Source: an uncultured Phycisphaerales bacterium
Lineage (GTDB): Bacteria > Planctomycetota > Phycisphaerae > WQYP01
Direction of reading: 5' to 3'
NCBI GenBank assembly: GCA_903845195.1
Contig: CAIMWO010000033.1
Span: 2,347 to 66,346 of the forward strand
DNA: 64,000 nt
In this document: positions 1 to 64,000 of the stretch, piece after piece
Layout of the letters: every line of letters starts with the position of its first letter
How positions within the stretch are numbered: the first letter of the stretch is position 1
Notes under the pieces: generated by a model
Told to the model about the DNA's origin: nothing
What the model saw: the letters and a program-made list of their open reading frames with translations, nothing else
Database searches by the model: none
Position numbers and translations under genes: made by a program

Positions 1-1346
<1,346 letters not shown>

Positions 1347-1530
1347 TCTTCTTCCTTCTAACCTTCACGTAGGCCGGGTCGAGGCAAACTCGCAAGGTTA
1401 TAGCGGTTGGCGAGGAAACCGTAAAGCACGGCGGAGGAAAAGTGGAAAAATGGAGCGTTAGAGATGAAGGGATTGGTGGCCAAGGAATGAAAAGGTGGTG
1501 ATGGGCTGAGCATCGTGGAACCACCCAAGT

Positions 1531-1545
1531 GGGAATTGGGAATTC
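1531..1545. repeat. (GGGAATT)x2 heptamer repeat forming the inverted motif GAATT-GGG-AATTC in the carB/zinc-ribbon divergent intergenic region
   Basis: gggaattgggaattcg read directly. Same GAATTC-core heptamer family as 50-83, 43081-43104 and 63529-63562. Confidence 0.5.
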
Positions 1546-1558
1546 GCGACATAATAGA

Positions 1559-1572
1559 GGATTATTTAATCC
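1559..1572. promoter_or_regulatory. 14-bp palindrome GGATTATTTAATCC in the divergent promoter region upstream of carB
   Basis: Perfect inverted repeat GGATTA-TT-TAATCC within an AT-rich stretch. Operator-like site, by inference only. Confidence 0.3.
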
Positions 1573-1737
1573 CTTTTATTCTTGCCCATCACCTTCTCAG
1601 GGGATACAACGTACATAAGTCAATGAGAACTGCAGATGAATAGTCACACATAAATGGTGGGCTATACCGGGTTATACGCGGTCATCAGTGGGAATCCACC
1701 CGAGTGGTGTTGCTATAAGGCGGAAAGGCGATTGCAG

Positions 1738-2448
1738 ATGATCCTTGTAACATGTCCGTCATGCAAGAAGGTTCACCAGATATATGAATCCTTGCTGGGC
1801 AAGCGCGTTCAGTGCAAAGATTGTGGCGTAGCATTCGAGGCCAGATCGAATGGGGCGCAGCCGGTTCCGGCGGCGGTTGCAGGATCGAAAGGGGCTGAGA
1901 TATTAGATGAACCCGTGGAAGTTCCTCGGGATGTGCCTTCCAAGGCGCAAAGGCCATTCGGTTTAGTGTGGGTCGTCTTCTACTGGATCATTAACGGTCT
2001 TTTAGCCATACCACTTGGTTACATTATCGCCTGCATGGGAAGCGCGCTGGGCGGCACAAATGAAATGACACGGAATATGTTTGGTTCTCGCGGATTCGGA
2101 GAGTCTGGCGGGACGCCAGCCTTGGCAGCGGCCTTCCTCGAGTTCATTGGGCTTCTGGTGTTCCACTTTGGGCTGATTCTCTTGGTCGCTTGCTACGGTT
2201 TGTGGACATACCGAAAATGGGGGCTTTCATTGGCAAGGGGATTGGCCGTTGCCTCTTTTGCACTGAACGTGCTGATATTTATATTGGGCATTATCAGCCG
2301 CGCTGGAATCGTGGCCGGTTTGATCGGGATGGTCATCTCTGCCGGCATCCTGGTTTATCTATACGGTTATGCTGACCTTCGCGAGCGTTTGAAAGGGTAC
2401 ATTCCAACCGGAGGCCTACAAGGCGGCTCGTGGGAGCAGTATAAATGA
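1738..2448 (+). CDS. membrane protein with N-terminal zinc-ribbon (CPSC..CKDC, MJ0042-type finger) followed by ~4 TM helices
   Basis: ORF 1654..2448, start taken at MILVTCPSCKKVHQ... Cys pairs CPSC and CKDC. Hydrophobic segments VWVVFYWIINGLLAIPLGYII, FIGLLVFHFGLILLVACYGLW, LAVASFALNVLIFILGII, IVAGLIGMVISAGILVYLYGY. Paralogous N-terminus to the next gene. Confidence 0.6.
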   Translation: MILVTCPSCKKVHQIYESLLGKRVQCKDCGVAFEARSNGAQPVPAAVAGSKGAEILDEPVEVPRDVPSKAQRPFGLVWVVFYWIINGLLAIPLGYIIACMGSALGGTNEMTRNMFGSRGFGESGGTPALAAAFLEFIGLLVFHFGLILLVACYGLWTYRKWGLSLARGLAVASFALNVLIFILGIISRAGIVAGLIGMVISAGILVYLYGYADLRERLKGYIPTGGLQGGSWEQYK

Positions 2449-2531
2449 TGATCTAGCCGTCCGCGTCATATCGGTCGCGGCTCGTTGGCGTTGTGCTCAA
2501 GCCTGTTCGATTCGCGTTCGGGAGAAGCGCC

Positions 2532-5500
2532 ATGATTTCTGTCCAATGTCCATCATGCAAGATGGTGCATTCGTTGCCCGAGTCGGCGTTGGGTAAGAAC
2601 GCACGCTGCAACGACTGCCAGCATGTGTTTGTCGTTACGCATGACGCGGGGCTCGTGGAGTTAGGCGTTGGCCAAGGGGTTGTGAGCCCGGCGCCCCAAA
2701 AGATTCAGCTTCACCCCCAAGTTCACTCACGATCACCCCAAACGGGCGGTTTGGAAGTATTGTCGGACGAACGATCTCGGTCCAAAGCCAATAAGGTCCT
2801 GCACATCGGAGTGCCTGCCGGACTATTCCTGGTCGCGGGGATTGTCGTTGCGGTTTATGTTCTATTACCGGGTCACCCCAAGCCGACTTCTACGGCAAGC
2901 ACCGAAATTGCCCCACCCGGCAATGTTCGCAACACCCTGCGGCCCTCTCTCAGCAAAGCTCGCGAATTAGCCAACCGTGAAATTGACGCAGCTCGGCTAA
3001 GTGGTATCGCTTACGCCTGTATGATCTATGCCAGCAGAAACAACGACCAAATGCCTGCTCATCTATTTGCCATCACGTCCGACTTGCATTCGCCCCAAGA
3101 TTTCAAGTCCAAGTTTTCGTTAACTCTCGAGCCCACCGCCATGACCTCCACCCCCGCCGACCTTGAGTCTTGGTGCGATTGGATCTACATCGGTGCCGAT
3201 CTCTCAACTACCACTTCCTCCGCGGAAAGGATCGTCTTCGCGTACAGCAAGGATTTGTACGCCGACCACAGCCGCTGCATTGTTTTCGCGGATTGCCACT
3301 CGGAATGGATTGAAGCCTCCAATCTGACAGGTGTTTTTAACAAATCTAACAACGCCCGCGCCGCGGTCGGACTTTCTCCTGTTTCCCTCGATGGCCCGCC
3401 TCCGAAATCAGTCCCGCCGCATCGCATCAGTTCGAAGCGCCCGCCAGCAACTACACCGCCGGCCGAGTTTCATAAAATTGCAGGTTTGCAGACTGTGGCG
3501 AGGTTCCTTGAGCCGCCGATGCAATGTGCTTGCCCGTGTTGGTCCCCTGACGGGAAATACATCATGTTCATTGCTCGACCCGCTGAACAGGCGGGCGGAA
3601 ATCTTTCTAAGGGACCATGGAATCCTGGAATTGTGCCGGGGAACATTTGGGTTGTTTCCGTCGACGGGGCGAAGAGATGGTTGGTCAGCAACTTCTTCTT
3701 CGGCAAACTTCTAACGCCTGATGGCCGCCGCGCCGATCCATTGAAACTAGATGTGAGTACGGTGTCTTGGTCGCTTGACGGCGGGAAAATCGCTTTCCGG
3801 GCTTATGAGGGAGAAGATAGGCCGATTGGAATTCAAACCGATCTCTATGTTATGAAAGCCGATGCGTCTGACGTTTTCCGGGTAGCAAAAGATGATGGTT
3901 GGGGTAAGTTGGGCAATCGCACGCTTCAATGGACACCGGATGGAAAGGGGTTGCTCTTGGGTGGGTCAACGATTGATTTAGAAGGAACGAAGTTATCCCC
4001 GCTTACCGTTTCCGGTGGAGGAAAGGTCACAAACGCTTGCTCTTCGCGTGATGGGACGAAGTTGGCAGCGATCGTCGAAGAACGTACAGAAAGCGGCCTT
4101 GGTGTAATTGACCGAAGTTTGCAGCAGGTGAAGTGGCTCGCTCGTGGCAAAATGTTCGGCGGTGGGGGCACGAATTACGCTCCGCGATCTTGGTCGCCGG
4201 ACGGGAAACAGATCGCAGCGGATGCCACAAATAATGTGGGCAGAGATAAGCACATTGCTATCTTTGATGCACTAAGCGGAAGTGAGCGGAGGCTCGTCGA
4301 CGGTGCGGCACCGTCCTGGTCCCCTGACGGGCAACGAATCGTCTTTGCTGGGGGGGAAGGCGACCCGGACAATCTGTATCTGATAAGCCCCAACGGGAAG
4401 AATTTGCAGAGGATCACCAATCTGACTCCTCCGGGGGTGCAAATGATCTGGGGTTCGTATCCATGTTGGTCACCCGACGGGAAACAGATTGTGTTCAGGC
4501 GCGGTCAATACATTTGGGTGGCTAACCTTGACGGAACGAGACAATCGCCGATTGCCATAAGTACCGATCATTCACGTGTAACGAACACGGGCACTCGAGT
4601 TGGGCCATGTGAATGGACACCACTGTGGAAACCGGACGGAGGCATAGCGTTTACGCCGTATAAGGAAGCAAAATGGGAGAGTTTGGGAGCAACGCCTGAG
4701 TTTGAGGTGTCCGTAACAAACGTCGATGGCACAGAAGTTCGTCCGCTTGTGCGGCTTCAATCGCCAGCCGATGGTGATGGCGCCAGCTGGTCACCTGACG
4801 GAAGTAAGATGGCCTTTGACAAAAACGGAAATATCTGGGTTGCGAAGGGAGATGGCACTGGTCAGAGCAGGCTTACGGGAGGCCGGCATCCTCAGTGGTC
4901 GCCTGATAGTCAGAAAATTCTCTATGTTCAAGGCAGCAAAGGCAACGAAGTTCTTTGCACAATCGGTTTCGACGGCAGCAATCAGACGCAGATAACGGAA
5001 CCAAGTCACGGATACACCGATTATCATTGTTGGTGTCCGGACGGCAAGAAAATAGCCTTCAATGGTCAGTACGGAATATGGATTGTCTCCGCTCAAGGCG
5101 GCGATGCGCATCGCATTGCACCGGGGGTCTACCAGCCGCGCTGGTCGCCGGACGGCAAAAAGTTGGCGTTTTTCGTTCAAGGGAAACCAGTCGAGCTGCC
5201 CGCGGCAGTGAGTCCGTCTACCGTATACGTTATGAATGTGGACGGCAGTGGCATTCGGCCTGTAATACAGGTAGATAAAACCGCGTACGGCGATAATGTT
5301 GTGAACAACCTATCATGGAGCCCCGACGGCAAACACATCCTCGTCGGAGAGACCGCAAAGGGCGGCTACGATTATGAGGACCGGCATCATATTTGGATCG
5401 TGGATGTCAGCGAGCCGGTGTTTTACCAAGCGTCGTACGTTAGTTCTCCCTTGCTTGCCTGGAAAGTACCGGCGTTCGATCCTGTGCCGCGGGTCATTTC

Positions 5501-6077
5501 GACCATTCCATCGACAGGAGGAGCGCCTGTCCCCGGAGCTGGTGAGTTGCCGCGCGATGTGAACTCGAGACACCCACCTGCCAAGCCGGACCGTGCAGAC
5601 GGTCAGAGCAAGATTGGGCCCGTCATGAGCCGCACGGGCAAAATCACTGTGGATTGGACAATTCCAGAGTGGGCTAATGCGACGGGGTTGCCTGTGGATA
5701 ACCCGATACAAAAAGTGTGCGTAGTCCGGAAGGAGAGGCGGTTCCCAAACCTCTTGATGTTTGCCGGCGTTGGAGTTGGTGGTGCAGCGGAGTCAAAGGA
5801 TGATCAGGCGTACAAGGATTATCTCCAACGGATGACCGATACATTCAACAATGGCATACCTCCAGGAAAGGCTTCCAAGCCTGTGGAAGCGACGGTCAAC
5901 GGCGTCCAGTATGACAAACTCTCCGCCGAATCTGGTATTGAGACAGCGGTTGTGCTGGTCGGAGTACAGGACGGGGTATGCGTATCGTATTGGTTTGTGG
6001 GCAATCCGAACCGAATTGCAGAGTTCAATGCGATGGTGGGCAAGGCGAAAATAACCAAAGAGCAAAGCGAAAAATGA
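2532..6077 (+). CDS. large (1182 aa) membrane-anchored protein: N-terminal zinc ribbon, one TM helix, DUF1559-like segment (..IVFADCHSEWIE..), then >10 PD40/TolB-type beta-propeller repeats (WSPDGK/WTPDGK)
   Basis: ORF 2493..6077, start taken at MISVQCPSCKMVHSL with a GGGAGAAG SD-like motif upstream. TM helix LHIGVPAGLFLVAGIVVAVYVLL. Recurrent W[ST]PDG[KQ] motifs along the protein. Confidence 0.6.
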   Translation: MISVQCPSCKMVHSLPESALGKNARCNDCQHVFVVTHDAGLVELGVGQGVVSPAPQKIQLHPQVHSRSPQTGGLEVLSDERSRSKANKVLHIGVPAGLFLVAGIVVAVYVLLPGHPKPTSTASTEIAPPGNVRNTLRPSLSKARELANREIDAARLSGIAYACMIYASRNNDQMPAHLFAITSDLHSPQDFKSKFSLTLEPTAMTSTPADLESWCDWIYIGADLSTTTSSAERIVFAYSKDLYADHSRCIVFADCHSEWIEASNLTGVFNKSNNARAAVGLSPVSLDGPPPKSVPPHRISSKRPPATTPPAEFHKIAGLQTVARFLEPPMQCACPCWSPDGKYIMFIARPAEQAGGNLSKGPWNPGIVPGNIWVVSVDGAKRWLVSNFFFGKLLTPDGRRADPLKLDVSTVSWSLDGGKIAFRAYEGEDRPIGIQTDLYVMKADASDVFRVAKDDGWGKLGNRTLQWTPDGKGLLLGGSTIDLEGTKLSPLTVSGGGKVTNACSSRDGTKLAAIVEERTESGLGVIDRSLQQVKWLARGKMFGGGGTNYAPRSWSPDGKQIAADATNNVGRDKHIAIFDALSGSERRLVDGAAPSWSPDGQRIVFAGGEGDPDNLYLISPNGKNLQRITNLTPPGVQMIWGSYPCWSPDGKQIVFRRGQYIWVANLDGTRQSPIAISTDHSRVTNTGTRVGPCEWTPLWKPDGGIAFTPYKEAKWESLGATPEFEVSVTNVDGTEVRPLVRLQSPADGDGASWSPDGSKMAFDKNGNIWVAKGDGTGQSRLTGGRHPQWSPDSQKILYVQGSKGNEVLCTIGFDGSNQTQITEPSHGYTDYHCWCPDGKKIAFNGQYGIWIVSAQGGDAHRIAPGVYQPRWSPDGKKLAFFVQGKPVELPAAVSPSTVYVMNVDGSGIRPVIQVDKTAYGDNVVNNLSWSPDGKHILVGETAKGGYDYEDRHHIWIVDVSEPVFYQASYVSSPLLAWKVPAFDPVPRVISTIPSTGGAPVPGAGELPRDVNSRHPPAKPDRADGQSKIGPVMSRTGKITVDWTIPEWANATGLPVDNPIQKVCVVRKERRFPNLLMFAGVGVGGAAESKDDQAYKDYLQRMTDTFNNGIPPGKASKPVEATVNGVQYDKLSAESGIETAVVLVGVQDGVCVSYWFVGNPNRIAEFNAMVGKAKITKEQSEK

Positions 6078-6134
6078 GACCTTCGGGCTTGAATAAAGAA
6101 ATGGATAAAGTGAAGTCGTTCGTGCTATGAGGGC

Positions 6135-7328
6135 TTACGCCCAATCGGGCCTGCTGGGCAGATCGGCCGGCAGGCAGCGGTGTTGGCGGACGCGTTGGAT
6201 GACGTCGGAGAAGAGCGTTTCGGTGGCGGACCATGGGGCTTTCTTGAAGGTCCAGCCGGCCGAGTCATAGCAATCATTGATGAACCGCGTCACCGCCTGG
6301 ATTTCAGAAAACGCGGTGATGGGCGCAAAACCTTTGCGAACGGCGTCGGCAAAACTATTGAAGATCAGGGAGCATCCGTCGAATTCCTTGCGGTCATCGC
6401 GGAATTCCGTCACCGGTTGGCCGTCGCAGAAGAGGTACCCGGCGCCGTTCCAGAGCGCCCGGCCCTTTTCGCCGACAATGTCGATCTGGTGGCGTTCTTC
6501 GGTAGAGCAGGTGGTGCCGACGAAGGTGATGGTGGGGGCGTCCGCCGTATCCAGCGTGCCGCGGATGAACGCCGTGTCGCCGGCTTCCAGCGTCGGCGCA
6601 TCGTGAAACTTGTACATGGCGGCCTGCACATTCTTGACGCGAGCCACGCTGGGCAAGGCACCGGGGGAAAGCAATGTGAGCATCTGGTTTACGTAGTGCA
6701 CGCACTGGTTGTAGAGCGCGCCATCGACGCACCAGTCGCCGTCGATCTTCATGCGGCCGGCCCAGGGAATGCGGCCGTAGTATTCCTCCGTCCGCCACCA
6801 CAGGCTGGAAAGAAACACTTCCTTGATGCGCCCGATCGCTCCGGACTGCAGCGCCGCGCGGAGTTCCAGCATGCTCTTCCGGCCGACGTGCTGCATCTGC
6901 ACCGCCCCGACCTTTCCGCTGGCGCGCTGGGCCGCGATCATCGCCGCGCAATCATCCGGATGCGTCGCCATCGGCTTTTCCACCAGGACATGCTTGCCGG
7001 CCTGGAATGCCGCGACGGTCATCGGACGGTGAAAATGGTGCGGCGTGCAGATATCGACCGCGTCGACCGCAGGGTCGGCAAGAACTTCCTCATAGGAACG
7101 GTAGATTTTCGTGCCACTCTTGAGCAGCCGGGCAATCGCATCGGCCACGCGGCGGTCCTGTGGATAAAGATCGTAGCCGCCGACGAGCTGAAAATGAGGG
7201 TTCTTCTCGACTTCGTTAATATGGCAATAGCCGATGCCGCCAGCGAGGCCGATTTGTGCGATACGGATAGCGTCGGGGCGTTTGGGGACGATGGCGTTGG
7301 CCTCAAGGGCGACGTTGCGGGTTGTCAC
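6135..7328 (-). CDS. Gfo/Idh/MocA family NAD(P)-dependent oxidoreductase
   Basis: N-terminal Rossmann IRIAQIGLAGGIGYCH..., EKPMATHPDDCAAMIAAQRASGKVGAVQ typical of the family. GTG start at 7328 preceded by GGAG. The longer ORF to 7466 has an implausible Arg/His-rich N-terminus. Confidence 0.7.
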   Translation of the reverse strand: MTTRNVALEANAIVPKRPDAIRIAQIGLAGGIGYCHINEVEKNPHFQLVGGYDLYPQDRRVADAIARLLKSGTKIYRSYEEVLADPAVDAVDICTPHHFHRPMTVAAFQAGKHVLVEKPMATHPDDCAAMIAAQRASGKVGAVQMQHVGRKSMLELRAALQSGAIGRIKEVFLSSLWWRTEEYYGRIPWAGRMKIDGDWCVDGALYNQCVHYVNQMLTLLSPGALPSVARVKNVQAAMYKFHDAPTLEAGDTAFIRGTLDTADAPTITFVGTTCSTEERHQIDIVGEKGRALWNGAGYLFCDGQPVTEFRDDRKEFDGCSLIFNSFADAVRKGFAPITAFSEIQAVTRFINDCYDSAGWTFKKAPWSATETLFSDVIQRVRQHRCLPADLPSRPDWA

Positions 7329-7534
7329 GAAGAGCACTCCAAAAGTATTTCGGTGAAGAATCGAAAACCGAATTATAACGTGCAATGCCGCCGAAAGACC
7401 ATCAATCACGACCAAGCCATGATGCCGCCGGCGATGGCCGCCGCCCCGAAAAGGTGACATCTTCACCGCAAGCCTTATGATAATACTGGGATTCTATATT
7501 CCCGTTTCGGATGGTGGTGTGTGAGAGGTCCTCG

Positions 7535-9601
7535 ATGCGCCTCGGCATTCGCCGAAAATTGATTGGCACATTGATTCTTGTGGGATTGTTCCCCCTGGTC
7601 ATGAGCCTCATTGTCATTCTCGGCGGTGGCGCCGCGATGCAGCTTTCGCGCATCCGCACCACCTACGAAGACATCGCCGCGGACTGCTCCTACCAGATCA
7701 CGTCGCGGATTCGCTCGGAATTGGGCAATACATTGTTGTTGTCGCGGCTGCCCCATACGCTGGAATTTGTCCGCGAAAAGAATCGTCGTCGCACCCTGCA
7801 GGGTGTGCCCGCCACCATGCCCGGAATTTCGATTCCCCAGCCCAATGACGCGGCCAATGAACTCGACCGGAAGTGGCCCGGTTTGTCGCCCACCGATCCG
7901 ATTGTGGCCGCCATCCTGCAAAATCCGATGGCCGACCAGCTGCGCCTTCTGGGCGCCGAGGATCCCACCGACCGGCAGTTGTTGGTGACGAATGCCTACG
8001 GCGAACTGATCGCAGCCGACGTCAAATCCGGCGATTTCTTCCAGGCTGATGAGCAATGGTGGCAGATCACTTACAACGAAGGTCATGGCCGGGTGTACGT
8101 CAGTTCGCTGGTGATCAATCCCGTCAATGACAAGATGGTCATCGAAGTCTCGGTTCCGGTTCTCGATGATGTCAGCGGTCGTCGCGTCGTCATCGGGGTC
8201 ATCAAGGAAAAACTTGATGTTTCGTGGATCCAGCGACCGCTCAAGGAACTTCCCGCCAAGCTGGGCGCCACCGGGCAGCTATTCGACCTGGACTCCAGCC
8301 ACACCATCTTCGCACCCGATCCCAGCCCGGTGAATCTGCAGGCCGAGGAATACTATCTTCGTCACCGCGGCAATCCCCACGTCGGGATCACCACGCTGAT
8401 GTTCGGCAATCTGGTCCAGGGCATCGCGCTTGTGCCCACCGATACGATTTACGTTTCTTCGACGGAACGGCCGCAGGTGCCGCACTGGGCCGTGCTGGTC
8501 AGCAAGCCGTCATCCGAGGCGATGGCGCCGATTTACAAGATCGCGCTGATGGTCGCCGCGATCGGCGCGGCATTGATCCTGGTGCTCTTTATTCTCGGCG
8601 TGGCGATTTCCAATCGCGAGATCATCATGCCCATCCTGCGCCTGCGCGAGGCCACCGCCGCCGTCGGCCGGGGCGAACTGAACGTCCGCCTCATGAGTAC
8701 CGACGTGCGCGATCCCACCTTCCGCAAGGACGAACTGGGCGACCTGGCCCACGACTTCGACGAAATGACCCGGCAACTGCAGCGCAACGTCAATGCGCTG
8801 GCGCGTTCCAACGAAGCCAAGCGGCGTTTTATGGAACTGGCCGGCCACGAACTGCGCACGCCCGTGACGTACATCCTGGGCGTTTGCCAGTTGGCGCAGC
8901 GGCAGTTGCAGCAGGAAGTCGCCGACGTCGTGGCTGCACGGCAGGATGTCGCCACCGCCACGCGAAGCAACTCCGCGGTCAATGTCGAACTGGGCAAAAT
9001 CGCTCTCAAGGCGCAGCGCCTCAGCCGCATCATTGACAACCTGCTGAAACTGGTGAACAACGATCAGTTCACCACGCGCATGACCAAGGCGCCGGTCGAT
9101 ATCCGCTCGTTGCTGCTGCAGGTGACGAGCGATTACCGACCCTTCAGTCTCGAGCGCCGGCAGCAGCTCATCGTGGATCTCGCGGGCAACCTTGCTTCGA
9201 TCGAAGGCGATCGCGACAAGCTCGAAGACGTCTTCACCAATCTGCTCTCCAACGCCATTCGCTTCTCGCCCGACGGCGGCGTGGTGAAAGTCACCGCCCA
9301 TGAAGTCGTCGGCGATATGCTGGAAGTCCTCATTGAAGATTCCGGACCCGGCATCAGCAAGGAAGACCTGACTAATCTTTTTGAACCGTTCTATGTCGGC
9401 TCCGACATCATGCATCATCACTCCGGCGAGTATGAGTTCGGTTCCAAAGGCATCGGCCTGGGCCTGGCGATCGTCCGCCGCTTTGTCGAGCTTCATGGCG
9501 GCGTGGTGCGGGCGCAGACCACCGGCCACGGCACGCAGTTCCATATCCTCCTGCCGCTGAACAAGGAACCCATGGAACTTCCTCCGCCGGCGAATTCGTA
9601 A
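7535..9601 (+). CDS. sensor histidine kinase with periplasmic dCache-like domain, HAMP, HisKA and HATPase_c domains
   Basis: TM LIGTLILVGLFPLVMSLIVILGGG. Cache-like WWQITYNEGHGRVYVSSLVINPVNDKMVIEVSVPVLD. Second TM, HAMP. HisKA box ELAGHELRTPVTYI. HATPase LIEDSGPGIS...GIGLGLAIVRRFVELHGG. No response regulator adjacent. Confidence 0.8.
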   Translation: MRLGIRRKLIGTLILVGLFPLVMSLIVILGGGAAMQLSRIRTTYEDIAADCSYQITSRIRSELGNTLLLSRLPHTLEFVREKNRRRTLQGVPATMPGISIPQPNDAANELDRKWPGLSPTDPIVAAILQNPMADQLRLLGAEDPTDRQLLVTNAYGELIAADVKSGDFFQADEQWWQITYNEGHGRVYVSSLVINPVNDKMVIEVSVPVLDDVSGRRVVIGVIKEKLDVSWIQRPLKELPAKLGATGQLFDLDSSHTIFAPDPSPVNLQAEEYYLRHRGNPHVGITTLMFGNLVQGIALVPTDTIYVSSTERPQVPHWAVLVSKPSSEAMAPIYKIALMVAAIGAALILVLFILGVAISNREIIMPILRLREATAAVGRGELNVRLMSTDVRDPTFRKDELGDLAHDFDEMTRQLQRNVNALARSNEAKRRFMELAGHELRTPVTYILGVCQLAQRQLQQEVADVVAARQDVATATRSNSAVNVELGKIALKAQRLSRIIDNLLKLVNNDQFTTRMTKAPVDIRSLLLQVTSDYRPFSLERRQQLIVDLAGNLASIEGDRDKLEDVFTNLLSNAIRFSPDGGVVKVTAHEVVGDMLEVLIEDSGPGISKEDLTNLFEPFYVGSDIMHHHSGEYEFGSKGIGLGLAIVRRFVELHGGVVRAQTTGHGTQFHILLPLNKEPMELPPPANS

Positions 9602-9635
9602 TGACCACCCCTTTTGACGACGGGTTTTTCGCTTC

Positions 9636-10865
9636 ATGATTATGTTTGCCGCACCAGCCTGGTTGATCGCGATGCCACTGGTGGGCATTCTCGGCGTTTG
9701 GGCGCTATGGCGCGGGCGGCATCACGTGCAGCGCGTCTCCTCGACGCGTCTGTGGGAAGGGCTCACCGGCGAAGCCTCCGGCAAGAAATCCCGCCACGTC
9801 GATCCCGTCTGGCTGATGGTTTTTCTCGCCTCACTGCTCGCAGGACTGGCCCTCGCCGGACCGCGCTGGCAATCGGCGACAGATCCGCAAGTCGCCACCG
9901 CCGACGTGCATTGGGCCATCCGCGGCATCGCGGGCCAGACGCAGGCTGAACTATTCGTTCGCATCGAGCGCGATCAAGGACTATCGGGGACCTGCAAACT
10001 CATCGTCGCGCCCACCGAAATGGACGAGTTCACGGGAGTCGTGAAGCAATTCTCGGTAGCGGACTTGCGCCAAGGCATGGTGGTGCAGGTCCCGAATTTC
10101 CCGGAGTTGCAGGCCACATTGACCGCCGGCCCGCACGTGCTGGCCAAGAGCACCTTCATCCGCCGCGATCGCCCGCCTTTCGCGTTGCTGACCGCCGTCG
10201 CGCGTGGCGGCAAAATCGACCCGGCCCTGCTCCGCCTTTTCTCCGTGCATCCCTCCGTGACCACCGACGATCCTACGATCCGTCCCGCCGTCCTGCTCGT
10301 GGACGATCCGCGTTTCGAAGCCGATTCAGTCGACGCCCGTACACTCGTGATCGCCTCGCCGCGCACACCCTTGCCGGGCAACACGCTCAAGCAGGTCATC
10401 ACCCCCGCGGCTCCCGCCAGGCCGCAATCCGCCCAGCTCAACCTGGCCGCCGTCCGTGTGAATCGCTACACGAGCGCCGAACTCTCCAGCGACTGGGAAA
10501 TCCTCGCCACCCTCGACGGCCACCCGTGGATCGCCATGCGCACCGAATCTGCTACGCCCACCGCGCCCCTGCGCCGCTCGGTCTGGCTCGCCTCCAACCC
10601 CGCTCAGGACGGCAACTGGGGCGTGGACCTTTCCTTCGTTCTTTTTTTTGGCGAACTACTCGATCAGATGTATCCCGCCACCGTGGGTACCGCCCCCTCC
10701 GATGTGGGCGTTGTGGAATGGACCGAGCGACGCGACACATCGGGCGAACCATCGCCCACCGTCGCGCCCATTTCTCTGATGCCAGGCGCCGGCCTTGCCG
10801 CAATTGTGCTTCTGGCCTCGGCTTCGCTGCTGCTCTTTCGCCGCGCCCACCTTCCGCCGGCCTAA
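9636..10865 (+). CDS. BatA-like membrane protein (N-terminal double-transmembrane domain family) with C-terminal TM anchor
   Basis: N-terminus MIMFAAPAWLIAMPLVGILGVWALWRGRHHVQRVSSTRLW matches the BatA-type double-TM signature. C-terminal hydrophobic AGLAAIVLLASASLLLF. Confidence 0.5.
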   Translation: MIMFAAPAWLIAMPLVGILGVWALWRGRHHVQRVSSTRLWEGLTGEASGKKSRHVDPVWLMVFLASLLAGLALAGPRWQSATDPQVATADVHWAIRGIAGQTQAELFVRIERDQGLSGTCKLIVAPTEMDEFTGVVKQFSVADLRQGMVVQVPNFPELQATLTAGPHVLAKSTFIRRDRPPFALLTAVARGGKIDPALLRLFSVHPSVTTDDPTIRPAVLLVDDPRFEADSVDARTLVIASPRTPLPGNTLKQVITPAAPARPQSAQLNLAAVRVNRYTSAELSSDWEILATLDGHPWIAMRTESATPTAPLRRSVWLASNPAQDGNWGVDLSFVLFFGELLDQMYPATVGTAPSDVGVVEWTERRDTSGEPSPTVAPISLMPGAGLAAIVLLASASLLLFRRAHLPPA

Positions 10866-10874
10866 ACGCTCATC

Positions 10875-11915
10875 TCATGTTTCGGGTCGATCAAACTTTG
10901 TCTCCGCGACATGGACTGGCTGGCCCGAAAGATGCGCGACGATTCGCTCTACATGCACATGACAGTTTTCCAGGAACACCTTGTACCCATGCTGCGTCCC
11001 CGCCACAGCCGTCCCCGCGACGTATACCCCGGGCACATTGGTCTGCATCGTTTCCGGATCGAACGTCGGGGTCTGCCGCTCGCCTTCGAGCGTTACGCCG
11101 GCCATTGCGCACAAACTCATGTCCGCGCAATAGCCCGTCAAAAGCAATACGAAATCCGCCGACACATCGAGGGTCGTTCCATCACCGTTCTGCAGCGTCA
11201 CCGCCTCGGGCGTGATCCGCGTCGGCAGCGTATGCCAATGGGCGGTGATCTTCCCGGTCTTGCACAGCGCAATGAATTCCGGATAGAGCCAGTACTTGAT
11301 GGATTCTTTGTCGATCGTATCCCGGCGATAGCTGAACGTGACGTTCGCGCCGGCCCGGTGGCAGCGCAGCGCCGCTTCCACCGCCGAATTACGCCCGCCG
11401 ACGATCAGCACGCGCTTCCGAAAGTAGGCGTGCGGATCGCGGAAATAATGGGACACGTGTCCCAGGTCTTCGCCGGGAATGTTGAGCAGGTTCGGCTTTT
11501 CCGTTCCGCCGGTCGCCAGGATAATGCGGCGCGCCGTGACCGTCTCAGGCAGCGCTTCCGGTTGCAGTGCAGACTGAACGGTGACGTGAAACACATCGCC
11601 CTGGCGCTCGATTCCCACGACGCGCCGATACGTCTGAATCTGAAGATCGAATTGTTCCACCACGCTGCGCAGATACGCCAGGTATTCCTCCCGCGACGCC
11701 TTTTCCTGTCCCGGCGTCACCAGCGGCACACCGGCGATGGCGATCCGGTCATTGGATGAAAACCAACGCGTTCCGGTAGCCCACCAGCCCATCGTCGCGC
11801 CGATCTGGCCCGCCTCAACGTGTACGTAGTCCAGTCCAGCCTTCTTAAGCCCCACGGCCACTTCAAGTCCCAGGGGCCCGGCGCCAACCAATAGGATGTC
11901 ATACTGCCTGTTCAT
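10875..11915 (-). CDS. FAD/NAD(P)-binding oxidoreductase, thioredoxin-reductase-like (YpdA-like)
   Basis: MNRQYDILLVGAGPLGLEVAVGLKKAG dinucleotide-binding motif. Second Rossmann VLIVGGRNSAVEAALRCHRAG. GVYVAGTAV near the C-terminus. Confidence 0.65.
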   Translation of the reverse strand: MNRQYDILLVGAGPLGLEVAVGLKKAGLDYVHVEAGQIGATMGWWATGTRWFSSNDRIAIAGVPLVTPGQEKASREEYLAYLRSVVEQFDLQIQTYRRVVGIERQGDVFHVTVQSALQPEALPETVTARRIILATGGTEKPNLLNIPGEDLGHVSHYFRDPHAYFRKRVLIVGGRNSAVEAALRCHRAGANVTFSYRRDTIDKESIKYWLYPEFIALCKTGKITAHWHTLPTRITPEAVTLQNGDGTTLDVSADFVLLLTGYCADMSLCAMAGVTLEGERQTPTFDPETMQTNVPGVYVAGTAVAGTQHGYKVFLENCHVHVERIVAHLSGQPVHVAETKFDRPET

Positions 11916-12062
11916 GCGGCACATCATAATCTATTTTTTCGTGATTAGAGATGTATGAGAATCGTTTTTTGGAATTCTTTTTTCCTTTGTCTGCTCCCCC
12001 GCGATCCTCTCCCGCGATATCATGCCGGACTCGATATCTTGCTTCCCTGACCAGGTGTTATT

Positions 12063-13427
12063 ATGTCTGCTTCCTCCGCTCCTCTCATGATCAGTGTTTC
12101 CGGCGTCCGCGGCATCATCGGCGCAACGCTCACGCCCCAGGTGGCCGTCGAGTTCGGCCAGGCTTTTGGACACTTTCTGAGAACGCAGAATCCCGGCCGC
12201 AAGTCGAAAGTCGCCATCGGCCGCGACACCCGACCCTCCGGCCCCATGGTTTTCGGCGCCGTCTCGGCGGGACTCATGTCCGTCGGCGTGGACGTCATCG
12301 ACGTGGATGTCGCCACCACGCCCTCCGTGGCACTCTTCGGCCGCTACCTGAAGACCGACGCATCCATTGTCATCACCGCCTCGCATAACCCGATCCTCTG
12401 GAATGGCATCAAGTTTCTCCGCCACGACGGCATCGCCTATCCGCCCGCCCAGGCCGCTCAAATCAAACAGATCTATTTCGACAAGCCGTGGAAACTCGTC
12501 CCCATCGAACACCTCGGCCTGCTCTCCACCGATTCCCGCATCCACGCCCATCACATTCAAACCGTGCTGCAATACTTCGACGTCCGGGGCATCGCCGCGC
12601 ACCGCTACCGCGTCGTCCTCGACTCCGTCAACGGCGCCGGCTGCATCGGCACACCCATGCTCACCGGCAAGCTCGGCGTCGAACTGATCCACATGAACGG
12701 CGAAGCCACCGGCCATTTCGCCCACACGCCGGAGCCCACGAAGGAAAACCTCGTCACGCTCGCCGACAAGGTCCGCGAGAAACGCGCTGCCGTCGGCTTC
12801 GCCCAGGACCCTGATGCCGACCGCCTCGCCGTCGTCGACGAAAACGGCACCTACATTGGTGAGGAATACACCCTCGCCCTCTGCACCTATGCCCGCATGC
12901 TCACCAAACCCGGCTCCGTCTGCGCCAACCTCTCCACCAGCCGCATGGTCGATGACATCGCGGCGAAGTTCGGCCAGAAGGTTTTCCGCACACCGGTAGG
13001 GGAGGCCAATGTCGCTTCCAAAATGATGGAAATCAATGCGGTAATCGGCGGCGAAGGCAACGGCGGCGTCATCGACCTGCGCGTCGGCCCCGTCCGCGAC
13101 AGCTTCCTCGGCATCGCCATGATCCTTGATCTGATGTCCCGCACCGGCAAGTCGATCTCGCAGATCGTTGCCGAACTGCCGCGCTATGCCATGCTCAAGA
13201 CCAAGTTTGAATGCACGCCCCAGCAGTCCGCCGCACTCGTCGAGAAAGTTAAAACGCAATTTGCCGACCAGAAACTCGACCTGCAGGATGGCGTCCGCAT
13301 TGATTGGCCGACGGGCTGGGTGCACGTCCGCCAAAGCAACACCGAGCCCATCGCCCGCGTGATCGCCGAAGCCGCCGACGAACAGACGGCCCAGTCGCTC
13401 GTGGCCCAGGTCCAAGCCCTCCGCTAA
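12063..13427 (+). CDS. glmM: alpha-D-phosphohexomutase family protein, phosphoglucosamine mutase-like
   Basis: ISVSGVRGIIG, active-site region TASHNPILWNGIKFL, GEGNGGVIDLRVGPVRDSFLG. Could also be a PMM/PGM-type enzyme. Confidence 0.7.
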   Translation: MSASSAPLMISVSGVRGIIGATLTPQVAVEFGQAFGHFLRTQNPGRKSKVAIGRDTRPSGPMVFGAVSAGLMSVGVDVIDVDVATTPSVALFGRYLKTDASIVITASHNPILWNGIKFLRHDGIAYPPAQAAQIKQIYFDKPWKLVPIEHLGLLSTDSRIHAHHIQTVLQYFDVRGIAAHRYRVVLDSVNGAGCIGTPMLTGKLGVELIHMNGEATGHFAHTPEPTKENLVTLADKVREKRAAVGFAQDPDADRLAVVDENGTYIGEEYTLALCTYARMLTKPGSVCANLSTSRMVDDIAAKFGQKVFRTPVGEANVASKMMEINAVIGGEGNGGVIDLRVGPVRDSFLGIAMILDLMSRTGKSISQIVAELPRYAMLKTKFECTPQQSAALVEKVKTQFADQKLDLQDGVRIDWPTGWVHVRQSNTEPIARVIAEAADEQTAQSLVAQVQALR

Positions 13428-13592
13428 TGCGACACAGGCCCTTGTTCGCGAACGTCAACTTCAGACTCCTTTCACCTTGCCCAGCTCCCCGCATGTTCGT
13501 ACAATACGCGACTCAAAATGCCATTAGGCTCGCTCCGGCTTGCTATGTTGCGGCTGGGGGTGTCCTGTACCATTGCTGAAGGGTAGTCCCAC

Positions 13593-13859
13593 ATGATCGC
13601 TGTTGAGAAGAAGAAAACCGTTATCGAATCCAATCGTAATCACGAGAAGGACACCGGATCTCCGGAAGTCCAGATCGCCCTGCTCACCGAACGCATCGCC
13701 GAACTCTCCGAACATCTCAAGTCCCACAAGAAGGATTTCTCGAGCCGCCGCGGCCTGCTGAAAATGGTCGGCACACGCAACAGCCTCTTGAAATACCTGA
13801 TCAACACCGACAAAGATCGGTATCAGAAGATCATCACCAAACTCGGATTGCGTAAGTAA
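13593..13859 (+). CDS. rpsO: 30S ribosomal protein S15
   Basis: 88 aa; [50 protein letters not shown] is the canonical S15 core. Immediately upstream of pnp, as in the conserved rpsO-pnp operon. Confidence 0.9.
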
Positions 13860-13865
13860 ATTGCA

Positions 13866-13945
13866 GCAGCAAGAAACACGAAGCAGGCAATGGTTGTGAT
13901 TCCTCTTGCTTCCGGATTTCTTGCTTCTTGTTTCTATTTTTTGTT
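13866..13945 (+). terminator. rpsO-pnp intergenic stem-loop(s) followed by a T-rich tract (terminator/attenuator or RNase III-type processing hairpin)
   Basis: agcaagaaa...tttcttgct long-range inverted repeat enclosing gaagcagg/cttgcttc, followed by ttgtttctattttttgtttgtt. Confidence 0.35.
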
Positions 13946-14015
13946 TGTTGGCTGGCTGAAATACGTAACGGTAGGCCGGTGAAAGATAAGTTCTATTTAG
14001 CGTAAGGAAAAAACA

Positions 14016-16181
14016 ATGGCAGTCGTCAAAGTCACTCGTGAGATCGGTGGGAAAACATTAAGTCTGGAAACCGGCCTTCTGGCCAAGCAGGCTGATGGGG
14101 CAGTGCTCGTGCGCTACGGCGATACGGTCATCCTCGCCACCGTCGTCAGCTCCGACCCCCGCCCCGGAACTGATTTCTTCCCCCTGACCGTCGATTATCG
14201 CGAAAAAACTTCCGCGGCCGGCAAGTTCCCCGGCGGCTTCATCAAGCGCGAAGGTCGCCCCACCACCAAGGAAACCCTCACCGCCCGCATGATCGACCGT
14301 CCCATCCGTCCGCTCTTCCCCTTCGGCTATTTTGACGAAGTGCTCATTCAGATCATGGTGCTCTCCGCCGACGGTCAGAACGACCCCGACGTGCTCTCCA
14401 TGATCGGCGCCTCGGCCGCCCTGGCCATCTCTTCGGTCCCGTTCGAAGGCCCGATCGGCGCCGTCCGCGTCGCCCGCGTCGACGGCCAGTTCAAAGTCAT
14501 GCCCGTCACCGCGGAAATGGACCTCTCTGATCTGGACCTGCTCCTCTCCGGCACCGAAGACGCCGTCAACATGATCGAAGTCGGCGCTCGCGAGCTGCCG
14601 GAAACCGTCATTCTTGACGCCATCAAGCTCGGACACGCGGCCATCCGCGAAATTACCGGCGCGATCGGCGAACTCCAGAAACAAGTCGGCAAGCCCAAGT
14701 TCGGCAAGCTCAACAAGCCCACCGACGAACTCGTCGCAGCCATCAGCAAGAAGTATGGCAGCGAGATTCTTGCCTCCAAGAACATCGTCAAGAAGCAGGA
14801 ACGCAATGACGCCGTCAAGGCCGTCAAGGAAAAGATCAAGGCCGAATTCCTCGCCATTGATACCAAGACCACCAAGCCGCTCAATGATCCCTTCCATGTC
14901 GCACTGGCTATTTCCGTCATCGAGGAAAAGCTCATTCGGGACATGATCCTCTCCGGCAAACGCCCCGACGGCCGTGACACCAAGACCATCCGGCCCCTCA
15001 TGGGCGCCGTTTCGCTCTTGCCCCGCACTCACGGCTCGGCACTCTTCCAGCGCGGCGAAACGCAGGTGCTCACCACCGCCACCCTCGGCACCGGTGAAGA
15101 CGAACAGATCGTCGACGGTCTCGGCGATGAATATTCCAAGAAGTTCATGCTCCACTACAACTTCCCGCCGTTCTCCACCGGCGAAGTCAAACGCATCATG
15201 GGTCCCGGCCGCCGCGAAATCGGCCACGGTGCCCTGGCCGAACGTTCGCTCGAAGCCGTCCTCCCCACGCCGGACGTCTTCCCGTACGTCGTCCGCCTCG
15301 TCTGCGACGTGATGGAATCCAATGGCAGCTCCTCGATGGCCTCCGTTTGCTCCGGCACCCTCGCCCTCCTCGACGCCGGCGTCCCGATCGTCCGCCCCGT
15401 CGCGGGCATCTCCATCGGCCTGGTCAAGGAAGGCACGCGCGAAGAACTGCTCACCGACATCATCGGTGAGGAAGATCACTACGGCGATATGGATTTCAAG
15501 GTCTCCGGCACCACCGAAGGCGTCACCGGCATCCAACTCGACCTCAAGATTCGCGGCCTCTCCTTCGACATCATCGAACGCACTTTCGTCCGCGCTAAGG
15601 AAGCCCGCTTCTTCATCCTCGGCGAAATGGCCAAGGTTCTCTCCACCCACCGCCCGCAGATTTCCCAGTTCGCACCGCGCCTGCTCACCATCAAGATCAA
15701 CCCGGAAAAGATCGGCAAGATCATCGGACCCGGCGGCAAGACGATCAAAGCGATCGTCGAACGCACCGGCGCCAAGATCGATATCGAAGACGATGGCTCA
15801 GTGTTCATCGCCGCGATGGGCATGGAGGCTGCCGAGAAGGCCCGCGAGGAAATCGAACGCCTCTCCGAAGACGTCAAGATCGGCAAGATCTACAACGGCA
15901 AGGTCACCAGCATCAAGGATTTCGGCGCGTTCATCGAAGTCATCCCCGGCCAGGACGGCCTGTGCCACATTTCCGAACTCGCCGACCGATTCCTCAAGAC
16001 GGTGGGCGAAGAAGTGAAGATGGGCCAGAGCGTCCGCGTGAAGGTCATCTCCATCGACGACCAGGGCCGCATTAAGCTCTCGCGCAAGCAGGCGATGCGT
16101 GATGAAGCCCCGAAGCAGCCGGCCCCGGCCGCTCCCCAGGAGCAGGCCCAGCCCGTTGGCGACCCCACCGCCCCGGCCTGA
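14016..16181 (+). CDS. pnp: polyribonucleotide nucleotidyltransferase (PNPase)
   Basis: 721 aa. Two RNase PH domains, KH (KIGKIIGPGGKTIKAI) and S1 (GKIYNGKVTSIKDFGAFIEV) at the C-terminus. Follows rpsO. Confidence 0.95.
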   Translation: MAVVKVTREIGGKTLSLETGLLAKQADGAVLVRYGDTVILATVVSSDPRPGTDFFPLTVDYREKTSAAGKFPGGFIKREGRPTTKETLTARMIDRPIRPLFPFGYFDEVLIQIMVLSADGQNDPDVLSMIGASAALAISSVPFEGPIGAVRVARVDGQFKVMPVTAEMDLSDLDLLLSGTEDAVNMIEVGARELPETVILDAIKLGHAAIREITGAIGELQKQVGKPKFGKLNKPTDELVAAISKKYGSEILASKNIVKKQERNDAVKAVKEKIKAEFLAIDTKTTKPLNDPFHVALAISVIEEKLIRDMILSGKRPDGRDTKTIRPLMGAVSLLPRTHGSALFQRGETQVLTTATLGTGEDEQIVDGLGDEYSKKFMLHYNFPPFSTGEVKRIMGPGRREIGHGALAERSLEAVLPTPDVFPYVVRLVCDVMESNGSSSMASVCSGTLALLDAGVPIVRPVAGISIGLVKEGTREELLTDIIGEEDHYGDMDFKVSGTTEGVTGIQLDLKIRGLSFDIIERTFVRAKEARFFILGEMAKVLSTHRPQISQFAPRLLTIKINPEKIGKIIGPGGKTIKAIVERTGAKIDIEDDGSVFIAAMGMEAAEKAREEIERLSEDVKIGKIYNGKVTSIKDFGAFIEVIPGQDGLCHISELADRFLKTVGEEVKMGQSVRVKVISIDDQGRIKLSRKQAMRDEAPKQPAPAAPQEQAQPVGDPTAPA

Positions 16182-16216
16182 TTCTGCGGAATCAGACGCC
16201 ATCCAGCAGTAATCAT

Positions 16217-16255
16217 GCCGCCCGAAAGGATCCTCCTTTCGGGCGGCTTTTCTTT
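16217..16255 (+). terminator. rho-independent terminator downstream of pnp
   Basis: gccgcccgaaagga-tcc-tcctttcgggcggc perfect 13-14 bp GC-rich stem followed by ttttcttt. Confidence 0.7.
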
Positions 16256-16594
16256 ACCCGCACCGTTCCATTGACCCCACCCGATCCGCCGCTAAGATGC
16301 CATTCGTGTAGACGCTGGAAATTCTTGCCGAATGTGGAGATTGATGCCTGTCCCGATGGGCACGCAGAGATTTCTGCAGCGGGGGACCCGATGCGGCCTC
16401 CAAACGGACCGCTCTGGGGCGAATCTGCCATACCGGCAGTAGGCGTATCAGCGCGCCGAGCCCGTCAGCTTACCTCGCAGGCTACACCGGAGTGAAGACG
16501 CAGAACGAAATCCGCGCCCAGAAGGCTGCCGGGAAGTTCCCGAACTGCGGCCCGATTTTTCTGTGTGCCGTGCGCGCTGCGTTGTCAGAATCGT

Positions 16595-18577
16595 ATGCTC
16601 GTATCCCATCAAGAACGCCCGCGCGAACTCCGCTGGTACCACGCCGGTCCCATGCTCTATGGCGACTGGGGCACCAGTCGTTTCTACGTCCTCGGGCTGG
16701 CCTTCTATTTTGCGCTTTACGCCTCCTTCTGGTACATCCTTGGCGTGGGTCTCCTCGTGGCCGCCGTCGGCTGGGCCTACACGGTGGTTTGCCGCGTCTA
16801 TCCCGATGGCGGGGGAGTCTACTCCGCCGCCCGCCAGCTCAGCCCCGTCCTCTCGGTCATCGGCGCTCTACTCCTCTTTGCCGACTATGCCGTCACCGCC
16901 GCCCTCTCCGCATTCGAAGGCATCCATTACTTCGGCATCGAATCCAATCATTGGGTGCAGGTCGGCGCCATCGGCAGCATTCTTTTCCTCGGCTTGATCA
17001 ACTACATCGGCCCCAAGCGTGCCGGCGCGTTCGCACTCGTCGTGGCCCTGGCCACCCTCGTCTGCACGCTGATTCTGGTTGCCTTTTCCATACCCCATCT
17101 CCATGCCGGCTGGTCGCATATCGCCTCTCCCCAAGGCGCCATGACGCATCGCTGGTCCACCCTCGTCAACGTCGTGCTCGCACTCTCCGGCGTCGAGGCC
17201 ATCGCCAACATGACCGGCATCATGGTGCAGCCGGTCAGCAGCACTAGCAAGAAATCCATCTGGCCGGTCCTGGCCGAGGTGGTCATATTCAACATCCTGC
17301 TGGGCATCGCCATGCTCGCCCTGCCCGCCGCGCTGCAGACCGCTTCCTCGGACCCCGCAGAATTCACCAAGCCCGCCTACGTCTATGACCGCCAGCGCGC
17401 CGAATTTCAGGACAACAACCCGGGCTACAAGTCCGACCCCGTGCTCAAAGCCCGCTTCGACGCCCTGCCCGAAAAATCCCGTAACGAAGAGCGCATGCAG
17501 AAAGTCGTGCTTCGCGTCATGGGCGAACAGTTCGTTCACCCCTGGTTCGGCGCCATTAGCGGCGTCGTCTTCGGACTTCTCCTGATTTCCGCGGTTAATA
17601 CCGTCATCGGCGGCATGGTCTCCGTCAGCTACGTCATGTCCCGCGATACCGAGTTGCCGCGTTTCTTCGGCAAGCTCAATCTCTTCGGCGTGCCGTGGCT
17701 CGGACTGATCCCGGCGATCATCGTGCCCTGCCTGCTGCTGCTGCTCTTTACCGATCTCGATGCACTGGCGGATCTCTATGCGATCGGCGTCGTCGGCGCG
17801 ATCGCCATCAATCTCTCGTGTTGCACCATCAATCGCAGACTCCCCGTCAAGAAATGGGAACGCACCGCCATCGGTTTCATCGCCGCGGTCATGATCGCCA
17901 TCGAACTCACGCTCGCCGTGCAGAAGTGGCACGCCCTGGTATTCGTCTCGATCATTCTTGTGATCGGCCTGGGGATGCGGCTCTTCACCAAGTGGTACTT
18001 GCCCGCCCGCGCCAGAATGGGTCTGCCTCCCACGCCCGAGACCCTGACGACCGGCCGTTACCGCGGCGCCGAAACTCACATCGAGCGTCCTGCGCCGGCC
18101 GTGGCCGCCGAAGGCAAGATCTCCGTCAGCATGTTTGGTACTCCCGCGGAACAGTTGGATATGTCCAAACCGCACGTCCTCGTCGCGGCGCGCGGTTCCA
18201 AACCTCTCCTCGATTTTGCCGCAACCTACGCCAAGCAAATCAACGGCATCCTGTTTGTCATCTTCGTTCGCCAGGTCAACGTCGCCTTCGAGATGGGCGC
18301 CCGTGCCCCCACCCTCGATGAAGATCCCGCTGCCCGCAATGTCTTTGAAATGGCCGCCCAGGCCTGCAGGGATGCCAGTGTCCCGCTCATCCCCATCTAC
18401 GCTGTCAGCGGCGATGTGGCTTATTCCATCCTCGACTTCGCCGCCACTTACGACGTCCGCGCCCTGCTCATGGGCGTCAGCCGCAAGGGCACATTCCTCC
18501 GCGCCCTGCAGGGCGACGTCCTTACCGCCGTCGCCGATCAGCTCCCCGCCGACATCCCGCTGCTGATTCACGCCTGA
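16595..18577 (+). CDS. APC-superfamily amino-acid permease fused to a C-terminal universal stress protein (UspA) domain
   Basis: About 12 hydrophobic helices from YGDWGTSRFYVLGLAFYF. C-terminal ~150 aa HVLVAARGSKPLLDFAATYAKQINGILFVIFV...ALLMGVSRKGTFLRALQGDVLTAVADQLPADIPLLIH is Usp-like. Confidence 0.65.
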   Translation: MLVSHQERPRELRWYHAGPMLYGDWGTSRFYVLGLAFYFALYASFWYILGVGLLVAAVGWAYTVVCRVYPDGGGVYSAARQLSPVLSVIGALLLFADYAVTAALSAFEGIHYFGIESNHWVQVGAIGSILFLGLINYIGPKRAGAFALVVALATLVCTLILVAFSIPHLHAGWSHIASPQGAMTHRWSTLVNVVLALSGVEAIANMTGIMVQPVSSTSKKSIWPVLAEVVIFNILLGIAMLALPAALQTASSDPAEFTKPAYVYDRQRAEFQDNNPGYKSDPVLKARFDALPEKSRNEERMQKVVLRVMGEQFVHPWFGAISGVVFGLLLISAVNTVIGGMVSVSYVMSRDTELPRFFGKLNLFGVPWLGLIPAIIVPCLLLLLFTDLDALADLYAIGVVGAIAINLSCCTINRRLPVKKWERTAIGFIAAVMIAIELTLAVQKWHALVFVSIILVIGLGMRLFTKWYLPARARMGLPPTPETLTTGRYRGAETHIERPAPAVAAEGKISVSMFGTPAEQLDMSKPHVLVAARGSKPLLDFAATYAKQINGILFVIFVRQVNVAFEMGARAPTLDEDPAARNVFEMAAQACRDASVPLIPIYAVSGDVAYSILDFAATYDVRALLMGVSRKGTFLRALQGDVLTAVADQLPADIPLLIHA

Positions 18578-18598
18578 AAATAGAATTGCGCTCTGGTA

Positions 18599-19684
18599 TT
18601 ACCGCTCGAACGGTCGGGGCAATCGCGTCCAGTCCAGAACCACGCCGGTGTATGTTTCGGGATGCAGAAGCAGTCCGTCGTAAGCCTGTTTAATTTCGCT
18701 GGGCTCCATCCGGTGCGAAATGAGCGGCGCGATCTGCATCCGGCCGGCCATGATCCAGTCAAAAATCATCCGTTGTTTGTCGAAGAGATTGGGGCCGTTG
18801 CCCGGTGTCGGCGGATAGGCCGGAATACACCACTCGTGAGCCCCGCGAACCGTCAGGAAGCGGGTGTGGATCGCATTGAGAAACGGCGTCAAGTCGGTGG
18901 GATAATCGCCCCGCGCCGTTCCCAGTAGAATAAGCTGGCCGTGCTGCGCGGTGGCCTGCAGTGCCTGCAATGCCACTGCGGAATTTCCCGCCGCTTCGAC
19001 CGAGATATGGGCAAGCTGTCCCTCCGTCAGTTCGCGAATTTGTGTGAGAACCTCCGCGGGTGTTCCGCCCAGGACGTGCGGGATGTTGCACACACTCGCC
19101 AGCTTTCGCCGCGCCGCATTCGGATCGACGCCGATTACGCGTGCCCCCAAAATTCCAAACGCCTGCGCCGCCAGGTTTCCCACGGCCCCCAACCCAAAAA
19201 CCACCACCCACGGATGCCGCGGCAACTCCGCCTTGATCACCGCCGTTGCCGCCACGCCCGCCATCCTCGACGCCGCGGCAATCGCAGGATCCAGCCCCTC
19301 CGGCACCGCAATCGAAAACCCCTGCTCGTACTTCGCTTCATCTCCCTTGACCAGCGAGGCATGTTTTTGAAACGCAAAGATCCGTTGCCCCGGCTTCACC
19401 CGCGTTACACGCTCCCCGATCGCTCGCACAATACCCACATTCCCATACCCCGGCCGAAACGGATGCGAGCACCAGTTCCCCGGCACCAGCGCATCCTTGG
19501 ATAGCCCCGTGTAAATCGCCAGCTCCGTCCCCGCACTGATAAACGAGAACTCCGTCTCCACCAGAAATTCCGTCGGCAACAGCGTCAGGTCAAACGCATT
19601 CGTCTGCAGTTCAACCTGGTTTTGCGAAGTAATGACGATTTCGTGGCGTTGCATGGAGGGTAGAGTAAGTGCGACGCAGGCCAT
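18599..19684 (-). CDS. zinc-type alcohol dehydrogenase-like protein (MDR superfamily, BchC-like subgroup)
   Basis: FSFISAGTELAIYTG, PGYGNVGIVRAIGERV, Rossmann VVVFGLGAVGNLAAQAFGILGARVIGVD. Alternative start MQRHEIV at 19654. Confidence 0.6.
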   Translation of the reverse strand: MACVALTLPSMQRHEIVITSQNQVELQTNAFDLTLLPTEFLVETEFSFISAGTELAIYTGLSKDALVPGNWCSHPFRPGYGNVGIVRAIGERVTRVKPGQRIFAFQKHASLVKGDEAKYEQGFSIAVPEGLDPAIAAASRMAGVAATAVIKAELPRHPWVVVFGLGAVGNLAAQAFGILGARVIGVDPNAARRKLASVCNIPHVLGGTPAEVLTQIRELTEGQLAHISVEAAGNSAVALQALQATAQHGQLILLGTARGDYPTDLTPFLNAIHTRFLTVRGAHEWCIPAYPPTPGNGPNLFDKQRMIFDWIMAGRMQIAPLISHRMEPSEIKQAYDGLLLHPETYTGVVLDWTRLPRPFER

Positions 19685-19734
19685 CGGTCAATCCGTGAAT
19701 GGTCTTTGCCCCCGCGAGTTCCTGCTTCTCGTCT

Positions 19735-20364
19735 TCACACTTTCGTTCGACCGCTGATCGCGTCTGCCAGAATTGCTTTGTTCGAATATTCGATCTGTGC
19801 CCCCGCCGGAAGACCGCGTGCCAATCGCGTGATCGCAATGTGCGGCGCCACCCGTCCAATCTCCTGCTGCAGATATAACGAAGTGCCGTCCCCCTCCATC
19901 GTCGGATTCGTCGCCAGGATGATTTCTTTCACTCCCGACGCCACGCCCTCCACCGAGGGCCCAATCCGCGCCAGCAACTGCGGTATCGTCAGTTCACTCG
20001 GCGTCACATTCTCCAGCGGCGCGATTCTCCCCAGCAACACGTGATATACGCCTTTGAAAACTCCGGTCGATTCCAATTGCAGCAAATCCTTCGGCTGCTC
20101 CACCACGCAGATCACTTCATGGTCCCGCCCCGCGTTACCGCAGATACTGCATGGATCGCTCTCCGTCAGATTGAAGCAGATCGAACAATGCCGCACCTGC
20201 TCCTTCATCGAACGGATCGCATCGGCCAGCGCCAGCGCCTCCTCCTTCGGGCTCTTCAGCAGATGAAACGCCATCCGCTCGGCCGATCGCGTCCCCACTC
20301 CCGGCAGCCGCGCCAGCATCTCCATCAACTTCCGCAGCGACTCAGTGTAATGTGGATTTGTCAT
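19735..20364 (-). CDS. recR: recombination protein RecR
   Basis: HhH LPGVGTRSAERMAFHLL, C4 zinc finger CSICFNLTESDPCSIC, Toprim VICVVEQPKDLLQLE. Conserved dnaX-ybaB-recR order. Confidence 0.9.
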   Translation of the reverse strand: MTNPHYTESLRKLMEMLARLPGVGTRSAERMAFHLLKSPKEEALALADAIRSMKEQVRHCSICFNLTESDPCSICGNAGRDHEVICVVEQPKDLLQLESTGVFKGVYHVLLGRIAPLENVTPSELTIPQLLARIGPSVEGVASGVKEIILATNPTMEGDGTSLYLQQEIGRVAPHIAITRLARGLPAGAQIEYSNKAILADAISGRTKV

Positions 20365-20452
20365 GAGTACTCGGTAGTCCGTGGCCCGTGGTCAGAGAAT
20401 AAGGGGCCATGGGTCTGACCACTGACCACTGGCCGCCGACAACGATTATGTC

Positions 20453-20797
20453 TTACTGCCCCAGCATCCCGCGCATCGCACCCAAATCCAATCCACCCGT
20501 CACCTGCTCCATTTCCTTCTCGACGGCCGCCTTCGCATTCCTGATCGCCTGGTTCACCGCGGCCCGCGTCAGATCCGAAAGCAACTCCGTATCCGTCAGC
20601 GGCGCCGTCGTCGCGTACGTAATCCGCGTAATTTCGAAAAGCCCGTTTGCTTCTGCTGTTACCAGCGATCCGCCCGCCGTGCCTGTGGCCCGCAACTGTG
20701 GCAGCCGCGCCTGCACTTCCTGCATCTTCGCCTGCATCTCCCGCGCCTTGGCCAGCATCGGCCCCATCTGTCCCAACGCCTTCAACTGATCAAACAT
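20453..20797 (-). CDS. ybaB: nucleoid-associated protein YbaB/EbfC
   Basis: 114 aa; MFDQLKALGQMGPMLAKAREMQAKMQEVQARL...GGLVTAEANGLFEITRI matches the YbaB family. Located between dnaX and recR. Confidence 0.85.
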   Translation of the reverse strand: MFDQLKALGQMGPMLAKAREMQAKMQEVQARLPQLRATGTAGGSLVTAEANGLFEITRITYATTAPLTDTELLSDLTRAAVNQAIRNAKAAVEKEMEQVTGGLDLGAMRGMLGQ

Positions 20798-20800
20798 TTC

Positions 20801-21652
20801 TCACTCTTCCGTATTCAACAACTCAATGTTCACGACATTCGCATCCAGCTTCTTCATCAACTCCTGCACCACCGGATTGTTTTCCACATCATCCTTCACC
20901 TTCGGCGGAATCCGCTGTGCCTGGGGCGTCGGCGGGGCTGCCGGTCCGCCAAACCGTGCTGCATCGTTCCCCTTTGCTCCGCCCGCCGGATCGTGCGCGA
21001 CCTCCGGAAACACAAGACTCAGCCGAATCCCCTTGCCCGTCACCGCCCGCAGCGATTCCTCAATCTTCGCCCGGGCTTTCTCATTGGCAAACCCTTTCAG
21101 ATTCGCAGGCATCCACGCCATGGTCTCCCCCGTCTCCGCATTCAAGGATTCCAGCCGCCCCTCATACCCCAACGTCCGATCCAGGTACCCAAACAGTTTT
21201 CTTGCCGCCGCCCACACCGCCGCCAGATTTCCCAGATCCGCTACCATTTCCACCGGCGCCGCCTGCACCGCTGCCGGCATCACCGGTCCCGGCCTCCCCA
21301 TCGGCCGCGGCCCCGGACGTCCCGCCCCGCCCACGCCTTCCTGCCGGGTCTGGGCATTGCGCGCCTCTAACTCTTCCTTCTTCTGCCGCATGTGCGACTT
21401 CATCACTTCATAGATCGATTCCTCCCCCTCCGGCTCCGCATCAGGTGGCATGCCCAGTGAGGCAGAGGCCGGGGGGGGGCCGCTGGGCATGTTCGGTTGA
21501 GTTTGTCCCGTCCCCGCCACCTCCCCCAGCACCGCTGCCGCTGCCGCCGGATCAATCGCCACTTCCCTCGGCGGCGCCGTGACTCCCTCCGTCCTCACGG
21601 TCTCACTTTTTTTTTTGACCCGCCCCAGGCGAGTTAGAACTGCTTCCGTCAC
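20801..21652 (-). CDS. dnaX: DNA polymerase III tau-specific C-terminal region (domains IV-V), encoded in the +1 frame relative to the upstream dnaX segment; overlaps it by 50 nt
   Basis: 283 aa ORF reading ..RLGRVKKKSETVRTEGV.. through the same A10 run. Pro/Gly-rich linker then a conserved C-terminal block (AAVWAAARKLFGYLDRTLGY...). Combined length ~655 aa, the size of a bacterial tau. Confidence 0.65.
   Translation of the reverse strand: MTEAVLTRLGRVKKKSETVRTEGVTAPPREVAIDPAAAAAVLGEVAGTGQTQPNMPSGPPPASASLGMPPDAEPEGEESIYEVMKSHMRQKKEELEARNAQTRQEGVGGAGRPGPRPMGRPGPVMPAAVQAAPVEMVADLGNLAAVWAAARKLFGYLDRTLGYEGRLESLNAETGETMAWMPANLKGFANEKARAKIEESLRAVTGKGIRLSLVFPEVAHDPAGGAKGNDAARFGGPAAPPTPQAQRIPPKVKDDVENNPVVQELMKKLDANVVNIELLNTEE
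21577..21616 (-). promoter_or_regulatory. putative dnaX recoding cassette: A10 slippery run (21607-21616), in-frame UGA, stem-loop CCGUGA-12 nt-UCACGG beginning 6 nt downstream
   Basis: Minus-strand mRNA reads GGU CAA AAA AAA AAG UGA GAC CGUGAGGACGGAGGGAGUCACGG. Layout mirrors the E. coli dnaX A AAA AAG heptamer plus stem-loop. Confidence 0.5.
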
Positions 21653-22778
21653 CTCCGGCCATTAGTTGCCGGATACTCGAGAATTGCTCCGCCAGCGCCA
21701 ACCTCACGATCAACGCATCGAACAGCGGCCGGTGCATCGTGCTCGATTTCAACGACCGCAGCGACAACTCGCACAGCGTGATCAAATGCACCAGCGTCGG
21801 CGGATCATATTTCCCCGACAGCGCCGTGAAAGCTCCCCGAGCCTCTCCCGGCACATCCAGCAGGTCCGTCTTCTCCCCGCACGTGGCTACCAGCATCAAT
21901 CCACGGAAAAATTCGATCAGCTCCCCCAGCACTTGCTCCACCCCCATTCCATCCTTCAGCAGCTTGTCCGCCTTGATGATCGCCGCCGCCGCGTCCCCTT
22001 CCGCCATCGCCGATACCAGCTCCGCGATCGAAGCCGTCGGCGGCTTGCCCAGCAACTCCTCAATCACCTTGTCCGTGATCTTCTTTTCCCCCATCGACAG
22101 CACGCGATCCAGGATCGACAACGCATCGCGCATCGACCCATTCCCCAGCCGCGCGATCCGGAAGATCGCATCCTCCTCCGCCTCCACGCCCTCATCCTTG
22201 CAGATCGCCCGCAGATGCTCCGCAATCTGCTGCGTCGGAATATTCTTGAAATCAAACCGCTGGCAGCGGCTGATGATCGTCGCCGGCACCTTGTGCACTT
22301 CCGTCGTCGCAAAGATAAACTTCACATGCGACGGCGGCTCCTCCAACGTCTTCAACAACGCATTAAACGCCCCGCCCGACAACATGTGCACTTCGTCGAT
22401 AATGTAAATCTTGTACGCGCTCCGCGCCGGCCGAATCCCCGCCGACTGCCGCAGCTCACGCACCTGGTCCACCGAGTTGTTCGACGCACCGTCGATCTCG
22501 ATGACATCCATATCCTCGCCCCGCGCGATCGCCTTGCACGTCTCGCACGATCCGCACGGGTTCCCATCTTTTACGTTCGGGCAGTTGAGCGCCTTGGCCA
22601 AGATCCGCGCCGCCGACGTCTTCCCCACCCCGCGCGTCCCTGTAAACATGAACGCATGCGCCACCCGCCCCATCTTGATGGCGTTCTTCAGCGTCTGCGA
22701 AACCGCCTCCTGCCCGACCAGTTCATCAAAGGTCTGCGATCGATACCGCCGCGCCAGTACTGTATAAGTTTCCGCCAT
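21603..22778 (-). CDS. dnaX: DNA polymerase III subunit gamma/tau, domains I-III; the in-frame product (391 aa) terminates ...PGAGQKKK* immediately after an A10 run
   Basis: Walker A FTGTRGVGKTSAARILAKALNC, zinc module CGSCETCKAI, SRC/sensor motifs. Stop TGA at 21603-21605 (minus). Confidence 0.9.
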   Translation of the reverse strand: MAETYTVLARRYRSQTFDELVGQEAVSQTLKNAIKMGRVAHAFMFTGTRGVGKTSAARILAKALNCPNVKDGNPCGSCETCKAIARGEDMDVIEIDGASNNSVDQVRELRQSAGIRPARSAYKIYIIDEVHMLSGGAFNALLKTLEEPPSHVKFIFATTEVHKVPATIISRCQRFDFKNIPTQQIAEHLRAICKDEGVEAEEDAIFRIARLGNGSMRDALSILDRVLSMGEKKITDKVIEELLGKPPTASIAELVSAMAEGDAAAAIIKADKLLKDGMGVEQVLGELIEFFRGLMLVATCGEKTDLLDVPGEARGAFTALSGKYDPPTLVHLITLCELSLRSLKSSTMHRPLFDALIVRLALAEQFSSIRQLMAGGDGSSSNSPGAGQKKK

Positions 22779-23025
22779 AGACCCGGATTATAACCCATCC
22801 CGCCACTTATGAAACTGCGTTGAAATTCAATGAATAATCCCATCTTTTCCCCGCTCGCTCATCTCTCCTTGGACGACTACTTGGAAGGCCTCTTCCGCCG
22901 CGCACTGACAATGACAAATAACCACCCTCTAGCTTTTCCCACCCCAACCCGATAATATTCATCCACGCGATCCTGTAATCCTCGGTGGAACCGATCTCGC
23001 GTACTTCTGTGGCCAGGGATGCGCC

Positions 23026-24315
23026 ATGACCATCACCACACATAGCCGCACTCTTCCTCGTCGGGCCCCTAGCGCATCTCCTGCGCCTGCCCCGTTAACA
23101 ATCCCGCCTGAACCCATCGCAATCGCGGCGACCCAAACCGTTGAGGCGCAGATAACCTCTGAATCCCCTGCAAAGCCGCCACAGGATTCAACCGATTTGT
23201 TGATTATGAGCTCTCTCGATACCAAGCCGCCGCCGGCGCCTCCCGGCACCAGTGATCTGCTCGATGCCCTCGTGCAGGATCACCTCGAGCGCGCCACTGA
23301 GCCGCCCGACGTTGCCGCGCCCGCTGTTCCGACGATGACCGCCCTTTCGTCTGAAGATCGCGCGGCCATGCTGCACCGCGAAATCGAATCGCTGCTCTCC
23401 GGGACTAAGGACGCCGCAATGGCAACCCTCGCGTCCGTTGCCGATGGAATTTTGCAGACCGTCGCCGATGCCGGCGAGTCCGCGCCCCCCATGCCCATTG
23501 AACCCGCCCTATCGTCGGCTCCTGTGGCAGAACGGTCACCCGCGCCGAACTCACTCGCCAACGAATCCCTCTCCGTCGATCAACTGGATGCGCTCCTCAC
23601 GCCGGCGTTGCCCGGAAATGAAACTGAAGAAACAATTACTGCCGCACCGCTTCCGGAGGACGCTCCTCCTGAATCCATCGCGGTTCTCCCCAGTCCGCTC
23701 CTCGATGACCCCAAGACGCCCGCTTCATCGGATCATCTTGAGGGCCTGTCCAACGTGCCGTTGCCCGCTGCCGCAGCCGCACAGGCGATAGCTCCTGACG
23801 TCGACGAAGGCGAGCAGAAGATCGCGGAAGCCGAGGGCGTGCTTGCCGAAGAACTCGCACAATTGATGCAGGAGAAGCCCGAAACCGTACCCGCCGGCCC
23901 GCTCGAGACTGCGTCAACTGCCGCAGCGGAAGAACCCGCGACAGGCCTGGCCGCCCCGAGCGCCTCGACGCAAACGTCTCCGCCGGCCCCCGAATCCGTG
24001 TCCGCCAAGCCGGCCGAAACCGCTACCAAAGCGCCGGCATCTCCCGCGGTCGGATCCGCCGACCCGTCTTCGAAAGAAGCAGCCGTCGCAGCCAACGCCA
24101 AGATCGTCCAGGCGCTCACTCCCACCCAATCGAACAAGCCAAAGGCCGGATTCGTCAGCAATGTGGCCAGCGACCTCGCCTTGATGATCGCACAATTGAT
24201 CGACTTGCCATTCTCCTGGGTCGGAGAACTCGACAAGAACATCCTCGGTGTGGCGGCATTCATGCTGCTCCTCTCCGGCGGAGTGCTCAAACTCATCGCC
24301 TGGTGGCTCGGCTAA
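23026..24315 (+). CDS. Pro/Ala/Glu-rich low-complexity protein with a single C-terminal TM helix
   Basis: 429 aa dominated by P, A, E, S, T (..APAPLTIPPEPIAIAATQ.., ..PAPESVSAKPAETATKAPASPA..). C-terminal ILGVAAFMLLLSGGVLKLIAWWLG. Start uncertain; reality of the ORF is moderate. Confidence 0.4.
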   Translation: MTITTHSRTLPRRAPSASPAPAPLTIPPEPIAIAATQTVEAQITSESPAKPPQDSTDLLIMSSLDTKPPPAPPGTSDLLDALVQDHLERATEPPDVAAPAVPTMTALSSEDRAAMLHREIESLLSGTKDAAMATLASVADGILQTVADAGESAPPMPIEPALSSAPVAERSPAPNSLANESLSVDQLDALLTPALPGNETEETITAAPLPEDAPPESIAVLPSPLLDDPKTPASSDHLEGLSNVPLPAAAAAQAIAPDVDEGEQKIAEAEGVLAEELAQLMQEKPETVPAGPLETASTAAAEEPATGLAAPSASTQTSPPAPESVSAKPAETATKAPASPAVGSADPSSKEAAVAANAKIVQALTPTQSNKPKAGFVSNVASDLALMIAQLIDLPFSWVGELDKNILGVAAFMLLLSGGVLKLIAWWLG

Positions 24316-24816
24316 GCCGGTGGTGGGGGGAGATGTGATCAGCAGGTATGAGTCCAATCGAGAGCCTCCAACAACAACCAATCTCAACAAAGTCCCTTCC
24401 ATGCGCCACATTGTTAAGCTGGGCAATCGCCACGGTGCCTCGCTGTCCCGAGTATCCGTCTCCATTTTCCGGATCAGACTGAGCGAGGCCTTTTTAGCGG
24501 ACCTAAGTCGCACATCTCATCGTCGGCGCGACATCCCGCACGACGCGCCGCTTATCGGACGCCAAAAAACCCTGTAAAATCAAGCCCTTTTTGCACATCT
24601 CAAACTTTCCCTCTCGCCACTGAAGTTTTGCCACGCTCTCGTCCGATAGCTTTGGGGCTCATATGACTGTCAACCGCTTCGTGTCCCGACAGTCTGCGGC
24701 CAAGTATTCACGGTGGAACCGTTGCTCTCAAAATATTATGCGTTCGACGGAAAGCCGAACGACGGCGAATCGTCCCTCCAGACCTTCCGCTGTAAACAAA
24801 AAACCAGGAGCAAACG

Positions 24817-25005
24817 ATGAGCAAACGTGAACTAATCGATGCCATTCTTGAACATAATCGCACCGCCGCGCCCGAATTTCTTGCACGCTTCGGCGAAAAC
24901 GATCTGAAAGCCTATCTCGAACGCGTCACCGTGATCGACGACGCCAACCACAGGTCAGCCGTGCGAACCACGGTCGATGCACATCAGGAATTACAAATGG
25001 CGTGA
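24817..25005 (+). CDS. small hypothetical protein (62 aa)
   Basis: AGGAG 8 nt upstream of the ATG. Balanced composition MSKRELIDAILEHNRTAAPEFLARFGENDLKAYLERVTVIDD. Sits in an otherwise ~1.1 kb non-coding stretch. Confidence 0.35.
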   Translation: MSKRELIDAILEHNRTAAPEFLARFGENDLKAYLERVTVIDDANHRSAVRTTVDAHQELQMA

Positions 25006-25448
25006 TAGAAGTTTCGAGTAGTAAAGGTCTGGGGTCGGAGAGAGACGCGAGAGAAGAATGGGAGTTTTCAGAGGCCCCTCGGCGCACGAAAGACGTGCAG
25101 CAGGCAAGCCGAGGCGTCTCCAAACTTGAGGCGAGCCGGGACTCTGGCGCTCGCAAAGGCCGGACGAACGGTGCCCGAACGAAGCGACGCGTTTGCGAGC
25201 CGCGGGGTAAATCGGGGCGTACCCGAGTTACTGGTCCACCCGTGGCTTGTCGGCGCGTCGCTTTTTTGCCGCCAGAACGCGATATCCTGTATAACGAATT
25301 TCGTTAATATGATTTAATGGCCCGGCTACTAATTTTGACAAACCCTCAAATAAATAGTGGATTTTATGGTCCTAATATAGTTAAATGGTGGCGGAGCGTG
25401 GTGGTTATTACGTAGACAGGCTTCGGCGCTACAGAAAAGGGATGCTAC

Positions 25449-25937
25449 ATGTTCTCACAGACCGCTGAATACGCGCTCCGAGTCATCGTTCATTTGGCCT
25501 CGTTGAAGGATTCTCCTACCACGACGCGCCAGATTGCCGTGACCACCAAGATCCCCGAAGGGTATCTCGCCAAAGTTCTCCAGAGCCTCGTCCATGCAGG
25601 CCTGGTGCAAAGCCAGCGCGGCCTTCATGGCGGCTTCGTGCTGGGCCGCCAGCCCACCACGCTGACGCTCTACGATGTCATGTCTGCCGTCGATACGCCC
25701 GCACGCATTCACACCTGTCCCCTCGCGCTGAAAACGCATGCCCAGGAATTGTGCGCCTTGCATCGCCGTCTCGATAACGTCCTGCTCGCGGTCGAAAACT
25801 CACTGCGGCAAGCGACGATCTCCGAAATCATCGGCGATTGCACCTGCTGCAAACCCCTGGCCGAAGTCAACGGTGAAATGTCCGTCAGTGGCGGTAATGG
25901 TGAAGCCGCTCCGACGGATACAACCGGCGTCGCCTGA
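25449..25937 (+). CDS. Rrf2-family transcriptional regulator (IscR/NsrR-like, three conserved Cys)
   Basis: MFSQTAEYALRVIVHLA...TTRQIAVTTKIPEGYLAKVLQSLVHAGLVQSQRGLHGGFVL wHTH. Cys cluster HTCPLAL..CALHRRLD..DCTCCKPL. Confidence 0.8.
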   Translation: MFSQTAEYALRVIVHLASLKDSPTTTRQIAVTTKIPEGYLAKVLQSLVHAGLVQSQRGLHGGFVLGRQPTTLTLYDVMSAVDTPARIHTCPLALKTHAQELCALHRRLDNVLLAVENSLRQATISEIIGDCTCCKPLAEVNGEMSVSGGNGEAAPTDTTGVA

Positions 25938-25960
25938 AAAAGTTGAAAAATAAAAAAGAC

Positions 25961-26000
25961 GCAGCTTGTGCTCCAAGCTGCGTCTTTTTTTTCTTCTATT
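25961..26000. terminator. bidirectional rho-independent terminator between the Rrf2 gene (+) and moeZ (-)
   Basis: aaaaaagacgcagcttg-tgctcc-aagctgcgtctttttttt: 11-bp perfect stem flanked by an A-run and a T-run. Confidence 0.8.
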
Positions 26001-26009
26001 TTTTGCGAC

Positions 26010-27233
26010 TCAGTAACGCGGCACAGTGGGGTCGATCATCAGGCTCCACAGATCGATGCCGCCGGCAAGAGAACGTGCATTGGTAAAGCCATGCTTGCGG
26101 AGAATCGCCGTGCCGTTCATCGAACGGACGCCATGGTGACAATGCACGACAATGCGTTTGTTCTTGTGCGCGGCCAGTTCGCTGTCAACGCGTGCATCAA
26201 GCTCACTGAGCGGGATCAACGTTGAGCCGTCAATTTTGCACACGTCAAATTCCTTGGGCTGCCGCACATCGAGAATCAGCAATTCCGCCCGAGAATCGAG
26301 CCATTCTTTGAGTTGCGTCGGATGTACTTCCCACTCCGGATTGATGTGGATCTGAATGCCGCTGCTGGTGACAACCGGCTTGGCTGCGTTCGCCGACGGC
26401 ATGCCGCAAAATGCCTGGTAATCGATCAGCTTCGTGATCGTGGGATGATCGCCGCATAGCGGGCAATTCTTGTCCCGGCGAAGCTTGAGCGTGCGAAACT
26501 GCATGTCCAGCGCGTTGAGCACCTGTAGCCGCCCGAACAACGGCGTGCCAATACCCGCCAGAATTTTGATCGTTTCGTTCGCCTGAACGGACCCAATGAT
26601 GCCGCACATCGCGCCCATCACGCCGCCCACCGCACACGAGGGCACCATGTCGGCCGGGGGCGGTTCGGGATATTGGCAGCGGTAGCATCCGGACGAAACC
26701 TCTCGGCCGTTCCATGATTTGATGTGCGGCGCAAACACCGTGTTCTGCCCTTCGAAACGAAATATCGAGCCGTCGACGTTGATCTTCTTGAGCAGAACGC
26801 ACGCGTCGTTCACCAGATAACGCGTCGGAAAGTTATCCGTGCCGTTGATGATGACATCATACGGAGCAATCCATTCCATGGCATTTTCCGCGGTGATTCT
26901 GCCACGATGTTGAATAATGTTCACGTCCGGATTGAGAGCGCGAAGCTTCTTCTCCGCAATGTCGAGCTTGGATTGCCCGACATCGATCGTAGAGTAAAGA
27001 ATTTGCCGCTGCAGGTTGGAGTGGTCGACGGTGTCGAATTCGACAATCCCGATCGTCCCGACCCCGGCGGCCGCCAGATACATCGCATTGGGACTGCCCA
27101 GCCCGCCTGCGCCGACGATCAGCACTTTGGAATTGAACAGCGTAAGCTGGCCGGCCTCGCCGAATTCCGGAAGGGCCAGATGGCGCGCATAGCGGTTTCG
27201 TTGTTGCTCGGTGAGTGTGGTGACTGGAGGCAT
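26010..27233 (-). CDS. moeZ: MoeZ/MoeB-type E1-like adenylyltransferase (ThiF family) with C-terminal rhodanese domain
   Basis: RYARHLALPEFGEAGQLTLFNSKVLIVGAGGLGSPNAMYLAAAGVG. CxxC pairs CYRCQYP and CPLCG. Rhodanese LILDVRQPKEFDVCKIDGSTLIPL...VVHCHHGVRS. Confidence 0.8.
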   Translation of the reverse strand: MPPVTTLTEQQRNRYARHLALPEFGEAGQLTLFNSKVLIVGAGGLGSPNAMYLAAAGVGTIGIVEFDTVDHSNLQRQILYSTIDVGQSKLDIAEKKLRALNPDVNIIQHRGRITAENAMEWIAPYDVIINGTDNFPTRYLVNDACVLLKKINVDGSIFRFEGQNTVFAPHIKSWNGREVSSGCYRCQYPEPPPADMVPSCAVGGVMGAMCGIIGSVQANETIKILAGIGTPLFGRLQVLNALDMQFRTLKLRRDKNCPLCGDHPTITKLIDYQAFCGMPSANAAKPVVTSSGIQIHINPEWEVHPTQLKEWLDSRAELLILDVRQPKEFDVCKIDGSTLIPLSELDARVDSELAAHKNKRIVVHCHHGVRSMNGTAILRKHGFTNARSLAGGIDLWSLMIDPTVPRY

Positions 27234-27342
27234 GGTTCGGACTCCGCAAGGGTTGAAATGAACGAGTACGGTATCATACAGGAATCGCCAGCGGCGCGCG
27301 AAGCCCACCGGGTGTTGCATGCGACCGAACGGAAAGGCGCAG

Positions 27343-27765
27343 ATGCGTTTGGAAATAGCTCAGAGCCAGATTGCCGAAATCGCCCAGACGGGAGTGAAGG
27401 CCTTTCCGGAGGAAGCCTGCGGCCTGCTGATAGGGCGGATCACTGATCGCGCATGGCATGTGGAAAGCGTCATCCCCGCGGAAAATATCGCCGCCGCCTC
27501 TGAGCGCCATCATCGCTACACGATCGACCCGAAAGTATTTCTGCACACCCAGCGCACCGCCGAAGCCGCCGGCCTGGAAGTCGTCGGTTTCTTCCACAGC
27601 CACCCCAATCACCCGGCCACCCCCAGCACCTTCGACCGCGAGCGTGCCTGGGGCAGCTATGTGTACGTGATCGTGCACGTGACGCCGAATGGGGCGCAGG
27701 AGACGACCGCCTGGGAACTGGTGGGGGAGGCCATGACTCCAGTGAAGATCGACGACCTCACCTGA
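27343..27765 (+). CDS. JAMM/MPN+ family metalloprotease (Mec+-like)
   Basis: EEACGLLIGR ... VVGFFHSHPNHPATPSTFD contains the E...HxH...S..D JAMM motif. Divergent from moeZ. Confidence 0.7.
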   Translation: MRLEIAQSQIAEIAQTGVKAFPEEACGLLIGRITDRAWHVESVIPAENIAAASERHHRYTIDPKVFLHTQRTAEAAGLEVVGFFHSHPNHPATPSTFDRERAWGSYVYVIVHVTPNGAQETTAWELVGEAMTPVKIDDLT

Positions 27766-27787
27766 ACTTCAGATCGGGGCTTGGCAA

Positions 27788-28156
27788 TTACTCTTGCGAA
27801 GGGAGCAGCAAATCGGCGCTAATATCCCCGCTGAGTTGCACCCGCCAGCTATCCACCGTTTGGCTCAGCAAATTCCAGTTTCCCCTCGCCGCCCGCCGCA
27901 CGAAACCCCGATCGCCTGAGATCGGACCCTCATAATCCAGATAAACTCGCCGGTGGTCCCCAATGCGAACCGCCTGCAAAACCGCCTCTGCCCGGTGCCA
28001 CTCTTCCGGCGGAATGCGAATTTGCCACGTTACCAGCAGCTCCTGTCCCGCAATTTCCAGCAAAAGGTCCCAGTGCGGCTCCGCGATATCCTCATGCCGG
28101 AGCACGGTATAGCGCAATACTTGCGGCTTGGCGGCGGTAGGCATGGACTGGCTCAT
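27788..28156 (-). CDS. stand-alone LigD-type 3'-phosphoesterase (PE) domain protein
   Basis: LRYTVLRHEDIAEPHWDLLLEIAGQELLVTWQI...HRRVYLDYEGPISGDRGFVRRAARGNW parallels the LigD PE signature (..QKHAARRLHYDFRLE..W.., ..HPLEYGDFEGVIP..WDRGTW). No ligase or polymerase domain nearby. Confidence 0.5.
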   Translation of the reverse strand: MSQSMPTAAKPQVLRYTVLRHEDIAEPHWDLLLEIAGQELLVTWQIRIPPEEWHRAEAVLQAVRIGDHRRVYLDYEGPISGDRGFVRRAARGNWNLLSQTVDSWRVQLSGDISADLLLPSQE

Positions 28157-28221
28157 GGCTTGCGATTCCCTCGCCCGATGATACCATCATGTGTTCGCTT
28201 AATCATTTGGAGAAAATCGGC

Positions 28222-29010
28222 ATGGTTGGTTTTGCCTCTCCTCGATGGAATGGATCTAAATTCCTGTTGTCTTGCGCTCTGCTGTTCGTGCTGGTCGCCA
28301 TGCTCGGCGGTTGTACGAGCGAACTGCAGAAGAACCGTGAACTGGGCGTGTCGCTCTATCAAAAGGAGCACTACGACCAGTCTCTCGCTGCGCTTACCAC
28401 AGCGCTCAAGTGCGACGAGTTCGACGCAGTCTCGAATACCTACGCCGGCCTGATTCACTATCGCGCCGGCAACTATCAGCAGGCCTGCTATCACTTCAAG
28501 ACCGCCCTCCAGGCGGATCCCTCGAGCGAACAAGCCAAGGCCGGTCTTACCGCCGCTCTGATTCGACTGGATAAACCCGATTTAGCGCTGGACTACCTCG
28601 AACGTGCGTCGGCACTGGCGGAAAAAGTCAAAGATCCACGCTGGAAAAAGTCCTTCGCCAATCGACGCTATCAGGATCAGACCGATGAAGGCTTGTTTAC
28701 CGGCAGGGCCGGTGACCGGCTGCGTATCGGACGAACTTACGAGAAGCTTGGCGACTATGACAACGCTTTGCTCTATTACAAGAAGGCCCTTGCGGTGGCG
28801 CCGGATAATCCCAGCGTGCTCTTCGCAGTCGGTTTGCTTTTCGAAAAGACCGGCGACAAAACCGTGGCCCGGGAATATCTCATCAAGGCCTACATGGCCG
28901 ATCCCAGCACGCCCGGACTTACCGAGGCCCTGACGCGCAACGGCATCGCCATTTCCGACGTTCTTGGAGTTCCCAAAGGGCAGGAGTCGGCCGTCCCCGC
29001 TCCCAAGTAG
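28222..29010 (+). CDS. tetratricopeptide-repeat lipoprotein
   Basis: Lipobox LVAMLGGC. TPR-like repeats (AGLIHYRAGNYQQACYHFKTALQADP, GRTYEKLGDYDNALLYYKKALAVAPDNP). Confidence 0.6.
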   Translation: MVGFASPRWNGSKFLLSCALLFVLVAMLGGCTSELQKNRELGVSLYQKEHYDQSLAALTTALKCDEFDAVSNTYAGLIHYRAGNYQQACYHFKTALQADPSSEQAKAGLTAALIRLDKPDLALDYLERASALAEKVKDPRWKKSFANRRYQDQTDEGLFTGRAGDRLRIGRTYEKLGDYDNALLYYKKALAVAPDNPSVLFAVGLLFEKTGDKTVAREYLIKAYMADPSTPGLTEALTRNGIAISDVLGVPKGQESAVPAPK

Positions 29011-29046
29011 CAGGGCACTCCGACTCTGTCGGCGGAATAGCGGTTC

Positions 29047-29598
29047 ATGCCTGAAACCCTCAGTCAACGCTTGATCGAATCTCTGGAACCCGTACGGGAC
29101 CAGCTCTACGTCCTTGCGCAGGAGCGCTCGGCCAGCGCTCCGGCGGCAGAAGGACTGCTCCAGCAGACACTTCGTCACGTGCTTTCCGTCATGATCGACG
29201 GGACGCTCAAGACGGATGCGGCACGGGCCGTGGAAGATGAACTGCGGAATGGGCCCGTGGTTGCGGTCTCGAGCGATTCCGTGATGCCTGCCGATGTCTG
29301 GGCGCGCCTCTCCGCTGGCGTGCAGATTGAGGCGGCACGACACGGCGGGGGACGCGGGGGCGTTGGCATCAACCCCGAAAGTGTCCTGCTGAATCCCGAT
29401 CCGCTACTGGCGCCTCGAAAAGGCGTCCAGCAAGAAGACCCCCAGGCCGCACCGCATCTGACGCCGACGCGATTCGTCCTCGTGGCCGGCCTGGCGGTGG
29501 TGCTCGGCGTGGCGGTCACCATCTACTTGGCAACCCGTAATTCGAAACCCCCGCGGCACGCTCCGTCCATGACCACCACGGCCACTGCACCAGGATGA
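29047..29598 (+). CDS. hypothetical protein with C-terminal TM helix
   Basis: 183 aa ORF. C-terminal FVLVAGLAVVLGVAVTIYLA. No recognisable domain. Confidence 0.35.
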   Translation: MPETLSQRLIESLEPVRDQLYVLAQERSASAPAAEGLLQQTLRHVLSVMIDGTLKTDAARAVEDELRNGPVVAVSSDSVMPADVWARLSAGVQIEAARHGGGRGGVGINPESVLLNPDPLLAPRKGVQQEDPQAAPHLTPTRFVLVAGLAVVLGVAVTIYLATRNSKPPRHAPSMTTTATAPG

Positions 29599-29658
29599 TC
29601 GGGACGAACACGCGTTGCTTCAAGAACGTTAACCGTCGATGGGGCGGTAAGGTGATTA

Positions 29659-30354
29659 ATGGACCATGTGCTGACGAGTCGATTCCCCACGCGGATTCAT
29701 CGCCTGGATGTCGCCGGCCAAACCATCGATCTGGTGGCGCCGGTCGATCCCGATGCGCTGCTGGATGACCCGATCGTCGAACAGCGTTACAAAGACGACA
29801 ACTATCTGCCCTACTGGCCGATCATCTGGCCCAGCGGTCTGATGATGGCCGAGCGCATTCTGAATGCCGCTGAAAGCCCTCCAGCGCTTCCGCCGGGCGA
29901 AGCGTCGCCGCGTTGCATTGAACTGGGTTGCGGCCTGGGATCGACGGGCATTGCTGCGGGCCGGCGCGGCTGGCATGTGACGTTTACCGATTACGACCCG
30001 GAAGCCGTGGACTTCGCCGTACACAACGCCCTTCGAAACGGGATCCCAACCGAGCGGGTACGCGGCGTTCACATGGATTGGCGCGCGCCCCTGGCCGAGC
30101 AGTTTCCGTGGGTGCTGGCATCCGATGTGTTATACGAGCGTCGATTGCATCCGCTGCTGTTGTCCGCGGTCAAGGCGCTGCTTGCGCCGAGTGGCACGGC
30201 ATGGGTAAGCGATCCGCAACGCACCAGCGCCGAGGATTTTCCGCTGGCCGCCGTCGAGTCCGGCTTCAAGGTCAGCACCGTCTACATGGAAGGCAAGAAC
30301 TTCGCCGGCGGCGTGCAACAGGGAACGCTCTACGTGCTGACGCGGGTTGCGTGA
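29659..30354 (+). CDS. class I SAM-dependent methyltransferase (protein-lysine methyltransferase Methyltransf_16-like)
   Basis: YLPYWPIIWPSGLMMAERIL...CIELGCGLGSTGIAAGRRGWHVTFTDYDPEAVDFAVHNALRNG...VLASDVLYE. Confidence 0.65.
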   Translation: MDHVLTSRFPTRIHRLDVAGQTIDLVAPVDPDALLDDPIVEQRYKDDNYLPYWPIIWPSGLMMAERILNAAESPPALPPGEASPRCIELGCGLGSTGIAAGRRGWHVTFTDYDPEAVDFAVHNALRNGIPTERVRGVHMDWRAPLAEQFPWVLASDVLYERRLHPLLLSAVKALLAPSGTAWVSDPQRTSAEDFPLAAVESGFKVSTVYMEGKNFAGGVQQGTLYVLTRVA

Positions 30355-30421
30355 GTGGGGAAACGCAGATCTATCGCGGAAGCGTCAGAACATCACATCG
30401 CATGGCGCCTTTGACCAACTG

Positions 30422-33118
30422 CTAGTTTTTCGCAGGTTTTTTGCCTGCCTCTTTGCCGGCCAGCGGCCTGGGTTCATCGGGGAACCAGCAACTCTCGATG
30501 CCCTGGGTATCGACGGCCGTGACGAAGTAGAACTTTCCGGCGGCGCCGGACGGATCACGAAACGTCGTCTGAGTCAGCAGCTTGTAGCGCTCCGGAACAT
30601 AGGGCGAATTCAGAAGGGTCATGATGCGGCCCTCCTCATCAGCACGGTAAACGCGGTATCCGGCGATCTTCCCGCTGGCGGGTTGCCACGTAACGCTTAC
30701 GCCGCCTTCCGGGCTGGGCTTAACATGGATTCCCTGCGGCAGGGCCGGAGCGGTGGGTGGATCGTAATTGCGCCGAGCCAGCTTCAAATCGACCAGCGTG
30801 TGGAAAAATGTCGCCGCGTCCGCCCAGTTGATCCACTTGGCCTGGTTGAGCGTCCGCGTGTAGTAACAAGCCTCGGTGATGCCCACCGGCGATTCCTCGT
30901 TGGGGTTTTCCAGGATCGGCATATAAGGTGCGGCAATCCATCCTTCCCAGCGGTGATCGTGCGACTGAGTGCGAAAGTAATTGCCCCGCGTGTACGAAAG
31001 CGTCCGGCCCGAACTCCCGGGAAGATCGTGATGCTCCATGTCTCCAGTGACGTCGATGGCGTCAGTGAAACGCTGGTACACCGCGGGATGAATCGACAGA
31101 TCCTCGTTTTGCGTCAGTTCAATGGAGCGCAGCCAGTGATCGCAAACAGCCTGGTAGAGCAAGTCGCTCTGCGAGCCCTGCCCGGAATTGCCGGAGTACG
31201 AGCGCTGCCCGTGGCCGTAGATACCCGCCACACCGGCGCTCTTGGTCACATCGCGGTAGAACATGGTCATCCAGTCGTCGTGGGACTTCTTGCCGCCGTA
31301 GAGACCGAAGTAGATCGATCCGATCTGCATGTTGTAGGCATTGGCAAAGGCGATGAGATGGGGAAGGCCCGAGTCCGGATAAACGGCGCCGTTGGTCAGC
31401 ATGGAGGCGCGGCCGACGGCGTAGCAGATTTTGTCCAGCCGTTCGTTGGGGCCCCAGTACTCCGCCAGCGGCGCCATCGCGCCCGACCCATAGCCGATGT
31501 TGTAGGGCTGCACCGGGCCTGCCACCTTATCGCCACCGCTGGGCCGATTATCGAGCGGAGGCAGTTTGTTCACCTGATTCTGCGCCCAGCCGGGAAGCCA
31601 CGCGGCCACCGTATCTTTGTTGGGCTCCATCGTCGGCGAGGCCATCTTGCGGACCGCATCCCGCACGGCGTCGTCCTTGCCCGTGAGATAATCGAGCGCC
31701 GCGGTCTCATTCCATGATCGATGCCAGTCCGCTTTCTCGTAAAACTTCGCCCCCTCCACTTTCAGCAGTACCGCGAGATCATCGACCGTAATCCCAGGTT
31801 CGTCGACCGCCGCCGTCAGCGTGACCTGGTTTGATCGCACAACGTCCCAGAGTTTCTCCGCATCCGTCGACGGTACAAAGACGATGCGGTTCTGGAACCA
31901 GAACGAGCGGATCGTCTGGCTAAAGGAATCAAAATTGCGATGCAGGGTGGTGGGGCCCATGAATTGCAACGTCTGTGGCGAAGCTGGCTTTTCTTCCGTG
32001 GGAGTTTCGCTCTGGTAGGACACTCCCGGTTGGCCGGCCGAAATGTGCGGTATGTTGACGACACTGAACCCTGCCTTTTCCGCCTCGGCCGCGTCGACGT
32101 ATTGGTTCTGCACGTAGCGAAGTAGCTTCCGCAGGCCCGTCGGTATTTTTCGAATGACGGGCGTCTCGCCGTCTTTGCCGAATGTGGCCTTGCCGCTTAG
32201 CAGCATCGGTGCCGCAGCCGCCACGCACTCGGGGGACTCCTTCTCTTCCGGGAATGTCCGTTCCGTGGCGATGATCATGCTCCCGTGACGCGGGATCAGG
32301 TACGTGGATTCCGCAGCATCCGGCACGCCCTTCGGTCCGACCTTGACCCGCACCTTCGCGAAGATCGGCCCGCTGGCGTACTTGAACTCGCGAATCTCCA
32401 GGTTTTCCGGCGACTCATAGCTGACCGTCGTCGCTCGCAGCGTCGTGAAAGTTTCATCTCCCTTGGGCTGGGCTTCGGCATGCTGGCGCTCCAGCCGAAA
32501 GCTGGGCCCCATCCAGCCGTCGAGCAGATTCAACTTGCCGAACGGCGTTTCAAGCCCGCTGATCGCGCCCTTGCGCGGGCCCTCGGTCAGGAAGGCGACT
32601 TTGAGATCATCAGCGGAAAACTGAACCTGACCGCTGCTTCCCGTCGCGGGGATGGGACTCATCTTGCCGCCAGGATTCGTCCCTCGATAGACAAACAATT
32701 GCCTGCGCTGCCAGGGAGCCAGGTCGGTGAAAAAATAAATGTGCATGGCGGAAATGCCGCCAGCAACCGAGTGGCGGATGTCGTCGGCCTGATAGGGGAT
32801 CGGCTTGGTCCTGGCCGTGTCGGCGGCATCGAAAATGACCAAGCCATTGGAGTCCGTGCACTCCCCGGTATGAAAAAAAAGCGGAACGCGCACGAGATCG
32901 TTCTTGCGGGCAAGACCCACATGCTCGTTGACCGTCAACTGCCGAAGGGGACCTCCCGCCTTTGGCACACTTTCACGAATCACGGGCGTGAAAGCGAGAT
33001 TCGGTGCAGCGAACACCGAAGCGTCTTCGGCCGCATCGACGCGAAGGCCGATCAGGCCGGTAGCGACGAACGATAGGAAGAGGCTCGCCCCCACGAAATG
33101 GCGACGGGATATCCGCAT
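30422..33118 (-). CDS. Tat-signal secreted 898-aa protein with C-terminal fibronectin-III-like domain (possible polysaccharide-active enzyme, unassigned)
   Basis: MRISRRHFVGASLFLSFVATGLIGLRVDA twin-arginine signal. C-terminal GVSVTWQPASGKIAGYRVYRADEEGRIMTLL...FYFVTAVDTQGIES FN3-like. Confidence 0.5.
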   Translation of the reverse strand: MRISRRHFVGASLFLSFVATGLIGLRVDAAEDASVFAAPNLAFTPVIRESVPKAGGPLRQLTVNEHVGLARKNDLVRVPLFFHTGECTDSNGLVIFDAADTARTKPIPYQADDIRHSVAGGISAMHIYFFTDLAPWQRRQLFVYRGTNPGGKMSPIPATGSSGQVQFSADDLKVAFLTEGPRKGAISGLETPFGKLNLLDGWMGPSFRLERQHAEAQPKGDETFTTLRATTVSYESPENLEIREFKYASGPIFAKVRVKVGPKGVPDAAESTYLIPRHGSMIIATERTFPEEKESPECVAAAAPMLLSGKATFGKDGETPVIRKIPTGLRKLLRYVQNQYVDAAEAEKAGFSVVNIPHISAGQPGVSYQSETPTEEKPASPQTLQFMGPTTLHRNFDSFSQTIRSFWFQNRIVFVPSTDAEKLWDVVRSNQVTLTAAVDEPGITVDDLAVLLKVEGAKFYEKADWHRSWNETAALDYLTGKDDAVRDAVRKMASPTMEPNKDTVAAWLPGWAQNQVNKLPPLDNRPSGGDKVAGPVQPYNIGYGSGAMAPLAEYWGPNERLDKICYAVGRASMLTNGAVYPDSGLPHLIAFANAYNMQIGSIYFGLYGGKKSHDDWMTMFYRDVTKSAGVAGIYGHGQRSYSGNSGQGSQSDLLYQAVCDHWLRSIELTQNEDLSIHPAVYQRFTDAIDVTGDMEHHDLPGSSGRTLSYTRGNYFRTQSHDHRWEGWIAAPYMPILENPNEESPVGITEACYYTRTLNQAKWINWADAATFFHTLVDLKLARRNYDPPTAPALPQGIHVKPSPEGGVSVTWQPASGKIAGYRVYRADEEGRIMTLLNSPYVPERYKLLTQTTFRDPSGAAGKFYFVTAVDTQGIESCWFPDEPRPLAGKEAGKKPAKN

Positions 33119-33452
33119 TCGCTTTTCCTTCCAAAGGCGGTTTCATATCTCCCAACGACCGCTAGAAATAACTGGCTTTCAATTCGTAACGGGATCATGA
33201 AACAGCATGTAAAGTCCGAAGACGCTTCGAGATGGACGGCGTGGCATTGACGCTCACATAATGAACGATCGAGATGGGGCTTTGATGCATGGGGGAAAAT
33301 GATAATAGCACCCAATCGGAGTGAGACGAATCCGCAGACTGATTTGTAAGGTCGGCAGATGATGATTTTCTTCTTGGGCGGGCCTTGCGGGGATTGACGG
33401 ATGAGCGAGAATGCCCGGAGATAGGGGATTGATGCACGAGAGGAGCTGCGGT

Positions 33453-34298
33453 ATGAAGGTGCGCAAGGCGGTAGTGACGGCGGCGGGAAAAAGTCAGCGG
33501 GCGTTGCCGTTGCAGCGATTCGTGGATCGCGATGGGACTGAAAAAACACTACTGCAGATCGTCACCGAAGAAGTGCTGGCGGCCGGCGTGGAGGAGATCG
33601 CGGTGATCACCTGCCCCGGCGACGCGGCGGTGTACCGGGAGGCGGCGGGGGGACATGCGGGGCGGATCAGTTTTATCGAACAGGAGAAACCTCGCGGCTA
33701 TGGAGACGCGATCTTTCGGGCCGCAGATTTTGTCGGCGGTGAGGCGTTTGTGCACCTGGTTTCCGATCATCTTTATTTGAGCGCTAGCGAGGTCCGGTGC
33801 GCGGCCCAGTTGGTGAAAGCGGCCGAGGCGAACAGTTGCGCAGTCTCGGCGGTGCAGGCGACACGCGAAAGCATGCTGCCCTACTACGGCACGGTCGGCG
33901 GACGGCGCGTCGTGCAGCAGCAGAAAATGTACGAAGTCGAAACCGTGATGGAAAAGCCGACACCGACCCAGGCCGAGCAAACGCTGATCGTGCCCGGCCT
34001 CAGAGCGGGGCATTACCTGTGCTTCTTTGGCATGCACGTGCTGACACCTGCCGTGATGGAGATTCTGCAGCGGCAACTGGCGGCACTGCCCGCCGGACAA
34101 ATGCTGACGCTTAGCGGCGCACTGGCCGAACTCCCGCAACGCGAGAAGTACCTGGCCCTCGAGATTGACGGTTCGCGGCACAATGTGGGCGTGAAATACG
34201 GCATCCTGATGGCACAGATGGCGCTGGCGATGGCTGGGCAGGACCGCGAATCGGTGCTGGCGGAAATGGTGGAAATGCTGGCGGCCCGAGGCAAATAG
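33453..34298 (+). CDS. sugar-1-phosphate nucleotidyltransferase (GalU / UTP-glucose-1-phosphate uridylyltransferase-like)
   Basis: [22 protein letters not shown]-terminal NTP-transferase motif, [17 protein letters not shown]. Directly upstream of the bifunctional gene. Confidence 0.6.
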
Positions 34299-34386
34299 AC
34301 GCTTAAAAGTCGATGGCCCCGCCTGAGCGCTAGGCCCCTCTCTCATTTTCTATTTCTGTCCCGGCTGATGATGCAGGAAATGAACG

Positions 34387-37300
34387 ATGCACAGCAAACT
34401 GATAGATGTGATTGTTTCCGAAGAAGCGGGAGTGCGAAACCAGTCGCTGGATGCACTGGTGGCAGGGGCATCGCTGGAAGAACTGCTGCGACAGTGTGCA
34501 GCGCTGGATGACTTTCGGCGGACGTGTCCCAATCTGTATCAACGGGTGCGCGCACTCTTCTTCCTGTACGCGATTTACCGCTTCCATGTCCCCCTGTGTG
34601 TGCCCGCAACGGCCCATGGAGCGATTCCCTTTCACGGCTACGAGCAATTACTGGCGCGGCGGTTCGAAGAATCGATCGATACATTTCTGGCCACCCAGAC
34701 TAAGCAGGGCGCCAGTGATCAGCTCTCATCCGCACTGGCCGCGGCATACAAGGACCTGGGATTTCAAACGCTGGCGAATCAGGTGCGTCGAAGCGTCCGA
34801 TCGGTGCGGGGGAATCAGTGGATGTTCCGCGTCGGCCATCCGCTCGATCAACCGCTGCGAATCCGCCCCGAGTTGCTGGCGCGGCACCAGGCCGCAGGAG
34901 GGGATGCCGGAGCGTATCCAATTCTCTGCGAGAAAACGCCCGTGCGCATGGACCTTACGCACTCGGCATGGAGCGACATTTTTTTCCTGGGTATGGACTA
35001 TCCGGAGGGGGCGAAGGTCCTGAACGTGTCGATCGACTTGGCGGTCCACGGTCGCGACCCGCTGCCCCAGCCGCCGGTCGAGGCCTACCTGCGGGTGATC
35101 GATCAGCCGGTGCTGCGGTTGGTGTCGGTGGATCTGGGCGCGAGCGTCGAGATCAGCAGTCTGGCGGAAGTATTCGATTTTGCGCGGGATTACCTGGGCC
35201 TCTTGAAGGCGGCCGTGATTGCCGCCGGGATCGTGCCGCCGGGTCTTGAGGGGTCCGAGCAGCAACTCTCCGACGTGCTGGCGCGATTGGTCGGGCCGGG
35301 GCTGGGGTTGGAGATTGTCAGCAAAATCAACGACATTCCCAAGGGCTCACGCTTGGCGGTATCGACCAACCTGCTGGCGTCGCTGATCAGTGTCTGCATG
35401 CGCGCGACCGGACAAACCAAGCAGTTGACCGGCCCCCTGGAGGAACCGGAGCGCCGCGTGGTAGCCGCGCGGGCGATCCTCGGCGAGTGGCTCGGCGGCA
35501 GCGGCGGCGGGTGGCAGGATTCCGGCGGCGTTTGGCCGGGAATGAAACTCATCTGCGGCGCACGTGCCGAAAAGGGCGATGTGGAAGCCGGCATTTCGCG
35601 CGGCCGGTTGCTGCCCAATCATCGTATTCTGAATCGCGACGATGCCAGCGATGCCGCACGTGAAGCACTCCAGGATTCACTCGTGCTGGTGCACGGCGGA
35701 ATGGCGCAGAATGTCGGTCCGATCCTCGAAATGGTCTCCGAAAAATATCTACTCCGTAGCGAAAAGGAATGGGAAGCCCGTCAGGCGGCCCTCGGCGTGC
35801 TGGACCAGGTCCTCACCGCACTGAAGGCCGGCGATATCCGCGCGGTCGCCAAGGCCACCACCTACAATTTCTTCGGCCCGATCCAGGCCATCATTCCCTG
35901 GGCCAGCACGATGTACACGGAACTGCTCATCGAACGCATCAAGGCACGCCTCGGCGAGGATTTCTGGGGCTTCTGGATGCTCGGCGGTATGTCCGGCGGC
36001 GGCATGGGATTCATTGTCGCCCCGCACCGCAAAGCCGAGACGCAGAAACTGCTGCAGGAAACCATGCGCGACACAAAGAACGAACTGCAAGCTGCATTGC
36101 CCTTCGCCATGGACCCCGTCGTTTACGATTTTGCCATCAACGAACGCGGAACCTGGAGCGAGATTCTCGTCGGTGAGCAGGCCATGATGCCCGCCAGCTA
36201 TTACGGCCTGATGGTGCCCGGATGGATCCGGCAGGATGTGCGGAAATTGACGCCGCTGGTGCGCGGCGACTTGGAGCGGTTCGGTCAGACCTGCGCAAAA
36301 AACGCGGCCATGGGAGAGACCGTCGACGCTGTGTTCCAGCGGCTGATTCCCCATTCGGCACGCGAGAGTTCGCAGAAACAGAGCCTGGGCCAGGTGCTCG
36401 ATGATCTCGGCTTTGATCGGCAGCAGCATGAACAGGTCCGCGGATCGCTGCGGGCCGGCCGGCTCGGGCTGGCGCAAAATCGTCTGCCCGACGCGACGAC
36501 CATTGAAGACGTGCGCCCGGAAGATGTGTTTGATGCCCGCGGCGACGGCGCGGAAAAGTATCGCTCCCTCGGGCAAAAGGCGCTGCAGGATGGACAGGTG
36601 GCGGTCGTAAGTCTCGCAGCAGGCGTGGGAAGCCGCTGGACGCAGGGGGCCGGCGTCGTCAAGGCACTGCATCCGTTCTGCAAACTGGGAGGGCGGCATC
36701 GAAGTTTCCTCGAAGTGCATTTGGCAAAAAGCCGGCGGGTATCGCAGGAGACCAACTCGGCAATCCCCCACGTCGTCACGACGAGCTGGCTGACGCACGA
36801 CCCACTCGCCAATTTTCTGGCACGGAGCAACAACTACAAGTATCCGGGCGAGGTTGTGTTGTCGCCGGGACGCGCCGTGGGCCTGCGAATGGTCCCCATG
36901 GTGCGGGACCTGCGGTTTGCCTGGGAGGAAATGCCGCAGCAGCAGTTGGATGAGCAGAAGCAGAAGATGCGGGAATCAGGCCGATCCGCGTTGATCGGAT
37001 GGGCGCAAGCCGCCGGCGAGGGGAGCGATTACACCGACAATCTCCCCGCACAATGCCTGCACCCCGTCGGCCATTGGTTTGAGATTCCCAACATGCTGCG
37101 GAACGGCATCCTTGCGGGGCTGATCGAAAAACGCCCGCAACTCAAGTACCTGATGCTGCATAACATCGATACGCTCGGCGCCGATGTCGATGCCCGGCTG
37201 CTGGGGCTTCACATCGATCGTGGCACCTGCCTGTCCTTCGAAGTCATCGGCCGGAGGATCGAGGATCGCGGCGGCGGCTTGGCGCGGGTCGATGGACGCG

Positions 37301-37722
37301 TGCGTCTGCTCGAAGGCCTCGCAATGCCGCGGGAAGAGGACGAATTCGGACTGAGCTTCTATAACTCAATGACGACCTGGATCGACATCGATCAACTCCT
37401 CACAGTCTTCGGGCTGACCCGCGATGAGCTTAGCAATGTCGAAAAGGTGGCGGCAGCCGTGCGGACCATCGGCGCACGCATGCCGACCTACATCACCCTC
37501 AAAGATGTAAAGAAACGCTGGGGCCAGGGGCAGGAGGATGTCTTCCCCGTGGCGCAGTTTGAAAAGCTCTGGGGGGACATGACGGCGCTGCCGGAAGTGG
37601 GCTGCGGATTCTTCGTAGTGGACCGCCGGCGTGGGCAACAACTGAAAGACCAGGCGCAGTTGGACGGGTGGTACCGGGAGGGGAACGCCGCTTACCTGGA
37701 AACGCTCTGCGCGTGGAGCTGA
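34387..37722 (+). CDS. 1111-aa fusion: N-terminal ~180 aa unknown, a GHMP-kinase-like (fucokinase-type) sugar kinase domain with a degenerate glycine-rich loop, and a C-terminal UDPGP-family (UDP-sugar/UDP-GlcNAc pyrophosphorylase-type) nucleotidyltransferase
   Basis: GHMP motif 1-like PVRMDLTHSAWSDIFFLGMDYPEGAKVLNVSIDL. Motif 2 position DIPKGSRLAVSTNLLASLISV (compare Fkp NLPKGSGMGTSSILGAATLAV). GGSGGGWQDSGG (Fkp GTGGGWQDQVGG). UDPGP: VVSLAAGVGSRWTQGAGVVKALHPF, IPHVVTTSWLTHDPLANFL, LMLHNIDTLGADVD. Confidence 0.6.
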   Translation: MHSKLIDVIVSEEAGVRNQSLDALVAGASLEELLRQCAALDDFRRTCPNLYQRVRALFFLYAIYRFHVPLCVPATAHGAIPFHGYEQLLARRFEESIDTFLATQTKQGASDQLSSALAAAYKDLGFQTLANQVRRSVRSVRGNQWMFRVGHPLDQPLRIRPELLARHQAAGGDAGAYPILCEKTPVRMDLTHSAWSDIFFLGMDYPEGAKVLNVSIDLAVHGRDPLPQPPVEAYLRVIDQPVLRLVSVDLGASVEISSLAEVFDFARDYLGLLKAAVIAAGIVPPGLEGSEQQLSDVLARLVGPGLGLEIVSKINDIPKGSRLAVSTNLLASLISVCMRATGQTKQLTGPLEEPERRVVAARAILGEWLGGSGGGWQDSGGVWPGMKLICGARAEKGDVEAGISRGRLLPNHRILNRDDASDAAREALQDSLVLVHGGMAQNVGPILEMVSEKYLLRSEKEWEARQAALGVLDQVLTALKAGDIRAVAKATTYNFFGPIQAIIPWASTMYTELLIERIKARLGEDFWGFWMLGGMSGGGMGFIVAPHRKAETQKLLQETMRDTKNELQAALPFAMDPVVYDFAINERGTWSEILVGEQAMMPASYYGLMVPGWIRQDVRKLTPLVRGDLERFGQTCAKNAAMGETVDAVFQRLIPHSARESSQKQSLGQVLDDLGFDRQQHEQVRGSLRAGRLGLAQNRLPDATTIEDVRPEDVFDARGDGAEKYRSLGQKALQDGQVAVVSLAAGVGSRWTQGAGVVKALHPFCKLGGRHRSFLEVHLAKSRRVSQETNSAIPHVVTTSWLTHDPLANFLARSNNYKYPGEVVLSPGRAVGLRMVPMVRDLRFAWEEMPQQQLDEQKQKMRESGRSALIGWAQAAGEGSDYTDNLPAQCLHPVGHWFEIPNMLRNGILAGLIEKRPQLKYLMLHNIDTLGADVDARLLGLHIDRGTCLSFEVIGRRIEDRGGGLARVDGRVRLLEGLAMPREEDEFGLSFYNSMTTWIDIDQLLTVFGLTRDELSNVEKVAAAVRTIGARMPTYITLKDVKKRWGQGQEDVFPVAQFEKLWGDMTALPEVGCGFFVVDRRRGQQLKDQAQLDGWYREGNAAYLETLCAWS

Positions 37723-37769
37723 ACCAGAGTCTGCAACGCCATGGAACCACGACTGCACGATGTGGAATA

Positions 37770-37783
37770 ATTTTGCATGCAAA
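37770..37783. promoter_or_regulatory. perfect 14-bp AT-rich palindrome TTTTGCATGCAAAA
   Basis: Read directly, just upstream of the tandem structured repeat. Candidate dimeric regulator site. Confidence 0.3.
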
Positions 37784-37792
37784 AATAAAAAA

Positions 37793-37958
37793 GCCGTGTG
37801 GAGGAGGGTAAGTGTCCACACGGCTTGGCGGAGGAGGAAACGAGTACTTGAAACCGCGGCGTGTGCCTTGCGACGACACGCCGACGGGTTGTTGATAAAG
37901 GCCGCGAGTTCGAGGGTTAGTCCACTCGCGGCTTGGCGGAGGAGGAAACGAGTATTGG
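37793..37958. repeat. two tandem ~108-bp units, each a 9-bp-stem hairpin with a 14-nt loop followed by the conserved motif TTGGCGGAGGAGGAAACGAGTA(C/T)TG; a third 8-bp hairpin lies between them
   Basis: Unit 1: gccgtgtgg-aggagggtaagtgt-ccacacggc + ttggcggaggaggaaacgagtacttg (37793-37850). Unit 2: gccgcgagt-tcgagggttagtcc-actcgcggc + ttggcggaggaggaaacgagtattgg (37901-37958). Spacer hairpin cggcgtgt..acacgccg. Confidence 0.7.
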
Positions 37959-38388
37959 TCAGCGGCTTGGCTGCTGAGTGATCGTCCCACTTGACCATTC
38001 AGTAACTGTTGCCGCGGCATTTCCACACAATTCAGGTGCTCAGACCGCCGGTCTGGTCCTGAATTATTCATTTGTCATGCTGGAGTAAAAAGCAACAGGC
38101 GTGCCAGATCTGATGTGAAGGTTTTAGTTTTTTCGCCAGCGTGATAGTGAGCCAAAAAATCGCTCTAAAAGCGTGTTTTATGGCGAAAATGCGGGGTAAA
38201 TGCTGGTCAAAAATCACAGGGGAGGTGAGAATTGGTTTTTCGTATGCTGATGGCGGCTGCGTAAATGATCATCAAACAGGCACGGCGGGGGTTCCGGGTG
38301 CCCAACGATCACGCAGAGGCGGTCGCGATGGCGGGTTTTGCGGGTGATGGCGATGTTTAAGCTCTGGTTTAGAAATGATTTACAAGCG

Positions 38389-41160
38389 ATGAAGCGGATT
38401 GCCTGGCGGGGGCTTGGCCTCTCCATTCTGGGCCTATTCATGGGTTTGCTGGCCGCATGCCCCTCTTCGGAAGATGTTCGCCCCACTTCAAATACTACGA
38501 ATTTGGCCCCGATGAGCGTCGATTGGCCGCTGTTTGCCACCCGCCGATCGTCAAACTATCTGCGGTTGGACCTTCCCAGCGTTGTCGTGGGTACAAAGAT
38601 CGATGTAGGTGTCATGGACGGGGTGGCGGTTCAGATTTCATCCCTGCGCGTCTACCGCAGCACCATGGTCAGTCCCCGGGCTGAGCAGATGACCGGCGAT
38701 CCGCGGATCACCATCGACGCCGGAAGTTATCTCGTGCCGCTGCCCTTGGAGCAGGCTGAAGATCACCGCGTCTTCGAAGTCAAAGATCCGATGCCGCTCT
38801 ACATGAAGGTCGACGTGGCGGCGACGGCAGCGCCCGGTGACTACCGGTTGCCCGTGATCATCAAGGCACCCGGACGTGAGCCCATCACCTGCGCCGTACT
38901 GCTGACGGTCTCCGAGATTGTATTGCCGACCGAGCAGCGCGTCCTTGCTGCCGCGACCACGACCATCGACGAACTGTCACGGCTGTTCCCCGCAACCTTC
39001 GGAAGTTTCAACGCGGGATATCTGGATCGTGCAGAGCCTGAGCATGCCGCGGCCGTGGCCCAGCTCGACACAATGGTCAAAGCTGGCCAGCGCGAAGGGC
39101 TGGCGTTGTTCGTGGAGGATCTTTGCCCGGCGGTGAAAGTAGACGATGTGGGGCGGGTGAATATCGATTGGGATGCGTACGATCGTGTGATGTCGCCGTA
39201 CATGGACGGAACGGCATTTGCCGATCGCGTGCCGTTGCAGGTGTGGCTGGCGCCGGTGCCGCCGCGGCGGATTCGCGACTCCGCGGTGCAACTGCGTCAG
39301 TACCTGGCCACCTGCGCCGAGCACTTTGCCGCCAAGGGATGGGTGGCGACTCCCGCCTTTATGCATCCTGCATTGGTCGAGGCCATGGGCGATGCGGCAG
39401 AGTCGCCCGAGAAAGCGGAATTGCGCACACAGATCAGCAAAATTCTGCAGATGCACATGTCACGCGACGTGCTGGCGGTGACCACTCCCGACGGGCAGGT
39501 GCCGCACCCGCGGATGTGGGTGGTGGATGATACCGATCCGCGGCTGCCTCCGGCGGGTGCGCTGGCGACGGAACAGAGCGTTCGCGTCTGGCCGTGGGTG
39601 TGTGCGGCGCGCGGTGTGAAAGGATTCGTCTGGCGCGGCGCGGTCGAACATGCGGATGAAGTCGCCAAAGGACAGGAGAATGTCCTCTCGCCGGGCGCCG
39701 GCCGGCGGCCGCTGCTGGTGGCGCAGGCACACCAGTCGAAAGATAAGAAAGGGGCTGCGACAGGCGAACAGGTCGAGGTATTGCCAACGCTGCGGATGGC
39801 GTGGCTGAATGCGGGAATTAATGACACGGCCATGCTGGGTTTGCTGGAGAAACGCAGCGATCCGAGCCTCGTCAGCGAAGTCCTGGCCGGTGTGGTAGGC
39901 CGCACCGGCGTCACGCTTTCGCTCGCGGGCGCGGAAATTCCGACCGCGCCCGCAGGTTATCTGTATGCCGGCTGGCCCGGCGAATTGAAAACCTGGCAGG
40001 CCTTGCCCTTGCTGATGGAAAGGCTGGTGCTGGCGAACGATCCGGGGCACCAGGTGAAAGTGTCCGCGGATGATCCGATATATCTTCAGGCCAAGGTCTG
40101 GCTGGGCGATGCGCATCGTCCCGCGGCGCGCGTGGGCGGATATCGCTTTATGCTCCAGCAGGGCCGCGAGGGAGCGGTGGTCGAATCGCTGATGGATCTG
40201 CTGGTGGAGAACCCGGTGGATTCGCCGACTGAAATGGAATTCAAATTTCCTAATCTGCCGGGTGATTTCGACATTGCCGGCGCCACCGATATCGGCGGCG
40301 GAAAACTGGAACGCACGATCGAAGGCTACGGCCTGGCACGCGTCGGCGTGAAAATGGCAGCCCACCTGGAATCGATCCGTGAATGCCCCGCGCTCACCGA
40401 TGCTCTGGTCCGCGAGCGGACCGGCAGCGCCATGGTGCATCTGCCTCTGACGGTTCCGATCTACAGAATGAAGAGCTTTCAGATGTCCCCCCGTGTGGAC
40501 GGCCGGGGCGATGACTGGCCGCAGGACGCCGCAGGCGCAGCGTTTGGCCCGATGCCGGTCGGCCTGCGGTATCTGAGCCGGGTGGATGTGCTGAAAGGCG
40601 CCGTTCGCCAGGAGCAGACGCCCGCGATCGCACGCTGGACCTATGATAATGATTTTCTATACGCGCTCATCCGTTGCGATCAGAATGGCATGTCAGATGA
40701 AAAAAATAACGAGTGGCCCTCGCAGGATGGACGCTGGTGGGGGACCGATGGCGTTCAAGTGCAAGTCTGCGGCGGCGGTGTGCTCACGGGCAAAAAAGTG
40801 TTCGTCGTCGGCATCAAACCCAGCGGAGTGGTGCTGACCCGAGTCGGCAAAGTGGAATCGGGCATGAATACCGCATCGATCAAATGGGCCGAGGGCCCGG
40901 CGAACGTCAAATTTGGAATCACCACGGATAAGACCGGCTACTTGGTGGAACTGGCGATTCCACGTAAATGGTTTTCCGAACCGAACCCGCCGGCCACTGC
41001 CACGGGAGGTGGGCGTTCCGATGGCGCCGTCGGCGGAGCCGCCCTGTGGCGCATCAACATCCTGCGGCATCGCGCCAGCGATCTGGAAAGCGCAAGCTGG
41101 AGCGGTCCCGTAGTCGACGACACGGACATCGGAATGATGGGCCTGCTCGTAGGGGAGTGA
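38389..41160 (+). CDS. large lipoprotein (about 924 aa) with C-terminal CBM9/DOMON-like carbohydrate-binding-type domain; N-terminal two-thirds unassigned
   Basis: MKRIAWRGLGLSILGLFMGLLAAC lipobox. C-terminus WTYDNDFLYALIRCDQ...WWGTDGVQVQVCGGG...VFVVGIKPSG...YLVELAIPRKWF resembles CBM9-like folds. Confidence 0.5.
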   Translation: MKRIAWRGLGLSILGLFMGLLAACPSSEDVRPTSNTTNLAPMSVDWPLFATRRSSNYLRLDLPSVVVGTKIDVGVMDGVAVQISSLRVYRSTMVSPRAEQMTGDPRITIDAGSYLVPLPLEQAEDHRVFEVKDPMPLYMKVDVAATAAPGDYRLPVIIKAPGREPITCAVLLTVSEIVLPTEQRVLAAATTTIDELSRLFPATFGSFNAGYLDRAEPEHAAAVAQLDTMVKAGQREGLALFVEDLCPAVKVDDVGRVNIDWDAYDRVMSPYMDGTAFADRVPLQVWLAPVPPRRIRDSAVQLRQYLATCAEHFAAKGWVATPAFMHPALVEAMGDAAESPEKAELRTQISKILQMHMSRDVLAVTTPDGQVPHPRMWVVDDTDPRLPPAGALATEQSVRVWPWVCAARGVKGFVWRGAVEHADEVAKGQENVLSPGAGRRPLLVAQAHQSKDKKGAATGEQVEVLPTLRMAWLNAGINDTAMLGLLEKRSDPSLVSEVLAGVVGRTGVTLSLAGAEIPTAPAGYLYAGWPGELKTWQALPLLMERLVLANDPGHQVKVSADDPIYLQAKVWLGDAHRPAARVGGYRFMLQQGREGAVVESLMDLLVENPVDSPTEMEFKFPNLPGDFDIAGATDIGGGKLERTIEGYGLARVGVKMAAHLESIRECPALTDALVRERTGSAMVHLPLTVPIYRMKSFQMSPRVDGRGDDWPQDAAGAAFGPMPVGLRYLSRVDVLKGAVRQEQTPAIARWTYDNDFLYALIRCDQNGMSDEKNNEWPSQDGRWWGTDGVQVQVCGGGVLTGKKVFVVGIKPSGVVLTRVGKVESGMNTASIKWAEGPANVKFGITTDKTGYLVELAIPRKWFSEPNPPATATGGGRSDGAVGGAALWRINILRHRASDLESASWSGPVVDDTDIGMMGLLVGE

Positions 41161-41172
41161 GGGTCGCCACCC

Positions 41173-41799
41173 ATGAGCCCAATAAGTGCCAGAGCGTTTG
41201 CATCGCTGATGCCAGTCATTCTGGCAATATTCGTGGGGGCAGTTACGACGATTGTGACGGGTTGGGCATGTGCGGCGTGGGCACCGGTCGGCTGGAGTCT
41301 GGACGCAAGAGATGATTTGGAACACGCGTCAGAGGTCATCGATCCAGACGGAAACCGGGTTCTGTGCTATCAGGAGGGTGGGATTGGTTGGGGTTACTTG
41401 ATGATCTGTTGCGAACGAGTGTGGGTTGGGGGAAAAGCAGAGTTGCTTCTCGATGACAATCCGTTTGCCACAAAATTTCACTACATTGTTGGATTTCCAT
41501 TCCGCGCGATGCGATCGCGAGTGGAGGTGCAGCCCCTCACTTCAATGTCCATTCCGCAGAGATGGGAACTGCCGTGGCATGAAATTCTACGACGCGGCCT
41601 GGCGACAAGGGATTTGCCGATGTGGATGCATACCAAAAAAGACCGGCGGTTACCCCTCATTCCGATGCCATGGGGTTTTGTCGCAGACACGTTGATTTAC
41701 GGGTTGGTGTACTGGATGGTTGCGAGGTGGTGCGGGCAGGCATGGCGGAAATGGAAACGCGTGCCGCGGGGATTCCCGGTAGAACTGACGAAGGGATGA
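41173..41799 (+). CDS. hypothetical membrane protein
   Basis: N-terminal TM FASLMPVILAIFVGAVTTIVTGWACAAWAPV and C-terminal ADTLIYGLVYWMVARW. No domain recognised. Confidence 0.35.
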   Translation: MSPISARAFASLMPVILAIFVGAVTTIVTGWACAAWAPVGWSLDARDDLEHASEVIDPDGNRVLCYQEGGIGWGYLMICCERVWVGGKAELLLDDNPFATKFHYIVGFPFRAMRSRVEVQPLTSMSIPQRWELPWHEILRRGLATRDLPMWMHTKKDRRLPLIPMPWGFVADTLIYGLVYWMVARWCGQAWRKWKRVPRGFPVELTKG

Positions 41800-41962
41800 G
41801 GGGGAGTTCAGACTTTCAGCCGACTAGTTGTTGGGTTATTCAAGTTGAATCGATAGTTGTGAGATCAGGTTTTTGGGGTGGCGGGAGGCGGAGCGGACCG
41901 CGCGCAGTCCTGCAATTCGGTGAACTACCGGCGACTGCGTAGAATGAAGGGTAGAGGATTAT

Positions 41963-43063
41963 GTGATGTCGATGCAGTTGGCACGCGAACTGGTGATGCG
42001 GCATGGGTGGAATTCGACCGTCTACCAGATTCTGAACCCCGGATTCGAACACTGGTGGCCGGTAGGGGGGCAAGGCGTAGTGGGGTTTGTGCGGCCGAAG
42101 AACGCGTTGGGCGGGGCGTGGGTGGCGGCAGGGGCACCGGTATGTGAGCGGCGATTGCTGACGGGAATGGTGCGTGAGTTTGAGGATGCGGCGGCGGAGG
42201 AATCGCGGCGCGTCTGCTATTTCTGCGCGGGGTCGCGGATGCTAGAAGTGGTCGAGGACGGCTCCAGGCACGCGGTGGTGGGGATCGGCGCCCAGCCGGT
42301 GTGGGACCCGCGCGAATGGCCGGAGATTGTCCAGACGAAATCCGGCGTAAGGGCGCAATTGAATCGGGCGCGAAACAAGGGCGTACGCGTAAGCCGGTGG
42401 TCGCCGAAGATCGCTCGCGAAGATGTGGATGTGCGCCGGTGCCTGAAGTCGTGGATCGATTCGCGGCCGATGCCGGCCCTGCGCTTCATGGTGGATCCGC
42501 ACGTCTTGGAGGGGGTGCTCGAAGATCGCGTGGTGCTGGTGGCACAGCGCCAATCTGAGGGGGCGGAACACGAACCAGAGGTCGTCGGGTTTCTGGTGGC
42601 CTCTCCCGTGCCGCAGCGAAACGGGTACCTGGTGGAACAGATCGTTCGAGCGCCTTGGGCGCCGAACGGAACCGCCGAGTTGCTGATTGATGCGGCGATG
42701 CGGGAGCTCGCAGACCGCGGCAGCACCTACGTGACGCTCGGGCTGGTGGCCCTGGCGGAACGTGCCCGCGAATTGATCGCGGAGAATCCGCTGTGGTTGC
42801 GCGTGTTGATGGGCTGGGCGCGGGCACATGGCCGGCGGTTCTATCATTTCGACGGCTTGGAGGCGTTTCGCGCAAAGCTGCAACCCATGATGTGGGAGCC
42901 TGTGTATGCGATCGCCAACGAGCCACGATTCTCGATGCGGACCCTCTATGCCGTCGCCCAGGCATTTTGCGTGGGCTCGCCGTTGAACACGCTGGGCGTG
43001 GCATTGGGCCGGGCAATTCGGCAAGAGGGTGCTTGGGCGCGCGATCTGATGAAGCGCAGGTAA
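41963..43063 (+). CDS. DUF2156 / MprF C-terminal (aminoacyl-phosphatidylglycerol synthase-like) domain protein, stand-alone
   Basis: 366 aa soluble protein; overall resemblance to the lysyl-PG synthase C-terminal acyltransferase fold (..YVTLGLVALAERARE..WLRVLMGWARAHGRRFYHFDGLEAFRAKLQP..WEPVY). Confidence 0.45.
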   Translation: MMSMQLARELVMRHGWNSTVYQILNPGFEHWWPVGGQGVVGFVRPKNALGGAWVAAGAPVCERRLLTGMVREFEDAAAEESRRVCYFCAGSRMLEVVEDGSRHAVVGIGAQPVWDPREWPEIVQTKSGVRAQLNRARNKGVRVSRWSPKIAREDVDVRRCLKSWIDSRPMPALRFMVDPHVLEGVLEDRVVLVAQRQSEGAEHEPEVVGFLVASPVPQRNGYLVEQIVRAPWAPNGTAELLIDAAMRELADRGSTYVTLGLVALAERARELIAENPLWLRVLMGWARAHGRRFYHFDGLEAFRAKLQPMMWEPVYAIANEPRFSMRTLYAVAQAFCVGSPLNTLGVALGRAIRQEGAWARDLMKRR

Positions 43064-43080
43064 CTTCGTAAGGGCGGCGG

Positions 43081-43104
43081 GATTCAAGATTCGGAATTCG
43101 GAAT
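43081..43104. repeat. (GATTCRR/AATTCGG) heptamer tandem repeat, ~3 copies, intergenic
   Basis: gattcaa gattcgg aattcgg aat read directly. Same GAATTC-core heptamer family. An inverted partner cttgaatcg lies ~70 bp downstream (43157-43165). Confidence 0.5.
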
Positions 43105-43224
43105 GGGATAAACAAATGGGGGATTTCGGCGGAACGCGCCTCTAGTATTCCCTTGAATCGAATAAGAACAAGAACAGGCATCCTGATGCATGGACGGCGT
43201 TGTGATAGAGCGAAGGAGAATGTT

Positions 43225-43704
43225 ATGGCTGGCTTTCGATTCGAGCGCAAGAATGCCGGGAAACGGTGGAATGGATCGGCCTTTCTGTTCCTGATTCTCG
43301 GCATTTTGGCGGGCAACCTTGCCGGATGTGCGGCCGCATCAGTTGCAGGGGATGCCAGCGGCGAAGTCTTGGGCAAGTCCGAAGAGCTGATTCGTCGTGG
43401 AAAGGTCGAGACCGATCAACCGGTACCGATTGCCGATGCCATCGAAATTGTCCAGAGGGCTGCAGACGAATTAAAACTCAATTCCGCCGGTCACGAAAAA
43501 CATCCCGATCAGGTGAAGCTGATTTACCGCGACGATCGCAAACAAATGGTTGTCGTGACCATCGTTCGGCGAACCGAAGTGCTGACCGAGATTCATACGG
43601 ATGTGGGCTTCCTCGGCCCGGAGAGCCTGGGGCGAGCGGTGATGCGGCAAATTCTGGACGATCTTCCGCCGGAAAGGCCACATGATGCAAAATCCCTGAA
43701 CTGA
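43225..43704 (+). CDS. small lipoprotein, hypothetical
   Basis: AAGGAGA SD, MAGFRFERKNAGKRWNGSAFLFLILGILAGNLAGC lipobox. Confidence 0.45.
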   Translation: MAGFRFERKNAGKRWNGSAFLFLILGILAGNLAGCAAASVAGDASGEVLGKSEELIRRGKVETDQPVPIADAIEIVQRAADELKLNSAGHEKHPDQVKLIYRDDRKQMVVVTIVRRTEVLTEIHTDVGFLGPESLGRAVMRQILDDLPPERPHDAKSLN

Positions 43705-43784
43705 ACGGTTTGGCCAGGGTTTCGCGAAGTTTTCCGCACGCTGCAGGAAAAGAATTGCACTGGAACGGCGAATACGGAGAGAAT

Positions 43785-44540
43785 ATGGCGTATTCTCAGT
43801 GGAAAGGGAGTTCTATGCGTTACGGGGCAGCAGCGGTTGTGGTGGCGGGGATGATGATGTGTCTGATCGGGGTCGCCGCCGGGCAGTTGGTGATTCCGGA
43901 TGAACCCAAGCCGGTAGAGGCTTCGCAAGCCGTTCAAAAACCGGTACGCGAAATGATGGCCGGATACCAGGCCGCCGTGACCGCGGGGGACATTGAAAAG
44001 GCAATGAGCTTCTGCGCCAGCAAAAATGAGCGGCAAACGAAGGTCGTGAAGATATCGATTGCTGTCGACATGGCCATTGTAAAGCTGCACGAGCGCGTCG
44101 AGAAAAAGCTGGGCAAAGATGCGTGGGGCACTCTCGGCGAGCGTCTGGCGGAAGTGTCCGAAGCCTCCGACAAGGCCGCCAGGATCACGGAATTGGATGG
44201 GGATGATCTTGTGCAGGTGCAGTGGTATGCGGATTCCCAGATTCCCGAAGAGAAACGCTTCGCAGCCCAGTGCCCCATTCGCAAGACCAAGGACGGATGG
44301 CGGTTCGATATTTTCGTCAACGGCGATGACATTGCGGAAATGCGGCGCGGGTACCGCGATGTGCTGGCGGAAGTCACCGAAATACAAGCCGATGTTGAGG
44401 CGGGCCGGATCACCAGTGCCGACGAACTCACGAAACGCGTCGAAATGCTGGTCAAGGATGCACGGGGTGGCGGGGCCGAGGAAGAGACCACCCAACCCGA
44501 CTCGCAGCCGGCGGCAACCGCGCCAGTGGAGGGGATGTAA
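43785..44540 (+). CDS. secreted hypothetical protein
   Basis: GGAGAGA SD. Signal-like MRYGAAAVVVAGMMMCLIGVAAGQ. Acidic C-terminus. Alternative start at 43815. Confidence 0.4.
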   Translation: MAYSQWKGSSMRYGAAAVVVAGMMMCLIGVAAGQLVIPDEPKPVEASQAVQKPVREMMAGYQAAVTAGDIEKAMSFCASKNERQTKVVKISIAVDMAIVKLHERVEKKLGKDAWGTLGERLAEVSEASDKAARITELDGDDLVQVQWYADSQIPEEKRFAAQCPIRKTKDGWRFDIFVNGDDIAEMRRGYRDVLAEVTEIQADVEAGRITSADELTKRVEMLVKDARGGGAEEETTQPDSQPAATAPVEGM

Positions 44541-44565
44541 CGAATCTTCCGCTCCTGATCGCTGA

Positions 44566-45972
44566 TCAGATGTTGCGCAGTTTATTCGATCCGTTAAACG
44601 CCGCGACCTTGTACGTCTCGGCCAGCGTTGGGTAGTTGAAAACATTATTGATGAAGAAGTCGACAGTGCCGTTGAAGGCCATGACCGCCTGGCCGATGTG
44701 CACCAGTTCGGTCGCCTGCGTGCCGATGATGTGCACGCCAAGGATCTGCCGGCTCTCCTGGTGGATCAGCAGTTTGAGCATGCCGACGGTATCGCCGAGG
44801 ATCTGGCCACGGGCGACTTCCTTGTAGTGGGCGATGCCGGCCTCATAGGGAATGCCGGCGTCCGTGAGTTGTTTTTCCGTTTTTCCAACCATCGAGATTT
44901 CAGGAATCGCGTAGATGCCGTAGGGGAATAGCTCAGGAATGGAAGTGGTTTCAACGCCGAAGGCATGGCAGACGGCCAGGCGTCCCTGCTCCATTGAGGT
45001 GGACGCGAGTGCGGGAAAACCAATGACGTCACCGGCGGCGTAGATATGGGCCACATCCGTCTGATAGCTCTTGTTGACCTTCAGACGCTCGCGATCGTCG
45101 GGGACCAGCCCGACGTTTTCCAGTTGCAGAGACTTGGTGGTGCCCTGTCTGCCCACAGCATAGAGCAGGCACTGCGCGGTCAGGCATTTACCGGATTCGA
45201 GATGCGCCTGAACGAGCTTTGAGCCGTGGTTGCTGGGAGCGTCGATTTCTTCGATCTTCGAGACTTTCTCGCCGAAGCGCAGCGTGATGCCGACCTGGCG
45301 CATTTGATACTGCAACGCCTCGACGATTTCGCGGTCGAGGAATTCGAAGAGTTCAGTCTTGCCTTCGACGAGCGTCACGCGCACACCGAGCGTGCCCAGC
45401 ATGCACGCATATTCGACGCCGATGACGCCGCCCCCGACGACGATGATCGATTTGGGCAGGTGCGCCAGTCTGAGCAAGCCGTCGGACGTGAAAATGTTGT
45501 GATCGTTGAACGGCACCGACGATGGCGTCGCCGGACGCGTACCCGTGCAGATGATGAATTTGTCGGCCGTGATCATCTCGGTATGTTCGGGCATTTCCAG
45601 CTGCAGGAGATTCGGCCCTTCGAAATGGGCATTGCCCCACAGCAGATCGATGCCGTTGCGGTCGAAATGTTCGCGGATGACACCGCGCTCGTTGTGGATG
45701 ACATGCTGCGACACGTAGATGAGGTCTTCGATCGTGATATCGCGTTTGGGTCGGAAGTTGTCCCCGTACAGGGCGCGCTTGTTGGAGCCCGTCAGGTACA
45801 GCACGGCTTCGCGGAGCGACTTGGAGGGAATGGTCCCGGTATTGATCCCGGCGCCGCCCAGAACCGGATCTTTTTCAATGATGCAGACTTTCTTCTCGAG
45901 CTTGGCAGCCTGGATGGCGGCTTTCTGCCCGGCGGGCCCGGACCCGATCACAGCAATATCGTAATGTTTCAT
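44566..45972 (-). CDS. sthA: soluble pyridine nucleotide transhydrogenase / FAD-dependent pyridine nucleotide-disulfide oxidoreductase
   Basis: MKHYDIAVIGSGPAGQKAAIQAAKL, GGAGINTGTIPSK, second Rossmann IIVVGGGVIGVEYACMLGTLG, dimerisation domain at the C-terminus. No redox-active CxxxxC, consistent with SthA rather than Lpd. Confidence 0.75.
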   Translation of the reverse strand: MKHYDIAVIGSGPAGQKAAIQAAKLEKKVCIIEKDPVLGGAGINTGTIPSKSLREAVLYLTGSNKRALYGDNFRPKRDITIEDLIYVSQHVIHNERGVIREHFDRNGIDLLWGNAHFEGPNLLQLEMPEHTEMITADKFIICTGTRPATPSSVPFNDHNIFTSDGLLRLAHLPKSIIVVGGGVIGVEYACMLGTLGVRVTLVEGKTELFEFLDREIVEALQYQMRQVGITLRFGEKVSKIEEIDAPSNHGSKLVQAHLESGKCLTAQCLLYAVGRQGTTKSLQLENVGLVPDDRERLKVNKSYQTDVAHIYAAGDVIGFPALASTSMEQGRLAVCHAFGVETTSIPELFPYGIYAIPEISMVGKTEKQLTDAGIPYEAGIAHYKEVARGQILGDTVGMLKLLIHQESRQILGVHIIGTQATELVHIGQAVMAFNGTVDFFINNVFNYPTLAETYKVAAFNGSNKLRNI

Positions 45973-46146
45973 TGTCCCTTCCACTTTCACCGTTCCTTCC
46001 CGCGAGATACTTATCGGCCAAGCCGCCGCGGGAGTCAATGGAGAGTTTGCTTCAGAACGCTTTGTTTTTCGTTATTTCGTCACGGAAAATTCGGAGCGGT
46101 TACTCCGGTGTTGTGCCGGGTGGGGGTTCATCGGTAGACTGCACGC

Positions 46147-47028
46147 ATGTCGTTGGAAATTTGCGTTTTGGGTAGCGGGAGCGGCGGGAATTCGACGGTC
46201 GTCAGATCGCCGTGGGGTTGCGTACTCGTCGATGCGGGCTTTGGTCCGCGGGCCACCGCCCAGCGGCTGCACGGAACAGGTGTGGACGTCGAACACCTCG
46301 CGGCCATCGTGCTAACGCACCTCGACACCGATCATTTCAAAACGCACTGGCTGCGAACCATCGTGAAGCAAAAGATCCGTCTGTTCTGCCACCGCAAAAA
46401 GGTGAAGCAGATTGTGGGCAGTCCCGAGGCGCGGGATATGTTCCTGCGCGTAAAGGGTTCGGAATCACTGATCGAGTTGGTGAACGGATTTGACGAGGCG
46501 GCCGGTTTCGAACCGGTGAAGGGCGTTCGGATGGAGCCGTTGCCCTTGGCGCACGATGAAGCGGGGTCGCACGGTTTCGTTATCTCATGCGATGGATACC
46601 GGGTCGGATATGCGACAGACCTCGGCCATGTTCCGGAGGAACTGATTGAGCGCTTCTGCGGCGCCGATGCGGTGCTGCTCGAGGCGAATTACGATCCAGA
46701 AATGGAACAGAACAGTCCCCGGCCCTATTTTCTTAAGCAGCGGATCATGGGTGGCAAGGGGCATCTCAGCAACGGCCAGGCGCTGTCCGCCCTCCAGTCG
46801 ATTCTGGATCGAACGCACCAACGGCAGGGTGCGGAAAAACTTCCCCGGCACATCGTACTGATGCATCGCAGTCGCCAGTGCAACTGCCCGAAACTGGTCG
46901 AGGGATTCTTCAAACAGGATGAACGCATTGCCCGCGTGCTGACGCTGGCCCATCAGGCACAGCGCACGCCCTGGCTGAGCGTACGACGACAGAAGAACGT
47001 CCAGACGCAGATGCGGCTGACGTTTTGA
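46147..47028 (+). CDS. MBL-fold metallo-hydrolase
   Basis: MSLEICVLGSGSGGNSTVVRSPWGCVLVDAGFG...IVLTHLDTDHFKTHW (HxHxDH motif). Confidence 0.7.
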   Translation: MSLEICVLGSGSGGNSTVVRSPWGCVLVDAGFGPRATAQRLHGTGVDVEHLAAIVLTHLDTDHFKTHWLRTIVKQKIRLFCHRKKVKQIVGSPEARDMFLRVKGSESLIELVNGFDEAAGFEPVKGVRMEPLPLAHDEAGSHGFVISCDGYRVGYATDLGHVPEELIERFCGADAVLLEANYDPEMEQNSPRPYFLKQRIMGGKGHLSNGQALSALQSILDRTHQRQGAEKLPRHIVLMHRSRQCNCPKLVEGFFKQDERIARVLTLAHQAQRTPWLSVRRQKNVQTQMRLTF

Positions 47029-47059
47029 AGCGGGGGGGATCTCGCCGCCAATCCGCAGA

Positions 47060-48265
47060 CTACTTTCTATTCACAACAGAGGCCGGCAAGATCGGCGCCA
47101 GGCTCTGTGCGACGGTAACAGTTCTTACTTTCCCGCCCATGAGCGTGAAGGCTGTGGTCAACTGTTTGCCATCGTGCGTGATCGCGACAATAAACGGAAG
47201 CTGCCCCTTGTTGTTGACGAGTTTGACCGAGTCAAACGTCGCCGGTTGCCGGAGCGCCGCCTTGAGTAATGACGGCGGGAGATAATCATCGTCAGCGCAT
47301 TTGAGCTGGCCAGTTTTGGCGGTATGGATGAAATCATCGAGGTTGTCGAAGGTCTGCTTCTGGGCGTTGGCACGGGCCAGAAAACTCGTGAGGGTCAGCA
47401 CGATCGCGCGGTCATACGAGACCCGCGTCGGATCCTTGGGAAGTTCGAGCCACCATTTTTCGAATCGCTTCTGGAAGGCCGCGTCGTCGTTGCCGAAGAC
47501 TTCCCTCCAGGCGTCGAGATACGGTTTCCCGTCGCTGATGAGATTCATCAGGCGGATGAACGGCTTCTGGTATTTGCCGTCCTCTCCGAAAGCCAGAAAG
47601 TGAATCATAGCCCAGGCCTGATCGTAGTTTTCGGCAAGCAGCTTGTGATTCCACGCTTGGTGCGAGAGGTTCATCATGGCCTTGATGGTTAGAAACTTAC
47701 TCTCGTTGATTTCAGTCTTGATGCGCCGCAGGCGGTCCGGAGGAATCACGCCGGAGACAAACGCATCGCCGGTGAAAACGGCCTCGCCGAAGTATTCCGC
47801 CAGCCCTTCGTTGATCCAGGGGGGAATCTCGCCACGGATGACGGCATGGGCGAACTGGTGGAAACCTTCATGCTGTACCACGTGCCAGGTCCAGATGTCG
47901 GGCTTTTCGCCCGCGATCGCCATGAGGCGCGGACCCTTGTCGTCGATCATGAAAACGCCTGCTGAACCCTCCATGCCGCCGGCAGCGTAATAATCGGTCT
48001 CGTTCTTGAAAAGGAAGAAAGGAAAGCGCGACTTGATCTCTCCGGAAAAGCCGGCGGTGCGCCGCTGATACTCTTCAAACATGCGCGTCATGCGGACCGC
48101 CGCTTCGCGCCCTAAGTCCTCGTCCAGGTCAGTATGGATAATGTAGTTGGGCGATAGCACCGTACGAAGGTGTGCCGGTCCCGCAGGCTCTTTCTTTTCT
48201 GCGCTGCTTTCTACGGCAAAAATGAGCGAAATGAGAAACAAGGCTGACACGAGGATGTATTTCAT
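47060..48265 (-). CDS. secreted DUF1570-like protein with HExxH zinc-metallopeptidase motif
   Basis: Signal MKYILVSALFLISLIFAVESSA. WHVVQHEGFHQFAH contains HEGFH. Family resemblance to the planctomycete DUF1570. Confidence 0.55.
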   Translation of the reverse strand: MKYILVSALFLISLIFAVESSAEKKEPAGPAHLRTVLSPNYIIHTDLDEDLGREAAVRMTRMFEEYQRRTAGFSGEIKSRFPFFLFKNETDYYAAGGMEGSAGVFMIDDKGPRLMAIAGEKPDIWTWHVVQHEGFHQFAHAVIRGEIPPWINEGLAEYFGEAVFTGDAFVSGVIPPDRLRRIKTEINESKFLTIKAMMNLSHQAWNHKLLAENYDQAWAMIHFLAFGEDGKYQKPFIRLMNLISDGKPYLDAWREVFGNDDAAFQKRFEKWWLELPKDPTRVSYDRAIVLTLTSFLARANAQKQTFDNLDDFIHTAKTGQLKCADDDYLPPSLLKAALRQPATFDSVKLVNNKGQLPFIVAITHDGKQLTTAFTLMGGKVRTVTVAQSLAPILPASVVNRK

Positions 48266-48418
48266 GCATTTCCGCCGGCGAGAGAAACTGCTTATCAGGA
48301 ACAGACGCATTCTAATTAGCGCCAGTGCCTTCCCGCAAGCATGTGGATTGTCACTCGCGGATTTGCCCCGGTCACAGGAGGAATATGCACAGCCGCGAAT
48401 AATCAATCTTTTGAATGG

Positions 48419-51400
48419 CTATCCGGCTCTTCCGGCGCGATGCGGCTCCACGCGTTCTTTGCTCACCCGCAGGCCGGTAGTGTTGATGTGGGCGGCAAAG
48501 GTAAGGCCGAGAGAACCGGGTCGCATCGAGAGATTGCGAAGTTCCGTGCGCAGCCGGTGGGCTTGGTCCGGCGTAGCGCAGAGAAAATACGCAAAGCCGC
48601 CCCCGCCCGCGCCGGCCAGTCCCCCGGCCAGATAGTGCGGCCGAAGCTGCAGAAACAGCGAATCGATCGCCGGCGTCGTCGAACCCGGGAAAAGGTCCTT
48701 TTTGATCCGCCAGTAGCGATTGATTTCCGCCGAACACGAAAGCCAGTCCGCATTCTTCAGCGCTGCCGTGGCCGCGTGGGCACAATGCACCAGCTCGTTG
48801 AACAGCACCAGTGTGCCGGGCTCTCGGGAAAGATAGCGCCCCATGACTTCACGCAAAATATTGCGCGCCAGCCGCTGTTGGCCGGTGAAGTAGACGACGA
48901 GGCGATCTTCGAAAGCTTGTCGATGGGCCGGCGACAGCGGAATGCGTGTCGCATGGAGCCGCTGCGGGATGCCGGGCTTGGCCGAGGTGATCTTGGCGCC
49001 GCCAAGGATTCCACCCACCTGATCCTGCCAGCCGCCGCCGGTGCCCAGGTATTGCTCCAGCAGCAGGGTTTGCTCGAACAGCGATGCCGGGGCGTTATCC
49101 TGTCCGGTCGCCGCGCGCAGCACAGCCAGCGTCGCGGCACCCAGAATCGATGAAGTTCCCATCCCCGAGCCCTTGGGAAGATTGGACGCCGTCATGAGTT
49201 CGAAGCCGCGCCTGCGCTTACCCGACCGGTGCAGACGCGACAGCCACTTATGCATGGAAGTTTCGCGCGCCGTCGGCGCCAACCCTGTCAGACGCAGCGC
49301 CACCATGTGCAGCGCAAACGGATTGCCCGCGAAAGAGTCGTCAGCGGAAATCGCCAGCTGTTCGGGATCGGTGATGATGCGCGTCTTTCCCAGGTCCCGC
49401 GAAACCAGCCGCACGATCGGCTCGTTCAGCGGTCGAAAGGTGGATTGAATCGGCTCAGTATCATTGAGGTTGATCGCGACATTGACGACCGTCCCGCCGT
49501 TTTCGAGGCAGTAGGGGGGTGTATCCGTCCATCCCCCGGCCAGATCGATGCGGACCGGTGCCGACGCGATCAGGCATTCGGAGTTCTCAATACTCAGCGC
49601 GGCGTCCTCTTTCGTCGCAACGATGCGCGGATCCATCGCTTGGCGGATGCAAGAAAAAGCCTGGTTCTGCAGAGCACCCGGCGCCGCGGGCAAGGCCACG
49701 GCGTCGTGAGGAAAGTGCGGACGGTCGATGATCTCCGCCAGCGACCAGAATAATCGCGCCCGAATCAGCGGCGGCGTCGCTGGATTTCGCGCAGCGCGGT
49801 GGACCTGCTCGGTTAGTTGCTGATACCCCGCCGGGCCGAAGTGATTGATCGTGCTTTGCACCGAAGCGGCAGAGCCATCCGCAACCGCGGTCAGCCACTC
49901 CGTCGCCTGAAGAATTCCCGAAAGCATGTCCCGGTGGTGAGCCATCGCCGCTGCGTCGCCGCGCTCCAGAATGTCGGCCATGGAATAACGGCGATCTGCC
50001 CGCCAGGCCTTGCGAACCGCACTTGTGAGCGCGTGCGGCGACGTCATCCACTCGATGTCGCTCATATGCGATTCCGCCCCGGCATGCGAAGCGTGAATCC
50101 CACGGTAAAGCTTCGCCGTCCAGAGCGAGCGCTTGGCCGACCGGTCATCGGGCCACAGGTCCGATTCGCTCAGTCCCGCCAGGCTCAGCCAGTGACGCAG
50201 ATCGATGTTGCAGAGCGTGCGATCCGTCTTGAAATCGTCGTGCACGCCGCTGATCACGGTGACCAGGTAGGACTTGTTTCCATCCTCGATCGGCACGCCG
50301 AAGACCAGCGTATCCGGCGGAACATGCAGGCCCGCGTGCGCGCCGCGGCCCGAAAGCTTGAGATTGCTCAGGATTGAACCGTGCCCGATGGTTAACCGAC
50401 CGGGCAGACTGCAATTTTCAATGACCACATGCTCGGCGATCTTTACGTCGGCTGCGGAAACGACCGATTGAAATACCCGCGCCGTCTTGGGCAGTGCGGC
50501 AGCACACGCAAAGCGGACGTTCTTGTGAAAGAGCGTGTTGATCGGCGCGGGATCGAGTCCCGTCATCGCATCGCGGAATTGCCGCGTCGTGCCCAGATGA
50601 GCGAAGTGCGCGTTTTCAAACTCATACACCCGCAGCGGCGAATGCGCCAGCGCGTGGCGCAAATCAGATTGCAGCTTGCGTAACAGCGGATCGCCGGAAA
50701 GCAGCGGAAGATTCTGCGTCAGTGCTGCCGGAACAATGTCGGAGTAAAGGTCGATCTGCCGGCGCGTCTTGAGATGCCACGCCGGCGAATACTTACGCGA
50801 GAGCGTGTGCAGCGCCGTCGTAGCGGCCGCATCGAAAAACAGCAGGCCGGAATCGATGAGCACCCGATCGCGCTCGTCCGTGACGCCTGCCGATCGCATC
50901 TGCTCGACCGTCGCCTTCTGCATCGTTGCGACGACCAGCGGAAACGCCGACTTCGCCGCCTTCGGGTTTCTCGCCGTTGGCTTTTCAATCTTGAACACGC
51001 CGTGGTGTTCGCCGAACTCCGCGGGTGTACGCAGCGAAAGTGCCGTGATGCCCGCGTTTTCTGGCAGCGACGGCATCGCCGCGCCGTCAAAAAGCAGAAA
51101 CACATCGCCCGCCGCGATCAGCATTCCCGCCCCTAGCCGCGGTGGCATCGCCGCCAGCATGAGGTAGAGGTGATCGAACAGGGTCATCAATTGGCCGTCG
51201 GGACGGATCAGCGGCAGCGGCGCAAAAATCTTGCCCAGTGCCGAGTACTGCGGCAGACGCTGCGATGCGCCGCCCGAATGAATCAGCAAAATGCGCAGCG
51301 CATCGAACGGCTTCGCCTCTCCGATCGACTTGTGATGCGCCGCGATGGCGCGCAACACGCCAAACGTGGCCCCGCCCGAACCGGCACGAAACCCCGGCGG

Positions 51401-51724
51401 ATCGGGCACCACCAGGTTTTGCTGCGATGATGGGAAAAACGCTCCCAGCGGCCCGCCCCCCGAAGCCCGCGCCGCCAATTCATGCCGATACCCCGCCGCC
51501 TGATGTTCATTCGCCGCCGTCAGCACCAGGTAATCCCACGTCAACCCCGGTTGATGCCCGATCAACGCACGTTTGTAAGCCTCCGCCGCGCGGGAGAGCA
51601 GCAGTTCGAGATTCTCACCCGCCTTCGGTTTCGATTTGCGATGTTCACTTGAGGACATGGAACTACCCTGAAAGAGCCCGGGAAACGACGTGAGTTTGTT
51701 ATCGGCCAGATATCTTCGCATCAT
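48419..51724 (-). CDS. fkp: bifunctional L-fucokinase / GDP-L-fucose pyrophosphorylase (Fkp-type): N-terminal nucleotidyltransferase, C-terminal GHMP kinase
   Basis: N-terminus WDYLVLTAANEHQAAGY...LLIHSGGASQRLPQYSALGKIFAPLP. GHMP motifs RIDLAGGWTDTPPYCLENGGTVVNVAINL, NLPKGSGMGTSSILGAATLAV, GTGGGWQDQVGGILGG. Alternative start at 51658. Confidence 0.75.
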   Translation of the reverse strand: MMRRYLADNKLTSFPGLFQGSSMSSSEHRKSKPKAGENLELLLSRAAEAYKRALIGHQPGLTWDYLVLTAANEHQAAGYRHELAARASGGGPLGAFFPSSQQNLVVPDPPGFRAGSGGATFGVLRAIAAHHKSIGEAKPFDALRILLIHSGGASQRLPQYSALGKIFAPLPLIRPDGQLMTLFDHLYLMLAAMPPRLGAGMLIAAGDVFLLFDGAAMPSLPENAGITALSLRTPAEFGEHHGVFKIEKPTARNPKAAKSAFPLVVATMQKATVEQMRSAGVTDERDRVLIDSGLLFFDAAATTALHTLSRKYSPAWHLKTRRQIDLYSDIVPAALTQNLPLLSGDPLLRKLQSDLRHALAHSPLRVYEFENAHFAHLGTTRQFRDAMTGLDPAPINTLFHKNVRFACAAALPKTARVFQSVVSAADVKIAEHVVIENCSLPGRLTIGHGSILSNLKLSGRGAHAGLHVPPDTLVFGVPIEDGNKSYLVTVISGVHDDFKTDRTLCNIDLRHWLSLAGLSESDLWPDDRSAKRSLWTAKLYRGIHASHAGAESHMSDIEWMTSPHALTSAVRKAWRADRRYSMADILERGDAAAMAHHRDMLSGILQATEWLTAVADGSAASVQSTINHFGPAGYQQLTEQVHRAARNPATPPLIRARLFWSLAEIIDRPHFPHDAVALPAAPGALQNQAFSCIRQAMDPRIVATKEDAALSIENSECLIASAPVRIDLAGGWTDTPPYCLENGGTVVNVAINLNDTEPIQSTFRPLNEPIVRLVSRDLGKTRIITDPEQLAISADDSFAGNPFALHMVALRLTGLAPTARETSMHKWLSRLHRSGKRRRGFELMTASNLPKGSGMGTSSILGAATLAVLRAATGQDNAPASLFEQTLLLEQYLGTGGGWQDQVGGILGGAKITSAKPGIPQRLHATRIPLSPAHRQAFEDRLVVYFTGQQRLARNILREVMGRYLSREPGTLVLFNELVHCAHAATAALKNADWLSCSAEINRYWRIKKDLFPGSTTPAIDSLFLQLRPHYLAGGLAGAGGGGFAYFLCATPDQAHRLRTELRNLSMRPGSLGLTFAAHINTTGLRVSKERVEPHRAGRAG

Positions 51725-51807
51725 GATGAGGACAAAACATTTGCCACGATAGTAAGCCTATTGAAACGCGGGGTGAAGCACCGACCATGACGGTTCAGGC
51801 AGTGGCC

Positions 51808-53307
51808 TTACGCGTCGAGTCTCTTCTCCAGCAACTCGCCCACCATTTTCGGATCCGCCTTGCCCTGGCTGATCTTCATCACCGCACCGCGGAGGAAGCC
51901 CAGGCTCGCCTGCTTCTTCTTCGGATTGTTCTTGTAGCTGTCGACCGCATTAGGATTGGCCGCCAGCGCCTCTTCCACCCACTTCTCCGTGGCACCCACA
52001 TCACGAACCTGGATGAGCCCCTTGGCCTCCGCGATCTTCTTCGGATCGCCCGACGGATTCGCGAGCAGCTCCTCGAAAACCGTCACCGCCGCCGTGGCCG
52101 AAATCGTCCCGTCGTCCGCCAGCTTGGCCAGCGCCGCATAAGTCATCGCCGAGATGCCCAACTCCGGCAGCAGCACGCCGCGTTCCTTCGCGGTCTTCGT
52201 CGCCACGCCCAGCAACAGATTCGTGACCCGCCGCGCCGATCCGCCCGCCGCTACCGCCGCCTCGAACAGCTCAGCATTCGGCCGCTCGTCGATCAGCGCC
52301 ATCGATTCCTTCGGCGTAAGCGCATAATGTTTTTCATAACGCTTCCGCCGCTGGATCGGCAATTCGACCACTTCCTTCCGCACCGTCTCGCGCCACTGCT
52401 CGCTCACCGTCACGGGCACCAGGTCGGGATCGGGAAAATACCGGTAATCCTCTGCCTCTTCCTTTTCGCGCTGCAAAACGGTGACGCCTTTGTCATCATC
52501 CCAGCCGCGGGTGCTCTTACGCATCGGCTGCTGCTTCTGTCCGCCCGCATGCCATTCCGCAAGTTGCCGCTGAATCTCATACGCACACGCCCGCTCCACG
52601 GATCGGAAACTGTTCAGGTTCTTGCATTCCGTGATCGGCGTCTTGAACGTCTGCCCATTATGGAAAATGTGCAGGTTAATGTTCGGCTCAAACCGCATGT
52701 GGCCCTGCTGCATAATGCCTTGCGAAACGCCCAGGTACCGGCAGATCCGCCTCAGTTCTTCACCGAAAAGCCTCGCCTCCTCCGGTGTGGTCAGATCCGG
52801 CTCTGTCACGATCTCCAGCAGCGGCGTACCCGCGCGATTCAGATCGACCTGGCTGAACTCCTCGTGTCCCTCATGCAGCAACTTGCCCGCATCCTCCTCC
52901 AGGTGCGCACGCCGGATGCGAATCGTCTTGTACGAACCATCCGTCAGCGGCAATTCAATCTGTCCCTCGCCGCACAGCGGCAAGTCATATTGCGAAATCT
53001 GATAATTCTTCGGCAGGTCCGGATAGTAATAAGACTTGCGGTCCCACTTCGTGAATGAGGGAATGACGCAATTCAACGCCAGCCCCACCATCATCGCCAT
53101 CTCCACCGCCCGCTTGTTGATCACCGGCAACACGCCCGGCAGCCCCAAAATGACCGGATCAACCAGCGTATTCGGCGCCGCATTGGCATTATCCGGATAC
53201 GCCCCGTTGGCCACACTGGTGAACATCTTGGTCTTGGTGGCAAGCTGAACGTGGATTTCCATGCCGATGAGAACTTTGTATTGGATGTCGGTTGCAGTTG
53301 CGGACAT
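51808..53307 (-). CDS. gatB: Asp-tRNA(Asn)/Glu-tRNA(Gln) amidotransferase subunit B
   Basis: MSATATDIQYKVLIGMEIHVQL...GLPGVLPVINKRAVEMAMMVGLALNC canonical GatB N-terminus. C-terminal GatB/YqeY domain. Confidence 0.9.
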   Translation of the reverse strand: MSATATDIQYKVLIGMEIHVQLATKTKMFTSVANGAYPDNANAAPNTLVDPVILGLPGVLPVINKRAVEMAMMVGLALNCVIPSFTKWDRKSYYYPDLPKNYQISQYDLPLCGEGQIELPLTDGSYKTIRIRRAHLEEDAGKLLHEGHEEFSQVDLNRAGTPLLEIVTEPDLTTPEEARLFGEELRRICRYLGVSQGIMQQGHMRFEPNINLHIFHNGQTFKTPITECKNLNSFRSVERACAYEIQRQLAEWHAGGQKQQPMRKSTRGWDDDKGVTVLQREKEEAEDYRYFPDPDLVPVTVSEQWRETVRKEVVELPIQRRKRYEKHYALTPKESMALIDERPNAELFEAAVAAGGSARRVTNLLLGVATKTAKERGVLLPELGISAMTYAALAKLADDGTISATAAVTVFEELLANPSGDPKKIAEAKGLIQVRDVGATEKWVEEALAANPNAVDSYKNNPKKKQASLGFLRGAVMKISQGKADPKMVGELLEKRLDA

Positions 53308-53476
53308 TTTTTCACCACTGAATCACAGGAAACGATGACGCACCGTGCGGTCAATAGATTAACGGGAAGCCCGCGGGGATGCACGCGGACGGCGGTTTGT
53401 CAGCCGCAAAAATGTGGCGGATAATGCGCTGCGGACCGGTCATGCATAAAATGCCCAAGTCTATAAAGGAGCCCCC

Positions 53477-54496
53477 GTGGCCGCTTTACCCCTTTCCCCG
53501 ACGTTGTTCTTTGACACGATCAATGCATTTCAACGGGCCGCCGCCCTGAACACGGCAATCGAACTGAAACTCTTCACCGCCATCTCCGAAGGCCACGACA
53601 CCCCCGAAAAGCTCGCATCCCGCTGCCAGACCGCCGTCCGCGGCGCGCGAATACTGGCCGATTACCTCGTCGTCATCGGCTTCCTCACCAAGAACGCCGG
53701 CCGCTACGGCCTCACGCCCGATTCCGCCGCCTTCCTCGTCGAAGGCACACGCACCTACGTCGGTGGGGCGGCACTATTTCTTTATGACCAGCGCCAGCGC
53801 GATGTATGCGCCGACCTTACCGCCCGCGTCCGCCGCGGCGGCGCCCCGCCCGATGGCGATCACGTCCTCGACCCGGAAAGCGATGTCTGGGTGAAATTCG
53901 CCCGCGGCATGGCCGGCATGATGACACTCATCGCGCAGATGCTGGCGCGCAAACTCATTGTCGGAAACGCCGCGACGCAGCCGCTGAAAGTCCTCGACAT
54001 CGCCGCCGGTCACGGCCTGTTCGGAGCATTCATCGCACGCGAAAATCCCCAGGCTCGAATCGTCGCCCAGGATTGGGGCAACGTCCTCGAAGTCGCCAAG
54101 GAAAATGCAGAAAAATTCGGCGTCGCATCCCGTTTTGAATACCTGCCCGGCAGCGTGTTCGATGTCGACTTCGGCACCGGCTACGACCTCGTGCTGGTCA
54201 CGAACATCCTGCACCACTTCGATCCGCCGACCAATGAAAAACTGATGCGCAAGGTCTACGCCGCGCTCAAACCCGGCGGCCGCGCCGCAACGCTCGAATT
54301 CATCCCCAATGACGACCGCATCACCCCGCCCAACTCCGCCGCATTTGCCCTCATCATGCTCGCCGGCACCCCCGGCGGCGATGCCTACACCTTCCGCGAA
54401 CTCCATCAGATGATGCAAAACGCCGGCTTCGCCCGCAGCGAGTGCCTCGACCTCGCCCCTACCCTCCAACGTGTGGTGATTTCTCACAAAGCCTAG
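53477..54496 (+). CDS. class I SAM-dependent O-methyltransferase (family 2, with N-terminal dimerisation domain)
   Basis: VLDIAAGHGLFGAFIARENPQARIVAQDW, YDLVLVTNILHHFD. Confidence 0.75.
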   Translation: MAALPLSPTLFFDTINAFQRAAALNTAIELKLFTAISEGHDTPEKLASRCQTAVRGARILADYLVVIGFLTKNAGRYGLTPDSAAFLVEGTRTYVGGAALFLYDQRQRDVCADLTARVRRGGAPPDGDHVLDPESDVWVKFARGMAGMMTLIAQMLARKLIVGNAATQPLKVLDIAAGHGLFGAFIARENPQARIVAQDWGNVLEVAKENAEKFGVASRFEYLPGSVFDVDFGTGYDLVLVTNILHHFDPPTNEKLMRKVYAALKPGGRAATLEFIPNDDRITPPNSAAFALIMLAGTPGGDAYTFRELHQMMQNAGFARSECLDLAPTLQRVVISHKA

Positions 54497-54595
54497 ATGG
54501 GCTTCAAAATCGCTCGTCGCTTCAGACCCGCGAATCACCTCAGAGCCGTGCGGCTCCGCCGCCGGCCCAACAAATGAGCCGCATCGATGCACTTT

Positions 54596-55441
54596 TCAAT
54601 CTGCCTGGGCGCGGCAGAACGCATCAACTGTGCCGAGCAAGACAAACCCCGCCCGCTCATAGAGTCCAATGGCCGCCGCATTGCCCTCATTCGTAAGCAG
54701 CGTGACATAACGATGCCGCGACCGTGCCGCCAGCTCAAACGCCCGCAGCAACAGCGCACCGCCGATGCCCTGCCGGCGATACGCCGGGTGAACATCAAGA
54801 CTGTAGATGTATCCAAGATCGCCGCGGGTATAGAGCGTGACGCAACCGGCCGCCACGGGAACATCAGTACTGGCGAGCGCCAGAAACCCGTCCATATCTG
54901 TGTCGTCGAGTCGCCGTTCCACCGCGGTGAGAAGCTGCAACCGCTCTGCGGGATCCGTAACGCCCTCGTTCGCGAGAATTGTTTCTGTAAGACTGCCCAA
55001 CAAGGACATGCCCGCGCGAATCGGCACAAACGTGAGATCCGCTCGATCTGGAAGCGGCCTCACCTGCCCGAGTGAATAGCAACGATCCGTCCGCTGCTGA
55101 TAGCCCTCGGATTGCAGCACGGCCTGTAACCCGGTGCAAGCATTCTGCGGGGAAATTTCCCATTTCCGGCACCGGACGTTGTGCTGGTTGAAATACCCGT
55201 CCACCTCCGCGATCGCCGCGGCGGGATCGGCATCGGCCGTAAGGGATATGTCTGTGACACAATTGGCCGAGCGCACCACCGGAAACTCCGGCGCGCAAAT
55301 TGCCAGGCCAAAATCGAACGTCGTTGACTCTCCTAGAATTAAATTCGCCGCCCCATGCGCCCGCACGGTCCGCGCAACCAGTTGCTGCGCCGTCATCGCC
55401 GGCACGGCAGATTTGAACACTGGAAGGTTGAATCGGGACAT
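54596..55441 (-). CDS. GNAT-family N-acetyltransferase (tandem GNAT-like halves)
   Basis: C-terminal half YIYSLDVHPAYRRQGIGGALLLRAFELAA...VTLLTNEGNAAAIGLYERAGF is a canonical acetyl-CoA-binding motif. Confidence 0.6.
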   Translation of the reverse strand: MSRFNLPVFKSAVPAMTAQQLVARTVRAHGAANLILGESTTFDFGLAICAPEFPVVRSANCVTDISLTADADPAAAIAEVDGYFNQHNVRCRKWEISPQNACTGLQAVLQSEGYQQRTDRCYSLGQVRPLPDRADLTFVPIRAGMSLLGSLTETILANEGVTDPAERLQLLTAVERRLDDTDMDGFLALASTDVPVAAGCVTLYTRGDLGYIYSLDVHPAYRRQGIGGALLLRAFELAARSRHRYVTLLTNEGNAAAIGLYERAGFVLLGTVDAFCRAQAD

Positions 55442-55742
55442 CACTCGTCCTTGGTTTCCGTGCCACGCACACCGAACCAATGTTTTTGCATTGAGGCAAG
55501 AAATTCTCGGGTAATCGGATAACCCGATGCAGACCCGATCACCGAATCGATTCCACAGTACGGGCAGAATGCTGTTTGGCCAACCCCAATAGGTTCGTCG
55601 TACCAATTGGTAATTAACGAGGGAGGAAATAGTCGGATGCAACAAAAGCAACCGCAGGTATTGCTGCGCTCAATTTCGTCTCGGTGACGAATGCTATGTT
55701 TGTAGGCGGCAATGTAGTCGGGGTCTGCCATGGGGCTTCCGA

Positions 55743-57206
55743 TTACGCACAGACGCCGGGCTTCTTCTTGCTCCACTCATGCGCCGATTCATACTGCTGC
55801 GCCACCCGCAGCAGCGTCTTCTCGCTGAACGTCGGCCCCAGCAACTGCAACCCGATCGGCAGATTCCTCGAAAACCCGCACGGCAGCGACAGCCCCGGAA
55901 TCCCCGCAATATTGCACGTCACCGTGAACACATCGCACAAATACATCTGCAGCGGATCGTCCCCCTTGCTCCCGAACTCAAACGCCACTGATGGCGACGT
56001 CGGACAAGCAATCACGTCGCACTTCTGAAACGCATCATCAAAATCCTTCTTGATCAGCGCCCGAACCTTCAACGCTTGCAGGTAAAACTTGTCGGCATAA
56101 CCCGCCGAAAGCGCGTACGTCCCCAGCATGATGCGGCGCTTCACTTCCGCCCCAAATCCCTCGCCCCGGCTCGCGGCATACAAATCGTACAGATCCTGCG
56201 GCGTATGCGTGCGATGTCCATAATGCACCCCGTCATATCGCGCCAGATTCGATGACGCCTCCGCTGGCGCAATGATGTAATACGCCGCAATGCCATACTT
56301 CGTGTGCGGCAGCGAAACGTCCACCAGCGTCGCCCCGTGCGATTTGTACCAGTCGATCGCCCCCTGCACCGCCGCCTTGACCTCCGGCTCCATCCCCTCC
56401 ACATCAAAATATTCCCGCGGAATCCCGATCCGCAGCCCCGTCATCGGCGTCTTCAACTCCGCCAGATAATCCGGAATGGCATCAGGCCAGCTGGTGGAAT
56501 CCTTCTCATCATGTCCCGCGATCACCTGCAAAAACAGCGCTGCATCTTCCACCGTCTGCGTCATCGGCCCGATCTGATCCAGCGAACTGGCAAACGCCAC
56601 CAGCCCGTAGCGCGATACCAGTCCATACGTCGGCTTAAGCCCCACGATCCCGCACAGCGAGGCCGGCTGACGGATCGATCCTCCCGTGTCCGAGCCCAGC
56701 CCGCCGAACGCCAGTCGCGCCGCCGTCGCCGCCGCCGCCCCGCCCGACGATCCGCCCGGCACGCACTTGGTATTCCAGGGATTCTTGCTCGGCCCGAATG
56801 CCGAATTCTCTGTCGACGAACCCATCGCAAATTCGTCCAAGTTCGTCTTGCCCACGATCACCGCGCCCGCCGCCTGTAGCTTCTCCACCACCGTCGCGTT
56901 ATACGGCGCATGAAAATTTTCCAGCATCTTGCTGGAGCACGTCGTCGCGCCCCAGTTCGTGCACATGTTGTCCTTGATGTAGATCGGCACGCCCGCCAGC
57001 AGCCCCGGCTTCTCGCCGCGCTTGATCGCCGCGTCGATCTTCTCCGCCTGCTCGATCGCCCGCTGCGGGAAGATCGAGTTGTACGCATGAAGCTGCGGAT
57101 TCAGATGGTCGATCGCCGTCAGAACTTCCTGCGTCGCCTGCCGGCTGGTGATCTCTCCGGCAGCAATTTTGTCGCGCAGTTCACGGGCGGTAAGGGACGA
57201 AAGCAT
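55743..57206 (-). CDS. gatA: Asp-tRNA(Asn)/Glu-tRNA(Gln) amidotransferase subunit A (amidase signature)
   Basis: GLLAGVPIYIKDNMCT, GGSSGGAAAATAARLAFGGLGSDTGGSIRQPA amidase signature. Confidence 0.9.
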   Translation of the reverse strand: MLSSLTARELRDKIAAGEITSRQATQEVLTAIDHLNPQLHAYNSIFPQRAIEQAEKIDAAIKRGEKPGLLAGVPIYIKDNMCTNWGATTCSSKMLENFHAPYNATVVEKLQAAGAVIVGKTNLDEFAMGSSTENSAFGPSKNPWNTKCVPGGSSGGAAAATAARLAFGGLGSDTGGSIRQPASLCGIVGLKPTYGLVSRYGLVAFASSLDQIGPMTQTVEDAALFLQVIAGHDEKDSTSWPDAIPDYLAELKTPMTGLRIGIPREYFDVEGMEPEVKAAVQGAIDWYKSHGATLVDVSLPHTKYGIAAYYIIAPAEASSNLARYDGVHYGHRTHTPQDLYDLYAASRGEGFGAEVKRRIMLGTYALSAGYADKFYLQALKVRALIKKDFDDAFQKCDVIACPTSPSVAFEFGSKGDDPLQMYLCDVFTVTCNIAGIPGLSLPCGFSRNLPIGLQLLGPTFSEKTLLRVAQQYESAHEWSKKKPGVCA

Positions 57207-57243
57207 GCAGCGTTCCTTGAGCGGTTAGTGGCCTATTTCATCG

Positions 57244-57846
57244 TTACTGGTTGGGCTTCCACGTGATCGAGCCGAGAATGCCGAGCGCCAGTTTGCGTTC
57301 GTCATCATTCTTTGCCACGGCCATCGCATGCAGCTGATCGCCATCGGCCCGAAGCACGATCAATTCGCAGAAGGGTTGTTTCCCCTTCGTATACCCGTTG
57401 ATCTCCCGCGTCGGCAGACCGTTTAGCAGGTAAGTCTTGGTCTCTTTCACGGTGTAGTCCGCCGGGCCCGCCTCGACCAGACTCTTGGCCTCCGCCGAAG
57501 TCGTGATGACCACAAACGGCGTATCGGTCGGTGCCGGCCGTCCGTTATACAAAGAATATTGATCGATCTTTTCGGTGGACTTCTTCATTCGCGTAACCGT
57601 CGTCGGCGTCGTGAATTCCCACGTGCCGCTGACCACCGGCGCCTTCGCCCCCGACAACGTCGGCCCACCCGCTTTCACCGGTTCCGCCTCGGCCTTGCTC
57701 GAAGCGTTCACCGCAATCACATCCTCGCCGAACTCCGGCCGCACTATCCGCTGCCGTTGCTGAATCGGACTCATCGATTGGCAACCCGCCAGCAACAGCA
57801 ACCCCGCTCCCCCTGCCATCATCCATCCACGTATTTTCATAATCAT
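57244..57846 (-). CDS. lipoprotein, hypothetical
   Basis: AGAGG SD. MIMKIRGWMMAGGAGLLLLAGC lipobox. Confidence 0.45.
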   Translation of the reverse strand: MIMKIRGWMMAGGAGLLLLAGCQSMSPIQQRQRIVRPEFGEDVIAVNASSKAEAEPVKAGGPTLSGAKAPVVSGTWEFTTPTTVTRMKKSTEKIDQYSLYNGRPAPTDTPFVVITTSAEAKSLVEAGPADYTVKETKTYLLNGLPTREINGYTKGKQPFCELIVLRADGDQLHAMAVAKNDDERKLALGILGSITWKPNQ

Positions 57847-57915
57847 TACCTCTGAAAGAGATCCTGATGTTCTTCCCACATCGCAGCGGCACAACGGCCG
57901 CGCGACCATTTTTTC

Positions 57916-58236
57916 TTATCCACCGCCCATGCCGGTATCCAAAACCTTCGGCACCGCAAAATAAGGCCCATCCTTCGCCGGTGCGTTCGCCAATATCTGC
58001 TCCGTCGTCAGCCCGGGATGCACCACATCCTCCCGCAGCACATTCTTCAGCGGCAGCGGATGCGCCATCGGCTCAACGCCTTCAACATTCACTTCCTTCA
58101 ACTGCGCCACGTACCCCAGCACACCCGTAAGCTGGGTGGCATAGCGGGCAATGTCGGCATCCGTGAGCTTCAATCGCGCCAGCTTGGCGACCTTTTTCAC
58201 TTCTGCTGCATCGAGCTTTACGGCCGGTTCAGCCAT
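57916..58236 (-). CDS. gatC: Asp-tRNA(Asn)/Glu-tRNA(Gln) amidotransferase subunit C
   Basis: 106 aa; VKKVAKLARLKLTDADIARYATQLTGVLGYVAQLKEVNVEGVEPMAHPL is the GatC signature. Confidence 0.8.
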   Translation of the reverse strand: MAEPAVKLDAAEVKKVAKLARLKLTDADIARYATQLTGVLGYVAQLKEVNVEGVEPMAHPLPLKNVLREDVVHPGLTTEQILANAPAKDGPYFAVPKVLDTGMGGG

Positions 58237-58256
58237 GAGCCCATCCTTTCGCGCAT

Positions 58257-58284
58257 AAAAAACGAGGCTCGTAAGCCTCGTTTG
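58257..58284 (-). terminator. rho-independent terminator downstream of rpmB (minus strand)
   Basis: Minus strand reads acgaggct-tacg-agcctcgt followed by tttttt. 8-bp stem. Confidence 0.5.
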
Positions 58285-58377
58285 TACGTCTAACTCATGA
58301 TTTGGTCAACGATTTCCAAGGACCGTATCGCCGATGCCCCTCGGCCGTCCGGCCGCCAAAGGCTTCGACCACCCGTC

Positions 58378-58650
58378 TTAGGCTTCTACCTTCGCCGGTG
58401 CCTTGTACGTCTGCGAACGCTTCAACCGCTTGGTCACCAGGCCGCTGCGAATCGCCTTGGCCGACGCCCACACCCGGGCCGGCTTGCCATCGATCACAAC
58501 GCGAACCTTCTGCAGGTTCGGCTTGAACTTGCGGGCGCTGCGACCGGTGATCTTGATACCTACGCCGCCCAGGTACTTGGCCTTACCACGGTAGGTGCAC
58601 TGGCGACCGATCTTCGTGCGACGGCCGGTATAAACACATTCGTGCGGCAT
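58378..58650 (-). CDS. rpmB: 50S ribosomal protein L28
   Basis: MPHECVYTGRRTKIGRQCTYRGKAKYLGGVGIKITGRSARKFKPNLQKVRV fits the L28 pattern (C.VTGK...G...S......R.F.PNLQ). Confidence 0.8.
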   Translation of the reverse strand: MPHECVYTGRRTKIGRQCTYRGKAKYLGGVGIKITGRSARKFKPNLQKVRVVIDGKPARVWASAKAIRSGLVTKRLKRSQTYKAPAKVEA

Positions 58651-58702
58651 GGATAAACTCCTTGGTCAATATCGAGCCAAGTAATCTAGCAGAAAGGCGG
58701 GT

Positions 58703-61576
58703 TTAATGCAACGCGGCGGGATTTGCGGCGGGATTTGCATTTTTCTCGATGCCTTCCGTCCCGGTGAGGTTTGCCAAGAGGGCTACATAAAGCTGCTGGC
58801 CGCTTACCCAGTACATGTGCTTGCCTGCAATCCAGGGGCCGGCAAAGTCGACGCCCAACCGCGGCAGCTGAAAGCCGCGATCCAGCACCCAGAGCCCATA
58901 CTTGGGCTTTGCCGCATCGGTTTCACGGCGAAATCGCAAAAGTGATTGCTGGGTTGTCACCCATACGGTATGCGTAGACTCGACCGTCAGCCGCCCCGCA
59001 TAGAACGATGTGGCGTCTAGCGGTATCAATTGCGACGGCTTGTCCGGGTAGAGCACTTCGGCTTCGCGCTGGCGCAGAGACCAGGTCCCATCGTCGGCAT
59101 CCTGCCAGGTCGAGCCGCCCTGAAGTGAGTGGGGGAGCACACGCCATTGGCCGTCCTCCCATCGGCGGACGGATGCCAGGTCCGCACTTCTCACCTGTGC
59201 ATCCCATTCCGGCGATTTGGACCCCCGTTGCCGGGCTTCTTCCAGCCGAATCGGATAGACCTCCTTCCAGTGTGCGGCCGCTTCCGGGGTGAGCGTCCAT
59301 CCACAAGAAAGTTGCGGCAAGGCGCTACAGTCCGGCCATGTCGAGGCCCAACTGCCCTCCTGCGAATGAACCGGATTTGCGGTTATCGTCGCGCCATCAA
59401 ATTTCATCCACTGCAGCGTCGCATATTGTTTATCAAAGCCGAGTACGGCGCCCATCTTCGCATCGACGCCAACAATGTGAGCGAGCAGCGGATCGAATTC
59501 ACCACTGCTCTTCTCCTGGCGGTAGATCGCCCAGTCGGTCCCGCGGAACACCCCGACGGCCGCGAAATCACCGCACATGCCGTTGCGTTCGGCCACATAC
59601 ACCTTTTGTTTAATGTAGAGTGCATCACCCAGGCGGACCAGGCAGCATGCCTGCCAATCTGCGCCTGCGGTAAATGCCGCGCCGTCCGGCATCACTTCCA
59701 TGAGTCGCTCATGGTAGGTTTCCACAAGAGCTTTGAGGGACCTGGCCCTCTCTGTCGTTCCACGATCATGGAACAGAACGCCGTTGATGCCTTCATCTCC
59801 GCCGATTGTAGGGACGATGGCCGTGCCTCTGCTCAGCGGCCAGATGCTGGGATTGAAACCCGTGGCGAGCGGTTCGCCGAGCTCCGTGACCTTGCCCGCC
59901 TCAGCGCGGCACAACTGGGTGGTTACCCGTGCGGTGGGTCCGAGTCGCGCGATCACTTCGCTGCGTTTCACCCCGTGCCGGATGAACCACAGACGGCCGC
60001 CCGGACCACGAACGGTGGGATAGTTTTCCAGCAAATTGTCCTGCACGGGCAATCTTTCGGCGATGCTTTCGCCGCGCAGCAGCGGCATGCCGGGTTCTTC
60101 GGCGAGGTTCAGCCAGACTATCGATTGTTCTTTCTCGTATTCCTTTCCAACCTTGAACGCCAGGCAAACCCACGATTTCCTCGTGGCGACGATGTGCAAC
60201 TCATGACCAGCCAGCGTCCCAAGGGAAGCAATGGGCGTAATCTGATTCCGGCTTCGATCGATCGTGTAAAGCTTCGCTTCATCGTGCGCGTAGAGTCGGC
60301 CGTTGTCGCCGACGCAGTCGATCACGAACCCCTTACTGGGTAAATCGACCGGCGTAATCGCCTTTTCCTCAATGATGAGCATCTTGGTCTGTGGTTCCCC
60401 GGCCCGCCACGCCTGCACGTACTGCCGTCCATCGGGATCGACAAACAGCAGCCGTGCCGCAGGCCAGTCTGCGAGTTTGGTTACCTGCACATCGGTGCCG
60501 CGGGCAACGATCGCGTCGATCGCCTGGTGAAGGCGAGCGGTGCTTTCTTCGCCGGTCGTTTTCCGCAGGGCTTCGTTGAGCAGCCCCAGGCGGGATTCGG
60601 GCAAGTCCGAGAGGATCTTCGTGGCACGCTGACGCGTGGCGAATTCATCGTTTTCCAGATCCGCAATTGCCGCGTGAATCTCCGCCGCCGACCGATCGGG
60701 CCCGACGGCCAGCGACAGCATCAGTATCTTGTGGGGTATGAAAGTATCCCTGATGTTGTCCGGCGTCTTGTGATCCACGAGTAAATAGCCCCGGCCGTTG
60801 TGATGGATCACGCCGTCGGCAAATTCCTCCTTGAGGCGGGTGACGATTCTGGCGCTGTCGTCGGCAATGCGGATGACAAACGACCCTGTCGTGTGGCAGT
60901 TGGATGTGAATCTCCGCGTGAGCCAGAGGGAATCGCCGATGCGGAAGAGCTGGTTCGCCCAGTACGATCCGGCGCTGGACAGGTCCTGATTTTCATCGGC
61001 ATTGGCGAGGGCAGGTAGGGATATCTCATGGCTCTGTTCGCCCGTGAGGGTGAAAATCCGATCTGTGCCTACGACCCAGACAGTTTGTTTTTGATCGACT
61101 AGTAACGACCGGCCGACCCACGACGCGGCATCCGGCACATTGGGAAAGCTCCGTGCCTCATAGTAATAGCCGGAGAATTCTCGCCGATTAAGTTGCCCGC
61201 CGGCGATCGTCCAGAGCACGCATCTCTTCTGATCTTCGGACGGGTCAAGGTAGTACGCGACGGATTTTTCGTTCACCGCCACGAGCGGGACGTAATCGTT
61301 GAAGCCAGCCTTGCCGGTATGCGGGGAACGCAGATGTGCATGGGGAAAAGGGAATTCCCTCGCCGCGTATCGTTCGCGGCAGCCGTCGTGCAGCGGTGTG
61401 ATCTCCACATCAATCGCCACGCCGCCGTTCGGTAGCCGCGCCAGTTCCGTTCCCCGGTCGTACATGTAGACGATGCGCGCGGAATCGATTCGCGGCAGTT
61501 CCGGATCGGCCGCACGGCTTTGAAGGGGACCACACGACAGCAGCAAACATGTCCAGAGGATGCGGCGCAAGATCAT
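58703..61576 (-). CDS. 957-aa Sec-secreted protein of unknown function
   Basis: Signal MILRRILWTCLLLSCGPLQSRAA. Uniform coding composition, no recognisable motif. Confidence 0.5.
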   Translation of the reverse strand: MILRRILWTCLLLSCGPLQSRAADPELPRIDSARIVYMYDRGTELARLPNGGVAIDVEITPLHDGCRERYAAREFPFPHAHLRSPHTGKAGFNDYVPLVAVNEKSVAYYLDPSEDQKRCVLWTIAGGQLNRREFSGYYYEARSFPNVPDAASWVGRSLLVDQKQTVWVVGTDRIFTLTGEQSHEISLPALANADENQDLSSAGSYWANQLFRIGDSLWLTRRFTSNCHTTGSFVIRIADDSARIVTRLKEEFADGVIHHNGRGYLLVDHKTPDNIRDTFIPHKILMLSLAVGPDRSAAEIHAAIADLENDEFATRQRATKILSDLPESRLGLLNEALRKTTGEESTARLHQAIDAIVARGTDVQVTKLADWPAARLLFVDPDGRQYVQAWRAGEPQTKMLIIEEKAITPVDLPSKGFVIDCVGDNGRLYAHDEAKLYTIDRSRNQITPIASLGTLAGHELHIVATRKSWVCLAFKVGKEYEKEQSIVWLNLAEEPGMPLLRGESIAERLPVQDNLLENYPTVRGPGGRLWFIRHGVKRSEVIARLGPTARVTTQLCRAEAGKVTELGEPLATGFNPSIWPLSRGTAIVPTIGGDEGINGVLFHDRGTTERARSLKALVETYHERLMEVMPDGAAFTAGADWQACCLVRLGDALYIKQKVYVAERNGMCGDFAAVGVFRGTDWAIYRQEKSSGEFDPLLAHIVGVDAKMGAVLGFDKQYATLQWMKFDGATITANPVHSQEGSWASTWPDCSALPQLSCGWTLTPEAAAHWKEVYPIRLEEARQRGSKSPEWDAQVRSADLASVRRWEDGQWRVLPHSLQGGSTWQDADDGTWSLRQREAEVLYPDKPSQLIPLDATSFYAGRLTVESTHTVWVTTQQSLLRFRRETDAAKPKYGLWVLDRGFQLPRLGVDFAGPWIAGKHMYWVSGQQLYVALLANLTGTEGIEKNANPAANPAALH

Positions 61577-61786
61577 GAAGTACCTCGCTGTTGGTAATCA
61601 AGTACTCCTTGGAATACCGCACAAGTCGGGAGGGATCAAGACAAATCGCCCGGGAGTTTCCTTGCAGGGGAGCGGGCGTGGGACCGGCTGGCGACCGTTG
61701 AATGTGTATAGAAACTCATCAATACACTGTTGACATCCTTAATCAGCCGTCTACCATTGCCTTGCTTACGAATCTAGGGTGTCTCG

Positions 61787-62542
61787 ATGTTACGAATGCT
61801 CATTGCCGTGCCGGTCTTCAACGAAGAGAAGTACGTCACGCGCGTGCTTTCTGAAATCCGCAAATACGGCCATGACGTCCTCGTCATCGACGACGGCTCC
61901 ACCGATGCCACCCCGTCCCTCCTCCGCAAAGTCCGCGGCATCCGCATCCTCACCCACCCCGAAAACCGCGGTTACGGCCAGTCGCTCATCGATGCCTTCA
62001 CCTATGCCGCCGATCGTGGCTATGATTGGGTCCTCACCATGGATTGCGATGAACAGCACGAACCCGCCCGCATCCCCGCCTTCTACGCCGCAGCGCAGCG
62101 CGACGATGCCGACGTCATCTCCGGCTCGCGCTACATGCCCGGCGACAACGGCGATGCCGACCAGCCTCCCCCCGATCGCCGCAACATCAACATGGTCATC
62201 ACCGAATTGCTCAACTCCACGCTCAATCTTTCGCTCACCGATTCCTTCTGCGGCTTCAAGGCCCATCGCGTCGCAGCCATGCAGAAACTTCGCCTGACCA
62301 TCCCCGGCTACGCCTTCCCCATGCAGTTCTGGGTCCAGGCCGTTGCCCAACGCCTGAACATCCGCGAAATCCCCGTCAAACTGATCTACAAAGATGCCAC
62401 CCGTCACTTCGGCGGCATGCTCGACGACCCCACCGCCCGGCTGCAGCATTACCTTGAGGTCCTCGCCACCGAACTCCAGGCCGTGCAAACCGAATCCCCC
62501 GTCCTCGCCGATACATCATGCGCGCTATGCTGTGACCCGTGA
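61787..62542 (+). CDS. family-2 glycosyltransferase, polyprenyl-phosphate sugar synthase type (DPM1/ArnC-like)
   Basis: IAVPVFNEEKYV, LVIDDGSTDAT, DxD in TMDCDEQHEP, GSRYM...FCGFKAH. Confidence 0.8.
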   Translation: MLRMLIAVPVFNEEKYVTRVLSEIRKYGHDVLVIDDGSTDATPSLLRKVRGIRILTHPENRGYGQSLIDAFTYAADRGYDWVLTMDCDEQHEPARIPAFYAAAQRDDADVISGSRYMPGDNGDADQPPPDRRNINMVITELLNSTLNLSLTDSFCGFKAHRVAAMQKLRLTIPGYAFPMQFWVQAVAQRLNIREIPVKLIYKDATRHFGGMLDDPTARLQHYLEVLATELQAVQTESPVLADTSCALCCDP

Positions 62543-62565
62543 CAGCGCCGCAGTATTATGCAACC

Positions 62566-64000
62566 ATGACCTCCGTCTCTCCCAACCACGACGCCGTTCG
62601 CCCCGATCCCGCACAGATTGTGGTCCCGCGAAAACATGGGCAAGTGCTCTTCACGCCCGCTCCAAACCTGTTGACCGATGCCCGTCGTCCCACGCTGGCC
62701 GGAAAATGGTCCGAGTTGCAGCAACTCGCCCGGCAGGATTTCCTTCACGCCGTCCAAACCCACGCCCAGCGCATCGGCGCCCCGCCTCCGCCGCAAACCC
62801 TTCTCGAAAAACGCTGGATTCTCACCGGCCATCAGCTTGAGTTCTATCACGCCGGAGTCTGGGCCAAAGTCGTCGCCGTCGATGAACTGGCCCGCCGCTT
62901 CGGTGGCGATGCGTCGGCCGCAGCCTTCGACGTGCTCGTCGATCATGATGTCGTCGATCGCCTCGGCTTCGACGTGCCCGTTCAACAAGGTGAAACCTGG
63001 CAGCGCTATCCCGTGCTCTGGGCCTCCGCCTCGCACGTTCCCGCCGATGGCTTGCATAGCCCAAACCTCAAGCAATTCGAAGCTTGGGACGCGGAATTGG
63101 CCAAGCATCCCCAGGCCCACGTCGATGCCCTGGCGCACATCCTGACGGAACTGAAACCCACCGCCGAATTGCGGCAATTCACCCCCTGGATGTCCCGCGC
63201 CCGCTGGAAACTCGAACAGGCGATGGGCATCAACGTCCACCACGTGCCGACCAGCCTGTTGTGTAGCGGAGACGCCTGGGCCACCTTCGTCCGCGCCTGG
63301 ATCGAACACGCCGCCGCTTGGACCGCCGTATACAACAAACACCTCCACGCCTACCGCCGCCGCGCCGGCATCAAGAACCCCCAGCACCCCATGCCCGACC
63401 TGCAAAAAACCGTCGACACGCTGGAACTTCCCTTCTGGATCTACCGCCCCGGCCAACCGCGCCAGCGCCTCTTCCTGCGCACTGGTGCCAATCCCGCCCT
63501 ACTTCATGGTGAAACCGCGCTCCCCCTCAATTCAGAATTCAAAATTCAGAATTCAGAATTCGTCATCCGCCCCCGCGCACTCACCCTCACCATGTTCCTC
63601 CGCCTCTTCGTCGGCGACCTCTTCATCCACGGCATCGGCGGGGCGCTCTATGACCAGATCACCGACGGCATCCTTCACGAACTCTTCGGCGTCATCCCCT
63701 CCTACGCCTGCGTCTCCGCCGCCTGGCTCCTTCCCCTCGGCCAGCCCTTCGAAGCCGCCGATGACCTCGCCGCCCTCCGCTGGCGCCGCCATCACGCACT
63801 GCACAATCCGCAACTGACCATCGATCCCTTCACCGCGCTCAAGACGGATGTCGCCGAACTCATCACCCAGCGGCGTGATCTAATCAAAGCAATCGCCGAT
63901 TCACTTGCCCATCACCGCCACGACGGCCGCCCCGCCCGCGCCGCATCCTTCCGCCAACTTCACGCCCTCAACGCCGCCTTGCACGAAAAAGCCCCGCGCA
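62566..64000 (+). CDS. hypothetical protein (>478 aa, runs off the window end) carrying an in-frame heptamer-repeat-encoded insert NSEFKIQNSEF
   Basis: ATG 24 nt after the GT2 stop. Open frame with coding-like composition on both sides of the 63529-63562 repeat. No family recognised. Confidence 0.5.
   Translation, partial: MTSVSPNHDAVRPDPAQIVVPRKHGQVLFTPAPNLLTDARRPTLAGKWSELQQLARQDFLHAVQTHAQRIGAPPPPQTLLEKRWILTGHQLEFYHAGVWAKVVAVDELARRFGGDASAAAFDVLVDHDVVDRLGFDVPVQQGETWQRYPVLWASASHVPADGLHSPNLKQFEAWDAELAKHPQAHVDALAHILTELKPTAELRQFTPWMSRARWKLEQAMGINVHHVPTSLLCSGDAWATFVRAWIEHAAAWTAVYNKHLHAYRRRAGIKNPQHPMPDLQKTVDTLELPFWIYRPGQPRQRLFLRTGANPALLHGETALPLNSEFKIQNSEFVIRPRALTLTMFLRLFVGDLFIHGIGGALYDQITDGILHELFGVIPSYACVSAAWLLPLGQPFEAADDLAALRWRRHHALHNPQLTIDPFTALKTDVAELITQRRDLIKAIADSLAHHRHDGRPARAASFRQLHALNAALHEKAPR
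63529..63562. repeat. (AATTCAG) heptamer tandem repeat, ~4.8 copies, reverse complement of the 50-83 repeat
   Basis: aattcagaattcaaaattcagaattcagaattcg read directly. Sits inside the last CDS without breaking its frame. Confidence 0.9.

Follow-up and report, generated by a model that had tools for sequence, protein, structure and literature searches.

The window, by which we mean the whole 64,000-nt stretch analysed here, comes from an uncultured Phycisphaerales bacterium and carries on its minus strand a dnaX gene that is divided between two overlapping reading frames, ORF1 and ORF2, at a run of ten A residues. The features of the locus, in window coordinates, are the following.

21603–22778, minus strand: dnaX ORF1, clamp-loader ATPase domains I–III; 391 aa, 42.3-kDa gamma, ending ...NSPGAGQKKK before the stop
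21618–21634, minus strand: GC-rich hairpin ACUCGCC-UGG-GGCGGGU, whose 3′ arm is separated from the A-run by 1 nt (C21617)
21607–21616, minus strand: A10 slippery run (T10 on the plus strand), meeting point of the two dnaX frames
21603–21605, minus strand: zero-frame UGA stop, which would end gamma on A10 and A13 transcripts
21595–21597, minus strand: third (−1) frame UGA stop, which would close the frame of A11 and A8 transcripts to yield gamma-like products ending ...QKK(K)VRP
20801–21607, minus strand: +1-frame coding region specific to tau, beginning with the AGU at the final A of the tract and ending at the stop; 268 aa added
21008–21265, minus strand: predicted alpha/beta domain, KH-like or DnaA-domain-I-like, a candidate for tau domain V (ORF2 residues ~130–215)
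20797–20453, minus strand: ybaB (Pfam YbaB_DNA_bd, 1e-22)
20364–19735, minus strand: recR (Pfam RecR_HhH, RecR_ZnF and Toprim_4)

ORF1 matches three Pfam families (DNA_pol3_delta2, 1e-45; DNAX_ATPase_lid, 5e-14; DNA_pol3_gamma3, 2e-10) and has the C-terminus G-A-G-Q-K-K-K, its zero frame ending CAA AAA AAA AAG UGA. ORF2 (21652–20801, minus strand, 283 aa) lies in the +1 frame and passes through the run as GUC AAA AAA AAA AGU GAG ACC. The zero frame thus closes at once after the run, and the third frame three codons past it. A preliminary description of this DNA had placed the split of dnaX at A10, with the ATPase ORF ending ...GQKKK at UGA and the tau region continuing through the run in the +1 frame, and the window sequence confirms each of these statements. 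It had also expected DnaX products of 43 and 72 kDa; these figures were close, the computed masses being 42.3 kDa for gamma and 70.3–70.4 kDa for a predicted tau of 658 aa (from an A9 mRNA) or 659 aa (from an A12 mRNA). The gene order dnaX-ybaB-recR is canonical and is the same in relatives.

A run of A10 is a classic error-prone context, and the genome might really have A9, with tau in frame and a site resembling those of E. coli or Thermus; an A9 genome with an E. coli-like site had been raised in the preliminary description as an alternative. This explanation was rejected, and we regard it as highly improbable. T10/A10 is the sole A/T run of at least nine in the 64-kb window (59.7% GC), where ~0.011 would be expected. 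Six assemblies of the same organism, obtained from different samples and with different assemblers, are 99.97–100% identical to the window; each shows A10 and the 391/283-aa split. A10 also occurs in ~16 relatives within the Phycisphaerae, counting both genomes and metagenome contigs (DnaX identity 55–83%); every short-read assembly of the relatives has exactly A10, whatever frame holds tau. Deviant lengths, A9 or A11, are confined to contigs with long-read names or sources (L008, L032 and L033/L035 ‘np1212’), and Nanopore homopolymers of at least 10 bases are acknowledged to be problematic (PMC9262707). A point in favour of an error is a close relative, the Nanopore-only MFD MAG L008, where the run is A9 and tau is in frame, fused into an open frame of 619 aa (called protein P0057, 617 aa); this A9 could be a real allele. 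A further A9 contig, L022, was set aside both as a variant and as a sign of A9 at transcript level, because its 42 indels in 1252 nt relative to L018 mark it as an error-rich, read-like and hence uninformative sequence. The A10 split is no sequencing error. Long-read assemblies mis-call the tract and can silently ‘repair’ or ‘break’ dnaX.

Comparison with related genomes, suggested in the preliminary description, showed the run and the split to be shared. Besides the window, 11 distinct relatives of the clade are split at the same A10, giving 12 loci with tau in the +1 frame, here called type II (the window, L001, L003, L004, L005, L007, L009, L015, L016, L018, L034 and L036). Their consensus is ..GCG[G/A]G[U/G]C-A10-G followed directly by UGA or UAG; the stop stands at the position of 21603–21605 in 11 of the 12 loci and two codons later in L036. 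The third frame closes 2–7 codons past the KKK of the run in all type-II relatives, and closure of the non-tau frames within 0–7 codons of the run extends to all type-II loci and most in-frame relatives. Short gamma-only ORFs (386–412 aa) account for about 43 of the 51 nearest DnaX cluster representatives, and 38 of the 120 DnaX matches listed end in ..QKKK with at most three further residues. The clade of the window has C-A10-G-UGA, with gamma in frame, while remoter relatives have C-A10-UGA, with tau in frame. In the in-frame relatives L029, L030 and L031 the site reads CAA AAA AAA AAU GAC; A11 would give AAA UGA there, and A9 would lead to a stop 2 codons on in L029, 7 in L031 and 19 in L030. 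Tau is in frame at A10 in L017 as well, in a different register, and in L002, likewise A10, the −1 frame holds tau. The site in dnaX is therefore a genuine, evolutionarily conserved recoding site of a Phycisphaerae (Planctomycetota) clade, and the comparative evidence supports the earlier view that its roles are reversed relative to E. coli, gamma being the zero-frame product and tau requiring a +1 or −2 shift or a 1-nt change of the A-tract.

The constancy of the run is informative as to mechanism. The run keeps its length of A10 irrespective of the frame of tau (0, +1 or −1), which favours slippage by RNA polymerase. A ribosomal −1 or +1 site requires just 4–7 nt, so that ribosomal shifting would have no need for an invariant A10 in genomes of ~60% GC. 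Antonov et al. take differing frame directions at a single poly-A site as their criterion for transcriptional realignment (PMC3711429).

On the evidence of homology and predicted fold, ORF2 is the C-terminus of tau. It aligns to the C-terminal third of in-frame, full-length DnaX proteins of remoter relatives, P0104 (residues 418–620, E 2e-39) and P0102 (residues 490–632, E 7e-21). The tau regions of relatives share 40–50% protein identity, with many invariant or nearly invariant columns, and ORF2 is clearly under purifying selection across the clade. AlphaFold2 predicts a block with pLDDT 80–93 over ORF2 residues ~130–215. The top Foldseek matches of this domain in the PDB are DnaA domain I (4tps, TM 0.67–0.70 on the target), the C-terminal tau chain of E. 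coli Pol III (5fkv_E and 5fku_E) and DciA (8a3v), with E-values that are weak (just 0.01–0.2); the assignment to tau domain V is accordingly a prediction. No Pfam family matched ORF2, and a profile of ORF2 homologues run against PDB sequences gave nothing significant, the best matches being unrelated ABC transporters (E 0.17).

Alternatively, there may be no recoding at all: DnaX would be made as gamma only, and ORF2 would be translated separately, from an overlapping start or by termination–reinitiation, the C-terminal functions of tau being supplied in trans. This would agree with the gene calls, as 49 of 49 ORF2 homologues are stand-alone called ORFs of 155–283 aa, and with the presence in the window of a GUG at 21652 and of a second tau-frame GUG three codons past the run. 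However, the candidate start positions are not conserved. In five relatives (L001, L003, L005, L016 and L018) conserved residues, the motifs IDPxAAAAV and EENIYEVMK, stand ahead of any tau-frame start codon 3′ of the run, for which reason independent initiation of ORF2 was rejected as a general mechanism. Moreover, the same domains are fused in the in-frame relatives, and separate translation would leave the invariant A10, the abutting stop and the closure of the third frame without a reason. We consider it very unlikely.

The selection on ORF2 also bears on the idea that the gene is decaying and losing tau, or that the tract toggles between A9 and A10 by replication slippage, as in phase variation at the DNA level. 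Poly-A tracts are slippery for DNA polymerases too (Antonov et al., PMC3711429), but tau is the essential form of DnaX, dnaX is present here in a single copy, A10 is fixed over samples and species, and the purifying selection is seen across the clade. Either version appears scarcely credible.

Two RNA structures flank the run. The downstream one had been put forward as part of the recoding site, and it does exist: the stem CCGUGA (21600–21595), a 12-nt loop and UCACGG (21582–21577) begin 6 nt past the run and are present in the minimum free energy (MFE) fold. Its role as a stimulator was nevertheless rejected. The stem-loop does not stand out from shuffled sequences (z = −0.39; 67 of 200 shuffles fold equally well), and in relatives the 6-bp stem is 40–60% paired, with the central pair retained in 1 of 12. 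A scan of positions 20500–23200 against Rfam (E ≤ 10) yielded chance miRNA and snoRNA matches and no frameshift element, and no conserved Shine–Dalgarno-like element was found upstream of the run.

The upstream hairpin behaves differently. It has a 6–7-bp stem and an MFE of −9.7 kcal/mol (z = −2.08), and it occurs at the same register in 12 of 12 type-II loci, the six core pairs being formed in 71 of 72 cells of the alignment. When the partner strand is slid by 1–3 columns, pairing drops from 88% to 21–48%. Pair 9–21 is CG in five loci, UA in four and UG in three, and is never unpaired; pair 7–23 is AU in ten and CG in one. At the protein level, the two hairpin codons concerned covary as P..G 27, S..S 8, S..G 1 and P..S 0. 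Independent covariation events are few: a U-A/C-G switch that passes through U·G intermediates, and a change from A-U to C-G. Of the six core pairs, three are constant throughout and a fourth departs only once, from C-G to U·G; the stem also overlaps codons of the tail of gamma. A hairpin abutting the run is present in 12 of 12 type-II loci, two of four in-frame loci and the single −1-type locus (L002) not at all (0 of 1), against a background rate of 12.9% of positions for hairpins of this type. It is hence a feature of the clade, and the notion that it is universal to A10 dnaX sites was discarded. By analogy with a known slippage system discussed below, we propose that it may act as a nascent-RNA stimulator of slippage by RNA polymerase.

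These observations have to be weighed against programmed ribosomal frameshifting on a faithful A10 mRNA, in which tRNA-Lys would slip either by +1 within the run (CAA AAA AAA A|AG U, giving ..QKKS) or by −2 from AAG back to AAA (giving ..QKKKS). The site is not ill suited to such events: tRNA-Lys re-pairs perfectly on the run in any frame, a slow-to-decode UGA in the A site might help either slip, and the stop adjoins the run, as in +1 sites of the prfB type. E. coli dnaX itself frameshifts on A_AAA_AAG, and a review weighs ribosomal frameshifting for some reversed dnaX genes (PMC5009743). Furthermore, the predicted proteins are the same as those from A9 and A12 mRNAs, so that sequence alone cannot tell the routes apart. 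Against this stand the lack of a conserved Shine–Dalgarno-like element upstream and the fact that the sole downstream stem-loop is neither significant nor conserved. An exact A10 combined with tau in the 0, +1 or −1 frame is hard to reconcile with one directional shift, and a −1 shift on the in-phase A_AAA_AAG would lead to ..KKVRP rather than to tau. Finally, the conserved hairpin would lie inside the mRNA channel of the ribosome during decoding of the run. It would be unwound in a translating ribosome but can act on RNA polymerase as nascent RNA, and we therefore count it in favour of transcriptional slippage. A purely ribosomal origin of tau seems unlikely, though ribosomal shifting on long A runs may add a translational contribution.

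Our preferred reading, to which we would give a probability of roughly two in three, is that tau most likely arises at this conserved site through slippage of RNA polymerase on A10, aided by the upstream hairpin. Because UGA directly follows A10, the DNA encodes gamma only; tau, with its polymerase- and helicase-binding C-terminal region, would come solely from messages whose run is shorter by one A (A9) or longer by two (A12). RNA polymerase would slip on the rA:dT hybrid of the run and produce a mixed population of mRNAs, in which A10, A11, A8 and A13 messages would terminate 0–3 codons from the run and yield gamma-like proteins, and A9 and A12 messages would yield tau. The nascent hairpin would form in the exit channel with the polymerase near the end of the run, when the hybrid would consist of A:T pairs only. 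This geometry of hairpin and run is that of an intrinsic terminator, and the same as in the slippage stimulator of Roseiflexus IS630. The hairpin may then drive a forward realignment and thereby a 1-nt deletion, which is the change that would yield tau here. The sequences show the anatomy of the site, the conservation of A10, stop and hairpin, and the homology of ORF2 to the C-terminus of tau; from them we infer that slippage is transcriptional and not ribosomal, that the hairpin stimulates it, and in which direction and ratio the products would arise. In Thermus and E. coli, the slippage reported for A/T runs consists mainly of insertions (PMC5009743), so that the −1 and +2 species needed for tau might be a minority, unless the hairpin biases slippage towards deletion. 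The stricter proposal, that throughout the clade essential tau is made only when the hairpin drives RNA polymerase through a terminator-like forward slip that deletes one A from A10, is possible but somewhat doubtful.

In dozens of Phycisphaerae genomes dnaX is at present listed as encoding gamma alone, with a ‘hypothetical protein’ behind it, and ORF1 and ORF2 should be annotated as one recoded gene. An essential replication protein that depends wholly on non-standard read-out would set a floor on the efficiency of slippage, and the site offers a natural system in which to ask how the tau:gamma ratio is set. Within one class, A10 has been held while the template-encoded product switched among tau, gamma (+1) and gamma (−1). 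It has been predicted that sites slipping at near 50% can swap roles by a single-nucleotide change (PMC5009743), and the switching in Phycisphaerae illustrates this. With a conserved terminator-like hairpin next to a homopolymer and a 1-nt deletion needed, the site would extend the Penno model, described for a mobile element, to a core gene, and in a form open to testing. It is tempting to speculate further. If deletion is indeed driven by the hairpin, stem-loop-mediated slippage, to date recorded only in an insertion sequence, would here serve an essential chromosomal gene for the first time; transcription would fix the tau:gamma ratio, which NTP levels or the speed of the polymerase could adjust; and the frame ‘toggle’ of the relatives (C-A10-UGA, C-A10-G-UGA and the −1 type) would represent repeated single-nucleotide switches.

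Comparison with known systems places the site among several precedents. E. coli dnaX shares the gene and the boundary, an in-phase A_AAA_AAG, a stop right after the shift and the production of both gamma and tau. There, however, tau is in the zero frame and gamma results from −1 programmed ribosomal frameshifting on A_AAA_AAG, with a Shine–Dalgarno element ~10 nt upstream and a stem-loop ~6 nt downstream, all of them conserved. In the window, by contrast, a −1 shift would give a second gamma-like product (..KKVRP), the Shine–Dalgarno element is not conserved, the downstream stem-loop is not conserved either, and Rfam gave no match. Poly(A) tracts also rescue frameshifted genes in the endosymbionts Buchnera and Blochmannia, as summarized in a review (PMC5009743), and there too a functional protein is obtained only through inaccurate copying of a genomic poly-A by the polymerase. 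The indels concerned are products of degeneration in AT-rich genomes undergoing decay, whereas the tract described here is unique, conserved and positively maintained at ~60% GC, and would serve two functional products.

In Thermus thermophilus dnaX, transcriptional slippage at A9 was shown experimentally (Larsen et al. 2000, as cited in PMC5009743 and PMC3711429). As that system is outlined in these two sources, it has poly-A at the gamma/tau boundary, stops near in both other frames and a heterogeneous mRNA that is translated normally. The window likewise has an A run of at least nine at the boundary and nearby stops in both non-tau frames. The roles, according to the same outline, are reversed: in Thermus tau is template-encoded and gamma comes from slipped transcripts, and slippage consists of insertions of extra A, whereas tau in the window would require −1 A or +2 A. 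Tau in the unslipped template frame, absent from the window, is present in L029–L031 and L017; of these, L029–L031, which are remoter Phycisphaerae, have the exact Thermus layout so described, with A10, and so broadly the Thermus arrangement.

The nearest parallel for the hairpin is the stem-loop-mediated transcriptional slippage of Roseiflexus IS630 (Penno et al. 2015 PNAS, as cited in PMC5009743). In that account a GC-rich nascent-RNA hairpin lies directly 5′ of the slippage motif (GCGGGCgcaaGCCCGC in IS630, ACUCGCCuggGGCGGGU in the window), the geometry is terminator-like, and the productive event in IS630 is a 1-nt deletion, the tau-yielding change here. The window likewise has a stable GC-rich hairpin directly 5′ of its motif, in 12 of 12 loci and with compensatory changes. 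As far as the account goes, the IS630 motif is a heteropolymeric U5C5 that slips strictly in one direction, whereas a homopolymeric A10 can slip unaided both ways; and IS630 encodes the transposase of a mobile element, whereas dnaX is an essential chromosomal gene in which the role of the hairpin is putative.

The closest likeness overall is with the two-ORF dnaX genes with A10 reported from Chlorobi, Bacteroidetes and Verrucomicrobia by Antonov, Coakley, Atkins, Baranov & Borodovsky (2013, NAR 41:6514; PMC3711429), who proposed transcriptional realignment for them. Any thought that the arrangement in the window is without precedent must therefore be given up, since a two-ORF dnaX with A10 and a tau requiring recoding was already described there (PMC3711429). 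The two sets share the gene, the position at the end of domain III and an A10 followed by a near stop, and in both gamma lies in the DNA frame, tau would be obtained by recoding and the locus is mis-annotated as two genes. ORF1 of the window ends AAG UGA at A10, ORF2 lies in an overlapping frame that joins at the run, and this frame split recurs in 12 distinct members of the clade. In all 17 published genes tau is in the −1 frame, so that +1 A is needed (PMC3711429), whereas tau in the window occupies the +1 frame and calls for the loss of one A or the gain of two; L002 shows the published −1 relation. The 2013 survey included just two Planctomycetes genomes and reported none in its dnaX cluster (PMC3711429), and our literature search for dnaX, Planctomycetes and slippage retrieved only that paper, which holds no planctomycete dnaX case. 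The window differs further in belonging to the Planctomycetota (Phycisphaerae), in having a stop that abuts the run directly and in its conserved upstream hairpin, none being described for the published genes. The window thus carries a known arrangement into a bacterial group where it is new, the direction of the frame being opposite and a conserved hairpin lying just upstream of the run.

The dnaX gene is divided between two frames exactly at an A10 run, and the minus-strand reading and the ORF listing bear out the preliminary description on this point. The features of the site are as follows.

22778..21603, minus: ORF1 (gamma, the short DnaX), ATG at 22778, 391 aa, ending ...NSPGAGQKKK* (ORF listing)
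21652..20801, minus: ORF2, +1 frame, GUC AAA AAA AAA AGU GAG ACC across the A10 (ORF listing)
21634..21618, minus: upstream hairpin ACUCGCC-UGG-GGCGGGU, then C21617, then the run (fold and alignment)
21616..21607, minus: A10 run (strand read directly)
21605..21603, minus: zero-frame UGA in CAA AAA AAA AAG UGA (strand read directly)
21600..21577, minus: downstream stem CCGUGA/UCACGG (fold)

ORF1 matches the Pfam families DNA_pol3_delta2, DNAX_ATPase_lid and DNA_pol3_gamma3, and ybaB and recR, likewise identified with Pfam, follow dnaX in the canonical order. The A10 is the window's only A/T homopolymer of at least nine, about 0.011 being expected at 59.7% GC. The predicted product of an A10 mRNA is 391 aa (42.3 kDa), and A11, A8 and A13 mRNAs would yield 394, 393 and 392 aa; A9 and A12 mRNAs would encode 658 aa (70.3 kDa) and 659 aa (70.4 kDa). 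The tau-specific ORF also holds a C9 tract on the dnaX strand (G9 on the plus strand; 21471-21479; AGC GGC CCC CCC CCG GCC, SGPPPA), some 130 nt 3' of the A10; this tract is the sole G/C run of at least 8 within the 64-kb window and is not conserved in P0002, a relative at 89% identity. Divergently upstream of dnaX (23026-24315, plus) lies a 429-aa ORF, rich in Ala, Pro, Ser and Glu and with a hydrophobic C-terminal segment, for which the matching contigs record no Pfam family.

The preliminary description had allowed for a true A9 obscured by a homopolymer error. The exact ORF2 protein is found on at least 11 contigs, and the six retrieved (MEGAHIT 'k141' contigs, 'BUCK21' scaffolds and Logan assemblies of SRR5754711 and ERR4194899) all carry A10 with an identical 391/283-aa overlap layout, at 99.97-100% identity to the window; the run is also A10 in a strain variant, one of the six, with an insertion of about 51 nt upstream. 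Sequencing error is thus ruled out, since these six assemblies and the short-read relatives all read A10, and we consider the dnaX gamma/tau recoding site to be genuine and conserved, and no artefact, with a probability of about 0.93. The strain variant (L024, a BUCK21 scaffold) is otherwise 100% identical; its insertion falls in the linker 5' of the run (window ~21743-21750) and gives a gamma ORF of 408 aa as against 391 aa, a strain-level length polymorphism of the domain III tail.

Departures from A10 are confined to contigs of apparent long-read origin, the platform being deduced from contig names: A9 in L008, from a MAG of the Microflora Danica project, which was sequenced with Nanopore (PMC12313526), and in L032, on the 2.27-Mb 'contig_5523'; A11 in L033 and L035, both with 'np1212' in the contig name. 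Aligned to L018, its Illumina twin, L022 (A9) shows 42 indels in 1252 nt, and homopolymers of at least 10 are an acknowledged weak point of Nanopore consensus (PMC9262707). The A9 and A11 calls of L008, L032, L033 and L035 silently fuse or re-split dnaX, and the A10 tract is a handy sentinel of homopolymer mis-calls in Phycisphaerae MAGs.

Comparison with related genomes, which had been proposed as a check, recovered the A10 and the split in 11 further distinct loci, the DNA being taken from GTDB genomes, JGI metagenomes and other assemblies. The junction in these loci (L001, L003, L004, L005, L007, L009, L015, L016, L018, L034 and L036) reads ..GCG[G/A]G[U/G]C-A10-G-UGA/UAG with tau in the +1 frame, the zero-frame stop of L036 lying two codons further on. 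Because the tau regions of this clade are just 40-50% identical to that of the window, the A10 has stayed unchanged while these genomes of ~60% GC diverged substantially. The database homologues of ORF2, annotated as Phycisphaerae/Phycisphaerales MAGs, are stand-alone ORFs in 49/49 cases (155-283 aa, 36-89% identity), many starting with the run read-through 'R[VG]KKKS[DE]'. Proteins of 386-412 aa make up about 43 of the 51 closest DnaX homologues (at least 73% identity), and 38 among the 120 DnaX matches listed end in ..[AG][GS]QKKK plus at most three more residues. Two tau linkers contain, at most ~30 nt past the A10, tandem repeats with a 7-nt unit, not a multiple of three: ACUCAAG in about 3.5 copies (L003, ~3045-3075) and GAAUUCA in about 4 (L034, ~1405-1440).

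A Pfam search of ORF2 gave no match. ORF2 aligns to residues 418-620 of the 628-aa in-frame DnaX P0104, encoded by L017 (E 2e-39), and to residues 490-632 of the 638-aa DnaX P0102, encoded by L029 (E 7e-21). Its AlphaFold2 model (mean pLDDT 67; 80-93 for residues ~130-215) contains a putative alpha-alpha-beta-beta-alpha-beta domain. The best PDB matches to the model, with weak E-values (0.01-0.2), are DnaA domain I (4tps, TM 0.67-0.70 on target), the C-terminal tau chain in the cryo-EM complex of E. coli Pol III (5fkv_E and 5fku_E) and DciA (8a3v). The modelled fold is consistent with tau domain V, short of proof. The motifs IDPxAAAAV and EENIYEVMK are conserved before the first tau-frame ATG, GTG or TTG past the run in five relatives (L001, L003, L005, L016 and L018), so the tau frame must be entered via the run.

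The downstream stem was correctly noted at 21600..21577, but its proposed role as a stimulator is rejected, since 67/200 shuffles are equally stable (z = -0.39) and conservation is poor (40-60% paired in 12 aligned relatives, the central pair being kept in 1/12). The upstream hairpin (MFE -9.7 kcal/mol, z = -2.08) is predicted in identical register in 12/12 loci of the C-A10-G-UGA layout, the window included. Its six-pair core is paired in 71 of 72 cells of gapless alignment A3, and a shift of the 3' arm by 1-3 columns lowers pairing from 88% to 21-48%. Pair 9-21 is C-G in 5 loci, U-A in 4, U·G in 3 and unpaired in 0, and pair 7-23 is A-U in 10 and C-G in 1, although independent compensatory events are few and most stem pairs invariant. 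The bases that covary occupy the first codon position of two gamma-tail residues (P..G in 27 of 38 gamma proteins, S..S in 8, S..G in 1, P..S in 0); the linker around the stem is variable, whereas in-stem synonymous third positions (GCG Ala, CCG/UCG, GGU/AGU) are nearly invariant. By a common criterion the hairpin occurs in 2/4 in-frame and 0/1 -1-type relatives, against a background of 12.9%; it is a trait of the +1-type clade and no universal element.

The run is conserved but the frame is not: within one class, A10 accompanies tau in any of three frames (0, +1 or -1). At 55-71% identity, most of the more distant Phycisphaerae DnaX proteins are full-length and carry ..QKKND.. at the junction. 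L029, L030 and L031 have C/G-A10-UGAC, read CAA AAA AAA AAU GAC with tau in frame, where A11 would lead to AAA UGA and A9 to a stop after 2-19 codons, a layout broadly like that of Thermus thermophilus; the window type differs by one G inserted 3' of the run (A10-G-UGAC vs A10-UGAC). L017, with A10-GUGA preceded by GCU, has tau in frame again, and L002 (UCA AAA AAA AAA GUG) has it in the -1 frame, the relation published by Antonov et al. A sister lineage, L014 (Ga0068858_100232439, ~684-690; related proteins P0030, P0036 and P0039), has just A7 at the junction (UCC AGA AAA AAA GCC), tau in the -1 frame and an in-phase A_AAA_AAA heptamer. By its sequence, this site appears a better candidate for -1 ribosomal frameshifting than for slippage, and it resembles the Chlorobium phaeobacteroides case of the 2016 Atkins review (PMC5009743).

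The pattern suggests that decoding probably occurs by programmed transcriptional slippage of RNA polymerase. This is favoured because what is conserved is an invariant A10 and no 4-7-nt shift site, and because frame direction differs among orthologues, which Antonov et al. took as a criterion of transcriptional realignment (PMC3711429). It is also favoured because stops close the non-tau frames next to the run, a few codons away at most, in the +1-type loci and in the majority of in-frame relatives, as they do in Thermus, whose dnaX slippage these accounts describe as demonstrated (PMC5009743, PMC3711429). A ribosomal +1 or -2 shift on the A10 would make tau too and predicts proteins identical to those of slippage, but it is an improbable main route, there being no conserved SD and no conserved 3' structure. 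The hairpin's position also argues for transcriptional slippage, because the translating ribosome would melt it, yet a hairpin of nascent RNA there would act on the polymerase. With the RNA 3' end 8-11 nt beyond the stem base, the remaining hybrid would be all rA:dT, a geometry shared with intrinsic terminators and with the Roseiflexus IS630 element, where a 1-nt deletion is described as being provoked by GCGGGCgcaaGCCCGC directly 5' of U5C5 (Penno et al. 2015, via PMC5009743). A hairpin-provoked 1-nt deletion would give an A9 mRNA and thereby tau in the window's arrangement. By this analogy, the upstream hairpin is a plausible, if tentative, candidate stimulator biasing slippage to 1-nt deletion.

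The window's dnaX is no new kind of system, since two-ORF dnaX genes are known from Antonov et al. (PMC3711429), who listed 17, in 12 genera, all -1 at the DNA level, none annotated and none tested, findings restated in the 2016 review (PMC5009743). Their text gives A10 in nine of the 17; Supplementary Fig. S3 shows poly-A for Chlorobium luteolum, C. tepidum, Flavobacterium johnsoniae, F. psychrophilum, Coraliomargarita, Cytophaga, Capnocytophaga (A9 as printed), Prosthecochloris and Pelodictyon (PMC3711429). No description of the Phycisphaerae +1 relation, abutting stop, hairpin or frame toggling was found in the literature searched, coverage of which was incomplete. The present system differs from the Antonov set in taxon, that survey having had just two Planctomycetes genomes (PMC3711429); in frame, the +1 tau of the window needing -1 or +2 nt where those genes need +1 nt; in the stop that abuts the run; in the conserved upstream hairpin of its clade; and in the toggling among three frame types within the single class Phycisphaerae.

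Follow-up and report, generated by a model that had tools for sequence, protein, structure and literature searches.

A widespread two-gene unit combining a GalU-like protein with a fucokinase-like kinase and UGPase-type nucleotidyltransferase fusion

In a single open reading frame from an uncultured Phycisphaerales bacterium, a fucokinase-like sugar kinase is followed by a domain of the eukaryote-type enzymes that form UDP-sugars. Together with a GalU-like gene it makes up a two-gene unit that is very widespread, extremely conserved and hitherto without characterisation. By analogy with known fusions, we favour, with a probability of roughly 55%, the reading that the fusion is a catalytically active bifunctional UDP-sugar-making enzyme, which would form a two-gene nucleotide-sugar module with the GalU-like protein. 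The fusion most likely acts as an active sugar (or phosphosugar) 1-kinase feeding a UDP-sugar pyrophosphorylase.

Architecture and distribution of the fusion

The fusion was located in the window, the whole 64,000-nucleotide stretch of DNA analysed here, as the initial annotation had described it, and every sequence string quoted there was recovered at its position. The protein is identical to a 1111-aa fusion recorded in public metagenome contigs, where the gene call of the GalU-like partner is also present.

34387..37722, + strand: fusion ORF, 1111 aa, stop codon included
34387..34881, + strand: N-terminal helical region, residues 1-165, family-specific, defined by conservation
34882..36177, + strand: GHMP-superfamily sugar kinase domain of the fucokinase/heptokinase clade, residues about 166-597
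36178..36546, + strand: linker or pre-catalytic helical region, residues 598-720, defined by conservation
36547..37719, + strand: UDPGP-family (UGPase-type) nucleotidyltransferase domain, residues about 721-1111
33453..34298, + strand: GalU-like nucleotidyltransferase, 281 aa, leading the conserved two-gene operon

Both enzyme folds are backed by sequence profiles and structure comparison. Pfam, NCBIfam, Foldseek and the C-terminal profile agree on the proposed order of kinase then pyrophosphorylase, the reverse of that in Fkp, and profile and fold comparison place the pyrophosphorylase in the UDPGP family and not with the Fkp type. The N-terminal region, predicted to be all-helical with low pLDDT over residues 77-154, has no relatives in Pfam or PDB and holds the near-invariant block VRSVRGNQWMFR.GHP.DQPLRIRPELL. 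The linker, for which a PDB search found no relatives, carries a conserved GFDRxQHEQ.R..L..GR.GLAQNRL block.

The assignment of the kinase half to the fucokinase type, made from the sequence by eye, was confirmed by three alignments. The NCBIfam PRK13412 Fkp profile matches residues 165-558 with its kinase part (profile positions 595-950; E 5e-20), the solved B. fragilis Fkp matches residues 178-413 (E 7e-10), and the window's own Fkp-like ORF (48419-51724, - strand) shares 26% identity with the fusion kinase along about 390 aa (E 3e-16). The paralogue alignment yields the residue pairings given in the initial annotation, PKGSRLAVSTN/PKGSGMGTSS and GGSGGGWQDSGG/GTGGGWQDQVGG, and sets GGMSGGGMGF of the fusion's motif III against the GLAGAGGGGF region. 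The kinase half has the two-lobed GHMP fold and contains both GHMP motif I and the glycine-rich motif III; Foldseek target TM scores were 0.73 for the Fkp kinase part, 0.75 for the heptokinase WcbL and about 0.5 for UGPases. Confidence in the AlphaFold model is low exactly at the active-site loops. Profile searches, proposed at the outset as a check, supported the domain assignments in part: UDPGP was matched and the kinase was placed by the NCBIfam Fkp profile, but the Pfam GHMP models matched neither the full protein nor the isolated kinase domain. As a full-length Fkp (NF009948 / PRK13412) the protein scored 70.8 bits against a 721-bit cutoff, the kinase part alone matching and the N-terminal GFPP domain not. 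PADLOC defence models had no match to the fusion protein or its partner.

The family occurs in at least 594 species genomes, comprises more than 8000 protein clusters at 90% identity and spans Verrucomicrobiota, Planctomycetota, Chloroflexota and other phyla. The fusion protein is about 66% identical between phyla, which suggests an important cellular role. The initial description of the fusion as unrecognised did not hold, since the family is very common and routinely named: databases call it UTP--glucose-1-phosphate uridylyltransferase (by similarity), and one JGI record names both halves as 'UDP-N-acetylglucosamine pyrophosphorylase/galactokinase/mevalonate kinase-like predicted kinase'. 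A literature search found no description of the fusion family, and the profile databases no family-specific model.

A remodelled phosphate loop in the kinase

The active-site motifs of the kinase were mapped as follows.

34942..34977, + strand: motif I VRMDLTHSAWSD, aligning with Fkp motif I
35335..35370, + strand: motif II phosphate loop IPKGSRLAVSTN; Arg322 occupies the Fkp Gly715 position
35497..35529, + strand: GSGGGWQDSGG, in which Q377 and D378 correspond to Fkp Gln761 and Asp762
35968..36012, + strand: motif III glycine-rich loop GFWMLGGMSGGGMGF, without Arg; Gly-type relatives have DSTGxRGGAG

The GHMP motif II consensus is PxGSGLGSSA, and the glycine at the position of Arg322 is nearly universal. 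The canonical motif with its glycines is not found in the fusion, whose loop reads PKGSRLAVST, with Arg, Ala and Val where Fkp has Gly715, Gly717 and Thr718. This loop is fixed: G320, S321, R322, A324, V325, S326 and T327 are each 100% conserved among 346 unique full-length proteins. The catalytic and ligand residues of Fkp, including Asp762 as the proposed general base, have been described (PMC11982464), and their equivalents in the fusion (R592 to R187, W599 to W195, D601 to D197, D644 to D249, S719 to S326, E751 to E367, Q761 to Q377, D762 to D378) are all kept in at least 99% of the 346 sequences. The transition-state Arg R187 is conserved in 100% and the catalytic base D378 in 99.4%; R187, W195 and D197 of motif I, the counterparts of Fkp Arg592, Trp599 and Asp601, are kept in at least 99.7%. 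The equivalents of the Mg-site Ser and Glu, the latter (E367) just upstream of the GSGGGWQDSGG segment, those of the sugar-contact residues and that of the adenine-contact Asp (D249) each reach at least 99%, and the modelled adenine-pocket equivalents L250, L272 and L330 are invariant in family alignments. Across the wider family the kinase domain is the best-conserved part of the protein, and most columns that show no variation even among relatives at 30% identity fall within it.

Two clades, represented by 323 Arg-type and 7 Gly-type proteins, differ in the loop arginine and, in step with it, in motifs I and III. In the rarer Gly-type sister clade, the seven relatives have Gly at the Arg322 position and an Arg in motif III instead. 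The fixed loop and this co-variation therefore mark an Arg near the phosphate site as a conserved functional element. Because the loop is invariant, the catalytic equivalents are kept and the Arg co-varies between clades, the odd ATP loop is, as far as the alignments can tell, a remodelled site under purifying selection and not a decayed one. The loop had initially been called degenerate, which these data contradict, and the kinase possibly inactive, which overstates the case.

The initial annotation had also raised the idea of a silent kinase domain, a sugar or nucleotide sensor, or a module for substrate delivery, through which the UDPGP domain is regulated, so that the protein would be in function a regulated UDP-sugar pyrophosphorylase. 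Such a module could account for the Arg at a near-universal Gly together with Ala and Val for Gly and Thr, for the Pfam GHMP_kinases_N model matching the Gly-type protein P0163 and not the Arg-type proteins, and for databases annotating the protein as a UGPase only. It also has a precedent in yeast Gal3p, a ligand-binding, non-catalytic GHMP protein whose sole obvious defect likewise lies in the phosphate loop; a small change in motif II alone reportedly abolishes catalysis there while ligand binding is kept. Gal3p, however, carries a deletion; it arose recently as a paralogue of an active kinase and has its role in transcription, whereas the Gly-to-Arg change of the fusion is ancient, shows no variation and has its compensation in motif III. 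Mere binding would require neither the base Asp and the transition-state Arg nor the Ser and Glu of the metal site, yet all four are kept; the invariant Arg swaps place with a motif III Arg between clades; and the kinase domain is more conserved than any other part of the protein. We therefore regard a silent domain as rather unlikely and retain the active kinase as our working interpretation.

The sister clade also provides the biosynthetic context known for the family, from one operon and three giant fusions. In the overlapping operon of one Gly-type member, a HAD protein (beta-PGM family) and a GmhA-like SIS isomerase are followed by the fusion, a CelA/PgaC-like GT2 and a GH9; this is an exopolysaccharide/polysaccharide cluster that needs a nucleotide-sugar supply. 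In three giant Gly-type proteins the fusion architecture is joined to ROK (glucokinase-like) and inositol-monophosphatase (IMPase/CysQ-like) domains.

These neighbours recall the GDP-heptose pathway GmhA / HddA (WcbL) / GmhB / HddC, whose HddA/WcbL kinases are equally close structurally. The HldE kinase-adenylyltransferase fusion, moreover, shows that two fused activities may catalyse steps that do not follow one another. By this analogy the fusion might hold a C1 kinase acting on a phosphorylated sugar (hexose-6-P or heptose-7-P), followed by an unlinked phosphatase and then by the UDPGP domain; Arg322, or the motif III Arg of Gly-type proteins, would bind the extra phosphate, and in the hexose case the result would be a phosphoglucomutase-independent route to UDP-hexose. 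Consistent with such a scheme are the isomerase and HAD phosphatase-type protein adjoining the fusion in the Gly-type operon, the ROK and IMPase/CysQ-like domains of the giant proteins, an Inositol_P gene 1.8 kb downstream of a Nitrospirota Arg-type gene (43% identity), and the constant presence of the extra Arg near the phosphate site. Arg-type genes, in contrast, have the GalU-like gene as their sole recurrent neighbour, with no phosphatase, isomerase or ROK gene within 6 kb in 81 main-clade loci or in the 64-kb window. The transferase belongs to another family, and the NCBIfam HddA model misses the fusion protein but matches the window's Fkp paralogue. The Trp of motif I, which stacks on neutral fucose in Fkp (PMC11982464), has been regained in the Arg-type clade and is absent from Gly-type proteins, a difference that suggests a substrate change between the clades. 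We consider non-consecutive steps unlikely, and a kinase feeding the fused transferase directly remains the preferred reading.

The nucleotidyltransferase domain and the GalU-like partner

The following features describe the nucleotidyltransferase domain and the partner.

36613..36669, + strand: nucleotide-binding loop LAAGVGSRWTQGAGVVKAL (G746, G748, R750, K759), aligning with UGPase LNGGLGTSMG...PK
37060..37083, + strand: HPVGHWFE, variant of UGPase PPGHGD with Trp-Phe for Gly-Asp; H896 kept in 99.7%
37159..37182, + strand: HNIDTLGA (N926, D928), equivalent to UGPase SNxDNLGA
37240..37284, + strand: EVIGRRIEDRGGGLA (E952, D960, R961 for Lys, G962), equivalent to UGPase E..dKt.aDvKGGt
33477..33515, + strand: variant nucleotide-binding signature of the partner, 13 residues (canonical GalU: AAGLGTRFLPATK), from the YngB alignment and 73 partner sequences
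33993..34043, + strand: 17-residue segment of the partner, a conserved 11-residue insertion relative to GalU/YngB followed by GMH for GRY

The C-terminal UDPGP signatures noted initially are supported by the Pfam UDPGP model PF01704 (42.4 bits against a gathering score of 22; 46.4 bits for the isolated domain), whose match spans profile positions 164-283 of 413, and by a C-terminal domain profile that matches eukaryotic UGPases (E 6e-30), the best sequence relatives. Motifs were mapped by profile alignment to the A. fumigatus UGPase and by pairwise alignment. G746, G748, R750, K759, H896, N926, D928, E952, D960, R961, G962, N993 and W998 are kept in 94-100% of sequences; nearly all of these signature residues reach at least 97%, including the nucleotide-binding loop (97-100% of 346 sequences), and R961 reaches 94.5%. 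For the final RFxPVK Lys motif of UGPases, the tail VDRRRGQQLKD aligned with VPRRRFLPVKT no better than shuffles did.

With the eukaryote-type UDP-glucose, UDP-GlcNAc and UDP-sugar pyrophosphorylases the domain shares the fold, the nucleotide-binding loop and the PxGH, NxDxLGA, D.[KR]GG and FN..N.W motifs. It differs in GHWF for GHGD, RGG for KGG and GSRW for GTSM, in its place behind a kinase and in a conserved insertion at about residues 840-890. Judged by its length alone, the protein seems to lack the beta-helix oligomerisation domain found at the C-terminus of UGPases. UGPases are the closest relatives, but motifs near the sugar and the phosphate are altered, and the specificity for glucose-1-phosphate and UTP that the database name implies is assigned by similarity.

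The GalU-like gene had been proposed as an operon partner, and the proposal was sustained: of 82 related loci, 74 have it directly upstream on the same strand, which makes 74 of the 77 informative ones, as five of the eight exceptions have no upstream DNA. The spacing in these loci is mostly -3 to +60 bp. The partner matches Pfam NTP_transferase (E 2e-11), shares the fold of GalU, GalF and YngB and keeps most YngB ligand residues, among them the Mg-chelating D105 (YngB Asp133) and the diphosphate Lys K168 in EKP (YngB Lys192). It is not GalU proper: TIGR01099 galU scores 94.6 bits, far under the 326.8 equivalog cutoff, the 73 partner sequences have G[KR]xQR where GalU has GxGTR, and the glucose-contact Asp134 of YngB is His106. 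S[GP]A for TDA adds to these differences and to the insertion and GMH segment listed above. The partner is probably catalytically active too, as a second nucleotidyltransferase whose sugar pocket has changed; its substrate may be a related sugar-1-phosphate, or it may connect the product with the UDP-glucose/glucose-1-phosphate pool. A role as a regulatory subunit would be the alternative. A simple two-step salvage leaves the need for two nucleotidyltransferases unexplained.

One kinase accompanied by two nucleotidyltransferases, family-fixed motif deviations in all three nucleotide-handling modules and the extreme constraint between phyla could also point to chemistry outside the textbook. 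The phosphoryl donor might not be ATP (for instance PPi from the fused transferase), a nucleotide-sugar supplied by the GalU-like partner might be phosphorylated in an IspD/IspE-like order, or the substrate might not be a sugar. The conserved equivalents of the adenine pocket and of the Fkp sugar contacts speak against such chemistry, which we hold to be very improbable.

Proposed function and relation to known systems

Under the reading we prefer, that of a bifunctional UDP-sugar-making enzyme, the mechanism can be outlined by analogy with Fkp. The GHMP domain would bind a sugar, possibly with an anionic group, and ATP-Mg. Asp378 would deprotonate the anomeric hydroxyl, Arg187 and probably also the loop Arg322 would stabilise the transferring phosphate, and Ser326, Thr327 and Glu367 would hold the metal. 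The fused UGPase-type domain would then convert the sugar-1-phosphate and UTP to UDP-sugar and pyrophosphate, using the G746-x-G748-S-R750 loop, K759, N926/D928 and D960-R961-G962.

Fkp likewise unites a GHMP anomeric sugar kinase and a sugar-1-P nucleotidyltransferase in one polypeptide, and shares the catalytic Arg, Asp and Glu, the sugar-contact Trp, Asp and Gln and the GGGWQD motif. Unlike Fkp, the fusion places the kinase first, has a UDPGP-family transferase instead of the GFPP/beta-helix domain, carries Arg, Ala and Val for Gly, Gly and Thr in motif II, and has an extra 165-aa N-terminal region and an obligate-looking GalU-like operon partner. Zebrafish GKUP also fuses a GHMP sugar-1-kinase, a glucuronokinase, to a UDP-sugar-forming nucleotidyltransferase for salvage, but there a short bacterial-type NTP_transferase is N-terminal and a kinase of another clade C-terminal; its putative UDP-GlcA pyrophosphorylase activity could not be demonstrated. 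Fkp and GKUP are precedents for kinase and pyrophosphorylase fusions. The Arg322 in place of a near-universal Gly and the altered GHGD and KGG motifs of UGPases are departures that sit less easily with a simple active enzyme.

A bolder interpretation, which we think quite improbable, is that the two genes constitute an unrecognised near-housekeeping UDP-sugar route in Verrucomicrobiota, Planctomycetota, Chloroflexota and allies. An essential Arg moved into the phosphate loop would adapt the kinase to an anionic substrate (such as hexose-6-phosphate, which would pass through a 1,6-bisphosphate without need of a mutase) or to a phosphoryl donor other than ATP (such as PPi that the fused transferase releases and the kinase reuses), with the GalU-like protein as an obligatory second catalytic or regulatory subunit.

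In thousands of genomes of major environmental phyla the fusion is labelled as nothing more than a UDP-glucose pyrophosphorylase. This name passes over a 600-residue kinase half, and for metabolic reconstructions of Verrucomicrobiota, Planctomycetota and Chloroflexota that degrade polysaccharides it is probably incorrect, or incomplete at best. A natural single-chain enzyme leading from sugar to UDP-sugar, if that is what the fusion is, would be useful in chemoenzymatic glycan synthesis, as Fkp is for GDP-fucose. Phosphate binding in the GHMP superfamily would also have to be viewed more broadly, given an invariant Arg in place of the phosphate loop's most conserved glycine and its compensation in motif III.

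Domain architecture, distribution and annotation of the fusion

The initial annotation described a fucokinase-like GHMP kinase and a UDPGP pyrophosphorylase fused in one ORF, and this was borne out in full by profiles, alignments and fold matches.

34387-37722, + strand: fusion ORF, 1111 residues
48419-51724, - strand: Fkp-like bifunctional fucokinase/GDP-fucose pyrophosphorylase, full length (PRK13412 E 6e-140; 468 bits, short of the equivalog cutoff of 721)

The fusion qualifies as a member of the Pfam UDPGP family (PF01704, residues 893-1008, 42.4 bits against a gathering score of 22), and its first 700 residues gave no Pfam match even when the protein was searched in pieces. Residues 165-558 match PRK13412, the NCBIfam model for bifunctional fucokinase/GDP-fucose pyrophosphorylase, with E 5e-20. 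This match is confined to the kinase part of the profile (positions 595-950) and reaches 70.8 bits against a cutoff of 721; the fusion falls outside the Fkp equivalog. Residues 178-413 also match the solved B. fragilis Fkp (E 7e-10), and the window's Fkp-like ORF aligns to the kinase region with 26% identity over ~390 residues (E 3e-16), an alignment that recovers the motif pairs initially quoted for the fusion and Fkp. A profile built from ten diverse C-terminal domains found eukaryotic UGPases (E 6e-30), UAP enzymes (about 1e-10) and a USP (about 1e-6). By-eye mapping of the last UGPase motif onto the fusion was tested and was not significant.

An AlphaFold2 model built from 34 homologues was of moderate confidence (mean pLDDT 66.7), with low values at the active-site loops. 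Foldseek searches with this model gave target TM scores of 0.73 for the Fkp kinase part and, on a par with it, 0.75 for the heptokinase WcbL, together with about 0.5 for plant, fungal and human UGPases; despite the moderate model quality, these predicted fold matches are unambiguous. Two regions, residues 1 to about 165 and the linker at about 598-720, show strong conservation, but neither has a relative in Pfam or in the solved structures.

Kinase-pyrophosphorylase fusions are already known (Fkp, FKGP, GKUP and HldE). The closest system is Fkp/FKGP, whose kinase is homologous and whose two-activity logic is the same, but the fusion differs from it in its reversed domain order, UDPGP-family transferase, altered motif II, extra N-terminal region and partner gene. 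Since the Fkp-like ORF lies in the same window, the classical fusion and the reversed UDPGP-type one coexist in this genome.

Full-length conservation across hundreds of genomes rules out a pseudogene or chance ORF, and several public metagenome contigs carry an identical protein with unchanged neighbours. A word-indexed search yielded at least 8000 scored clusters, all significant, the best 120 being 67-79% identical to the fusion over its full length, and when one genome per species was scanned, at least 594 carried the family. The best 80 loci belong to Verrucomicrobiota (42), Chloroflexota (20), Planctomycetota (11) and Armatimonadota (2), with one each from Lentisphaerota, Acidobacteriota, Myxococcota and Bacteroidota and one unclassified record. 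Further relatives occur in Nitrospirota, Sumerlaeota, Omnitrophota and a eukaryote, the oxymonad Blattamonas nauphoetae. Accession numbers of the two Omnitrophota records lie close together, and both may derive from a single MAG. The oxymonad protein (P0151, KAK2962578.1, 1292 aa) has the loop PKGSRLAVSS, which places it with the main, Arg-type clade, and shows 41% identity by phmmer and 33% by BLAST; its gene is probably of bacterial origin by lateral transfer.

Mean identity is 66-68% between phyla and 67-71% within them, and the nearest neighbour comes from the same phylum in 69 of 79 sequences. A few lateral transfers are clear, such as that of a Haliangiales protein 85% identical to a verrucomicrobial one. 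Approximately two-thirds of the 1,100 positions are effectively frozen.

Source databases name these proteins 'UTP--glucose-1-phosphate uridylyltransferase', 'ugp' or 'hypothetical protein', and a single JGI record is titled 'UDP-N-acetylglucosamine pyrophosphorylase/galactokinase/mevalonate kinase-like predicted kinase'. Given this distribution and these names, the architecture is not unrecognised, as had been supposed, but common and already noticed by automated annotation. NCBIfam holds no model for the family. Full-text literature searches returned work on Fkp, FKGP, GKUP and plant USP only, with no description of this architecture, and UDP-type fusions are absent from the 2025 FKP phylogeny paper.

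Kinase active site and the Arg-type and Gly-type clades

Residue roles were taken from the 2025 Fkp structure paper (PMC11982464) and positions were transferred by HMMER alignment to B. fragilis Fkp.

Fusion equivalents of functional Fkp residues (roles from PMC11982464)
Arg592, leaving-group stabiliser: R187
Trp599, stacking sugar contact: W195
Asp601 and Gln761, sugar contacts: D197 and Q377
Asp762, proposed general base: D378
Glu751, required for activity (E751A inactive): E367
Ser719 and Ser720, metal site: S326 and T327
Asp644, Met645, Ile669 and Leu722, modelled adenine pocket: D249, L250, L272 and L330

Across the Fkp 712-720 loop only three positions are changed, Gly715 to R322, Gly717 to A324 and Thr718 to V325. 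By motif II, as by Pfam, the fusion is not a canonical GHMP kinase. A rarer, deeply branching sister group of seven proteins (30-37% identity, one archaeal) has Gly at the R322 position, and among 331 family members the pattern of motifs I to III is fully systematic between the two clades; the remaining member, P0128, has Cys there.

Motifs of the two clades among 331 family members
Arg-type, 323 members: motif I H[SC][AG]W, Trp present; motif II GSRLAVS[TS]; motif III GGMSGGG (dominant form)
Gly-type, 7 members: motif I without Trp; motif II GSGLA[VI]ST; motif III DSTG[ACG]R[GA]GAG, Arg present

Both motif II and motif III border the phosphate site in GHMP kinases. Because of this, and because the clade pattern is systematic, the active-site Arg appears to have been relocated within the site rather than a glycine randomly lost, a pattern that argues against decay, short of proof of catalysis. 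The clades may also differ in kinase substrate, since the Arg-type proteins have the Fkp-like Trp, whereas the Gly-type proteins are without it.

The ATP loop had at first been read as degenerate, and the kinase domain as a possibly inactive module for substrate binding or regulation. A silent sensor domain of this kind has a precedent in yeast Gal3p, a galactokinase-like protein that a small change in motif II alone reportedly makes non-catalytic (Platt et al. 2000). The conservation of the loop does not resemble decay, however. In 346 unique full-length Arg-type proteins, the checked residues of PKGSRLAVST (G320, S321, R322, A324, V325, S326 and T327) are each 100% fixed, the checked equivalents of catalytic, sugar-contact and adenine-contact (D249) residues are each at least 99% conserved, and all checked UDPGP signature residues reach at least 94%. 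Together with the systematic relocation of the Arg, this makes a silent sensor unlikely.

The GalU-like partner gene and its surroundings

33453-34298, + strand: GalU-like partner gene, directly upstream of the fusion

The proposal that this gene is an operon mate held up: of 82 related loci, 74 have a GalU-like gene directly upstream in the same orientation, or 74 of the 77 informative ones, five of the eight exceptions having no upstream DNA. The two genes are usually separated by -3 to +60 bp (88 bp in the window). The pairing has exceptions, as a verrucomicrobial subclade (L050, L057, L080, P0335) and the Nitrospirota branch have no adjacent partner.

L087:10029-10835, Nitrospirota, relative P0273: deep Arg-type branch, 43% identity, no adjacent GalU-like gene

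The partner scores 94.6 bits against the NCBIfam galU equivalog, under the 326.8 cutoff, and by this curated cutoff is not GalU. Mapped on B. subtilis YngB (PMC7961091), it retains Ala13, Gly14, Gln105 and Gly110 (uridine contacts), Asp133 (Mg-chelating), Gly172, Glu191 and Val204 (sugar contacts) and Lys192 (diphosphate). Lys28 is replaced by Arg, Glu29 by Asp and the glucose-contact Asp134 by His. The signature is G[KR]xQR instead of GxGTR, and an 11-residue insertion is conserved. The partner has the appearance of an active nucleotidyltransferase whose sugar pocket has changed; a GalF-like regulator is conceivable.

When all ORFs within 6 kb were clustered at 81 loci, no recurrent neighbour family other than the GalU-like gene was found. 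An apparent 12-locus family was an artefact of antisense ORFs over that gene, and adjacency to dcw/glmS was seen on one 2-Mb contig only, with no recurrence at other loci. Neither upstream of nor inside the operon was there an Rfam match for a riboswitch or leader RNA (E up to 1), and a promoter and terminator scan gave no signal beyond shuffle expectation. PADLOC returned no match, and a defence-system reading was dropped. Over the ~600 bp downstream of the fusion (37723-38337), no + strand reading frame reaches 80 aa, Rfam gives no match, and no + strand terminator is convincing. Immediately past the fusion stop codon, an AT-rich palindrome (TTTTGCATGCAAAA) precedes an A-run.

30422-33118, - strand: flanking ORF, 898 aa
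38338-41160, + strand: flanking ORF, 940 aa
41963-43063, + strand: MprF C-terminal-like protein (LPG_synthase_C), flippase part absent
44566-46038, - strand: Si-specific NAD(P)+ transhydrogenase (E 3e-189)

The two flanking ORFs have no significant family match, with weak fn3 and CBM9-like matches only, and their adjacency to the operon is not conserved in other genomes. The last two genes are ordinary and have no relation to the fusion.

Functional clues from relatives and the proposed activity

The bacterial Gly-type gene P0323 belongs to an operon (L085:6073-23324) whose genes all run in one direction and in several cases overlap.

Genes of the P0323 operon, in order
1: NodU-like carbamoyltransferase
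2: beta-phosphoglucomutase-family HAD hydrolase (E 1e-39)
3: protein with a GmhA-like SIS isomerase domain (E 1e-17)
4: Gly-type kinase/UDPGP fusion
5: CelA/PgaC/NodC-like GT2
6: SGNH-like protein
7: GH9, second GT2, unassigned ORF, and second GH9 at the locus end

It is an exopolysaccharide-type cluster that includes its own nucleotide-sugar supply and follows the isomerase, kinase, phosphatase and transferase logic of the GDP-heptose pathway. This operon is uncharacterised and could reveal the ancestral function of the family. Three giant Gly-type metagenomic proteins, P0143 (2318 aa), P0155 (2939 aa) and P0271 (3096 aa), are joined to ROK glucokinase-like domains, and large stretches of each have no family match; P0143 alone also has an inositol-monophosphatase (IMPase)/CysQ-like domain. 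This domain is echoed in Nitrospirota, where an Inositol_P-family phosphatase gene lies 1.8 kb downstream of P0273 on the same strand. Taken together, these contexts support real kinase-plus-transferase chemistry in the family.

The same contexts raise the possibility of a phosphosugar substrate for the kinase, in a heptose-like scheme with an unlinked phosphatase: the GmhA-like SIS and HAD hydrolase genes, the ROK and IMPase/CysQ-like fusions and the Inositol_P neighbour would all fit it. The WcbL paper supplied no residues of the distal phosphate site that could be mapped. No phosphatase, isomerase or ROK gene, however, occurs near the main Arg-type loci or anywhere in the window, and we consider this scheme rather unlikely for the fusion.

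Relatives also show that the kinase and UDPGP halves are modular. P0261 has the reverse order (UDPGP 118-481, kinase 556-1223), and in P0175 and P0214 a GalU-like segment precedes the family region on its N-terminal side; the latter two may be true three-part fusions or gene calls merged across a 4-nt gene overlap.

We favour, with a probability of roughly 0.55, an active bifunctional enzyme combining a sugar 1-kinase with UDP-sugar formation, with which the observed folds, residue conservation, operon linkage and sister-clade context are consistent. The GHMP domain would transfer phosphate from ATP-Mg to a sugar's anomeric hydroxyl, Asp378 acting as base, Arg187 and probably also Arg322 acting on the transferring phosphate, and Ser326, Thr327 and Glu367 at the metal site. 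In a consecutive step, the UGPase-type domain would convert the sugar-1-phosphate and UTP to a UDP-sugar, and the GalU-like partner would carry out a second nucleotidyl transfer or regulate the first. Non-textbook chemistry, such as another phosphoryl donor or the phosphorylation of a nucleotide-sugar, seems quite improbable.

The fusion belongs to a widespread family under strong constraint, marked by a relocated active-site Arg and accompanied by a dedicated second nucleotidyltransferase; the family is uncharacterised and under-annotated. It represents a solid lead for enzymology and annotation, with biocatalytic potential.

Follow-up and report, generated by a model that had tools for sequence, protein, structure and literature searches.

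A predicted minus-strand RNA gene with a sigma-54-type promoter and repeated anti-Shine–Dalgarno-like modules in Phycisphaerae

The 666-bp intergenic gap at positions 37723–38388 of the 64-kb stretch of DNA that we analyzed (hereafter, the window) is predicted to contain one RNA gene on the minus strand, composed of a sigma-54-type promoter, a structured leader, two modules, and an intrinsic terminator. The best explanation of this gene, which we consider reasonably probable, is that it specifies a sigma-54-induced, trans-acting, anti-Shine–Dalgarno (anti-SD) riboregulator. In the mechanism that we posit, RNA polymerase with sigma-54, with the help of an activator that the neighborhood does not encode, would initiate at approximately position 38080 and produce a transcript of ~300 nt ending at the intrinsic terminator (stem 37826–37791, U-tract to 37781). 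The transcript would bear two modules, each of which would expose an unpaired C/U-rich stretch, CUCGUUUCCUCCUCCGCC, and the RNA, either intact or after cleavage into individual modules, would base-pair with the purine-rich ribosome-binding sites of target mRNAs. Such pairing would block translation initiation, and the presence of two modules would double the dose.

A first-pass annotation of the region had described two near-identical units with a period of ~108 bp, and these are present at positions 37789–37846 and 37897–37954 (plus-strand coordinates); each is 58 nt long, their starts are 108 nt apart, and they are 79% identical overall. The GC stems with 14-nt loops that it reported are present in both units (GCCGTGTGG/CCACACGGC and GCCGCGAGT/ACTCGCGGC), and the two stems differ at three pairs, with all three changes compensated. 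The 22-mer TTGGCGGAGGAGGAAACGAGTA occurs exactly twice in the 64 kb (37825–37846 and 37933–37954; shuffled sequences expect 0.00 occurrences), and further CCTCCTCC sites elsewhere in the window (20238, 22172, 52776/52893, and 61918) were set aside because all are within coding DNA and lack hairpins. The view that the region is not protein-coding is borne out, with the antisense TRFLLRQA following directly from the minus-strand codons ACT CGT TTC CTC CTC CGC CAA GCC. We also agree that the repeats are not a CRISPR array, which would have three or more identical direct repeats separated by unique spacers of similar length and usually cas genes; here, the copies number just two and differ by compensatory changes, and a hairpin of conserved structure takes the place of the "spacer." The perfect palindrome noted earlier (TTTTGCATGCAAAA, 37771–37784) is present, and the last part of the terminator U-tract (UUUUUGC) makes up its right half. 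In relatives, the U-tract-forming half (reverse complement GGCTTTTTTATTTTTGC) is conserved and the other half is not; given this lack of conservation of the left half, the AT palindrome is probably incidental and mostly terminator U-tract.

The directional signals of the locus are all on the minus strand. T-runs 3′ of the hairpins and a conserved upstream sigma-54-type promoter are found on this strand only, and the strand is fixed by the relatives, in which an open reading frame (ORF) of the same orientation has its stop codon immediately before the module. Based on these signals, the functional sequence would be CUCGUUUCCUCCUCCGCC, an anti-SD-like stretch located 5′ of the hairpin, and not the plus-strand arrangement of a hairpin followed by a GGAGG-rich tail with which the region was first described. 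The minus-strand fold is far below that of shuffled sequences (z −5.6 for 183 nt and z −5.4 for the 302-nt predicted transcript). The plus-strand fold is also better than shuffles (z −3.5) and GGA motifs are present, as would suit a plus-strand RNA whose hairpins precede GGAGGAGGA tracts and that serves as a GGA sponge of the CsrA type, offers decoy ribosome-binding sites, or terminates the upstream nucleotide-sugar operon. We regard such an RNA as highly improbable, however, because the stronger z-score belongs to the minus strand, no hairpin is followed by a T-run on the plus strand, no promoter-like site was found on that strand, synteny between the upstream gene and the element is absent in relatives, and the orientation of the relatives' ORFs sets the opposite strand. 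A CsrB/RsmZ-type GGA sponge was rejected on the T-runs, the promoter, and the ORF orientation.

The sigma-54-type −24/−12 promoter element, TGGCACGCCTGTTGCT, is located at positions 38091–38106 (minus strand), with GG at 38105/38104 and GC at 38093/38092. A scan of the 64 kb for TGGCACN5TTGCW with one mismatch allowed returned this element as its sole match, with 0 mismatches. An equivalent element is present in 8/8 protein-anchored loci, and a sigma-54-type element was found in 75 of the 78 loci with at least 650 nt of upstream sequence compared with 0.12 expected by chance. The sigma-54 assignment is a match to the consensus motif, from which we infer that the predicted transcript would depend on sigma-54; the usual 12-nt spacing predicts a transcription start near 38080. 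Searches of the window and flanking loci for rpoN or a gene encoding a GAFTGA activator found neither. Farther upstream, a conserved box, TTTGATGATCATTTACGCAGC (38256–38276, minus strand), is repeated with a 65-nt spacing as a weaker second copy (38191–38211). In L087, L090, L148, and L194, the sequence TGATGATCAWTTACGCAG precedes the −24 element by ~150–175 nt, and it is degenerate in L156, L089, L109, and L115. The box at 38256–38276 is a candidate UAS for the sigma-54 activator or may be a control site shared by the divergent genes.

Downstream of the promoter, and likewise on the minus strand, are a conserved 5′ box, ATGACAAATGAATAA (38064–38078), which reads M-T-N-E-stop, and a leader stem-loop, AAUUCAGGACCAGACCGGCGGUCUGAGCACCUGAAUU (38029–38065), that appears in both minimum-free-energy and centroid structures and whose sequence is not conserved in relatives. 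A decayed remnant of a further module (37962–37978, minus strand; CUCAGCAGCCAAGCCGC versus CUCCUCCGCCAAGCCGC, 82% identity) has become the short hairpin at the 5′ side of module 1. Module 1 (37892–37958, minus strand) contains the seed CUCGUUUCCUCCUCCGCC at 37952–37935 and a hairpin, GCCGCGAGU/ACUCGCGGC, at 37932–37901 with the loop GGACUAACCCUCGA; the CUUUAUC 3′ of this hairpin falls short of a true U-tract, and transcription would be expected to read through. The third hairpin that the first-pass annotation placed between the units is present as a spacer stem-loop, CCGUCGGCGUGUCGUCGCAAGGCACACGCCGCGG (37854–37887, minus strand; z −4.8), that forms the 5′ hairpin of module 2, and relatives have a hairpin of unrelated sequence at this position too. 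Module 2 (37784–37850, minus strand) contains the seed at 37844–37827 and a terminator hairpin with arms at 37826–37815 and 37802–37791 and the loop CACUUACCCUCC; the 12-bp stem is an inverted repeat with 100% complementarity, and a second CCUCCUCC straddles the loop and the stem. The features of a Rho-independent terminator are present, a GC-rich hairpin followed by U6AU5 at 37792–37781 on the minus strand, although a simple terminator scan with a loop limit of 8 missed this hairpin with its 12-nt loop. Each module of ~105 nt consists of a 5′ hairpin, a single-stranded CUCGUUUCCUCCUCCGCC, and a GC hairpin that carries ACCCUC(C) in its loop (ACCCUCG in module 1 and ACCCUCC(UCC) in module 2). 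Folding of the 183-nt region leaves the seed unpaired in both the minimum-free-energy and the centroid structure, and in the minimum-free-energy structure of the full 302-nt transcript just part of it is paired. This unpaired 18-nt stretch is complementary to a strong SD region and spacer (GGAGGAGGAAACGAG), which makes action in trans the most likely.

Our comparisons indicate that the predicted RNA belongs to a family that is conserved in Phycisphaerae (Planctomycetota), with the taxonomic range taken from the source names of the relatives (Tepidisphaeraceae, Tepidisphaerales, Phycisphaerales, and Phycisphaerae). The module, the identical 18-mer, and an upstream sigma-54-type −24/−12 element were found in all seven relatives reached through neighboring proteins, which settles the call for a check of conservation in relatives. 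All 15 modules of eight loci found independently of the motif carry an identical 18-mer (two each in the window, L087, and L090, three in L089, one each in L212, L233, L234, and L235, and two in L170, a variant of L089), and in this comparison the identity of the adjacent protein falls to 39–55%. The search for other copies that was also suggested found none further in the 64-kb window and ~100 metagenome loci that carry one to five modules each, a set in which the 18-mer is invariant by construction given the exact-match search. Module number varies among loci, with two in the window, three in L089, five in L156, at least three in L190, and one in each of L233–L235; L194 contains two extra modules that differ at base 1 only. 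On viral contigs, 18 of the 19 exact 18-mer matches are chance matches within one phage coding sequence. The remaining match, L222, resembles a genuine module.

The hairpins are conserved in structure as well. Across 52 modules, 93% of the cells of the 3′ hairpin alignment are paired and double changes occur in 8 of 10 pairs, whereas slid alignments are 30–49% paired and none of 500 shuffles equals these values. The 5′ hairpins of 112 modules have a mean z of −1.87 versus −0.02 in controls, a T-rich tail follows in 96 of 106 distinct modules, and a second conserved CCCUCC is displayed in the hairpin loop in 81 of these 106. The covariance model R1 has two matches in the window (module 1, 69.0 bits, E 1.3e-15; module 2, 79.7 bits, E 2.9e-18) and none in 0.9 Mb of control loci, with true copies scoring 49–85 bits versus 23–30 bits for chance matches. 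These patterns bear on the earlier suggestions of REP-like elements and protein-binding DNA sites, that is, on a DNA-level repeat, whether a mobile element of the REP/MITE type, an array bound by protein, or a functionless local duplication. The tandem and palindromic arrangement and the occurrence of one copy on a contig classed as viral would fit such a repeat, but there are only two copies in 64 kb, the position beside one gene family is fixed across distant relatives, terminal repeats and target duplications are absent, and compensatory stem changes together with an invariant linker are the pattern expected of RNA. We consider a DNA-level repeat extremely improbable; the tandem small RNAs that were also among the earlier candidates agree with the minus-strand, two-module RNA gene, with its conserved promoter, terminator, and covariation.

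The mRNA for a small CBM48 protein ends in the module in many relatives. The module follows the CBM48 ORF directly in 30 of 86 loci, and in ORF-bearing relatives it begins 15–60 nt past the stop codon of the co-oriented ORF. The full ORF encodes 100–110 amino acids (MTSITKDG...), starts with ATGACAAGC in L212, L207, and others, and matches AMPK1_CBM/CBM_48 in Pfam. We found no CBM48 ORF in the window. The box (A/G)TGACAAGTRAATAA is present in L087, L148, L133/L234, L194, and L156, and the comparison marks the 5′ box ATGACAAATGAATAA as a vestige of the CBM48 ORF start, with just four codons of the ORF left in the window. Across lineages, the ORF is intact, cut to 17–25 codons, or gone, and the module persists in up to five copies; the retention and multiplication of the module while the ORF was shortened or lost argue that selection acts on the RNA and not on the ORF. 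At other loci, the same module is joined to a different conserved 5′ domain without an ORF. We hypothesize that the gene originated as the 3′ terminal part of an mRNA that encoded a small CBM48 (glycogen-binding-type) protein and was driven by sigma-54, and that in the window's lineage the ORF would have decayed while the module was retained and duplicated. The 30 loci with the module directly after the ORF and the canonical intrinsic terminator at its end could also indicate a cis-acting 3′ end element, a specialized terminator or stability element of the CBM48 mRNA that would be an evolutionary leftover in the window. We consider this unlikely because in ORF-less lineages the promoter persists together with the covarying hairpin and an unaltered 18-mer, modules have been multiplied two to five times, and the module occurs elsewhere with the different 5′ domain. 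Pairing in cis with the CBM48 mRNA's own ribosome-binding site was rejected, as the seed has no special complementarity to it (−13.2 versus −16.0 kcal/mol in controls).

The neighborhood of the element is defined by a divergent gene that is context and not part of the RNA. This gene (38389–41160, plus strand) encodes a 923-amino acid lipoprotein with a signal peptide (...LLAAC) and lacks an SD-like sequence before its start. The protein has no match in Pfam; its predicted structure (pLDDT 82.8) has Foldseek matches to 5l7r, 8k2i, and 5fqe at approximately E 1e-13 and to 1i82 at 1e-9, which suggest a GH123-like glycoside-hydrolase fold with a C-terminal CBM9-like domain. In relatives, the RNA gene is usually divergent from a GH123-like lipoprotein gene. 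A link to the upstream 1111-amino acid UDPGP-domain gene was rejected, since in 80 genome loci and three metagenome relatives its downstream neighbor is not conserved and the element is absent. Synteny ties the element to the downstream lipoprotein gene and not to the nucleotide-sugar operon, and the proposal of an insulator between the two is rejected.

The Rfam check proposed at the outset returned nothing at threshold for the window, the region, 20 related loci, and four "B2" loci, and at E ≤ 10 the only matches were sX13, ar14 (both ~19 bits), and two chance matches. Literature searches with 12–13-nt motif strings retrieved only unrelated eukaryotic primers and no paper giving the sequence. 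By analogy, the predicted RNA resembles the cuckoo/alpha-r14 RNAs in its seed and NrsZ in its architecture. The cuckoo family (alpha-r14/NfeR1/SmelC397 and CcsR1-4, or RSs0680a-d) is composed of modular small RNAs (sRNAs) with two to four units, often in tandem, that have an ultraconserved CCUCCUCC(C) anti-SD motif and stems with compensatory variation, and CcsR is cotranscribed with a small upstream ORF, DUF1127 (PMC4615179, PMC8034643, PMC10746234). Here too, compensatory stem changes (8/10 pairs) accompany invariant C-rich motif columns, and the CcsR–DUF1127 arrangement parallels that of the CBM48 ORF and the module. However, RF02344 (ar14) scores 18.7 bits (E 0.41; minus strand, 37786–37893), below its gathering threshold of 58.8 bits, and whereas the family is defined by two to four adjacent hairpins with CCUCCUCCC in each loop (PMC4615179), the invariant CCUCCUCC of the window is in the unpaired linker 5′ of the hairpin and extends to 18 invariant nucleotides. 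The promoter also differs, being sigma-54-type here, RpoHI/II-dependent for CcsR, and of the N17-CTATAT type for nfeR1 (PMC10746234), as do the hosts, Phycisphaerae here and Alphaproteobacteria for the cuckoo RNAs.

NrsZ of Pseudomonas is an intergenic RNA with an RpoN promoter and one to six conserved modules per species between spacer stem-loops, and its motif ACAGGCAG, displayed in hairpin loops, activates rhlA by a kissing complex (PMC4253122). The conserved upstream −24/−12 promoter (a motif match only), repeated modules (one to five) with spacer stem-loops, intergenic location, and predicted role as a noncoding regulator are shared features; in contrast, ACAGGCAG is absent here and replaced by a linear C/U-rich anti-SD stretch, there is neither sequence similarity nor an Rfam match, and the element is not beside ntrC. 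GlnZ from glnA is a 3′ UTR-derived sRNA released from a sigma-54-dependent mRNA (PMC9731577); similarly, the module of ORF-bearing relatives is the 3′ end of a sigma-54-type-promoted mRNA with a shared terminator, but the module of the window stands alone and duplicated with the ORF gone and has no sequence relation to GlnZ. Like sX13 of Xanthomonas (RF02232), the predicted RNA has C-rich unpaired motifs, one of them in the terminator hairpin, and these would likewise target the G-rich/SD regions of many mRNAs; it differs in that RF02232 scores 19.1 bits (E 0.37, minus strand), below its gathering threshold of 50 bits, and in that the RNAs of the sX13 class display the C-runs in loops, are single-copy, and have no known sigma-54 promoter. 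Other sRNAs with C-rich seeds that belong to this wider class are 6C RNA of Actinobacteria and RoxS/RsaE of Firmicutes.

The 18 invariant nucleotides of the seed exceed the length of a typical sRNA seed, and this invariance suits many different mRNAs no better than it suits one highly conserved partner, be it a protein, rRNA, or a single conserved mRNA. An RNAduplex search for targets in the window found none that was convincing, and the best non-self duplexes were inside coding DNA. The same minus-strand transcript could instead titrate, with the C/U-rich 18-mer sequestering an RNA-binding protein or a ribosomal component and multiple modules providing multiple sites, as in CsrB/RsmZ or CrcZ. 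The invariance of the 18 nt beside a protein of down to 39% identity, the variable number of modules (one to five), the second CCCUCC in the loop of most modules, and the mRNA target searches without result (in the window and at the CBM48 ribosome-binding site) are in its favor. We nevertheless find titration doubtful given that no candidate protein is linked to the locus, that the motif matches the complement of an SD-type sequence exactly, which offers a simple base-pairing reading, and that the known C-rich analogs (cuckoo/alpha-r14 and sX13) work by pairing (PMC4615179, PMC10746234). A broader form of the anti-SD hypothesis, which we offer as a tentative possibility, is a sigma-54-driven riboregulator shared across the class Phycisphaerae, in which SD-led mRNAs would be contested between the invariant 18-nt anti-SD stretch and the 16S rRNA tail, or the stretch would bind a single universally conserved partner. 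Such a regulator would tie global translation to a glycan-utilization locus (the GH123-like lipoprotein and the CBM48 mini-protein) and would have arisen as the 3′ UTR of the mini-protein mRNA, repeatedly becoming a stand-alone, multimodule sRNA as the ORF decayed.

Soil Phycisphaerae (Tepidisphaerales/WD2101 group) are abundant and hardly cultured. Annotated sRNAs numbered only eight in the entire PVC group according to a 2022 survey (PMC9029176). Clear ends, a predicted regulator class (sigma-54 with an enhancer-binding activator), an exact seed with which targets can be searched, and a discriminating covariance model make this candidate well defined. The anti-SD repeat strategy is known mainly from Alphaproteobacteria and Xanthomonas, and our results suggest an independent origin in Planctomycetota. 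The evolutionary series, from an intact small ORF with a 3′ module through truncated ORFs to loci with one to five modules and no ORF, bears on how 3′ UTR-derived sRNAs turn into independent genes. If the reading as a class-wide riboregulator is true, this would be the first sRNA family of Planctomycetota with a proposed function, as far as we found in the literature, and a clear natural series of an mRNA 3′ end turning into an sRNA gene.

The two near-identical units described in the first-pass annotation, with a period of about 108 bp, occupy 37789-37846 and 37897-37954 (spacing 108 nt) in an intergenic gap of 666 bp (37723-38388); the same gap holds the palindrome TTTTGCATGCAAAA (37771-37784) and the third hairpin between the units (37854-37887). 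The start of the lipoprotein gene was set at the ATG at 38389 because the signal peptide then ends in LLAAC. The 22-mer TTGGCGGAGGAGGAAACGAGTA has two exact copies in the 64-kb window and zero in shuffles, and the 9-bp stems of the two units differ at three pairs, each difference being compensated. Read on the minus strand, each unit runs ...ACUCGUUUCCUCCUCCGCCAAGCC and continues into a hairpin; the stem of the second is perfect over 12 bp, UUUUUUAUUUUUGC follows it, and by sequence this is a canonical intrinsic terminator, and the first is followed by CUUUAUC and no terminator. On the minus strand the fold consists of three clean stem-loops, with neither C/U-rich stretch paired (-61.2 kcal/mol, z -5.6). 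The plus-strand fold is the weaker one (z = -3.5), no T-run follows any of its hairpins, and an RNA made from that strand is very improbable. The module comprises a 5' hairpin, a single-stranded C/U-rich 18-mer and a GC hairpin with a second C-rich motif in its loop; a covariance model (R1) detects two full modules in the window and no more, each on the minus strand: module 1 at 37892-37958 (69.0 bits) and module 2 at 37784-37850 (79.7 bits). A decayed additional copy of the GCGGCTTGGC... segment at 37962-37978 suggests that a third module formerly lay upstream of module 1.

A sigma-54-type promoter, TGGCACGCCTGTTGCT (38106-38091, minus strand), is located 154 nt upstream of module 1 and is the sole match in the window to the consensus TGGCAC-N5-TTGCW, even with one mismatch allowed; given the -12 C at 38092, transcription would be expected to start near 38080. 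Equivalent elements (TGGCACGACTCTTGCC, TGGCACGGGGGTTGCA, TGGCACGATCGTTGCA, TGGCACGATCGTTGCG, TGGCACGACCGTTGCA, TGGCACACTACTTGCA) are present in all protein-anchored relatives, 134-252 nt upstream of each first module, and, among the matches listed, 75 of the 78 loci with at least 650 nt upstream have a same-strand -24/-12 element (pattern GG[CT]A[CT]-N5-T[TC]G[CTA]; background rate 0.12 per 650 nt). Several relatives share with the window a conserved box, TGATGATCAWTTACGCAG (38256-38276 in the window), that precedes the -24 element by about 150-175 nt, the usual spacing for the site of an enhancer-binding activator, and we regard this box as a candidate activator-binding site. Neither rpoN nor a GAFTGA activator gene is encoded in the window or its flanks. 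In type-A leaders a short CGUGGGA(C) motif also recurs 45-60 nt before the first module (about 37990-37983 in the window; also L087, L090, L148, L156, L190, L194, and L233), as a possible pairing partner for the UCCACACG arm in the terminator hairpin.

The 18-mer CTCGTTTCCTCCTCCGCC is identical in every module of the protein-anchored loci, none of which was found via the motif. These loci are the unbiased evidence, given that invariance is built into the metagenome set (at least 120 stretches) by the scan of contigs for the exact 18-mer; in two extra modules of locus L194 the 18-mer differs at its first base only. Among the matches listed, 113 of 142 occurrences of the 18-mer (metagenome matches, L087-L091, and the window) show the full anatomy of motif, 1-3 nt, GC hairpin, and T-run, the remainder being chance matches inside genes, and the 106 distinct modules include 81 with CCCUCC in the hairpin and 96 with a T-rich tail. 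An alignment of 52 diverse modules has the 10-bp stem paired in 93% of cells, with compensatory double changes at eight stem pairs; controls slid by 1-3 columns are paired in 30-49% of cells, and no shuffle reached the observed values. R1 scores true modules at 49-85 bits versus 23-30 bits for chance 18-mer matches and has no match in 73 control loci (0.9 Mb; other Planctomycetota, Verrucomicrobiota, and Chloroflexota). Segments of 52 nt just ahead of the modules form more stable folds than shuffles do (mean z -1.87 vs. -0.02 in random segments; z below -2 in 44% vs. 8%), though their sequences are unrelated, and the 5' hairpin is therefore a structural part of the module. Conservation in relatives, a check proposed in the first-pass annotation, extends to module and promoter element in all protein-anchored loci. 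We give hardly any credence to the reading of the units as a DNA repeat.

The first-pass annotation placed the structures between the nucleotide-sugar operon and the lipoprotein gene; synteny holds with the lipoprotein gene only. The element is missing downstream of UDPGP-domain homologues that are 72-78% identical in relatives, and at 80 more distant genome loci of this protein, where other genes follow, whereas it lies on the opposite strand upstream of every lipoprotein homologue fetched: two modules with P0122 (55% identity; L087/L088) and P0127 (49%; L090/L091), three with P0123 (50%; L089), and one each with P0130 (45%; L233, an NCBI MAG named Phycisphaerae bacterium), P0150 (41%; L234), and P0158 (39%; L235). 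L234 shares one 932-kb contig with L085 and is about 230 kb from the UDPGP gene of that genome, a direct demonstration that the lipoprotein gene is the partner with which the RNA gene travels. Where homologues of the flanking proteins are named, they belong to Tepidisphaeraceae, Tepidisphaerales, Phycisphaerales, and Phycisphaerae MAGs, which places the window in the Phycisphaerae (Planctomycetota), probably in the Tepidisphaerales; the identical intergenic region is found on three metagenome contigs. Among the matches listed, 54 loci have 1.2 kb or more of upstream sequence, and 37 of these have a lipoprotein homologue; at most of the others the module is joined to another conserved 5' domain, which is GC-rich.

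A second locus type (L096, L103, L106, L110, L116, L125, L145, L151, L152, L157, L168, L172 at about 1620-1900, L183, L193, L199, and L200) combines a sigma-54-like TGGCAY-N5-TTCGCW element, a conserved domain that is GC-rich and about 70 nt long (GCGCGGUUGGUUCCCACGGGCAGUACCGCCCGCAGACGGUCUGCGGGCGGUAC...CCGGGGGC), and the same anti-SD/terminator module. It does not adjoin the lipoprotein gene, Rfam gives no match to it at E <= 1, and it probably represents a sibling sRNA whose 5' domain is distinct. A genuine-looking module (50.2 bits; motif, GCCGGCGGUG hairpin, UUUAAUUU) also occurs at 12644-12703 (minus strand) of L222, a 35-kb contig classed as viral in IMG/VR that may be proviral, or else bacterial and misclassified. 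The 1111-aa UDPGP-domain protein (34387-37722, plus strand) has a Pfam match limited to residues 893-1008 and is 62-70% identical over its full length in MAGs labelled Planctomycetota, Verrucomicrobiota, Chloroflexota, Armatimonadota, and others; this conservation is unusually high for a largely unannotated protein, and some of the taxon labels may be binning errors.

In 30 of 86 loci, among the matches listed, the module lies 15-60 nt past the stop codon of a 100-110-aa ORF read in the same direction, which begins MTSITKDG..., includes ...GEYRFRYVADGxWFTDFASHG..., and is assigned by Pfam to AMPK1_CBM/CBM_48 (glycogen-binding-type modules). In these loci the ORF is preceded by a sigma-54-type element, at 380-590 nt from the module, and a lipoprotein homologue is divergent from it; L212, which lies on a 1.39-Mb contig and was reached via the small protein P0214, has the whole arrangement and the exact 18-mer. 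The window has no CBM48 ORF. Remnants of 17-25 codons in L092, L174, and L128/L132 (in the last, MTSEYGLC...WRSVLV-stop, about 115 nt after the promoter) keep the N-terminal MTS, some with a C-terminal W.SVLV or RQVA, and look like internal-deletion leftovers of the CBM48 protein. The sequence (A/G)TGACAAGTRAATAA right after the promoter is kept in the window (ATGACAAATGAATAA, 38078-38064, minus strand) and its closest relatives. Given that the ORF is intact, shortened, or gone by lineage, it decayed several times with promoter and 3' module kept, which argues that the RNA module itself is under selection; in Tepidisphaerales-type loci the modules have multiplied to 2-5 copies.

The Rfam covariance-model search suggested in the first-pass annotation returned no Rfam 15 family at the gathering threshold for the element (window, region, 20 related loci, and the alternative 5' domain). 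Its sole bacterial near-matches at E <= 10 are to the minus strand, sX13 at 19.1 bits and ar14 at 18.7 bits, and both are C-rich anti-SD sRNAs. Elsewhere in the window, the c-di-AMP (ydaO/yuaA) riboswitch model RF00379 has a match of 61.2 bits, above its gathering score of 38 (16320-16499, plus strand), and an ordinary hairpin and T-run terminator lies just upstream (16214-16256). Full-text literature searches found no relevant paper for the motif, and a 2022 survey counted just eight annotated sRNAs for the whole PVC group (PMC9029176). By the Rfam, covariance, and literature comparisons, the element represents an RNA family that has not been described.

With its unpaired 18-mer the RNA is complementary to GGAGGAGGAAACGAG, a strong SD plus spacer, and the hairpin loop offers a second CCCUCC. 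In the cuckoo, alpha-r14, and CcsR RNAs, C-rich motifs occlude ribosome-binding sites (PMC4615179, PMC10746234, PMC8034643), as they do in sX13; the sigma-54-type promoter, spacer hairpins, and variable module number mirror NrsZ (PMC4253122), and the ORF-bearing form mirrors GlnZ-type 3'UTR sRNAs (PMC9731577). On the strength of these likenesses we favor, as somewhat probable, a sigma-54-induced, trans-acting anti-SD riboregulator; by analogy, the element most probably works like the known anti-SD modular sRNAs but belongs to none of them. Against this reading, no targets were found, the best duplexes in the window falling in coding DNA; the seed shows no preference for the ribosome-binding site of the CBM48 mRNA itself, and no SD-like sequence precedes the lipoprotein start. 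The length of the invariant 18-nt stretch would suit a sponge or single-partner RNA, which we consider unlikely. A purely cis role at the 3' end is more doubtful still.

The 923-aa lipoprotein, whose homologues accompany the RNA gene in many loci at 21-56% identity, has no Pfam domain. Its confident AlphaFold model (pLDDT 82.8, pTM 0.82) matches GH123 beta-N-acetylgalactosaminidases and related Nga enzymes (5l7r, 8k2i, 5fqe; E about 1e-13) and, in its C-terminal part, CBM9 (1i82, E 1e-9), with weak sequence support too, and we predict a GH123-like glycoside-hydrolase fold followed by a CBM9-like domain. Together with the CBM48 ORF, these fold matches suggest that the locus couples the RNA to glycan-related proteins. 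The element is a solid, well-bounded candidate that carries no conceptual surprise.
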